From Candidatus Harpocratesius repetitus (GTDB lineage: Archaea > Asgardarchaeota > Lokiarchaeia > Sigyniarchaeales > Promethearchaeaceae), in assembly GCA_021498095.1 (NCBI GenBank), contig JAIZWK010000001.1, forward strand, positions 3,990,001-4,022,000: a stretch of DNA of 32,000 nt, written 5' to 3'. How positions within the stretch are numbered: the first letter of the stretch is position 1; each line of letters starts with the position of its first letter. The notes beneath the pieces are model-generated. The model was not told the origin of the DNA and made no database searches. It worked only from the letters and a program-made list of their open reading frames with translations. This document shows, piece after piece, positions 1-32,000 of the stretch. Made by a program: the position numbers and the translations under genes.

Positions 1-457
1 TAACTTCAATTCTAGAAAAATCTTTGCAATATTTAAGAAAATCTGATACTTCTTCAGGAAATATTCCACTTTTTTGAGGCTCCTTTCCTATATTCACTTG
101 AATTAATACAGATATCTTTTTATCAAAAGATATACATGCATTTTGCATTTTTAAAACAATTTTCATACGATCTACAGATTGTACTTCATCAAAATGTGCA
201 ATGATATCTTTTATTTTATTAGATTGAATGTGACCGATAAAATGCCATCGAATTTCCCTTAAATGTTTTAATGAAAGAATTTTTGGAATAGCATCTTGAA
301 CATAATTTTCCCCAAAATCTCGTACACCCCATTTATAAGCAGCTTCAATATATTCTATGGGTTTCCTTTTAGATACAGCCACTAAAGTGATTCCAGGGGA
401 AATTTTAATTTTATCTAAATTTGCTGCAATAAATTCAAGGTTCTCTATAGTGTTCAT
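1..457 (-). CDS. yggS: YggS/PLPBP family pyridoxal-phosphate-binding protein, truncated by the window edge and absent from the ORF track
   Basis: Manual translation from ATG at 457 gives MNTIENLEFIAANLDKIKISPGITLVAVSKRKP...GVRDFGENYVQDA...RWHFIGHIQSNKIK...QSVDR...LIQVNIGKEPQKSG. The VAVSK, FGENY.Q, WHFIG.IQSNK and QVN...E.QKSG motifs are diagnostic. A GAGGAG SD-like sequence lies at 468-473. Confidence 0.93.
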   Translation of the reverse strand, partial: MNTIENLEFIAANLDKIKISPGITLVAVSKRKPIEYIEAAYKWGVRDFGENYVQDAIPKILSLKHLREIRWHFIGHIQSNKIKDIIAHFDEVQSVDRMKIVLKMQNACISFDKKISVLIQVNIGKEPQKSGIFPEEVSDFLKYCKDFSRIEV

Positions 458-675
458 GATAACATGACTCCTCTTTTTGATTCTAATACCGCTTTCAATA
501 TATTAGTTATGTTAATTTCTTTAATATCCTATATTTCTTTACTAATGGATGATTAAATTTGAGTCTTATATAAAAACATTTAACTCCTGAAAAAGAAACT
601 TTCGTCACTTTCATTATTTATCCTCACCAGAATCAAAAAAAATACTGATTTAATAAGTTGATAATGATAATCATA

Positions 676-690
676 GAGAAAAAGTTTAAA
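676..690 (+). promoter_or_regulatory. Probable BRE/TATA element of the thermosome promoter
   Basis: GAGAAAAAGTTTAAA is a purine-rich BRE followed by TTTAAA, about 95 nt upstream of the ATG at 786. A GAGGT SD-like sequence precedes the ATG. Confidence 0.45.
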
Positions 691-785
691 ATTTTTGATG
701 ACTTAGACTTCCTCAGATCATCTATTTTAAATTCATAAATTACAGAGACCAGTAAGTCTCAAATTTAACAGATGAGGTAAAAATC

Positions 786-2447
786 ATGTCACAATTAGGT
801 GGAGTCCCAATTTTAATTCTTAAAGAAGGTGCAGAACGCACTCGTGGGCAAGATGCTCGAGAAAAAAACATTCTCGCCATTCAAGCAGTAGCAGAAGCAG
901 TTAAAACCACCCTAGGACCTCGAGGAATGGATAAAATGCTTGTGGATTCTTTAGGGGATATAACTGTTACAAATGATGGTGCTACCATTTTAGATAATTT
1001 AGAAGTGGAACACCCCGGGGCAAAAATGGCAGTGGCAATCTCAAAGACACAAGATGATAATGTTGGGGATGGAACAACATCCAGTGTAATAATTGCAGGA
1101 CATTTATTGACAGTTGCAAATGAACTAATGTCGCAAGGTATTCACCCCAGCATTGTTGCACGTGGATTTAATTTGGCAGGTAAAAAAGCAAGAGAAATCT
1201 TGAAAGAAATTGCAGAAAAAATTGATCCTGCAAAAGATAAAGAAATTTTAAAGAAAATAGCAACTACAACAATGAATTCAAAAGGAATTAGTGGTAATAA
1301 AGAATTCTTTGCAGATTTAGCTGTTGAAGCCTTTAATAAAATTAAAGATGATAAGAATGGAAACAATATGGCAAGAGTCAAAGATATCATCGTTGTAAAG
1401 AAAAAGGGACGTTCTATCCAAGAATCTGAAATTATTGAAGGTATTATTTTAGAAAAAGAGCCAACTCACCAAATGATGCCAAAATTAATCAATGATGCTA
1501 AAATAGCTTTGGTAAATCAAGCCTTTGAAATTAAGAAGACAGAATTTTCTAGCGATCTCCGAATTTCAAATCCAAATGACATTCAATCATTTTTAGATCA
1601 AGAAGAACAGATTTTACGCCACTTCGCAGATAAATTGAAAGAAGTAGGCGCTACTGTTGTGATTAATCAAAAAGGTATTGAAGATACTGCTTCTCACTTC
1701 CTTAACAAATATGGAATTGTGGCAGTAAAATCAGTAACCAAAAGTGATTTGGAAAAATTGAAGAAAGCAATCGGTGGTAAGATTGTAGAAAATATCGAAT
1801 CCATTACAGCAGATGATTTAGGAAAAGCTAAGAAAGTAGAATTTAAGAAAATTGCCGGGGACGATTTGTGCTTCATTTCTGGATGTGAAAATCCAAAAGC
1901 AATTTCTATATTACTACGAGCAGGTGTTAACAGCGCATTAGAAGAAGCAGAACGAACATTACATGATGCACTTTGTGTAGTAGCAAGTACGTATGATCGT
2001 GCTGAAATTGTTGGTGGTGGTGGAGCTGTAGAAATGGAAATTTCACAGAGACTGGTCCAATTTGCAGCAACTCAATCTGGTAAAGAACAGATCGCTATTG
2101 AAACATTTGCTCGAGCTATGGAAATTATTCCAATTACTTTGGCAGAAAATGCTGGTTTAGATCCAATAAATATAATTGCCGAACTTCGAACTGCACATTC
2201 CAAACCTGGAAATGAGTTTATGGGTTTAGATATTTATCAAAATAAAGTAGTTAATAATAAGGAAGCCGGAGTTATTGAACCTGTCGCCAACATTGATCAA
2301 ATTATTAAATCTGCCACAGAACTTTCTGTGATGATTTTACGGATTGATGATATGATAAAAGCCAAAGCCTCCAGTGGTGGAGGTGGAGCTCCAGGCGGCA
2401 TGGGTGGTATGGGTGGCATGGGCGGTATGCCTCCAGGTATGATGTAA
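786..2447 (+). CDS. ths: Thermosome subunit (group II chaperonin)
   Basis: Motifs TTLGPRGMDKMLVD, TNDGATIL, GDGTTS and GGGAVEME, with a C-terminal (GGM)n tail. Confidence 0.98.
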   Translation: MSQLGGVPILILKEGAERTRGQDAREKNILAIQAVAEAVKTTLGPRGMDKMLVDSLGDITVTNDGATILDNLEVEHPGAKMAVAISKTQDDNVGDGTTSSVIIAGHLLTVANELMSQGIHPSIVARGFNLAGKKAREILKEIAEKIDPAKDKEILKKIATTTMNSKGISGNKEFFADLAVEAFNKIKDDKNGNNMARVKDIIVVKKKGRSIQESEIIEGIILEKEPTHQMMPKLINDAKIALVNQAFEIKKTEFSSDLRISNPNDIQSFLDQEEQILRHFADKLKEVGATVVINQKGIEDTASHFLNKYGIVAVKSVTKSDLEKLKKAIGGKIVENIESITADDLGKAKKVEFKKIAGDDLCFISGCENPKAISILLRAGVNSALEEAERTLHDALCVVASTYDRAEIVGGGGAVEMEISQRLVQFAATQSGKEQIAIETFARAMEIIPITLAENAGLDPINIIAELRTAHSKPGNEFMGLDIYQNKVVNNKEAGVIEPVANIDQIIKSATELSVMILRIDDMIKAKASSGGGGAPGGMGGMGGMGGMPPGMM

Positions 2448-2495
2448 TATTTAATACTCAAAATAGAGTTACAAATTAGTATATTTAATTTATCA

Positions 2496-2518
2496 CTTTT
2501 TTTCATCTCTTTTCTTTT
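2496..2518 (+). terminator. Oligo-T archaeal terminator-like tract after the thermosome gene
   Basis: Pyrimidine tract containing T7 at 2497-2503, about 50 nt after the stop codon. Confidence 0.4.
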
Positions 2519-2553
2519 ATCAATCTTTACTAAAAATCTAATTATTGATTTTT

Positions 2554-3106
2554 CGGCTATTTTTAATTACGAAGGATCAATTCACTAACACCTCGGTTTG
2601 AATTTTTTTCCCCCATTTTTCGTTTGATTGAAATAATCGTTTAATTTCTGAATTATTCCACTCATTAAAGAGAATTTTTGGGCTAAATCGGTGTGGAACA
2701 ATGGCATTTCCTAAGATTTCGTGTTAATTTGTGATTGTAATTTATGCCTGAAGTCGCTGTTCTAAACCCTCAGGTGTTTTAGGACCAGTTTAATGCACGC
2801 GAGTCTTAATCCTACTATTAATATTCTCCGCCAGATTATTTGATATAACTTTTGCCACAAATAGTCTTGTATTTCCTTAATAATAACTGTAACTGATGAA
2901 AGCACATTTTTTGCCAGTTTGAGATTTTTATAAAAAAGACTATTTTTGCATATCCCTGCTTTTCATTGTCAAAAGCTTTAAAATGGTACACGCTTTGCTT
3001 AAAAATTTCAGAATAATTGCCAACAAATTTTTTTTGAATTAAAATTTTGAAATAATTTAAAAAATAAGGCTTTTCTTAATTGATCCTTCATTCTTAAAAA
3101 TAGTCG
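2554..3106 (-). mobile_element. Non-autonomous, internally deleted IS derivative (MITE-like) with imperfect TIRs and a decayed transposase C-terminus
   Basis: The reverse complement of 2553-2582 (aattgatccttcgtaattaaaaatagccga) matches 3078-3107 (aattgatccttcattcttaaaaatagtcga) at 26/30 positions. ATTTTT flanks both ends (2548-2553 and 3107-3112). An internal minus-strand frame carries a transposase-like motif. Confidence 0.7.
2577..2843 (-). pseudogene. Degraded DDE transposase C-terminal fragment
   Basis: An 89-codon frame reads SNNLAENINSRIKTRVH*TGPKTPEGLEQRLQA*ITITN*HEI...EVLVN*, with three internal TAA stops. N-x-x-E-x-x-N-x-x-x-K resembles the catalytic Glu helix of DDE transposases. 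The terminal TGA lies inside the left TIR. Confidence 0.55.
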
Positions 3107-3294
3107 ATTTTTCATATATTGTATGATTTTCATTGCAAGAGATGATTTTTCCGTTTATAATCGTTTCATTTCTATGAGTTCACTGGATAGATGTGTATGT
3201 GAATATTTAATATTCTTTCCCTAAGCTGTGATAAGAATTGGGCTTCCAATTATTCATAATCAGCATTTTCTTTGAGTAACACAGAAACAAAATC

Positions 3295-3915
3295 TTGGTA
3301 ATTCAAATGCATCATCATCACTCAATTAAAAATAATGAAATGGAAGCACCTCACGAACCTGTTGTAGGTGCAATAATTGCAATAACAGTCGTTTCGATTG
3401 TAATGAACGCATTATTTACTCATATGTGGTTTAGTATCATAATTCAAATCATACTATTCATCCATTTAGTTAAATGTATTATTGAATACTTGCAAAATGC
3501 AGAAGCCCGAAGGAATTATCAGTACCACACAGAAATAAATGAAGTTATTCAAATATGGGTCGCATTAATTATTGTATCCATCATTATGAGAGTATTATTT
3601 GATGGACAGTGGTTCGCTCAAATAGCACCTGCAGTTCTAAGAATTAAAGCGATAGAAATTACAGTGCTTTATTTAGTGACCCTTACCCAGCGCAATCACC
3701 AGAAACAATTACAAAGTACAACTATTTATGTGCAACAACCAATATATACTTCAGTTCAATCAGTTGACACGCAAACAACTGAAAAAATCTATAAACCCAC
3801 CAAATTCACAACTTCAAATGAAGAAAACCTTATCCACTACTGTCCAATTTGTGGTGAAAAGACCGATTCAAGCGCAAGTTTTTGCCCATACTGTGGAACT
3901 GATTTAAGACGCTAA
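3295..3915 (+). CDS. Membrane protein with a C-terminal zinc ribbon (ATG at 3307 is the likelier start)
   Basis: About four hydrophobic segments, a Q/T/S-rich linker, and C-terminal CPICG-x9-CPYCG. Confidence 0.8.
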   Translation: MVIQMHHHHSIKNNEMEAPHEPVVGAIIAITVVSIVMNALFTHMWFSIIIQIILFIHLVKCIIEYLQNAEARRNYQYHTEINEVIQIWVALIIVSIIMRVLFDGQWFAQIAPAVLRIKAIEITVLYLVTLTQRNHQKQLQSTTIYVQQPIYTSVQSVDTQTTEKIYKPTKFTTSNEENLIHYCPICGEKTDSSASFCPYCGTDLRR

Positions 3916-3935
3916 AATTTATTTATAAAATGCGA

Positions 3936-3954
3936 TTTTTCTCCTTTTTTTCTT
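3936..3954 (+). terminator. Oligo-T terminator-like tract
   Basis: TTTTTCTCCTTTTTTTCTT lies about 20 nt after the stop at 3915. Confidence 0.4.
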
Positions 3955-4118
3955 AATTCTCTTATTCATTTCAATTTTTTACCATTCTTATGATGATTTG
4001 GAATTTTGTCCATATAGATCACTTAATAAATGTATGAATTAGAAACTTTTTTTTAGGTGTGTTGTTCTCAATCAATTAGGAAATCTTTCATTGGAATTTA
4101 GATACAGAAGGCTTTAAA

Positions 4119-4448
4119 GTGAACTTTAATCGATTTATCGCAACATCCCGCCGGTTTGACAATGTGACATTCCAACAAATGGTTGAAAAAATAAGCATTA
4201 CAACACATGTAAGTCCGACATTGTTATGGGAATATGGAGTTAATGCATTAGAAGAATGGTCTCAAACAACTGGTAAAAACATGGAGCATCTCTTTTTAAT
4301 GCGAAATTTGGAGCGTTCAGAAAATATTTCAGATATTTTAAAGAAATTTCAGGAAAAACTAGAACCACTGGTTACTTCGCCCAAAATCTTGAATAAAACT
4401 CTTAGTATTGCCAATGTGGGTTATGAATTGATGTTTGGCGGTATATAG
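4119..4448 (+). CDS. Hypothetical protein, predicted helical
   Basis: 109-codon ORF with a GTG start that fills the gap between co-oriented genes. No motif recognised. Confidence 0.6.
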   Translation: MNFNRFIATSRRFDNVTFQQMVEKISITTHVSPTLLWEYGVNALEEWSQTTGKNMEHLFLMRNLERSENISDILKKFQEKLEPLVTSPKILNKTLSIANVGYELMFGGI

Positions 4449-4540
4449 TGTAAAAGTCTAAATAGTGCATTGAAGATTTGATCAGTTGTGAAATAATATT
4501 TAGAAATTATATTTTTAACGCTTAAAGAATTATATTATCC

Positions 4541-5434
4541 ATGGGAAATTATCGAATTATTTCAACGTTTGAAATATTTGAACAATTTTGGGAAAAAAAT
4601 AAAGATTTGCCAATTCAGAAGCAAATATCGACTTTTGCAGAAATCTTTGAACATAAAAATCCTGAATTGTGGCATATGCAAATTGATTGCTATAAGGAGG
4701 ATGGTTGGGATTGGAAAAAAATAGCTGAAACGCAAGTTTTTCCAAAATTTCCACACGCAGTTCCCAAAATGCGACCTATTTTTGAGAAATTGAATAATAT
4801 AATTCCATGGATATTTATCAAAGCAGTTCAAAAAATGCAGTTTTCTTTTGATGTAAATTTCGTTCTTTACGTGGGAATTGGGTGTGGTGCGGGATGGGCA
4901 ACTAAATTTAATAAGAAAAGAGCAGTTCTCATGGGATTGGAGAATATTATTGACTGCGGTTGGCATTCAAATGAAACTTTAGCAGGATTGATCGCACATG
5001 AATTGGGTCATTTAGTTCATCAAGAGTGGCGCGATCAAGTAAACCTTCCCAATAAAGTGCAAGGAGATGATGCATTTTGGAATCTCTATGAAGAAGGTTT
5101 TGCTATGCGGGCTGAACATAAAATAATGAACTCTGAGTCTTTTCATGAAGCAGAAGGTAAAGAAAATTGGATATCCTGGTGTTATTCACATCGAAATTGG
5201 TTGGCAAAAGAATATTTACGTTCTTTAAGAAATGATGAAAAAATAAGACGTTTTTTCGGATCATGGTTTGAAGTGCAAGGATATAAACAAACAGGATATT
5301 TTCTTGGACATGAAATCTTAAAAGAATGGGAAATCCAAGATAAATTATCATTCAAAGAAATAGCATTACTTCCTTTGGATGAAATAAACAATCGAGTGCG
5401 CCAAACTTTGGAACAATGGATAAAAAATGAATAA
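4541..5434 (+). CDS. Putative Zn-dependent metalloprotease (gluzincin-type, DUF2268-like)
   Basis: HELGH (HExxH) is followed about 30 aa later by LYEEGFAM (third-ligand Glu motif), and by a C-terminal GYFLG motif. Confidence 0.75.
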   Translation: MGNYRIISTFEIFEQFWEKNKDLPIQKQISTFAEIFEHKNPELWHMQIDCYKEDGWDWKKIAETQVFPKFPHAVPKMRPIFEKLNNIIPWIFIKAVQKMQFSFDVNFVLYVGIGCGAGWATKFNKKRAVLMGLENIIDCGWHSNETLAGLIAHELGHLVHQEWRDQVNLPNKVQGDDAFWNLYEEGFAMRAEHKIMNSESFHEAEGKENWISWCYSHRNWLAKEYLRSLRNDEKIRRFFGSWFEVQGYKQTGYFLGHEILKEWEIQDKLSFKEIALLPLDEINNRVRQTLEQWIKNE

Positions 5435-5462
5435 ATTTTAAAAAATTGTAAAAAGATTATTC

Positions 5463-7067
5463 TTATTTTTCAAGAGATAATACCGCATTAACTGCCTTTT
5501 TCCATCGTTTTATTTTTTCCGTACGGATGTGTGGCTCCATTTTGGGTGAAAATTCTCGATATTCTTGCTGTAATCCCTGAAGCTCTTTAAAATCCTTCCA
5601 AAATCCAACCGCAAGTCCTGCAAAATATGCTGCCCCTGTTCCTGTCATATCACTTTCTGGAGCTCTCATAACTTTAACATTAGTAAAATCAGCTAAACAC
5701 TGCAGTTGAATATCAGATTTAGAAACACCGCCATCCACCTTGATTTCAGTCAATTGGATTTTCGTATCATGCTGCATGCCTTCAAGAATATCATAAGCTC
5801 TTAGTGCTAATCCTTCTAATACTGCACGGCATACATGTCGTCGATGAGTGGATAAAGATAATCCAAAAATAGTTGCACGGGATTTGGGACTGAAATATGG
5901 AAAACTGATACCTGATGGTGTGGGGATGAAAATTACACCTTCCGTATCATCTGTTTGGGCAGCAAATTCATTCAGCATTTGAGCAGTATCTGAAACCCCA
6001 ATTCCTTCTCCCAACCAATCAATTAATGTTCCTGCAGTAGTAACTTGACCTTCGAGCATATAAGTAATTTGGCCATTGATTCTCCAAGCAATTAGGGGAA
6101 ACAAACCGCGTTTCGAGAGTTTTGGTTTAGGTCCGACAGTCATATCAACAAAAGCACCCGACCCTTGCGAAATTTTAGTATCACCAGGATGAAAACAGCA
6201 ATGACCGAAAAGAGCAGCCATTTGATCACCAACGCTTGCCCCAATTGGTATGCTGTGTCCAAAGAAAACTTCAGGATCAGTGGAACCAAAATCATCTGCT
6301 GTATCTAACACCTTAGGAAACATTGCTGGGGGATGTGGAATATCAAAAATCTTGAAATAAGTTTTATTCCATTCCAAATCAAATGGATTATACATAGATG
6401 TGCCGCTGGCATTCGTTACATCTGTATAGTGGTGCTTTCCATTGGTTAATTTGTATATAAACCATGTATCCAGTGTACAAAAATGAATTTCATTATTTTT
6501 ACAGCGCTCATATAATTCATGACCTGAATGTTGTCTATCTCGGTATTTTACTTCACGTTGTTCAAACAGCCATTTCAGACGAGGAATTCCTAATACTGGA
6601 CTCATATGAACCATTTTAGTGGTTAAAAGCATAGGAGAACCCGTGATTCGTCCAGCGATTCCTGCAAATCCGCGTAAAAGTCGATAAGAAAATTGAGTGT
6701 CACATCGTTTAGCCATATCAGCAGCTCTTACATCTGCCCAACTGATAAAATTAGTGATTGGTTCCCCTGTCTCTTTTTCAACTAAACAAAAAGATCCTCT
6801 TTGATTAGTTATTCCAAGTGCAGCTACTTCCTCAAGTGAATACTCTGAAGATTCAAAAACAGTATTAACAACTTTCAACAATGCTTCCCACAAAATCTGT
6901 GGATCATGTTCAATTGCACCTTCTTCAGGAAATGAAGGAGGAGTTGTTTGATATGCCCGATTTACAATTTTCCCATTATGGTCAAACAATAAAGCTCGAA
7001 TTCCAGTGCTTCCACTATCTATAGCTAAAATATTTTTTTTTTTTTCATTGATCGAAATAGATTCCAT
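5463..7067 (-). CDS. FGGY-family glycerol kinase, GK5-like
   Basis: Motifs DSGSTGIRA, GITNQRGS, SWADVRA, DTW.IYKLT.G, TD.TNAS.T, GDQ.AALFG.CCF, RAVLEGLA, VDGGVS and GAA.FAGLAVGFW. Confidence 0.9.
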   Translation of the reverse strand: MESISINEKKKNILAIDSGSTGIRALLFDHNGKIVNRAYQTTPPSFPEEGAIEHDPQILWEALLKVVNTVFESSEYSLEEVAALGITNQRGSFCLVEKETGEPITNFISWADVRAADMAKRCDTQFSYRLLRGFAGIAGRITGSPMLLTTKMVHMSPVLGIPRLKWLFEQREVKYRDRQHSGHELYERCKNNEIHFCTLDTWFIYKLTNGKHHYTDVTNASGTSMYNPFDLEWNKTYFKIFDIPHPPAMFPKVLDTADDFGSTDPEVFFGHSIPIGASVGDQMAALFGHCCFHPGDTKISQGSGAFVDMTVGPKPKLSKRGLFPLIAWRINGQITYMLEGQVTTAGTLIDWLGEGIGVSDTAQMLNEFAAQTDDTEGVIFIPTPSGISFPYFSPKSRATIFGLSLSTHRRHVCRAVLEGLALRAYDILEGMQHDTKIQLTEIKVDGGVSKSDIQLQCLADFTNVKVMRAPESDMTGTGAAYFAGLAVGFWKDFKELQGLQQEYREFSPKMEPHIRTEKIKRWKKAVNAVLSLEK

Positions 7068-7180
7068 TATATTCTATTGGAGCCAAAGTGCTTGATAAGC
7101 TTTTCTTTCGTATTTTATCAATTTTATTGAATAAAATTAATTCTATTTGGAAAAATAAAAAATGAAAAATAAAAAAATGA

Positions 7181-8161
7181 TTATCCACCTACATATTGAC
7201 CCAACTTTCTTCCATGAACTCCATAAAAAAGGAATGTCACTACCGAAAGAGCGCTCATTGTCGCCATATAATCAAAATTTAACAAGATTCCTTTAATATA
7301 ATTCACTAATGAAATACGTGTTATGAATGGTGTTTGAGTGTAAAAATCATTCCTAAAGATAATTGAAACAAAAAGTAATAATATACCAGATAGTAAATAT
7401 ACAATCGCAGTACGAGAGAATACTCTATTCTTTGCTGAAGCTCTTTTTTGCTGAGAAAAATATCTAAAAAGATTATATAAAATTAAAAAAGATACAAGAA
7501 TAACACCATCTATATCAAAAAATGATACATAGATGAGTCCTAAGATAAATAAAAATAAGTTAAATAAAGAAGCAACAAGTTGGGTAGGATATAAAGGCAC
7601 ATTCAACAATTCAGGATTAATTCGAATTACTTTTGATTTCATATTTGAATATTTAACGCTAAATGAACCATTTGTTGGTTTTCCATAACAACAACCGTAA
7701 TTATAGCAACCAATTCTTCCTATAAAGAGAGAAAGAGTAGCACCAAATGTTACAGCATCTAAAAATATAATAATATTTATATGCTCCATCCAACAAACAA
7801 TGATTGCCCCAATTCCTATGCCCATCAAACCCCCTTGATTATACATGGTAGTTTGATTTAAATTATAAAGAAAATTTTCAAAATATTTTAGCCCATCTAT
7901 AAAAACTTGAAAAAATTTTGTGAAAAATAACATTGAAAAAAGCATGATTCCCAACGGAACAATTGTTGGATGATTGAAATAAATTCCTTTACTATTTAAA
8001 TAGAATAATAATAATGAGTTAGAAAAAAAGATACTTACAACCATAATCAAACCGAAATTCACTATTTGGAAATTCTTTCCCTTATACAATATTGGATTCT
8101 TATTCAATGAGAGAAAGGGCTTTATCAGATATGAAAAGATCTTCTCCACCTTCTTATTCAT
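7181..8161 (-). CDS. Prolipoprotein diacylglyceryl transferase (Lgt)-like polytopic membrane protein
   Basis: GRIGCYNYGCCYGKPT and LYPTQL match the Lgt signature region. Y-x3-R-x6-R is present in the C-terminal helix, and there are multiple TM segments. Confidence 0.8.
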   Translation of the reverse strand: MNKKVEKIFSYLIKPFLSLNKNPILYKGKNFQIVNFGLIMVVSIFFSNSLLLFYLNSKGIYFNHPTIVPLGIMLFSMLFFTKFFQVFIDGLKYFENFLYNLNQTTMYNQGGLMGIGIGAIIVCWMEHINIIIFLDAVTFGATLSLFIGRIGCYNYGCCYGKPTNGSFSVKYSNMKSKVIRINPELLNVPLYPTQLVASLFNLFLFILGLIYVSFFDIDGVILVSFLILYNLFRYFSQQKRASAKNRVFSRTAIVYLLSGILLLFVSIIFRNDFYTQTPFITRISLVNYIKGILLNFDYMATMSALSVVTFLFYGVHGRKLGQYVGG

Positions 8162-8318
8162 GGATGGCCTTTATATTCAATTTAAAATAAATTTTTTTAA
8201 AAAAATACTATTTGTACATTAGAATTGTCAAAAAAAAATCATTTTTGATGTGTTTTTTTTCATCACCTTATTATGTGAAAACGAAAAATTTAAGATAATA
8301 TATGGAAAATAATTATTA

Positions 8319-9068
8319 ATGTTAGGAGCTGTATATGCATCTATTGAATATTTCACAGAAATACCAAAATTGATTGAGATATCAATGTTTTGGATATTAG
8401 GAATAAAAATTTACAAAGCAAAGAAAACAAAGTTGAATTTAGTATATGCCATTAGTTTTTTTGTTTGGAGTTTCTATACAATGGCCGATTTAATTATGTG
8501 GATAACAGCTGCAAATAGTGAAACTTGGTTTTTCATAGATAATAGAATTCGAGACTTACAGGTAACTTTAATTGCCGTTTTTGCATTTTTAATTTATTTT
8601 TCAACCCAAATAGTAGTTAAAGGTTATTCTGGCTTAAATTGGAAGCAAATTTATATCATTGGAACAATCTTTTTAGCTATTGCAATTACTGCAGCAATAA
8701 CAGATAAATTAATAATTAAAGACGAAGCTGGAAATGTTTTGTCACCCTCAGAATGGGATTCCGCACCATTGGTTGTAGTCTCTGCTAATATTTCTTCAAT
8801 TACAATGATTTTAATGGCAATTCCATTATTATTGTATGCTCAATCAATATGGATATTATTTAAAATGATATCTCAGAATGTAGATGATAAAAACCTAAAA
8901 ATAAGGATGTTTAATTTAATCATCGGAATCTCTTTAATTCCAACAGGTGTAGTATATTTTGCAGTAATTTTGGCAATTCCAGGATTTTATTCATTTGTTG
9001 CCGTAATTTTCGGAAGGATTTTTTGGATTTTAGCACCTGTATTTATTTGGAGAAGTCAAAAAAAATAA
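8319..9068 (+). CDS. Stand-alone ~7TM membrane protein (HisKA_7TM-like sensor module?)
   Basis: About seven hydrophobic helices with a loop between TM4 and TM5. The protein ends right after TM7 with no signalling domain. Confidence 0.7.
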   Translation: MLGAVYASIEYFTEIPKLIEISMFWILGIKIYKAKKTKLNLVYAISFFVWSFYTMADLIMWITAANSETWFFIDNRIRDLQVTLIAVFAFLIYFSTQIVVKGYSGLNWKQIYIIGTIFLAIAITAAITDKLIIKDEAGNVLSPSEWDSAPLVVVSANISSITMILMAIPLLLYAQSIWILFKMISQNVDDKNLKIRMFNLIIGISLIPTGVVYFAVILAIPGFYSFVAVIFGRIFWILAPVFIWRSQKK

Positions 9069-9196
9069 TTATGGTTGCATTTATTCGCCATTTTCATCTT
9101 AACCTAAAGCTTTTTTTCAGCGTTTTACTATAAATAATAAAGAATATAATATTATTTTGAAATTCAATTTAATAAATAAGTCGAGATGAACACACA

Positions 9197-11425
9197 ATGG
9201 GAGAATCAAATCCAAATTCTGAAAAGGAGGCATATGTAAGAATTTCTGATTCAAAACGACGAGATGCAGGTCACGGGTTTGCACGAATTGATCCTGAAGT
9301 TCAAAAGCGCTTAAATCTTCACATAGGCGATGGAATTGAATTAGAAAACACCGTTACTGGCAGAAAAACAGCCGCTTTAGTTATGAGAGGATATCCTGAA
9401 GATGCCGGAACAAATATCATCCGTATTGATGGTTCTTTACGCCGAAATTTAAAAGCATCTATAGATGAACGAGTCATAATTCGAAAAATAAAGGTTGTTC
9501 CTGCAGATCGAATTATATTTGCTCCTATTGATCGACCTGTTGGTGTTCGGAATGTGGAAGTTTTTGCTCAAATATTAGAAAATCGTGTTGTAATGGAAGG
9601 AGATATGATAAGTTTTGATATATATAGCGGATCAGTTCACTTTATGGTAAAATCCATTTCTCCAAAAGCTCGCGCAGTTCAAATTCATAGAGGGACAGAA
9701 ATTGCTATTGATCGTAAACCAATTGATTCTAAACAACTTGAACGGCGTGTTCCTAGAACTACATATGAAGATTTAGGAGGATTATCAGAAGTAATTCAAA
9801 AAGTGCGAGAAATGGTAGAACTTCCCATGCGGCATCCAGAATTGTTCAATCGTTTAGGCATTCAACCACCAAAAGGTTTACTCCTATATGGACCGCCAGG
9901 AACTGGTAAAACGTTACTAGCACGAGCAGTAGCAAATGAGACTGATGCACATTTTATTACATTATCTGGCCCAGAAATTATGTCCAAATTCTACGGTCAA
10001 TCTGAAGAAAATTTGCGCAAAGTATTTGACGAAGCTCAGAAAAATGCACCTTCGATAATTTTTATTGATGAGATTGATTCAATTGCTTCAAAACGCGAAG
10101 AAGTTCAAGGTGAAGTAGAAAGAAGAGTAGTAGCCCAACTTTTAGCTTTAATGGATGGATTAGACGCACGTGGAAATGTGGTTGTTATAGGAGCGACAAA
10201 TCGTCCAAATTCCTTAGATGAGGCATTGCGACGTCCTGGAAGATTTGATCGAGAAATTGAAATTGGAGTTCCGGATAAAGATGGAAGACTTGAAATACTC
10301 CAAATTCATACTCGAGGGATGCCTATTGAAGAAAATGTTGATTTAAAATACTTATCTGAGAAAACACATGGATTTGTTGGAGCAGATATTCAAGCACTGG
10401 CGAAAGAAGCTGGAATGATTGCTTTAAGAAGAATATTACCCCAAATTAATCTAGATGAAGAAATCATCCCTCCTGAAGTCTTGGAAAAATTACACATCAG
10501 TCAAGATGATTTCCTTACCGCACTAAATACAATTGAACCATCGGCATTGCGAGAAGTTTTAATTAGCACACCAAGTGAAACTTGGGATGATGTTGGAGGA
10601 TTAGAAGAAGCAAAAAGAGAATTACAAGAAGCTGTTGAATGGCCTTTAAGGTTCCCTAATATTTTTAATTATCTACACGCGGAAGTTCCAAAAGGAATTT
10701 TGTTATATGGATTTCCTGGAACAGGAAAAACTCTTTTAGCACGCGCCTTAGCTCATGAAAGTGAAGCCAACTTTATCTCTGTAAAAGGTCCTGAATTTAT
10801 TAGTAAATGGGTAGGCGAAAGTGAAAAAGCAGTTCGTGAAACATTTAGAAAAGCGAGAGCAGCAGCACCTTGCATAATTTTCATGGATGAAATTGATGCC
10901 ATTGCCCCAATACGCGGAAAGGGAGAAAGCAGTCAAGTCACTGAACGAATAGTCTCCCAACTTCTAACAGAAATTGATGGATTAGATCGATTAAGAGATG
11001 TTATTTTAGTGGCAGCAACTAATCGACCAGATATTCTCGATCCTGCATTAATGCGGGCGGGAAGATTCGGTAAGCAAATAGAAATTCCTTTCCCAGATAA
11101 GGAAACCCGAATAAAAATTTTTCAGATCCACACTCGTAATCTACCTTTAGACAAATCGATAAATTTGGAATCATTAGCAACTTCAATGGAAGGAAAAACA
11201 GGGGCTGATATTGAAGCTTTATGTAAATCTGCAACCCAAAATGCAATTAGAGAATATATTACAAAAGTGAATTTTCGTGATCTTAATGAAGAAGAATTAA
11301 AAATGGTTACCATTAAAACGGAACATTTTGCTGAAGCAATGAATGATGTGATGAAATCCTCAAACCGATCTGAAATAGCCTATCAAAAATTAGATGGATC
11401 TTTACCGAAAGATCTATATTCTTAG
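9197..11425 (+). CDS. cdc48: CDC48/VCP (VAT) AAA+ ATPase
   Basis: N-domain (RDAGHG.ARID, IRIDG..R.N) plus two AAA modules: GPPGTGKT / IFIDEID / RRPGRFDRE and GFPGTGKT / IFMDEID / RAGRFGK. Confidence 0.98.
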
Positions 11426-11436
11426 AATAAGTAATA

Positions 11437-11474
11437 AGGTAGAGAGAAGAAAGGTTTATTTTTTCTCTCCATCT
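11437..11474 (+). other. Intergenic hairpin between cdc48 and the regulator gene
   Basis: aggtagagagaagaaa / ggttta loop / ttttttctctccatct forms a 16-bp stem with two G-U pairs and one mismatch. Confidence 0.5.
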
Positions 11475-11520
11475 TAAATTACTAAACTTATCAACACTTA
11501 TCTATTTGGAGAGTTAAATT

Positions 11521-12453
11521 ATGTCCTCAAAAAAAGGTAATAATTCAGAAACAACTTCAAATGAGAAAAAAGCACTAGCAATTACACCAGTAAAAAATAA
11601 ACCTATGCTAATCAAGAAATCTCGTTCAAAAATGTATAGAGAAGACGGCTCTTTCAACGAGAATCTCTTTTATACATTATTAGGAAATGATATTCGACGT
11701 AAAATACTCTCCAAACTTTCAAAATTCCAACGATACGCCTCAGATCTCTCCATTGATCTAGGTGTTTCAAAACAAGCAATTAAAAAACACTTGGATAAAC
11801 TAGTAGAATTTGGTTTAGTAGAACAGGTTGGATCTTCTGATGATCAAAAGAAACAATTTTATCGCATTTCTCCCGACATTGCCTTATCTGCTCAAATTGA
11901 TCTCACCCCAAACTATTTTCATATTTCTGTGGAAAATACTCCTAAAGATTTAGCAAAAGGTATTAGTGAATTAGAACATGATCCTAAAACAGCCATAACC
12001 GCTTCTACAAAAGCACATATTGATTATGAGCAACTTAACTATGCCCTTAAGAATTTGGGAAATGAATTACATAAAATTGAGCAGGAAATTAGTGAAATTG
12101 AGAAAAAAAGAAAAGAAATCTTAATGAAAAAAACTTCAATGTTAAACCGAATCCAGCTAATTATTAACAGTGTAGTAGAAAATGATTTGGAAAAAGAACT
12201 TATTTTTTCACTTTTCTTTGATACTAAATCCACTGTTGAAGGCTTGACATTAAATGATATAATAAACGAATTATTTTTACGCAAACGGCAACGAGCAGGA
12301 GTTTCTCATGCAAAACATCTGAAAACAGATCCAAAAACATTAGAAAGAGGACAAGAACTATTGAAATTGCTGGAAATTTTGATAAATAATTTTGGATTTA
12401 TCAGATCGGAAGATATGAGACTGTTTTTTGATTTTAGTTCAAATGATTACTAA
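11521..12453 (+). CDS. ArsR-type winged-helix regulator, Phr/HSR1 heat-shock-repressor-like
   Basis: LGNDIRRKIL..L.K..RYASDLS.DLGVSKQAI.KHL..L.E.GLVE...FYRI...I.LTP..F, followed by a coiled coil (ELHKIEQEISEIEKKRKEI). It lies directly downstream of cdc48. Confidence 0.8.
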   Translation: MSSKKGNNSETTSNEKKALAITPVKNKPMLIKKSRSKMYREDGSFNENLFYTLLGNDIRRKILSKLSKFQRYASDLSIDLGVSKQAIKKHLDKLVEFGLVEQVGSSDDQKKQFYRISPDIALSAQIDLTPNYFHISVENTPKDLAKGISELEHDPKTAITASTKAHIDYEQLNYALKNLGNELHKIEQEISEIEKKRKEILMKKTSMLNRIQLIINSVVENDLEKELIFSLFFDTKSTVEGLTLNDIINELFLRKRQRAGVSHAKHLKTDPKTLERGQELLKLLEILINNFGFIRSEDMRLFFDFSSNDY

Positions 12454-12475
12454 ATAATTAATAAATTGATAACCA

Positions 12476-12500
12476 TTCTCTCCTTTTTTTCGCTCTTTTT
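12476..12500 (+). terminator. Oligo-T terminator-like tract
   Basis: TTCTCTCCTTTTTTTCGCTCTTTTT follows the stop at 12453. Confidence 0.4.
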
Positions 12501-12526
12501 ATGCATAAATAAATTTAATTAGCATA

Positions 12527-13174
12527 ATGATTGAAAATCACAAAGAAGAGCAGAAAGAAAGGAAAAAAGAAGAAGAAAATATAAAAAGAAAGACCTTCTC
12601 AAATTCAAATGTTGCCATCCTAGACATTGAAACTACAGGTCGAACTCCAAGTTCCGGAACAATTGTAGAAATCGGAATTTGTCTGTTAAATTTACATGAT
12701 GGTAGCATTTCTAAATTATTTGATCAAGTACTCCACGAGAATAATCTCTATACCCAATTTGAAGCTGCAAATCTTTCTTCAAGTTGGATTTTTCAAAATT
12801 CAAATTTAACTTTAGCTGAAGTGAAGAATTCACCTTTACTGGAATCATACCAAGAAGAATTACAAAGAATTTTTTCAACATATCCAATAACAGCATATAA
12901 CAAAGCATTTGATTTGGGTTTCTTAAAAGCACGTGGTTTTTCATTCCCACGCGAAGGTCCCTGCCCTATGATTGTCTCAACCCCAATTTTGAAGATTTCT
13001 AAGAGATATGGCCGCTATGGCCGAAATGATTATAAATGGCCGACAGTTGAAGAAGCATGGGAATTCTTTTATCCAGAGCATGCATATTGGGAAGCACACC
13101 GTGCTTATGATGACGCAATGCATGAAGCGAAAATTGTTTACGCACTTTACGAACGTGGAAAATGGAGATTATAA
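12527..13174 (+). CDS. DEDDh 3'-5' exonuclease (DnaQ-like)
   Basis: Exo I LDIETTG, Exo II AYNKAFD and Exo III HRAYDDA motifs. Confidence 0.92.
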   Translation: MIENHKEEQKERKKEEENIKRKTFSNSNVAILDIETTGRTPSSGTIVEIGICLLNLHDGSISKLFDQVLHENNLYTQFEAANLSSSWIFQNSNLTLAEVKNSPLLESYQEELQRIFSTYPITAYNKAFDLGFLKARGFSFPREGPCPMIVSTPILKISKRYGRYGRNDYKWPTVEEAWEFFYPEHAYWEAHRAYDDAMHEAKIVYALYERGKWRL

Positions 13175-13246
13175 AAATATATAAAATTGTAAGGAAAAAA
13201 TAAATAAATTTGTGAGAAAAAAAATAAAAAAATGGTAAGAAAAAAA

Positions 13247-14236
13247 TTAAGAATATAAATCAACGTCAATTTCAATAGAGCCAACTGAAGTGGTTGCATA
13301 TATCCACGTAACCGGCAAAGAAAGATCATCGAATCCAATAGTTTTATAATGGTTCTCTTCGAAATTCTTCCCTGAAGTCAAATAAATATCTGTTGATCCA
13401 GTGGATGTTTCTCCAATTATATCATATCTCGTAATTTTTGGTAAACTTTCGATACTGATATCAATACTACCTGTTTCTGTAACACATACTAAGTCAACAT
13501 CAGAGAACATTGGTTCAGTTTGTTCCCAATCTACTTCAATACTTCCTACAGATGATTCTAATCTTATCAATGTTGAATTTAAAAAGTAGATATTATCCAA
13601 ATCAAGCATAATAGAGCCAACATCAATTTTTAATGACAAATACCCTGTGAAATTACAATCCATTATACTACAGTCATAACTTGAAGTATCGCTTGAAAGT
13701 ACAATATCTCCAAATTGCATATTACTAAAATCCATGTTGATTCCTCCTACTTTCACATTTCCTGTTATGTTATAAAGTGAAAATCCAGGAGCTAATTTGA
13801 TTCGACAATCTAAATTTGATAACTTGAATATATTAAGTTCTTCTTCAAAATTAACAATAATCGTATAGTAAAGCACACCATTTCGTGTCTCATTAAAAGC
13901 ATTTATGATAAATGGTTGTTCAGATGTATCTTCGCTTTTGAATAAATACGAATAATCCCAATCAATTTCAATTGCATTAGAACTCGATTCAGGTAAAAGT
14001 GAAAAGGAGAATTCACCAACATCTGCATACAATTCAATACTAATTTTTGTAATATTATCTGCACTCTTTGGTATTTTTTGATACCCTGTTCCTTCGTATG
14101 AAGTTAAATTAATGGGTGAATATAAGGTATAATACCAAAATGCTGTTGATCCGATTATTGCTACAATAATAAATATTGTAAAAAGTGGATTTCTTTTTTG
14201 ATTATTTTTATTTTCAACTTTCGACATAGTTTTCAA
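13247..14236 (-). CDS. Membrane-anchored beta-repeat protein (DUF4097/adhesin-like)
   Basis: One N-terminal TM helix, then repeated x-[V/T]-G-[S/E/G]-[I/F/T] units (DVGEF, KVGGI, DVGSI, SVGSI, ETGSI, STGST, SVGSI). Confidence 0.7.
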   Translation of the reverse strand: MKTMSKVENKNNQKRNPLFTIFIIVAIIGSTAFWYYTLYSPINLTSYEGTGYQKIPKSADNITKISIELYADVGEFSFSLLPESSSNAIEIDWDYSYLFKSEDTSEQPFIINAFNETRNGVLYYTIIVNFEEELNIFKLSNLDCRIKLAPGFSLYNITGNVKVGGINMDFSNMQFGDIVLSSDTSSYDCSIMDCNFTGYLSLKIDVGSIMLDLDNIYFLNSTLIRLESSVGSIEVDWEQTEPMFSDVDLVCVTETGSIDISIESLPKITRYDIIGETSTGSTDIYLTSGKNFEENHYKTIGFDDLSLPVTWIYATTSVGSIEIDVDLYS

Positions 14237-14399
14237 CCTTTGTAAGTTAAATTGAGTATGTTACTATTCAATAGAAATATAGAAAATAAAGGGTTTCAAG
14301 CATCCAATTCTTATCAAATATGATCTTCACTTAAAGAAATTTATGTTGAAAGTGAAGCTTTTTAAAGATTCAAAAATTGAATTTTAGTAAATTTATCAA

Positions 14400-14600
14400 A
14401 TGGTGTATTTTATGACAGAAATTTTGATTCAGAATGGGGGCACGCGCTTAACATGCCCAAAATGTGGAAATTATAAAAAGAACATGATTCGCGAGGTTGA
14501 TGATAGGGATCATATTATTAATGACTATCCCGTCATTTATGGTAAGAAATACATTTGTGGTGTATGCGGTTCAGAATGGAGATGGGAAAAGCAAGAATAA
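14400..14600 (+). CDS. Stand-alone C4 zinc-ribbon microprotein, paralogous to the C-terminal domain of the adjacent gelsolin (likely start ATG 14412)
   Basis: CPKCG-x25-CGVCG. It is 36/53 identical to gelsolin residues 291-343, with many synonymous differences. A GGTG SD-like sequence precedes ATG 14412. Confidence 0.85.
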   Translation: MVYFMTEILIQNGGTRLTCPKCGNYKKNMIREVDDRDHIINDYPVIYGKKYICGVCGSEWRWEKQE

Positions 14601-14749
14601 TCAAAATTTACAATTATTCAATTTAAATCTTACAATAGATTATTTAATGCAAAAAGTTTTTTGACCTTTTTCTTGAAAAATAATAAAAAAATAAACTAAC
14701 TAAATAATTTAAAGATTTTTAATGATTTTTTAAAATCTACTGTTATCTG

Positions 14750-15793
14750 TTACATCGAAGATTTGCGCCACTCAGCTCCACATTTTCCGCAAACCCATTT
14801 TTTGCCATAGATTACCGGATAGTCCATTATGATATTACTTCGATCTTCGACTTCTCGAATTAAATTACGATTTGTATTTCCGCATTTTGGACAGGTTATT
14901 CTACCATCTGTTTTTTGAATTAATACTTTTTCATTTGCTCGTGAAGATGTCGTAGAACTCTGAGTTTTAGTAGGTTTAGTTTTTCGTTCAGATTTTTCTT
15001 CTGGTGTGGGTTCTGGTTTCGATTCTGGTGCGGGTTCTGGTTTCGATTCTGGTTTTGGTTCAGATTTTGCAGAAGAATCAAATGCTTCTGGATGTAAATC
15101 GACTGTAGCGCGATCTTGTTTTGGACGATAACCTTCAAACAATTTCATAAACTCACTGTCATCTTCACCATCTATAAATAATCGAGGTCGTTGAGCACCT
15201 GCTCGATCGGCGTCGAATTCACGAGCAAACTGCATAGCTTTAACTTTTTCTTTGACATTGCTGTCCTTTCCCTGCCAGATCCAAATATCGACACCTAAAT
15301 CAGCAATAAAGCAATCTTCACTATCGAGAGAATCACGTTCAAAAGGAACTTGAGTGTATTTAATTGCATTAATTCCGTCAAATTCTTCAGAAGAAATTCT
15401 ATATAATGCATCGACATGTTCTGCTTGTCCGGCAAATTCCCCGGTACTCACGTCTTTCAGCATAGTTTTGGCTAAATTTTTATCTAAAACTTTTAAATTC
15501 TGTACCAGACGCATAAAATCAGGTGGTTCCTCACCTTCATCGATAGTAATAATCTTTGCTTGACCATTAAAGACTTCACCATCATCGATTCGTCGAGCTT
15601 CCACTGCTGCGGTACCTTTCTCATCGACACTGCATTTACTTCCCAGCCAAATGTAAATCTTTTTATTTTCATGATCTACAACTAAATAAGCATCACCAGA
15701 AGTAAAAATAGCTTTTTTCAAGGGCGTAAGATTGCCTTGATTTATTAAAAACATTTGAGTTTCCATTTTATTCATCCACGTTTTTTCGCTCAA
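14750..15793 (-). CDS. Two-domain gelsolin-like actin regulator (Asgard 2DGel type) with a P/E/K linker and a C-terminal Zn ribbon (likely start ATG 15766 or 15775)
   Basis: Two gelsolin repeats (F.SGDAYLV....IYIWLGSKCSVDEK...A; LDSEDCFIAD.G..IWIWQG.DSN.KEK..A). An LKDV motif lies between them, and the tail is CPKCG...CGKCG. Confidence 0.92.
   Translation of the reverse strand: MSEKTWMNKMETQMFLINQGNLTPLKKAIFTSGDAYLVVDHENKKIYIWLGSKCSVDEKGTAAVEARRIDDGEVFNGQAKIITIDEGEEPPDFMRLVQNLKVLDKNLAKTMLKDVSTGEFAGQAEHVDALYRISSEEFDGINAIKYTQVPFERDSLDSEDCFIADLGVDIWIWQGKDSNVKEKVKAMQFAREFDADRAGAQRPRLFIDGEDDSEFMKLFEGYRPKQDRATVDLHPEAFDSSAKSEPKPESKPEPAPESKPEPTPEEKSERKTKPTKTQSSTTSSRANEKVLIQKTDGRITCPKCGNTNRNLIREVEDRSNIIMDYPVIYGKKWVCGKCGAEWRKSSM
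14999..15061 (+). repeat. 24-bp tandem repeat (~2.6 units) in the gelsolin linker
   Basis: ttctggtgtgggttctggtttcga / ttctggtgcgggttctggtttcga / ttctggttttggttc. On the minus strand it encodes EPKPE-SKPEPAPE-SKPEPTPE. Confidence 0.9.
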
Positions 15794-16019
15794 AATTTAT
15801 AAAAGAATCAATATAAAACGATTGATTCTTTACCCTAAAAATTTTTTTGCTTCCTTAATAATAAATTATAGAATTTATAATATAACATCTCAATAACGAT
15901 TACAAATAGAAATTTTAGTGATGAATGATAATTCAAACCCTATTCTTGAAGTGATAAACTGATACATAATCAACAAGCAAATTAATCTAAATAAAAAAAA
16001 AAGGACCAATTAACATTAT

Positions 16020-16598
16020 CTATTTTTGGGATTTTTCCAAATTGAACAAGTATTTTAAACATTTTATCCGAAAATTAAACATTGGCACCTTTTTCATGTA
16101 ATTTAAATAATCATCTCCAAATTTAGCAATTGCTTCTGGTTCTTCCACGATCTTTATTAACATTAAGATAAAAAGCATCTCTAAAGGTGCAATTATAATT
16201 ATAAAAGTGGGAGATCCAATTAATAAAGCGAATGAAAATGGAAAGAAAAGCAATCCTAAATGCATAGGATGACGCATACAACCATAAATGCCATCTGTCA
16301 CCAATTTATTTGTTTCCATCCGTGGAATATCTCCTTCACGCCCAAAACGAGCCAAGAATCTCCCTGTTACTTTGCTGATACGAAAAACAGCCCACATTAA
16401 AAAAACACCTGGAATAAAAGAAAGTATATGGAATAGAATACTTTTCCACAAAAAAGGAAATAGAGATTGATCTATGATTATTCCTAAAATCGCGCCACCA
16501 AACATCATTAAAACCCAAACGGCAATTCTAATTATCATTCCACCCTTAATCTTTTTCACATCAGCGTTATTATGATTTTCTTGTTTCATTTTTATCAT
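16020..16598 (-). CDS. ICMT/PEMT-family membrane methyltransferase
   Basis: LVTDGIYGCMRHPMHLG motif, downstream EE...KFG..Y..Y...VP motif, and several TM helices. Confidence 0.88.
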   Translation of the reverse strand: MIKMKQENHNNADVKKIKGGMIIRIAVWVLMMFGGAILGIIIDQSLFPFLWKSILFHILSFIPGVFLMWAVFRISKVTGRFLARFGREGDIPRMETNKLVTDGIYGCMRHPMHLGLLFFPFSFALLIGSPTFIIIIAPLEMLFILMLIKIVEEPEAIAKFGDDYLNYMKKVPMFNFRIKCLKYLFNLEKSQK

Positions 16599-17171
16599 CT
16601 CAATAAATTATTAAAAATTGTGAAATCTCAATTAAAATAAAAAGTTTCCACACAGATCTGTCTATAATATTTGATTATTATTAAATCACGGCAACCCATG
16701 TTGTTGAAAAAAAGAAAACAGCATTTTACCAATCGTTGTTTTGCCACATCCGTCAATTCCTTCTAAGACTATGAATAATCCATGCCAAGATGATGCATTC
16801 ATTTTCATTATGTAGTAAAATACTATGCTTTAATTTTTTTAGGAACGTTCTATGAAAAATTAAAAATGAGAAGAAAGAGTTGGAAAGAATTGATGCCATT
16901 ATCGAGAGGTATGTTAGGAGGAATTCGGAAAGAATTTTGAGCAAGTTGACAAGGAATTTAGCCGCTTCTTGCTGTTAGGTGAATTTTCACTTTTTTTGCT
17001 ATTCTATGTTATAGGATGGGTGGAGATCAATAATCTATCAAATCAAAATCGTGTAATTCTTAAATAGGTAATAATCTATCAAAGCGCTCTACCCGACCCA
17101 ATTATAATAATTGGTGCCAAAAAAACGTATTTATTGCAAATTTCATACAATTCGGAAATGCTAAAAGTGAA

Positions 17172-18269
17172 ATGATCGGTTCGGGAAGAGAAGTGCTGAT
17201 TTTCGGAAGTATGGTCGGTCAAATTCAAAATGATGAGTCTCATACAATCAAATTCTTTCAACTCGGCACCCCGATTTCAGATGCCGTTAAAGACATTCTC
17301 CCCACCACGCCTTCGCCCTACTCCATGATAATTCCGCAGTTTTCCATGGATTTGTGGGACCCGGTGAATGAAGAATATTATAAAACCAATAGACCCGATA
17401 TAAATAATGGAATTGAGCGCTTCGTTATGGATTTTCTGGTATTTGAGAATATACTGAACCTAATTGGAGCGGACGGCGGTGCGGTTAATTGGCGGTATCC
17501 CGGTATTTACGGCGTGGGAATGCACGGAGTAGAATATACTAATATCGAATATTATACAGAAAAGGCGCGCAAGGTTTGGACTGCATTCCAGAACGGCTTA
17601 TCCATGATAAATATATTTAATAATCAAAAAGGTATGGATAAATTTAATGATATAATGAGAGATGATATTAAAGGGCTTCCTGAAAAAATGGTGCTGATTG
17701 AACTTGAAGATGCCCGTGCCTTTTTCAACCTCCGCAATCTTGCCGAATTTCAAGGCTCCAGCATCCGAGACTCCGAATCCGTGCTGGCAAAGTGGGTTTA
17801 TGAGCAGTATACACTGCATTCATCCGAGCATGATTTGAAAGATTTAAATTTAAAAAAGAAAAGATTTTACAACGATATCAAGTTATTGATGAAAACAAAA
17901 AGTGGTACTAGAAATTCATATATAGCCACATGGAACCGAATAGAAGGCATCATCAAGGCCTTCGGCATAAAAGGTGAAACCATAACAATTAAAATAAGTA
18001 AGAAGAAATCAATTGAATACTTCGTTCCCACTTTAGATGAGAACGGCAACATTCAATTTGACTCCCGACTCGACCGGTGGTATGCCCAGATAGAAAATCC
18101 CGTGAGCATCTTCAATTCAAATTCGCAGTTGTTGATGCTTCAGCAGTGCTTTGCATACTTTTTGAAGTACAAAAACGAGATGCGCTTGTACTACGAAGAG
18201 TATGCGGATGAAAGTGCCATGAACAATTGTGATGCATATTTGGATGCGATTGAGGGATTTGTCGGATAA
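17172..18269 (+). CDS. Orphan hypothetical protein, possibly the 3' part of a disrupted longer gene
   Basis: 365-codon ORF whose frame stays open upstream to 17064 without a start codon. It has locally GC-rich stretches (hand counts: 31/60 at 17281-17340 and 34/60 at 17461-17520). No family recognised. Confidence 0.7.
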   Translation: MIGSGREVLIFGSMVGQIQNDESHTIKFFQLGTPISDAVKDILPTTPSPYSMIIPQFSMDLWDPVNEEYYKTNRPDINNGIERFVMDFLVFENILNLIGADGGAVNWRYPGIYGVGMHGVEYTNIEYYTEKARKVWTAFQNGLSMINIFNNQKGMDKFNDIMRDDIKGLPEKMVLIELEDARAFFNLRNLAEFQGSSIRDSESVLAKWVYEQYTLHSSEHDLKDLNLKKKRFYNDIKLLMKTKSGTRNSYIATWNRIEGIIKAFGIKGETITIKISKKKSIEYFVPTLDENGNIQFDSRLDRWYAQIENPVSIFNSNSQLLMLQQCFAYFLKYKNEMRLYYEEYADESAMNNCDAYLDAIEGFVG

Positions 18270-18372
18270 AAAATAAGTTCGCCGAAGAGAAGGTTAATTT
18301 TTTAATATTGTTTTTTTAATATTTGTTAGGTAAAAAAATAAAACTAAATGAAAAAAAAGTGGATGAGATGCA

Positions 18373-19287
18373 ATGCAGGGCGAAAATCCGAAATATGTGA
18401 GATACAGTCAAATTTATAACGATAAATTAGAATTGATATTGGTAAGGCAGGATTTTGATGTTAAAAAATGGAAAGATATAGATAAAGTGTATAAACTTCA
18501 TGTTGGTTATTGTAATTTTCCCAATAATGAAGCAGATTTTTCCACCTTCACCAACTGCCGAGAAATTGAAATATCTGGAGAAAATCAGCTGCGGGTGGTT
18601 AAATGGCCTCCGAAAATAGAATATATTCGTATTTCTAGATTTTCGAATATTAAAATCCCCCTAAAGTGCGACCAATATCAATATTTGCGGAAATTCAGAA
18701 CTCTAACTGCCGTTTTAGACGATTACAACATAGATTTTGCCCACTGCTATCGACTGCGGGAAATTTCAATTGTTGAAGATTTTTATAATGAGTGTTATGA
18801 AAATATGTTCGATGGTGAAAAAATAACGCTGCCGCCCAAAAATGATGGAAAACACCGTATGAAGCAGGTTCCCATCAATTAGGCATTCAGCATTTCATTA
18901 GAAAAATTGGAATTATGGAGTTTGCGCGAAGTAAAGGAAATTCCGATTGAATTTACCCATAATCCTGAATTATGGATTAACATTTCAAATCTTCCTCACA
19001 TCCCCCATATTTCCTTTCTACCGATTGAGTTCTGGGACTGCACACAGTTTGAAAACAGCGAAGCATTCATGTATGATTTTGATTCGTTCATCCATCCCCG
19101 AAAGCAGGAGAATATCGAGCGTTATAAGGAGTGGGAGAAGCTATTTTTTGAAGAATACGGGTTTGAAACCACATGGACCGCAGAGCGGATTAAATTTATG
19201 GATTACGCTTTAATTGCTGCGGAGCAAATTCCAGAAAAAGAACTGCGAGAGGAATATATAAGGTGGGCAAAAAAACTTTCGGCCTAA
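18373..19287 (+). pseudogene. LRR-like protein reading frame interrupted by one in-frame TAG (joins ORFs 18373-18882 and 18907-19287)
   Basis: Both ORFs are in the same frame, and the 8 codons after TAG 18880-18882 (AFSISLEK) are open. LRR-like units include DFSTFTNCREIEIS, DFAHCYRLREISIV and SLEKLELWSLREVKEIP. Confidence 0.65.
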
Positions 19288-19577
19288 GTTTAAATTAAAA
19301 AGCGGTTATGAATTGATAATATAAAGATTTTAAATAAATTTCGAGTGGTTTGTGGCTTAACTATATAAGGGGGGAATTTACGATTAAAGTAAGCAAATTT
19401 TCTCACCACAGGCACTTTTGACTTGATATAATATGCCCGTTTAAATTAATTTCGAGTAATTTCATTCGAAATGCTTGCAAGAAATTCCTATCTATCAGGG
19501 GGAGTAGACCAATCATTAAACCATATCAGTACCAAGAGTATGATGAAGAACCATGCTGTGGTAATCCTCATATAATC

Positions 19578-20450
19578 TTGAATCGTGAGAGCCAGTATGT
19601 CTGTATGAACTGTGGGATGGTAATTGCACCCAATCTTATTAATGCTGAAAGACGCGCTTATAATGCGGATGAAATTAGTTCAAGAAGAAGAACCGAACCA
19701 CTATGGAGATGTTTTGGTAATAGAACTGTAATTGGTCAATATAACACAGATTCTAGAGGTCGACATCTCCATCCAGAAAAAAGAGCATTATTCTCTCGGT
19801 TGAACAAAATTCAAGGGTCGTTGATTAATTCTTTAGAGCGAAACTATTGGGAAGCTAAACCGAAATTACACCACATTGCTACACGCTTAGATATTCCCGA
19901 CTTTATTCAAGAGACCGCTTGGAATATTTACAAATTATCTGCAAAGAAAAAACTAACAATGGGAAGAAGTATTGAGGCATTTATTGGAGCGTCAATGTAC
20001 GCAGCAATAAGAGTACATGAATACCCGCGTTTGATGGAAGAAGTGGTTGAATGTTCAATTTTACCTCTACGCACAATTCATAAAGCTTTAGCACTTATTG
20101 TGAGAAGAGTCTTACCTGATTTAGGCCTTAGATATAGTCCTATTTCCAGTAATAGATTAATCTATCGCTTTGGTAATGAATTACATTTATCGATGCCAAT
20201 TCAGCAGAAAGCAACTCGATTACTTTTTATTGCTAAACGATCAGGAATGTCGCGTATTGGAAAAGATCCAAAAGGAATTGCGGCTGCGGTTCTTTATTTA
20301 GCCGCAAAAGATACTGAAGAAAAACGAACACAGAGGAATATTGCCTCAATTGCAAGAATAACGGAAGTAACTTTGAGAACAAGAGCCAAACAAATTTGGA
20401 AGTATACGACTAGATTTGCTCGGATTTCTGCACAAATAATACCCAACTAA
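19578..20450 (+). CDS. tfb: Transcription initiation factor IIB (TFB) paralogue; the true N-terminus probably extends upstream of 19578
   Basis: VCMNCG, a B-reader/linker region, and two cyclin repeats (GRSIEAFIGASMYAAIR, GKDPKGIAAAVLYLA, TQ..IA..A.ITEVTLR.R.K). An in-frame EPCCGNP lies upstream of the called start. Confidence 0.95.
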   Translation: MNRESQYVCMNCGMVIAPNLINAERRAYNADEISSRRRTEPLWRCFGNRTVIGQYNTDSRGRHLHPEKRALFSRLNKIQGSLINSLERNYWEAKPKLHHIATRLDIPDFIQETAWNIYKLSAKKKLTMGRSIEAFIGASMYAAIRVHEYPRLMEEVVECSILPLRTIHKALALIVRRVLPDLGLRYSPISSNRLIYRFGNELHLSMPIQQKATRLLFIAKRSGMSRIGKDPKGIAAAVLYLAAKDTEEKRTQRNIASIARITEVTLRTRAKQIWKYTTRFARISAQIIPN

Positions 20451-20628
20451 CAAATCAAATTAATGGATGAAAATTTTTTTGTAAATTGGATAAAAAAATA
20501 TTATTTTACTTTTTTTTCTATTATTGTACATTTTTAGGATGTCTCTTCTTTTTACTAATAGAGAAAAATACTTCATAACTTGAAAATCATGGAAGATCGA
20601 CATAACATGCTGAAATAAAACCTAAAAA

Positions 20629-21780
20629 TTGTTAAAATATTTTATTATGGAATCTGTTCAAGTTATAAAGCATCCTATAATTCGGAGATCCTATAGACCT
20701 ATGATTCGATTAGACACACGATTAATTAGCAAACATAAGTTTTCCCAAGTAATTCGTTGCCTTGCAGTGGGAACGGCTAAAGAAATGCCAATAATTGCAG
20801 TAGGATCCCAAGATAAATATTTATATCTACTAAATGAAAATTTGAAAGAACTTCAAAAAATAAAATTTGATAAATGGGTGCGATGCGTTGCTTTAGGAGA
20901 TTTACTTGGAGATGGATGTGATGAATTAGTTGTAGGTGGAGGAGACAAATCTCTCCACATTTACAAATTTTTGGATTCAGATGGGAAATTTCATGAATTA
21001 TATTCTTATGAATTCGATCATTTTGTCAATACATGCGAAATTGCAGATATTACTGGAGATGGAGAATTAGAAATTATTGTGGGTTCATGGGATCAGACAA
21101 TTCATGCATTAAAACTTTTTCCAGAACGTTTATCAATATTATGGGTCAGAAAATTAGAAAAACGAGTAAACATAATTAAAGTAGCAGATATTAATAAAGA
21201 TGGCAAAAATGAAATCTTAGTTTTGTTCAAAGAAGGGAGTTTAGGAGTCTTCTCTTTTGATATATGCAAACCTTTATGGCTCTTTAAGACAAATAAGGAA
21301 TTACTTACAGTTGATGTTGGCCCGCTTGATGAGAAAGGAATAAATTATATTGTTACTGGAGGAAATGGTAAGGTTTTGTATATTATAGATCCTAATGGAA
21401 ATCTAATTCATAAAGAAGAGTTTAAAGACAGGATAACTGCATTAATCCTTGGTGATATTGATGGAGATGAAAATAATGATATGATTTTAGGTGAAGGCGA
21501 TATAGCACTTAAAGCATTTAAGTTTTCGGGAAAATCTCCTGCCTTCTTTGAGATGAAATGGAACTACAGAATCCATCATACATTGAATTGCTTATTATTA
21601 AATGATTTTAACAAAGATCAAAAAAGAGAACTGATTTTTGGAGGATATAATAAAACTATTACCGCAATTCAAGATACTGAATACGGAATGGTCGAACCAA
21701 TATACAAAAAGAATTTTCTTTCAGAAAACGAATCTATAAAAGCGGACGAATCAGAAAATGAGCCAAATCAAATAAAATAG
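20629..21780 (+). CDS. Cytoplasmic FG-GAP/VCBS-repeat beta-propeller protein (likely start ATG 20647)
   Basis: Six D-x-x-x-D-G-x-x-[DE]-type repeats (GDLLGDGCDELVVG, ADITGDGELEIIVG, ADINKDGKNEILVL, GDIDGDENNDMILG, NDFNKDQKRELIFG, plus one degenerate copy). No signal peptide. Confidence 0.85.
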   Translation: MLKYFIMESVQVIKHPIIRRSYRPMIRLDTRLISKHKFSQVIRCLAVGTAKEMPIIAVGSQDKYLYLLNENLKELQKIKFDKWVRCVALGDLLGDGCDELVVGGGDKSLHIYKFLDSDGKFHELYSYEFDHFVNTCEIADITGDGELEIIVGSWDQTIHALKLFPERLSILWVRKLEKRVNIIKVADINKDGKNEILVLFKEGSLGVFSFDICKPLWLFKTNKELLTVDVGPLDEKGINYIVTGGNGKVLYIIDPNGNLIHKEEFKDRITALILGDIDGDENNDMILGEGDIALKAFKFSGKSPAFFEMKWNYRIHHTLNCLLLNDFNKDQKRELIFGGYNKTITAIQDTEYGMVEPIYKKNFLSENESIKADESENEPNQIK

Positions 21781-21843
21781 GCATAATTTAGTTGAAAAAA
21801 AACACATGTGGAAAAAAATGATTTAAATTTTAGTAGAGATTTT

Positions 21844-23016
21844 TTACTTTCTTCTTTTCCTTCTAATTATCACAATTAAAGCTAAAAATCCAATTAATAA
21901 GGCGAAAATACCCACACTAACAGAAATAAAGAAATAATCAGGCTCAATTACGCCAAATTCCAAAAGTGCCAAGGGTTTATTTGTTGATATTGATGAAAAA
22001 TATGGATAGGCTTTTGCCATCAAATTTGAAAAAGATTCCCAATGATCAAAGCGATCTAATGCACCATAAATGCTGATTCCAATCCAATCAATGTAATCAT
22101 CTCCAGGATAATACACACTCATGTTTGTACAAGGATCATCAACTTCAAAATAATCATCAACATGAAAGACCCATGTAATATCAGTGGCGTTTTCTTCCCG
22201 AAATAAGTCAATAATATGCCGATAAGCAGCTTTGAAAAGTTCTGGTCCAGTATTGCAGCCACCATTCCATTTAGCATTCCATGCAAACCAGTCTCCATTA
22301 ACTTCAGTGCCAAATTCAATAATTAGTGGATTTTCTATAGATTTTGCATCATTAGCCCAAACTCTCAGATCACTATCATACATTCCATCAACGATTTTCT
22401 GCAAAGAATACACAGGATCAGGAGTTGGACGATCATAAGAACTAATTGGAAACATACGAATAAAGGGGATAATACCTAAATTATGAATAACATCCACTGC
22501 TTCGGCTGGAAACTCAATATGTTCCATCCATGGGTTAGTAAAATATGCCCATACTATTTTTTTTCCTACTAATTCTTGGAAATCAGTGATGGCATTTGCG
22601 GTAATACTATCTTCTGAATCATTGAAATCAGGATATGCGCTATGATAAATCCCTTCAGAATTTGGAATTAGTTTTACTCCGTTTGATGTATTTTCCCACT
22701 TTGCTTCAGTGCCAAATTTTTCATCAGAAATTCCAATTTTATAAGCAGTAGTGGCTTCAATAGATGAATCAAGTCGGACTTTAGATTCCCCAACCAACCC
22801 CCCATTATCCCAATTTTCATGCCAATAACTAATTGCTTTTATCCGATTATAACTTTGATTATTAAGTGTGTTAAATGCATCTTCAATCCAAAGTGCTTTT
22901 TTATTTTTAAAATCTCTATCTTCTTCACTAGAAGCACCAAAATTAAAACTTTGATTTATTACGAATCCTGAAAGAAGAAATATCAGCAATATTTTTGAGA
23001 TTGTTGTTGTTTTCAT
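21844..23016 (-). CDS. Secreted, C-terminally membrane-anchored GH26-like glycoside hydrolase
   Basis: N-terminal signal-like segment. EFGTEVNGDWF is the acid/base region, followed by AYRHII..FR, YYPGDDYIDWIGIS.YG and KPLALLEFG (nucleophile). The C-terminus is a TM helix plus RRKRRK. Confidence 0.88.
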   Translation of the reverse strand: MKTTTISKILLIFLLSGFVINQSFNFGASSEEDRDFKNKKALWIEDAFNTLNNQSYNRIKAISYWHENWDNGGLVGESKVRLDSSIEATTAYKIGISDEKFGTEAKWENTSNGVKLIPNSEGIYHSAYPDFNDSEDSITANAITDFQELVGKKIVWAYFTNPWMEHIEFPAEAVDVIHNLGIIPFIRMFPISSYDRPTPDPVYSLQKIVDGMYDSDLRVWANDAKSIENPLIIEFGTEVNGDWFAWNAKWNGGCNTGPELFKAAYRHIIDLFREENATDITWVFHVDDYFEVDDPCTNMSVYYPGDDYIDWIGISIYGALDRFDHWESFSNLMAKAYPYFSSISTNKPLALLEFGVIEPDYFFISVSVGIFALLIGFLALIVIIRRKRRK

Positions 23017-23226
23017 CTTTAATTTCTCTTATTTATAGTTGTTTAATAATTTATAAGGGAGCAATTATATCAGTGCCGAATTTTATTAAGATTGAAGACC
23101 TTTCAACATAATTTTTTTTTGAACGAGTGTGATCAGTAAATAATTGCCATATATTAAAGATTAGTTAAATTTATGAATAAAAATAAAAAATAAAAAATAA
23201 TTTCTGTTGAAAATACGGAAATTTGT

Positions 23227-25509
23227 TTAAAGAGAAAATTGGGCTTCGCTGGCTTTGTAATCTTCACCAGTTCCAGTAATTTTATATCGAATTTCTACGG
23301 TATCACCAGCAGCAATTTCTTCAATTACCCAAACCAACATATCTTTCTTTTCTAAACTTTTCACTTCAGCGGGTTCTTCACTATAATCTCCATATTCAAA
23401 ATTATCCGGAACAACATCACGCAATTCGATATTAGTTAAAACATTTTCACCGGTATTAGTTAAGCGTAATACAATTTCGTATTCACCTTCACTGGCCAAA
23501 GCAGAGATACGCTTGCCTTTGCGAATCTTTTTCCGTTCGTGAACTACTGGAATTGTAATAGCTTCAGGAATAATTTCAATTTGAGCTCCTGCAGGATATG
23601 TATTACCTAAATACCTCACATTAGAAACGAATTCGGTATCACGTGGAGGTTTATCAGCGATAATTGTATATTTCGCTTTTATTATCATTCCAGGTAAGAA
23701 CATTCCAAAAGCGCTATCCCGTAATTCGGTTAAGGAGATTTTTACCAAGTGTTCTGAATCAGAAGTTTCTGTAGCAGGTTCTATTTCTATAAAGGATGGA
23801 TCAACAGTGATTTGTTCACCTAAATCTTCCCAATCAATTTCTTCTTCTTCATCTAATCCCTCGTGATTGTAATCTTCAGGAGGTCTAACAATAAAAAGTT
23901 CAATTTCTTCTGGTTTTGGAGGAATATACCCACTTTGGATGCGGTCTTCAATTAATAATTCATTTAAATCGGCACCACCGGTATTCTTTACTTGATGAAG
24001 AACTTCAAATGTATTTTGCTGGAATGACGCAATAGAACTTATCGAATAACTTAATTTTCCATCCATCATTGCAACAGCTAATTCAAGATCATCAATAGTT
24101 ATAGAACCCATGGTAGATATTTTATGATCGCTAACGAGGAAAAATTCAACCGTTTTATAGAACTTTGGTTCTTCTCCATTTTCAGTTTCTGTTTCCCATT
24201 CTACAGATTCCCATCGCGCACCAGAAGCAATTGGAGGAATTTCCCCAGGATCAATATCAAGCACTTTTTCATTATTTGCAACATTTACAATGTCTAAATT
24301 CACTAATTGCATCTGAAAATCAGATTCGTTTTCAAAAATAACTCTACAATCGTATTTATCAGGATTTGAATCTTGTTGAAAAATTTCCATACCAACGAAG
24401 TTATCACTGTATGCATCAAATTTATCAATTTGTATACCAGTTAAGGCTTTTGTGGCAAAATATTCAACAAAGACCTTTCCTGTATTTATTTTTTCTTCAG
24501 CAGAATGAACTTCAATTGACATATTTAATTTCAAACTTACTTCAGAACCAGCTTTAATACTGTCTATTGTCCAAACCACAAAATTATCAATATCTGTTTC
24601 TGCTTGACCATGTGAAGTTTCTACAATGTCAATATTCATATATCCTTCTGGAATCTCTTTTTTAATTTTAATATCGTTTAAATCATAATCAGTAGTATTT
24701 TTAGCCGTTATCTTAAAGAGAATTCTGTTTGCATCACCTGGTGCTAAAGAATAGGTTTCTACAGATTCGTCATTTTGGGTTGAAATAAATTCAGTAATTT
24801 TCAACGCCGGTTCTTCAAATTCTTCGATTTCATATTCAATTTCATATTCTTTTCCTGGTTCCAAACTTTTTATCGAAACAGTTTCATCAATTGAAGCAGA
24901 TTTCTCTTTTTTAAAGGAAACATCAATATCCCAAATCTTATTTATCGAAGACGGATTAATTACTTTGAACAATCCGCTTGTTTTCCGATCTTCTTCAATA
25001 TCTGTTTCACCATTAAATTCAAAATGAGTCTCAACTTTTTCAATGATTTCTAAGGGAACTAACTCTCCTACAGCACCTTTTGGTCCTAAAATAATCTCTC
25101 CTTCTTTATTTCCTGTTGCTTTATCATGAGTATAGATTTTTCCAGTTCCAGAATCTTTTTGATATTCAATTTCTCGTTTTCCGCCTTCAGATTTCATTTT
25201 TTCTGCCTCAGCACGTTCCATTTCTTCACTTGCATCAAAACCCATTCTAGTTCCAGATCCCATTTGTTCAGAACTTGATTGAACTTGCTCAAAGAATTTC
25301 ATTAGCGGATTGTAATCTTTCTTTCCTATTTTTACATCTTTTCCACTTTTCTTAATTGCATCTTCAATCACCTTTTTTGGTAAATTTGAGGATGCAAGAT
25401 TCCCAAACATTGCAAAAAATTGATCTGAAGTAACTGAAAAATCACATTTTAATATTTTTTTATCCAGAACAACTTTTCCTACATTTTTTATATTGTATTT
25501 ATCTGCCAT
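23227..25509 (-). CDS. Large acidic protein with about five tandem Ig-like (DUF11/CARDB-like) domains and no signal peptide
   Basis: Repeated N-T/E-G/S/T-x-x-x-L-x-N/D-x-x-x-x-D/K-x-I/V-P and W-x-I-x-x-I-x-A-G-x-x-V / L-E-P-G motifs. No hydrophobic leader or TM segment. Confidence 0.8.
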   Translation of the reverse strand: MADKYNIKNVGKVVLDKKILKCDFSVTSDQFFAMFGNLASSNLPKKVIEDAIKKSGKDVKIGKKDYNPLMKFFEQVQSSSEQMGSGTRMGFDASEEMERAEAEKMKSEGGKREIEYQKDSGTGKIYTHDKATGNKEGEIILGPKGAVGELVPLEIIEKVETHFEFNGETDIEEDRKTSGLFKVINPSSINKIWDIDVSFKKEKSASIDETVSIKSLEPGKEYEIEYEIEEFEEPALKITEFISTQNDESVETYSLAPGDANRILFKITAKNTTDYDLNDIKIKKEIPEGYMNIDIVETSHGQAETDIDNFVVWTIDSIKAGSEVSLKLNMSIEVHSAEEKINTGKVFVEYFATKALTGIQIDKFDAYSDNFVGMEIFQQDSNPDKYDCRVIFENESDFQMQLVNLDIVNVANNEKVLDIDPGEIPPIASGARWESVEWETETENGEEPKFYKTVEFFLVSDHKISTMGSITIDDLELAVAMMDGKLSYSISSIASFQQNTFEVLHQVKNTGGADLNELLIEDRIQSGYIPPKPEEIELFIVRPPEDYNHEGLDEEEEIDWEDLGEQITVDPSFIEIEPATETSDSEHLVKISLTELRDSAFGMFLPGMIIKAKYTIIADKPPRDTEFVSNVRYLGNTYPAGAQIEIIPEAITIPVVHERKKIRKGKRISALASEGEYEIVLRLTNTGENVLTNIELRDVVPDNFEYGDYSEEPAEVKSLEKKDMLVWVIEEIAAGDTVEIRYKITGTGEDYKASEAQFSL

Positions 25510-25659
25510 GGTTATTTCTCCATTGAAAAATTAACTTTGCATTGGTTAATAATTGTGTCGTGGTATTAAATAAAAATTTCCTTTCAAAACGGAACATTTT
25601 CGTTGATTTTAATTTTAAATTAGATGTAATCAGACTCAAAATAATTACTTTTATAATAC

Positions 25660-26358
25660 ATGCAAAATGCTTTTATTCATGTGAGCTACCTTGAATTATT
25701 CACTGTAACTTTCTTATTAGGATTAGGAGGGGCAATTTCTCCAGGTGCTCTACTAACTTATACAATTTTTTGCGCTATTAAGGAAAAAAAACAAGCATTT
25801 TCAGTTGGAATCAAAATAAGTTTAGGACACGCATCAATAGAAATATTTCTCATTCTTCTTCTTTTAGTGGGTTTTGTCAACTGGATGGATAATAGAATAA
25901 TTCTTATTGTAATAGGAATTTTTGGAGGAATACTATTAATTTGCTTTGGAATGATAATTTTAGCAAATATAATTAATAATAAAGTAGATACCACCTTTTT
26001 AGAATCAAATACATCTATTGAGAACAAGGACTTTCAAAATAATAAGGATTCCAAACCCTATCTTGCATCAATGGGCTTTTTGATGAGTAATCCTTATTGG
26101 TGGTTATGGTGGATAACTATAGGTGTTAGTATTATGGTAGATAATGGTGTGATCTGGGGGAATTGGATATCTTTGATTATTTTTATTTTTGCAAAAGAAC
26201 TAGGCGCTATTCTTTGGTATATAGGAATTGCAACCGCAGTTGGATTTGCTCATAAATTAATGAAAAAAAATGTATATTTGGCAATTTTAGGAATCTGTGG
26301 TTTATTTATGGTCATATACGGCTTCTATTTAGGCATTTCTCCTTTTTTCAATCTATAA
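25660..26358 (+). CDS. LysE-family translocator
   Basis: Motifs GAISPGAL, GHA.IE, SNPYWWLWW and a ~6 TM profile. Confidence 0.88.
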   Translation: MQNAFIHVSYLELFTVTFLLGLGGAISPGALLTYTIFCAIKEKKQAFSVGIKISLGHASIEIFLILLLLVGFVNWMDNRIILIVIGIFGGILLICFGMIILANIINNKVDTTFLESNTSIENKDFQNNKDSKPYLASMGFLMSNPYWWLWWITIGVSIMVDNGVIWGNWISLIIFIFAKELGAILWYIGIATAVGFAHKLMKKNVYLAILGICGLFMVIYGFYLGISPFFNL

Positions 26359-26495
26359 TCTTGAACCTTAATTGGTGTTGATAAGTGTTAATAAGTTTTT
26401 TTTCCATATTTTTTATATAAGCTTTTTAATACTCTTTATAATAATCGAATCACAATATTTCGATAAATTCTTATAATGAGCAAACTCTACTTTAT

Positions 26496-27458
26496 TTGAA
26501 ATACATGTCCGAGAGTAGCATAATCAAAATTAATCATCTGACTAAAAAATTTGGAGATTTCACCGCAGTTAATGATATTTCCTTCAATGTATATCAAGGT
26601 GAAATTTTAGGAATCCTTGGCCCAAATGGAGCGGGAAAAACAACAACAATCAGGATGATCACCGGCGTTTTTCATGTGAATAAATCAAATTGTATAAAAG
26701 TGAATGGCATAGATATTTTAGAATCACCGGAGTATAAATCCCATTTTGGAATTGTTCCTGAAGTAAGTAATGCTTATCTTGACTTTACAGTGTGGCAAAA
26801 TCTTAATTTTTCAGGTTTACTTTATGGAATGAGCAAATCAGAAATAGAAAAACAGGGTACACGGCTGCTTAAACTTTATGGCCTTGAAGAAAAAAGAAAT
26901 GCAATAACAAAATCTCTCTCGAAAGGATTGAAGCAACGCCTTAACTTTTGTATGGCGTTAATTCATGATCCAAATGTTTTAATACTAGATGAGCCAACAA
27001 CTGGTTTAGATCCACTCTCTGTTCGTCTACTAAGAAGCCAAATTTTAGAACTTCAAAAAGAAGGAAAAACAATATTAATTACCACTCATGATTTACGTGA
27101 AGCTGAAAAAGTTTGCAATAGAATATTAATTCTTTATCGTGGAAAAATAATTGCTGATGAAACACCTGAAAATCTAAGAAGGAAATTCAAATCAGAAACA
27201 GTAATTACTTTGGAATTTGATCCCAAACCTAATAATTGGGAATATATACTAAAAGAATTACGTGATAAATTTAGAGCAGAGCAGAAAAATGGAATAATTC
27301 ATATCATAAGCGAAAATGTTCTTCAAGATATGGCATCGTTGTATGATTTTGTTCAAAATAAGAATCTAAACTTGGAAAAAATCAAAGTAATTGAACCAAC
27401 TTTGGAAGATGCATTTATAGATCTCATCCAAAATCAACAAAAATCTGAAAAATTATAA
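26496..27458 (+). CDS. ABC-2 type transporter ATP-binding protein (likely start ATG 26505)
   Basis: Walker A GPNGAGKTT, signature LSKGLKQR, Walker B LILDEPTTGLDP, H-loop TTHDL, and C-terminal EPTLEDAF. Confidence 0.95.
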   Translation: MKYMSESSIIKINHLTKKFGDFTAVNDISFNVYQGEILGILGPNGAGKTTTIRMITGVFHVNKSNCIKVNGIDILESPEYKSHFGIVPEVSNAYLDFTVWQNLNFSGLLYGMSKSEIEKQGTRLLKLYGLEEKRNAITKSLSKGLKQRLNFCMALIHDPNVLILDEPTTGLDPLSVRLLRSQILELQKEGKTILITTHDLREAEKVCNRILILYRGKIIADETPENLRRKFKSETVITLEFDPKPNNWEYILKELRDKFRAEQKNGIIHIISENVLQDMASLYDFVQNKNLNLEKIKVIEPTLEDAFIDLIQNQQKSEKL

Positions 27459-27489
27459 TAAGTCAAAGAAAATCGGAGGATTACTGAAA

Positions 27490-28329
27490 TTGAATTCAAA
27501 AATATTAACTAAAACATCATTAAAAACAAAAAAATCGATTATTTCACCTCAACATATTCGAATTAAACGAATTTTAGCATTAACCCAGAAAAATATAACA
27601 CTTTACATTAAAAAAGGACCAGTAATTGTATTTGGCTTACTTTTCCCCTTTTTTATTGCACTTTCGTGGATTATAGGTCGAAATCTATCAGTATATCAAG
27701 TATTTGTGGGAATACTCTCAATGACATCATTCTTCACGGCTACAGCTATCAGCCCTGTTGTAATTCCAATCGAAACCAGAGAGAAATCTTTGGAACGAAT
27801 CCTTTCATCTCCTTTGAGAATCTCTGATATAATTTTAGGAATCATTATTGGTTCAAGTATATATGCATTTTTAGTTTCAATGTTTGTATTTGTTGTATTT
27901 CTACCATTTCTTCCAGCAGGAACAATTACCTTTATCGAATCACTTGAAGTTATACTTGGAATCTTTCTGATGAGTATTTTGGGTTCTGTTATGGGGGTTT
28001 TAGTCTCAGCATTACCAACTGACATGACCTCAAATGTCATGGTCCTCATGAATTTAATCAAGTTTCCATTGCTTTTTATTAGTGGTATCTTCTTTTCAAT
28101 CTCAAATATGACCCCAGTAGGCAGAATATTTGTTCATTTTTCCCCAATTACCTATATTGTGGACATTTTATGGAACATAACCACATCTCAAAATGTTTTT
28201 TCAATATGGTTCGATCTTGGTATGCTACTGGTTTGGATTATTGTTCTATATTTTGTTACTCAAAAAATCCATCAAATAACTTTACAAAAACGAATTTCAC
28301 TTGGGGGAAAACGCCCAGCAAGAGATTAA
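27490..28329 (+). CDS. ABC-2 type transporter permease
   Basis: About 6 TM helices with E...SLERILSSP, FISGIFF and SPITY motifs. It follows the ATPase gene. Confidence 0.92.
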   Translation: MNSKILTKTSLKTKKSIISPQHIRIKRILALTQKNITLYIKKGPVIVFGLLFPFFIALSWIIGRNLSVYQVFVGILSMTSFFTATAISPVVIPIETREKSLERILSSPLRISDIILGIIIGSSIYAFLVSMFVFVVFLPFLPAGTITFIESLEVILGIFLMSILGSVMGVLVSALPTDMTSNVMVLMNLIKFPLLFISGIFFSISNMTPVGRIFVHFSPITYIVDILWNITTSQNVFSIWFDLGMLLVWIIVLYFVTQKIHQITLQKRISLGGKRPARD

Positions 28330-28384
28330 ATATAGAACCGATCCACATCTATACATTAACAATAAGAGGAATATTCTTAAAAAA

Positions 28385-29119
28385 ATGGAACATCAACAGA
28401 AGAAAAATGCACACAATCCCTTTTCTGACCAAAAAATTGCTGAAAACTATGAATCATTTTATTTAACTACTGTTGGGCATATCTATGATCGTTTGGAAAA
28501 AGAAGCAGTAATATCTCTTTTAAAACAATATTCCAGTGATTCAACGCAATCTTTACTTGAAATTGGATGTGGAACAGGGCATTGGACCACTTTTTTTCAT
28601 AGTTTGGGTTATCAATCTTTTGGAATAGATAGTTCTGAAGCCATGCTTCAAATCGCGCGAAAAAATAGCCATGAAGAAATTTTATATATGAAGGCAAATG
28701 CAGAGAATTTTTCTATTAATCCGCCATTTCCTCCAGAATTTGATATAATCGCTTTTATTACTTCATTAGAATTTATGAATTCCCCATTTAAGATAATTAA
28801 ACATACACTCGGATATTTAAGAAAAAACGGTCTGCTATTATTTGGATTATTGAATGCGGATTCATATCTTGGGCGTCAGAGAAAAAAAGAGCCTTCAATT
28901 TATACAAATGCTCATTTTTTTACAGAAAGCGAACTTATTACAATTAAAGAAGCACTAGAATCTTATCTTGGAATAACAATTGATGAATTTAAAATTCAAC
29001 ACTGTGCATTTGCGAAACCTTCTGAAATCAAAGAAGGAAAAGCAGATCAAATTGAAAAGGAAAGAAAGAAAATGAATCATAAAAATGGTAATTTTATTAC
29101 TGCGATTTTTAAAATATAG
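28385..29119 (+). CDS. Class I SAM-dependent methyltransferase (the track start at 28301 overlaps the permease; ATG 28385 preferred)
   Basis: Motif I LLEIGCGTGHW, motif II GIDSSEAML, and later FDII...TSLEF. Confidence 0.9.
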   Translation: MEHQQKKNAHNPFSDQKIAENYESFYLTTVGHIYDRLEKEAVISLLKQYSSDSTQSLLEIGCGTGHWTTFFHSLGYQSFGIDSSEAMLQIARKNSHEEILYMKANAENFSINPPFPPEFDIIAFITSLEFMNSPFKIIKHTLGYLRKNGLLLFGLLNADSYLGRQRKKEPSIYTNAHFFTESELITIKEALESYLGITIDEFKIQHCAFAKPSEIKEGKADQIEKERKKMNHKNGNFITAIFKI

Positions 29120-29140
29120 TATTAAGGATGGTGGAAAAAT

Positions 29141-29401
29141 ATGAATATAAACGCAGAATTTGCATTTTATCCATTGGGATTGGAAAATTTTAAAGAAATC
29201 GTAAATCAAGTTATTGGAGATTTATCAAACAATAATCTGCAAATTATATATACCACTGTTTCTACAATTCTTTATGGAGAAAGTGAAAAGATAATAGAAA
29301 TAATCAAAAAAATCATCAATGTATATTTTAATAAATACCAGGCAGTACTTGAAGTAAAATTCTCCAATGCTTGCCCAAAACCAAAATTTTCATCTTCTTA
29401 A
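29141..29401 (+). CDS. YkoF/MTH1187-like thiamine-binding protein family
   Basis: 86-aa ferredoxin-like pattern: AEFAFYPLG...VST.LYGE.E.I...VLEVKF. Confidence 0.7.
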   Translation: MNINAEFAFYPLGLENFKEIVNQVIGDLSNNNLQIIYTTVSTILYGESEKIIEIIKKIINVYFNKYQAVLEVKFSNACPKPKFSSS

Positions 29402-29509
29402 TCACTTCTATTCACTGAAAGAAGTAAATACCACGTAAATAGAGAAGAAAGAAAATAGAAAAATATATATTAAAAAAATTTCAAAATTAATTTCAAAAAA
29501 TGTCTAAAT

Positions 29510-31405
29510 TCAGTTATTTTGTAATTCTTCTGGAAGAATTATGCTTTTACCTTTATTATCTTTTAATGCATGAAGCTGAGAACGAATACGTTCCAATTCA
29601 TTCCAGAATTCATCAGGCATTTCTGGTTCATCCTTAAACAAGGCTTCCATACGATCATATTTTGCCAAATAGCGATCAATTTTCAAGGAAAATTGTGCGT
29701 TGTATTCTTCTTTGCTGTAAATTCTTCCATCGAATACAGCAGCAAATAAGGAACGCAAATCGTCATATTTAGGAATAACACCTATTGGTGTTTCAATACC
29801 ATCATAATCTCCATGAACTCGCCCCTCAGCCCAGAGCAACCATACTTTCTTATCTAATTTGGTGTTAAGATATTTTCCATCTGCATCCTTTAAGAAATAG
29901 TTTGTAGAAAAGACTTTAGGGCATTTTTTCAGTTTTTTCCCAAATTTCAAATGATTTTTAAAATATTTTCCTAATGGAACGATAATAAAATCCATATTTG
30001 CCATTGGACTGGATTTTCGCACTCCTTCTTGTCCTAATGTAGCAGATGTTGTTTCAGATTCAATAGTTGCTCCAATAAACACACCATGCTCCCAATTCAG
30101 ACTTTCAGCAATCGGGACTGTTGTATCCGAATCTCTTCCACCGTAAAGGATCCCTGATACCGGTGCACCTTCAGGATCATGTAATTTTTCATCAATATTT
30201 TCTAATTCATCAATTCTTACAGTAAACCTTGCATTTGGATGGGATATTGGAATTTCTTTTCCATTAGAATCTTTCATTCCCTTTTTCCATTTCCCTGCAT
30301 GATTCCAACCTTCAGTAGGATATTCATCCACACCCATTCCAGTCCAATAAACTTTACCTTCATCAGTGGTTAGAACATTTGAGAAAATAACTTCTTTCGG
30401 AGTTGTAATTGCTTTATAGATAACCGGATCATCTTTAGGATTAACATCTTTAATAATTCCAAAAATACCTTGTTCAATGTTGACAGCCCGCATGTCTCCA
30501 TCTTTTCCTTCTCGAATGTAAACAATATCATCCCCTACGATTGTAGCACCAGGAATCATTGCAGTACTTGTTTTACCACAAGCAGATGGATAAGCGCCGG
30601 TGAAATAGGTTTTCCTACTTCTATCTAATGGATAAAAAGCAGAAAGAAACATATGTTCTGCTAACCAATCAGAATGATTTGCTCGATAAATTGCCAAACG
30701 CAGAGCAAGTTTTTTGCAAGCTAAACTGTTTCCTGCATATTGGTTATTTACGGAAAATACGCGATATTCTAAAGGATCAATATATATTCTTCGTTTGTCA
30801 ACGTTTTTTGTACAATTACGTTCATCCAATTCCCCAGCTGAATGCCAAAAATAAAAGAAATCATTTTTGTCTATTAAGTGCTGTCGAAATTGTTCATATC
30901 CTGGACGATAGAGCAAATCTTCAGAATGTCCAACATAAAAGCTGTCTGTGATTTGGAGAGTCGGAATAGCAAACCGCGAATGAGTGGGTCCAAGACAGAA
31001 AAATCGTACAACCATGACCTTATTTCGCATAGCACCATCCATTATTGACAATATTTCTTTAAGCCCTTGTTCCCGTTCAATCACATTTAACCCTCGACTT
31101 AATGTCTCCCCTTTAGGTAAGAGTGTAGCAGTATGCGCTTTATCACGGGCTTGATCATGGTAACCATCATAATGTATGGTGTGTCCATCAATTTTTAATC
31201 GTTTTTCTTCTTGGTAGTCAATAGCTAATTGACGAAAACGTTGAATCTCTTCAAGACTATCAGTGAAGACCATCACTTTTGCAGGTTTCATTAATTCAAT
31301 TGCATCTTTAACAACTTTTTCAACCTTTGGATTATTAAGTGCTGCAAGTTTAGCTTGATCCTCAGGACTTATTTCATATTCATGCATTATTTTTTCCTCA
31401 TTCAC
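29510..31405 (-). CDS. pckG: GTP-dependent phosphoenolpyruvate carboxykinase
   Basis: Motifs YAGNSLACKKLALRLA, WLAEHM, GAYPSACGKTSTAM, VGDDI, NIEQGIFGI, HPNARFT, YGGRDS and NYFL. Confidence 0.97.
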   Translation of the reverse strand: MNEEKIMHEYEISPEDQAKLAALNNPKVEKVVKDAIELMKPAKVMVFTDSLEEIQRFRQLAIDYQEEKRLKIDGHTIHYDGYHDQARDKAHTATLLPKGETLSRGLNVIEREQGLKEILSIMDGAMRNKVMVVRFFCLGPTHSRFAIPTLQITDSFYVGHSEDLLYRPGYEQFRQHLIDKNDFFYFWHSAGELDERNCTKNVDKRRIYIDPLEYRVFSVNNQYAGNSLACKKLALRLAIYRANHSDWLAEHMFLSAFYPLDRSRKTYFTGAYPSACGKTSTAMIPGATIVGDDIVYIREGKDGDMRAVNIEQGIFGIIKDVNPKDDPVIYKAITTPKEVIFSNVLTTDEGKVYWTGMGVDEYPTEGWNHAGKWKKGMKDSNGKEIPISHPNARFTVRIDELENIDEKLHDPEGAPVSGILYGGRDSDTTVPIAESLNWEHGVFIGATIESETTSATLGQEGVRKSSPMANMDFIIVPLGKYFKNHLKFGKKLKKCPKVFSTNYFLKDADGKYLNTKLDKKVWLLWAEGRVHGDYDGIETPIGVIPKYDDLRSLFAAVFDGRIYSKEEYNAQFSLKIDRYLAKYDRMEALFKDEPEMPDEFWNELERIRSQLHALKDNKGKSIILPEELQNN

Positions 31406-31796
31406 GGTAATCAGGTTATTTTTTTTTAAATCTTAACTTCACTTGATAAATAAGTATTAGGAAAAAAGAGCGCGAAAGTTAAAAATGTTTTTCAAAATCA
31501 TATTTTTTAATGCATTTTTTCCAACTAAAGAGCATGTTTTGAATGAGATCTAACCACAACCATGGGTTATAAGTGGGAGAAATCTTTTAATGGAAAATCA
31601 AATTCCTTTTTTTTAAAAAAAAAGATCTCTTTAGGTAAGAAATCTTTAACATAGCTGTTCTAAAAATTTATAAAGTTCCGGCTTTTTTACTATTATATTG
31701 CAGAAGCATCAATTTTTTGTAATACATATTCGTATAAAGGAATCTTCTTTCTATTTATAAAAAAAAGTAAAAAGAATTGTTTAGGAGTAAATGTGA

Positions 31797-32000
31797 GTGT
31801 TAGAAAATATCTTTTTAATATCATTTGAACTTAAAGATGGTAATCTCCATCCAAATCTTTCATCAACTTCTGCATCCATACAAAAAAAAAAGACATACAT
31901 TGCATATCCTGATGATGTTATATTAAATTCTTCGCATAATTTCATGCAGCTAATAAAATTGAATCAAGAAAGAGTTCTTCTTCAACATTACGAAAAAAAA
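31797..32000 (+). CDS. Partial hypothetical protein running off the window edge, absent from the ORF track
   Basis: GTG at 31797 lies 9 nt after AGGAG (31783-31787). The frame is open for 68 codons to the edge: MLENIFLISFELKDGNLHPNL... Confidence 0.6.
   Translation, partial: MLENIFLISFELKDGNLHPNLSSTSASIQKKKTYIAYPDDVILNSSHNFMQLIKLNQERVLLQHYEKK

Follow-up and report, generated by a model that had tools for sequence, protein, structure and literature searches.

We find that the gene at positions 7181..8161 on the minus strand of the window, as we call the whole 32,000-nucleotide stretch of Candidatus Harpocratesius repetitus DNA analyzed here, is an intact open reading frame with an ATG start that encodes a 326-residue membrane protein of the Lgt family (PF01790). 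Lgt is a bacterial enzyme that lipid-anchors proteins and that, in its canonical reaction, transfers diacylglyceryl from phosphatidylglycerol (PG) to the lipobox Cys. Our preferred reading, to which we assign a probability of roughly 55%, is that the archaeal protein is an intact Lgt-fold membrane enzyme belonging to a rare paralog subfamily of bacterial origin, denoted long GCC, which a small set of Lokiarchaeia acquired via horizontal transfer, and which is not a housekeeping Lgt and acts on a different acceptor. Our confidence is high in the identity and evolution of the protein and low to moderate in its chemistry, which is read from sequence.

Assignment to the Lgt-like family, already proposed in a first-pass annotation of this DNA, is borne out both by a PF01790 match of 73.6 bits (gathering threshold 24.9; E=1.9e-20), which covers profile positions 2 to 238 of 240, and by a fold whose seven-helix core and extracytoplasmic head are superposable on those of E. 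coli Lgt (PDB 5AZB/5AZC; PF01790; TIGR00544; EC 2.5.1.145). The two proteins share ≈19% identity, and a single-sequence PDB search with the window protein returned no match; residues were mapped to E. coli Lgt by profile alignment to PDB 5azb. The structural alignment with PDB 5azc stops at residue 271 of the window protein, and residues 251 to 320 are predicted with pLDDT values of 91 to 98. The protein falls far below the NCBIfam cut-offs for the lgt equivalog (TIGR00544/NF000778 models; 56.4 versus 118.9 and 55.4 versus 334 bits). Its gene is the single PF01790 gene in the complete 4.36-Mb host genome, and the GC content across the window (0.30–0.36) is that of the host.

The profile alignment agrees with the register and the substitutions that had earlier been assigned by eye (Y26F, H103Q, and E243Q, with R143, R239, and R246 kept). 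Relative to E. coli Lgt, the window protein is changed at Y26 (F36), Y30 (M40), H103 (Q109), N146 (C152), N149 (Y155), E151 (C157), L152 (C158), E202 (A197), and E243 (Q237) and retains R143 (R149), G154 (G160), Y235 (Y229), R239 (R233), and R246 (R240). F36 lies in the TM1 motif V34-N-F36-G-L38 (8048..8062; these and all following motif coordinates are on the minus strand), and Q109 in the equivalent of HGGL, M106-Y-N-Q109-G-G-L112, at the start of TM3 (7826..7846), which is immediately preceded by a subfamily motif, LNQTT, with an invariant T104. In the signature G148-R149-I-G-C152-Y-N-Y-G-C157-C158-Y-G160 (7682..7720), an invariant Cys triad replaces N146, E151, and L152. The extracytoplasmic head (residues 161–192; 7586..7681), with domain limits after PMC4728403, is shortened (≈35 residues from C157 to P192 versus ≈47 residues from E151 to P197 in E. 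coli) and harbors SKV(I/L)RxNPEL, an invariant R180, and PTQL. The TM6 motif Y229-N-L-F-R233-Y-F-S-Q237-Q-K-R240 (7442..7477) keeps Y235, R239, and R246, with E243 replaced by Q. Finally, a C-terminal extension (residues 272–326; 7184..7348) is absent from canonical Lgt; in the predicted structure, it comprises a helix (residues 285–293), an eighth transmembrane helix (296–314), and a conserved tail, F-Y-G-V-H316-G-R-K-L-G321, in which G321 is invariant and G314, H316, and L320 are nearly so in the subfamily alignment.

Many of the altered positions have been probed in the E. coli enzyme, in which Y26 hydrogen-bonds the sn-2 ester oxygen of PG (PMC4728403). In the complementation assay of Mao et al., the Y26F, H103Q, E151A/Q, and E243Q variants were inactive (PMC4728403). 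A 2026 mBio study found that Y26, H103, R143, N146, G154, and R239 are required in E. coli Lgt and that, in an E. coli lgt lpp double mutant, E151A and E243A are functional and H103Q is partly tolerated; the same study records that H103 is often Y, W, or F in bacterial Lgts and that C occurs in place of N146 and E151 (PMC13251419). Given these tolerances, the effect of some substitutions may be milder than it appears.

The long GCC subfamily, as defined in this analysis (alignment A1), groups homologs of 320 to 350 residues retrieved at E≤1e-34. Its marks are LNQTTMYNQGG, SKVLRxNPEL, [GA]C[YF]NYGCC within GRxGC...G, the shortened head, and a YGVHGKxLG tail, and the window protein, which scores 426.5 bits against the long GCC profile, has all of the subfamily motifs as well as the C-terminal extension. 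Position 26 (E. coli numbering) is F in 27/30 members, position 103 is Q in 28/31, and position 243 is Q in 22/32; this Q243 is found only in the Type B and Lokiarchaeal sequences discussed below, with E retained in Type A and in fused forms. Eighteen residues, concentrated in the active-site motifs, are invariant across a subfamily that spans at least 10 bacterial phyla and archaea, and these include R149, R233, R240, and G160 as well as C152, Y155, C157, C158, D135, and T104.

The closest sequence relatives outside the long subfamily are short GCC Lgts (E values of 1e-16 to 1e-5), of which we compared 88 of canonical length (256–288 residues) with the signature GRxGCxxxGCCxG. Cys is found at 146, 151, and 152 in all 88, and these proteins (e.g., P0046, and P0078 from Sporosarcina luteola) further resemble the window protein in PTQL and in the arginines. 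At position 103, Tyr predominates (62 of the 88), the remainder having F, S, M, I, or H. Unlike the long subfamily, however, they keep Y26 (86/86) and an E or D at 243 (86/88), have mostly Y rather than Q at 103, lack the C-terminal extension, LNQTTMY, and SKVLRxNPEL, and form a separate clade with 100/100 support. The gene encoding P0046 lies directly downstream of that encoding signal peptidase II (lsp) on the same strand, and such an lsp–lgt pair is the classic lipoprotein-maturation arrangement. Other genomes with short GCC Lgts contain further nontextbook Lgt copies, for example, of the GDDYG and GDGDWG types. Because N146C and E151C are universal in the short GCC Lgts and have been published, they do not on their own exclude Lgt activity; the Cys triad and the missing His103 are ancestral to a large bacterial GCC lineage and would be compatible with a true Lgt role. 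Whether the same substitutions are common in active Lgts of the GCC group, a point raised in the first-pass annotation, thus receives a divided answer: the Cys triad and the replacement of His103 are common among Lgts of this kind (the 88 short GCC Lgts and PMC13251419), whereas Y26F, Q103, E243Q, and the C-terminal extension are not and alone among the changes are specific to the subfamily of the window protein.

The pattern [GA]C[YF]NYGCC is found at 28 loci when one genome per species is searched (≈185,000 species), all of them bacterial. They are distributed over Acidobacteriota, Thermodesulfobacteriota/“delta,” Bacteroidota, Lentisphaerota, Spirochaetota, Chlamydiota, Fibrobacterota, Bacillota, Armatimonadota, Balneolota, a Legionella MAG (Pseudomonadota), and Polyangiaceae, with Cohnella and Alkalicoccus as cultured carriers in Bacillota. 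A profile search of 1.84 billion cluster representatives returned ≈16,500 Lgt-family matches, 174 of these at E≤1e-30, and among the matches listed roughly 100 to 130 cover the long GCC profile through the C-terminal tail. A canonical Lgt co-occurs in all five bacterial carriers tested, scoring 180 to 263 bits versus 60 to 102 bits for the long type; the long GCC type is thus a paralog and not the housekeeping Lgt. Mycobacterium smegmatis MSMEG_5408 is similar in that it accompanies a major Lgt as a second copy and carries substitutions at Y26 and N146 (PMC13251419, PMC12462473), although this protein (Y26H, N146C; presumed low activity), which we compared by description only, derives from another phylum and has no reported TM8 or Cys triad. 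We came across neither the long subfamily nor its additional helix, operons, or fusions in the literature searched; variants of the Cys signature have already been published.

The nearest relative of the window protein, at 65% identity, is found in Candidatus Lokiarchaeum ossiferum and carries the NCBI label “prolipoprotein diacylglyceryl transferase family protein”; three more metagenomic relatives are 51 to 58% identical. We carried out the phylogeny that had been proposed as a check in the form of a maximum-likelihood tree, in which the long subfamily is monophyletic (100/100) with respect to the classical and short GCC Lgts. The five Lokiarchaeal sequences form one clade (100/100) inside the bacterial Type B clade (100/97), where their neighbors are a Smithella/Acidobacteria/“delta” group and a Bacteroidota group. 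The long GCC gene is absent from the other 160 of the 161 species genomes searched for the host's class and from both congeners sampled (92% and 87% complete), and it is found in no other of the 301 genomes sampled from the phylum. Other Asgard candidates were rejected as subfamily members, L042 as a short-GCC fragment that sits at one end of a ≈2-kb contig from a MAG showing 6% contamination, and the PF01790 matches L043 and L044 as weak and of a different type. Nesting inside a bacterial clade together with this patchy presence therefore indicates one transfer from bacteria to Lokiarchaeia. The archaeal copies, at 50 to 65% identity, keep all 18 subfamily-invariant residues, a pattern which indicates that the transferred gene has stayed under selection in Lokiarchaeia. 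Since the bacterial members share the residues in question and the archaeal clade is nested within them, the substitutions are not an archaeal ether-lipid adaptation, and the substitution pattern is older than the transfer. Of the earlier suggestion of an altered chemistry or an ether-lipid donor, we therefore retain an altered acceptor or donor, which we infer to be the best reading, but not the view that the substitutions adapt the protein to ether lipids, given bacterial members that are identical at these sites.

The bacterial genes occur in recurring contexts. In Type A (12 bacterial loci), genes encoding first a flavoprotein and then a protein with a predicted PLP fold lie downstream of the Lgt-like gene in the same orientation. 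The flavoprotein (≈375 residues) is of the Pyr_redox_3/Lys_Orn_oxgnase type, with an ArsO-like monooxygenase as its best, if weak, NCBIfam match; the second partner (≈290 residues) matches no Pfam family above threshold, and its Atlas model matches the ACC-deaminase/D-cysteine-desulfhydrase PLP fold (TM 0.80). An AhpC/TSA redoxin is encoded near the Lgt-like gene in five bacterial loci, three of them Type A. The Type A pairing is independently supported by the protein P0183, in which an Lgt-like domain is fused to a C-terminal flavin monooxygenase. In Type B (10 bacterial loci), the Lgt-like gene adjoins one encoding a multipass membrane protein (A2) of 230 to 265 residues and ≈5 to 9 TM segments that belongs to no Pfam family and that the ESM Atlas did not assign with confidence (feature score 0.79, structural TM ≈0.5). 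Finally, among the matches listed, ≈15 representatives of 480 to 520 residues have an extra N-terminal region of ≈190 residues, which in the five proteins scanned is a PEMT/ICMT-family methyltransferase; behind it, the Lgt-like domain is of the long type and shares the GCC signature and the C-terminal tail.

None of these bacterial partner genes is adjacent to the archaeal gene, and the Type B partner was found nowhere in the host genome in a search at E≤1. The divergently transcribed neighbor in the window (8319–9068), which encodes a 249-residue six-helix membrane protein, was rejected as a homolog of the Type B partner (hhalign probability of 0.1%, hmmsearch negative). A DUF998/Frag1-like gene that is divergent to the Lgt-like gene in the loci L045 and L046 was likewise set aside as a partner; the host copy lies 2.6 Mb away, and this gene is present in 10/13 family relatives that are without the Lgt-like gene. 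The downstream gene for a GlpK-like kinase was also discounted as a functional partner, being confined to the window and the syntenic locus L047, with no copy in L045, L046, or any of the bacterial loci. These archaeal neighbors (DUF998-like, 249-residue membrane protein, and GlpK-like kinase) represent local synteny only. A PEMT/ICMT-like gene located in the window 7.9 kb away falls in a large bacterial Ste14-like family (55–66% identity) and shows only family-level kinship to the fused domains (25–37% identity), and we do not consider it a co-acquired partner. A role in a defense system was also discarded, with no PADLOC match.

The host genome differs from the setting of E. coli Lgt in having neither Lsp nor lipobox substrates that a regular-expression scan could reveal. 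Signal peptidase II (PF01252) was not found in the host genome in a profile search at E≤1. The genome-wide lipobox scan that the first-pass annotation had called for, run as a regular expression on crude ORF calls (≈3,518 ORFs), places Cys at +1 in only three ORFs versus Ser in 38, Gly in 29, and Ala in 26. These three fall below the ≈7 matches expected from the background frequency of Cys, and they correspond to a Rossmann-like N terminus, a cytoplasmic-looking N terminus, and a likely spurious ORF, none of which is convincing or secreted-looking. Few lipoproteins are predicted in Asgard archaea (PMC12462473). Because the host genome offers no lipoprotein pathway to serve, the window protein is unlikely to act as a canonical Lgt and probably carries out some other lipid transfer. 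The only archaeal lipoprotein-lipidation enzymes described are AliA and AliB of Haloferax volcanii (arCOG02177/02178), membrane proteins that have been linked to thioether lipidation and whose two conserved arginines are said to resemble those of Lgt; the similarity of AliA to PF01790 is only marginal (PMC12462473).

As to what that transfer may be, the retention of R149 and R233, whose counterparts in E. coli Lgt hold the lipid donor at its phosphodiester/ester region, and of R240, G160, and D135 suggests that an anionic glycerophospholipid is probably still bound from the outer leaflet in the central cavity via R149 and R233; in the archaeal host, this donor would be an archaeal ether phospholipid. 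Since E151 (PG head group), Y26 (sn-2 ester), and H103 (proposed lipobox-peptide site) are all replaced, the enzyme would use an acceptor other than that of Lgt and possibly another leaving group. Candidate acceptors are thiols of small molecules or peptides and lipid head groups, which we favor because of the recurrence of a flavin monooxygenase (FMO), a PLP enzyme, a redoxin, and an ICMT/PEMT methyltransferase as bacterial partners, and the product would be a (thio)ether-linked lipid that is then further modified. Elsewhere, enzymes of these partner types have thioethers, cysteine derivatives, or lipid head groups as substrates. A thiol or small-molecule acceptor is thus suggested through guilt by association, from three contexts that may not share one chemistry. 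Lgt has seven helices in an N-out/C-in topology; with one helix more, the added tail is predicted to end on the extracytoplasmic side, and its conserved His316 could take the place of His103. A more ambitious, and doubtful, version of this proposal is that the long GCC proteins might constitute a new Lgt-fold class that places a membrane glycerolipid on a free or peptide cysteine or another thiol to yield small thioether lipids, which the partners would S-oxygenate (FMO), cleave or build (PLP C–S enzyme), or carboxyl-methylate (ICMT), with an archaeal ether-lipid version in Lokiarchaeia.

Other readings of the same protein have to be weighed against this one. A working prolipoprotein transferase that moves an archaeal lipid onto the Cys of a few dedicated secreted proteins would account for the fold, for the retention of both essential arginines and of G154, and for short GCC relatives that share the Cys triad, are mostly without His103, and in one case reside in an lsp–lgt operon; the partial tolerance of H103Q and the function of E151A and E243A in E. 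coli also speak for it (PMC13251419). We nevertheless consider this quite unlikely, because the Tyr that is invariant at position 26 in the short GCC Lgts is Phe here, a change that inactivates the E. coli enzyme (PMC4728403), each of the five bacterial carriers tested has a separate canonical Lgt, the host lacks Lsp and any lipobox excess (three weak matches), and the equivalog score of 56.4 lies far from the cut-off of 118.9. The opposite view, that the protein is a catalytically dead Lgt-fold lipid binder, was also put forward in the first-pass annotation and is disfavored here; such a protein might act as a scaffold, sensor, or flippase-like helper. This view draws on changes at four positions where substitution inactivates the E. 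coli enzyme (Y26F, H103Q, N146, and, in the assay of Mao et al., E151/E243; PMC4728403) and on the presumed low-activity M. smegmatis paralog with Y26H and N146C (PMC13251419), but 18 residues, mainly in active-site motifs and including both essential arginines, are invariant across phyla, a new conserved tail contains a His, and the bacterial proteins are fused or operon-linked to enzymes. This pattern of conservation fits a rebuilt rather than a decayed active site, and we regard a dead binder as unlikely.

Another reading retains catalysis and dispenses with the thiol or peptide acceptor, so that the enzyme would hydrolyze the head group or exchange it onto another lipid. The donor-activating arginine pair is kept and the proposed peptide-binding site is changed, E. 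coli Lgt slowly hydrolyzes PG to diacylglycerol in crystals (PMC4728403), the PEMT family, to which some members are fused, includes phospholipid N-methyltransferases, and other substrates have been suggested for divergent Lgts (PMC13251419). Such lipid-only chemistry would, however, leave the invariant Cys triad without explanation, and the Type A redoxin, disulfide-reductase-like flavoprotein, and D-Cys-desulfhydrase-like PLP enzyme fit sulfur chemistry better; we judge it improbable. It is very improbable that the gene has no function and simply persists, still undecayed, from a horizontal transfer, as might be argued from its very patchy occurrence (1/161 class genomes) and the lack of conserved partner genes at the archaeal loci; the reading frame is intact, the base composition is that of the host, and five archaeal sequences that have diverged to 50 to 65% identity retain every subfamily-invariant residue. 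We therefore favor an intact enzyme of the long GCC paralog subfamily with an acceptor other than that of Lgt.

Archaea have been said to have no Lgt homologs (PMC12462473; PMC13251419), a statement that needs to be qualified given a clear PF01790 member in Lokiarchaeia, including in a complete genome. The gene represents a rare import from bacteria, of a paralog type, rather than the lipoprotein enzyme missing in Asgard archaea, and our findings caution against the annotation “prolipoprotein diacylglyceryl transferase” for long GCC genes. The wider value lies in the subfamily, in which the Lgt fold has gained a helix and a remodeled active site and which is always a second copy in the bacteria tested; its cultured carriers, Cohnella and Alkalicoccus, open the reaction to direct testing. 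If the proposal of a thioether-forming Lgt-fold class is true, Lokiarchaeia would contain a previously unseen archaeal thioether lipid or lipopeptide.

Two conserved arrangements of long Lgt-like genes, Type A and Type B, recur among the bacterial genomes compared. Type A is exemplified by a Cohnella operon (L015:6001-8985) in which the long Lgt-like gene is followed, in order, by genes encoding a flavin monooxygenase-like protein and a PLP enzyme whose fold resembles that of D-cysteine desulfhydrase/ACC deaminase. The same three-gene operon is present in loci L006, L007, L013, L014, L016-L018, L020, L021, L023, and L025, and several loci harbor an AhpC/TSA redoxin nearby; we found no description of this operon in the literature searched. 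A functional link between the long Lgt-like and flavin monooxygenase-like proteins is supported by P0183, a natural fusion of the two (730 residues). In Type B, a multi-pass membrane protein of 230 to 265 residues is the partner (L009:6950-7672; also L003, L004, L005, L010-L012, L019, L026, and L029), and its gene adjoins the Type B long Lgt-like gene in every locus represented in the partner alignment, A2. Searches of Pfam and NCBIfam with this partner family returned no matches. The family is conserved, with 28 invariant residues that include W21, E27, N67, Q105, Y177-E178, W188, and G206-G207.

A domain scan further identifies five proteins (P0202, P0210, P0218, P0220, and P0245) as fusions of an N-terminal PEMT/ICMT-family methyltransferase to a long Lgt-like domain, and an exhaustive profile search adds ≈10 representatives of comparable length and architecture. 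These fusions are 480 to 520 residues long, with one of 787 residues; their Lgt-like domains retain Y103 and E243 (E. coli Lgt numbering) and share the C-terminal H-x-[KR]-x-x-G tail with other long Lgt-like proteins. Other non-textbook Lgt signatures are GRIGCFMAGDDYG, found in L035/L041 on an Acidobacteriota chromosome (G003:C1:2166458-2167208) in a gene whose coding sequence is split between two reading frames by a frameshift or a sequencing error, and GRIGCHMAGDGDWG, found in a 415-residue protein of the Bacteroidetes genome G306 (L056). No Lgt-family copy with a readable signature in these two genomes has Asn at position 146.

The archaeal gene has different neighbors. A glycerol-kinase-like FGGY protein of 534 residues (window 5463-7067, minus strand), which scores slightly below the NCBIfam GlpK cut-offs (439 versus 498 and 430 versus 590 bits), is encoded 113 bp downstream on the same strand; the two genes are paired again only in L047, a syntenic contig in which they are separated by a ferredoxin-like gene. 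Divergent from the Lgt-like gene in the window is a gene for a six-helix, 249-residue membrane protein without family assignment (8319-9068, plus strand). A homolog with 45% identity lies near the Lgt-like gene of a relative, L046, and all that is left in L047 is a 48-residue C-terminal remnant (2166-2309) adjoining a gene for a 715-residue protein. In two relatives, a gene divergent from the Lgt-like gene encodes a weakly DUF998/Frag1-like membrane protein (L045:5047-5766 and L046:5060-5842). This protein family is common in the archaeal family, being present in 11 of 14 genomes, often in several copies; the host copy is at G000:C1:1374017-1374628.

Elsewhere in the window, a 760-residue protein with DUF11 repeats (23227-25509, minus strand) matches the adaptor-complex medium-subunit (mu-homology) domain PF00928, a eukaryote-type domain, at 47.4 bits (cut-off, 31.6).

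Finally, the window encodes a PEMT/ICMT-family (Ste14-like) membrane methyltransferase of 192 residues (16020-16598, minus strand), which belongs to the same Pfam family as the domains fused to long Lgt-like proteins but resembles them only at the family level (25-37% identity). Most of its closest homologs, at 55-66% identity, come from bacteria such as Chloroflexota and Anaerolineae, and one (64%) comes from a Promethearchaeota MAG, whereas relatives in the same archaeal family share ≤36% identity; on the basis of this distribution, the methyltransferase gene looks like a second bacterial import.

Follow-up and report, generated by a model that had tools for sequence, protein, structure and literature searches.

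The open reading frame at positions 21844-23016 on the minus strand of the window (the whole 32,000-nucleotide stretch of Candidatus Harpocratesius repetitus DNA that was analysed) encodes a 390-residue GH26 protein, P0001, in which the final unit of the barrel now stands first in the chain, and a natural circular permutation of the (β/α)8 barrel is confirmed. As the overall reading, to which we give a probability of roughly 0.87, P0001 is a functional, secreted, C-terminally membrane-anchored retaining GH26 β-glycanase of clan GH-A, whose circularly permuted barrel most likely came from duplication and truncation and whose gene was probably acquired. A circular permutation had been proposed in the first-pass annotation, and it is supported by the sequence, the profile comparison, the predicted structure and the recurrence of the same order in at least 69 species genomes.

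The best solved match is CtLic26A, the GH26 β-1,3-1,4-glucanase (lichenase) module of Clostridium thermocellum CelH (PDB 2BV9, 2CIP, 2CIT, 2V3G, and 2VI0), which shares with P0001 the clan GH-A barrel, the catalytic Glu pair, and the motifs of the last unit. CtLic26A is a soluble cellulosomal module with the canonical order β1 to β8, whereas in P0001 α7-β8-α8 comes first and a transmembrane (TM) anchor follows β7. The parts of P0001 are as follows.

21844..23016, minus strand: whole ORF, permuted GH26 protein P0001 (PF02156, 43 bits against a cut-off of 20.2); the stop codon TAA is at 21844-21846
22933..23016, minus strand: predicted signal peptide, residues 1-28, with a basic n-region, the hydrophobic core ILLIFLLSGFVI, and a polar c-region, as read from the sequence
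22705..22911, minus strand: relocated last barrel unit, residues 36-104 (α7 39-51, β8 59-65, α8 86-96), from the CtLic26A alignment, the profile, and the AlphaFold2 (AF2) model (pLDDT 96-98)
22657..22704, minus strand: joint of the old C- and N-termini, residues 105-120, a predicted β-hairpin (106-110, 113-117)
21943..22656, minus strand: barrel units β1-α1 to β7, residues 121-358, from structural and sequence alignment to CtLic26A
Within 21943..22656, minus strand: acid/base E238, codon 22303-22305, motif FGTEVNGDW, aligned with E109 of CtLic26A
Within 21943..22656, minus strand: nucleophile E353, codon 21958-21960, motif KPLALLEFG, aligned with E222 of CtLic26A
21847..21936, minus strand: C-terminal TM helix and basic tail RRKRRK (predicted cytoplasmic), residues 361-390, from the sequence and a model helix at 368-389

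Sequence and predicted structure of P0001

The chain would thus run from the signal peptide through α7-β8-α8, a short hairpin joint, and β1 to β7 to an end five residues past the nucleophile, where the TM anchor would follow. The first-pass annotation had noted that the nucleophile motif KPLALLEFG is followed only by VIEPD and then by the TM segment, and the P0001 sequence bears this out at E353. The placing of residues 40-101, which read KALWIEDAF...YNRIKAISYWHENW, at 22714-22899 also agrees in coordinates and codons. The relocated unit holds the family-invariant residues K40, W43, W65, and E67, and these are invariant in 71 permuted sequences together with E238, E353, and E358. In P0081, a canonical relative, the equivalents of the two catalytic Glu residues are E155 and E286, both invariant in 60 canonical sequences. 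The positions of K40 (codon 22897-22899), where the new N-terminal helix begins, and of E358 (21943-21945), at the new C-terminus, should be noted, as the two residues flank the cut. Lying on either side of it, they might bridge it.

In a phmmer search of PDB sequences, the best match of P0001 was CtLic26A. Residues 140-357 align with 21-226 of the 2bv9_A chain (i-E 3.7e-21) and residues 38-94 with 230-278, so that the order of the segments is reversed while the two are contiguous in the target (226 to 230). The top PDB sequence matches, found with phmmer and with the profile, are all GH26 entries. With the profile of 71 permuted homologues, both stretches match CtLic26A significantly and separately (i-E 1.3e-25 and 5e-10), and in the last unit the motifs KA.WI and W.HEN are common to CtLic26A and P0001. 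Residues 36-104 match, by BLASTP, the N-terminal region of 79 permuted homologues and the C-terminal 60-65 residues of 137 canonical homologues, the closer canonical matches having 40-55% identity and E values of about 1e-12 to 1e-18. On the sequence evidence, these segment matches are far beyond chance. In the comparison of the permuted and canonical profiles, the core is 53% identical, and the alignment ends just past the nucleophile motif. P0001 therefore has the two swapped segments of a natural circular permutant, and the assignment of residues 40-101 to the unit that normally follows the GH26 nucleophile stands, being founded on CtLic26A 230-278 and the C-termini of the 137 canonical homologues.

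Membership of GH26 is given by these PDB sequence matches and by PF02156, which matches residues 216-334 (E 5e-11) with profile positions 138-246 of 311; an NCBIfam scan of P0001 gave nothing significant. When the two parts were scanned with Pfam separately, residues 30-105 gave no match and residues 102-360 again gave profile positions 138-246 only. PF02156 sees only β4-β6 of the subfamily, in the canonical relatives as in P0001, and because of this shared partial coverage Pfam cannot decide on the permutation. Of the separate HMM alignment suggested in the first-pass annotation, the Pfam version is thus uninformative, whereas the reversed order is found against CtLic26A both with phmmer and with the 71-sequence profile. 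The permutation is invisible to domain annotation, and the annotated domain boundaries are misleading. Since Pfam covers only β4-β6 of the subfamily, the domain boundaries, truncation calls, and construct designs for many entries named "GH26" or "β-mannanase" are likely wrong.

The AF2 model of P0001 (pLDDT 91.5, pTM 0.86) gives the elements in the order α7 (39-51), β8 (59-65), α8 (86-96), hairpin (106-117), and β1 (123-128), with β4 (231-235), β7 (349-355), and the TM helix (368-389) further along the chain. The signal-peptide region is a helix (4-19) with low pLDDT. E238 follows the strand 231-235, and E353 lies in the strand 349-355. In the control AF2 model of P0081, the closest canonical relative (pLDDT 95.4), the same elements are found in the usual order. 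An N-terminal strand (32-35) and a C-terminal strand (366-369) of P0081 correspond to the halves of the P0001 hairpin and are unlinked there.

In the structural alignment with VIA-align, residues 121-360 of the model superimpose on 7-229 of 2cip_A (CtLic26A) with a Z score of 21.7, an rmsd of 2.1 Å, and 30% identity, and residues 38-100 are left over. Foldseek of the model against a GH26 structure gave an E value of 5.9e-14, and other GH-A families (GH39, GH5, and GH1) score lower against the model (Z 12-13). The alignments with the GH26 entries 7xjr, 6ueh, and 3zm8 are rotated by one unit and span residues 52-363; this coverage through a one-unit shift indicates that eight barrel units are present. 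The AF2 order, the confidence values, and the rotated alignments support a closed eight-unit barrel in the predicted structure, which has the clan GH-A (β/α)8 fold. The predicted strand order, α7-β8-α8-hairpin-β1 to β7, is that of the proposed permutation. Residues 102-357 do not form a complete eight-stranded barrel in the model but comprise seven strands and a capping hairpin, the eighth strand being 59-65. The canonical order of eight β/α units is not found in P0001, where α7-β8-α8 precedes β1 to β7. As chain order is not a formal CAZy criterion, P0001 is still filed under GH26, as a permuted sub-group.

Distribution and origin of the permuted order

Among the 269 homologues fetched, 79 are permuted, with the segment ahead of the core and an end 5-7 residues past the nucleophile, and 137 are canonical, with the segment behind the core; those assigned to neither class are fragments or too divergent to classify. 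Identity to the P0001 core is about 45-56% in both classes alike. When the segments are set in the same order, canonical and permuted forms are 50-58% identical over the whole barrel. In a survey of species with one genome each, 69 of the best 80 loci are permuted. They occur in Bacteroidota, WOR-3, Chlorobiota, Campylobacterota, Gammaproteobacteria, Spirochaetota, Phycisphaerae, Bdellovibrionota, and an Asgard Kariarchaeota MAG. The 11 canonical loci belong to Bathyarchaeia, Altiarchaeota, Nitrososphaeraceae, Anaerolineae-type Chloroflexota, Paceibacterota, and one unclassified bacterium. A single core is found in 79 of the 80 loci (no second within 3 kb) and a single α7-β8-α8 segment in all 80. 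The ends of the permuted genes are genuine, with signal peptides or lipoboxes before α7 and stop codons after LEFxxxE. The permuted order is the norm of a large clade in bacteria and Asgard archaea and is not peculiar to P0001. P0001 is thus one member among many, a loss of novelty that the first-pass annotation had foreseen should the order prove to be the norm. Canonical relatives are equally similar to P0001. The database names of the permuted proteins are generic.

The Asgard identity of the host genome is supported by a TFIIB gene, by eukaryote-like neighbours, and by the closest homologue of P0001, which bears the name Promethearchaeota. The genome consists of one 4.36-Mb contig whose completeness, judged by marker genes, is 93.6%, and P0001 is its only GH26 match. 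An assembly artefact or a miscalled tandem gene was rejected on this single locus and on the counts of cores and segments in the 80 loci. At E 1e-10, a search of 40 related genomes (2 sharing its genus, 11 its family, and 27 its order) gave no homologue of P0001. The gene is therefore likely to be accessory and acquired, and vertical inheritance within the lineage was rejected on the same result. The lack of a match in these relatives also points to a patchy occurrence among Asgard archaea, like that of horizontally transferred genes. As for the neighbourhood, the gene at 20629-21780 on the plus strand encodes a 383-residue FG-GAP/BBS2-BBS7-like β-propeller, and that at 23227-25509 on the minus strand a 760-residue protein with DUF11 repeats and a match to the adaptor-complex medium-subunit (mu-homology) family. 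Both flanking proteins are eukaryote-signature-like Asgard proteins with no evident link to a glycanase. No conserved neighbourhood was found around the bacterial permuted genes, which lie beside genes for TrkH, a methyltransferase, GT2, a GH3-β-lactamase fusion, and a DNA methylase. Gene context gives little functional support.

In the permuted joint, the C-tail of the canonical proteins (AYR.GI...F) leads into their mature N-terminus (KLLPP..GIY), and the joint reads as a head-to-tail fusion of two canonical copies. The old termini are joined there, and the new termini are true gene ends, as seen in the export signals and, in the bacterial forms, in the stops 5-7 residues past the nucleophile. 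A tandem GH26-GH26 protein is found in Caldilinea sp. (P0194, MFN3331863.1, 681 residues, 18 cluster members), in which a core (66-288), an α7-β8-α8 segment (294-354), a second core (367-611), and a second segment (615-676) follow one another. The middle part of P0194 (285-611) is collinear with residues 28-360 of P0001, and the architecture is that expected of a duplication intermediate. Unlike in P0001, both barrels in P0194 are complete, and since the identity is only 26-30%, P0194 illustrates the route and is not the ancestor. Among 33 long homologues, no close tandem intermediates were found. The joint and the Caldilinea tandem point to duplication followed by truncation as the most likely route. 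A canonical gene would have been duplicated in tandem and fused in frame, and β1-β7 of the first copy and α7-β8-α8 of the second would then have been lost.

Trees were built on order-normalised sequences with 27 permuted forms sampled. A single clade of all 27 is rejected by the AU test (p 0.003), and with it a single origin of all permuted forms. For the main clade of Asgard and bacterial forms without P0245, P0131, and P0209, a subset picked post hoc with the tree already seen, a single origin is not rejected, and the likelihood of the constrained tree is higher (p 0.66). P0245 (L086:3001-4077), which lies among housekeeping genes on an 87-kb contig, shares 55% identity with P0219 and P0202, both canonical, and no more than 43% with the other permuted forms. 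Because it is nearer to these canonical proteins than to the permuted ones, P0245 is, by its sequence affinities, a second, independent permutation at the same loop. The separate placement of P0131 is probably noise, since its best matches are permuted, and the placement of P0209 is ambiguous. The canonical P0166, on a single 2-kb contig, is placed among the permuted forms and may be a reversion to the canonical order.

Membrane anchoring and the position of the cut

Most of the permuted members are bacterial lipoproteins. A lipobox-like Cys is found in 63 of the 79 permuted forms, at a median of 11 residues ahead of α7, and in 28 of the 137 canonical forms, at a median of 21.5 residues ahead of β1. 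The permuted Asgard members, P0001-P0003 (Promethearchaeota), P0004 (Heimdallarchaeaceae), P0014 (Thorarchaeota), and P0024, have a Sec-type signal and end in a TM helix followed by a basic tail, a tail type absent from the bacterial members. In P0001, the hydrophobic stretch covers residues 361-384 and is followed by RRKRRK, the TM segment beginning 8 residues past the nucleophile E353. The earlier proposal that the C-terminus after β7 is tethered directly to the membrane holds for the Asgard members but not for the bacterial ones, which are attached through an N-terminal lipoprotein cysteine.

In a TIM barrel, the C-termini of the strands and the N-termini of the helices lie on the catalytic face. 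From this geometry, both new termini of the permuted forms would be on the catalytic face, and the 8-residue TM spacer in P0001 or the lipid tether of about 11 residues in bacteria should hold the active-site face near the membrane, in agreement with what the first-pass annotation had proposed. The anchor, a C-terminal TM helix here and an N-terminal lipid in bacteria, would thus keep the active-site face beside the cell surface. The canonical members of the subfamily (for example P0081, P0005, and P0008, uncharacterised metagenomic or MAG proteins) have the same motifs, and many of them are secreted or anchored. They differ from P0001 in their normal chain order and in the anchor, which, where present, would be on the opposite face. 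In canonical TM-anchored forms such as P0008, the TM helix comes after α8, and by barrel geometry these forms would be tethered from the face opposite the active site. In P0014, a 40-residue Ser/Thr linker precedes the TM helix; the tight tether is therefore not universal, and such a linker would relax the constraint on orientation.

The permutation may be real and yet selectively neutral, a by-product of duplication and truncation at a permissive β7-α7 loop, with the position of the anchor having no functional effect, and we consider this account quite possible, if at somewhat less than even odds. TIM barrels tolerate engineered permutation at many loops, conservation of the core, at about 50% identity, is the same in canonical and permuted proteins, TM-anchored forms such as P0008 exist among the canonical proteins too, and P0014 has its long flexible linker before the TM helix. 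On the other hand, P0245 came independently to the same cut site, the AU test speaks against one clade of all permuted forms (p 0.003), and the short-tether lipobox-like Cys is concentrated in the permuted class (63/79 against 28/137), though this correlation of permutation with anchoring is confounded by shared ancestry. A more specific account, which we think rather unlikely, is that selection has favoured the cut after the nucleophile more than once (at least two independent origins), since it shifts both termini from the stability face to the catalytic face and, with a short lipid or TM tether, aims the active site at the cell's own surface, where the subfamily would trim or remodel a cell-associated microbial exopolysaccharide rather than digest plant mannan. 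Should this orientation prove right, permutation would be a means of turning an anchored enzyme toward the membrane.

It is improbable that the C-terminal helix and basic tail are a cleaved archaeosortase-like sorting signal with lipid attachment instead of a permanent anchor. The C-terminus resembles such signals in its layout (short motif, TM helix, basic tail), and NCBIfam gave a weak, non-significant match to GG_III-CTERM (E 2.6). However, no PF09721 exosortase/archaeosortase was found in the 4.36-Mb genome, although it was detected in the control, M. jannaschii, and no conserved tripeptide motif was found before the helix across the Asgard homologues. The sorting-signal interpretation was rejected as unsupported, and because no member of the archaeosortase family was found in the genome, the helix is most simply a permanent anchor. 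Least probable by far is the view that there is no permutation, with residues 36-104 an unrelated N-terminal module and the protein an assembly artefact, a tandem duplicate in decay, or what is left of a GH26 enzyme that is truncated or has only seven strands: PF02156 does match residues 216-334 only and nothing in 30-105, but it is equally blind to the segment in the canonical relatives, residues 36-104 match the last unit of CtLic26A and of 137 canonical homologues, the 4.36-Mb contig has one GH26 locus, at least 69 species genomes share the order, with a second core within 3 kb at one locus only, and the catalytic and β8 residues are invariant.

Catalysis, substrate and comparison with known systems

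As a permuted and anchored GH26 protein, P0001 is presumably an active retaining β-glycanase, since both catalytic Glu residues and the invariant β8 residues are present. The usual double displacement would be expected, with E238 at the end of β4 as the acid/base and E353 at the end of β7 as the nucleophile. The relocated segment would still supply the invariant W65 and E67 at the C-terminal, catalytic-face end of β8.

The substrate cannot be transferred from CtLic26A, because this closest characterised enzyme is only about 30% identical. Fusions are frequent among the long homologues (P0292-P0307, P0132, P0315, and P0316): 17 of 33 have a GH114 domain (PF03537), and in others the partner is a polysaccharide lyase (PF14099) or a spherulin-4-like module. 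A GH114 gene (L003:1396-2454, minus strand) adjoins that of P0081, and the host genome has one GH114 gene of its own, 226 kb away, encoding an N-terminal membrane anchor (G000:C1:4238591-4239334; L088:1282-2268). These domain fusions, the GH114 neighbour of P0081, and the GH114 gene of the genome itself hint that a microbial exopolysaccharide is a better guess for the substrate than plant mannan. For this uncharacterised GH26 clade, which is found in sediment bacteria and Asgard archaea, the GH114 link gives a lead to the substrate that can be tested.

To our knowledge, few circular permutations of catalytic TIM barrels occur in nature. The textbook case of a naturally permuted glycosidase (β/α)8 barrel is that of the GH70 glucansucrases and GtfB-type enzymes with respect to GH13 (clan GH-H). 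In this pair, as in the permuted GH26 proteins, a catalytic TIM barrel has been permuted naturally with its machinery retained. GH70 and GH13 differ from the present case in the clan, the α-glucan chemistry, the cut site, and the separate family assigned to the permuted form. Their permutation is ancient and divergent, whereas GH26 has a subfamily in which proteins of either order are about 50% identical. GH70 has therefore already shown that glycosidase barrels can be permuted naturally, but in the literature searched (openly accessible full text in PMC and bioRxiv) nothing was found on a permuted GH26 protein, a permuted mannanase, or a permuted barrel of clan GH-A. The coexisting orders at about 50% identity, the surviving tandem architecture, and the further independent cut make up an unusually clean natural system, suited to studying the re-threading of a (β/α)8 barrel and the basis of its tolerance of a cut immediately past the nucleophile.

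The permuted module is also found within larger proteins. In P0295 (1003 residues), it lies at the extreme C-terminus of a protein that also has GH114 and DUF4214 domains according to precomputed Pfam matches. In P0139 (801 residues), it is N-terminal, ahead of CBM4_9 domains and a T9SS sorting tail.
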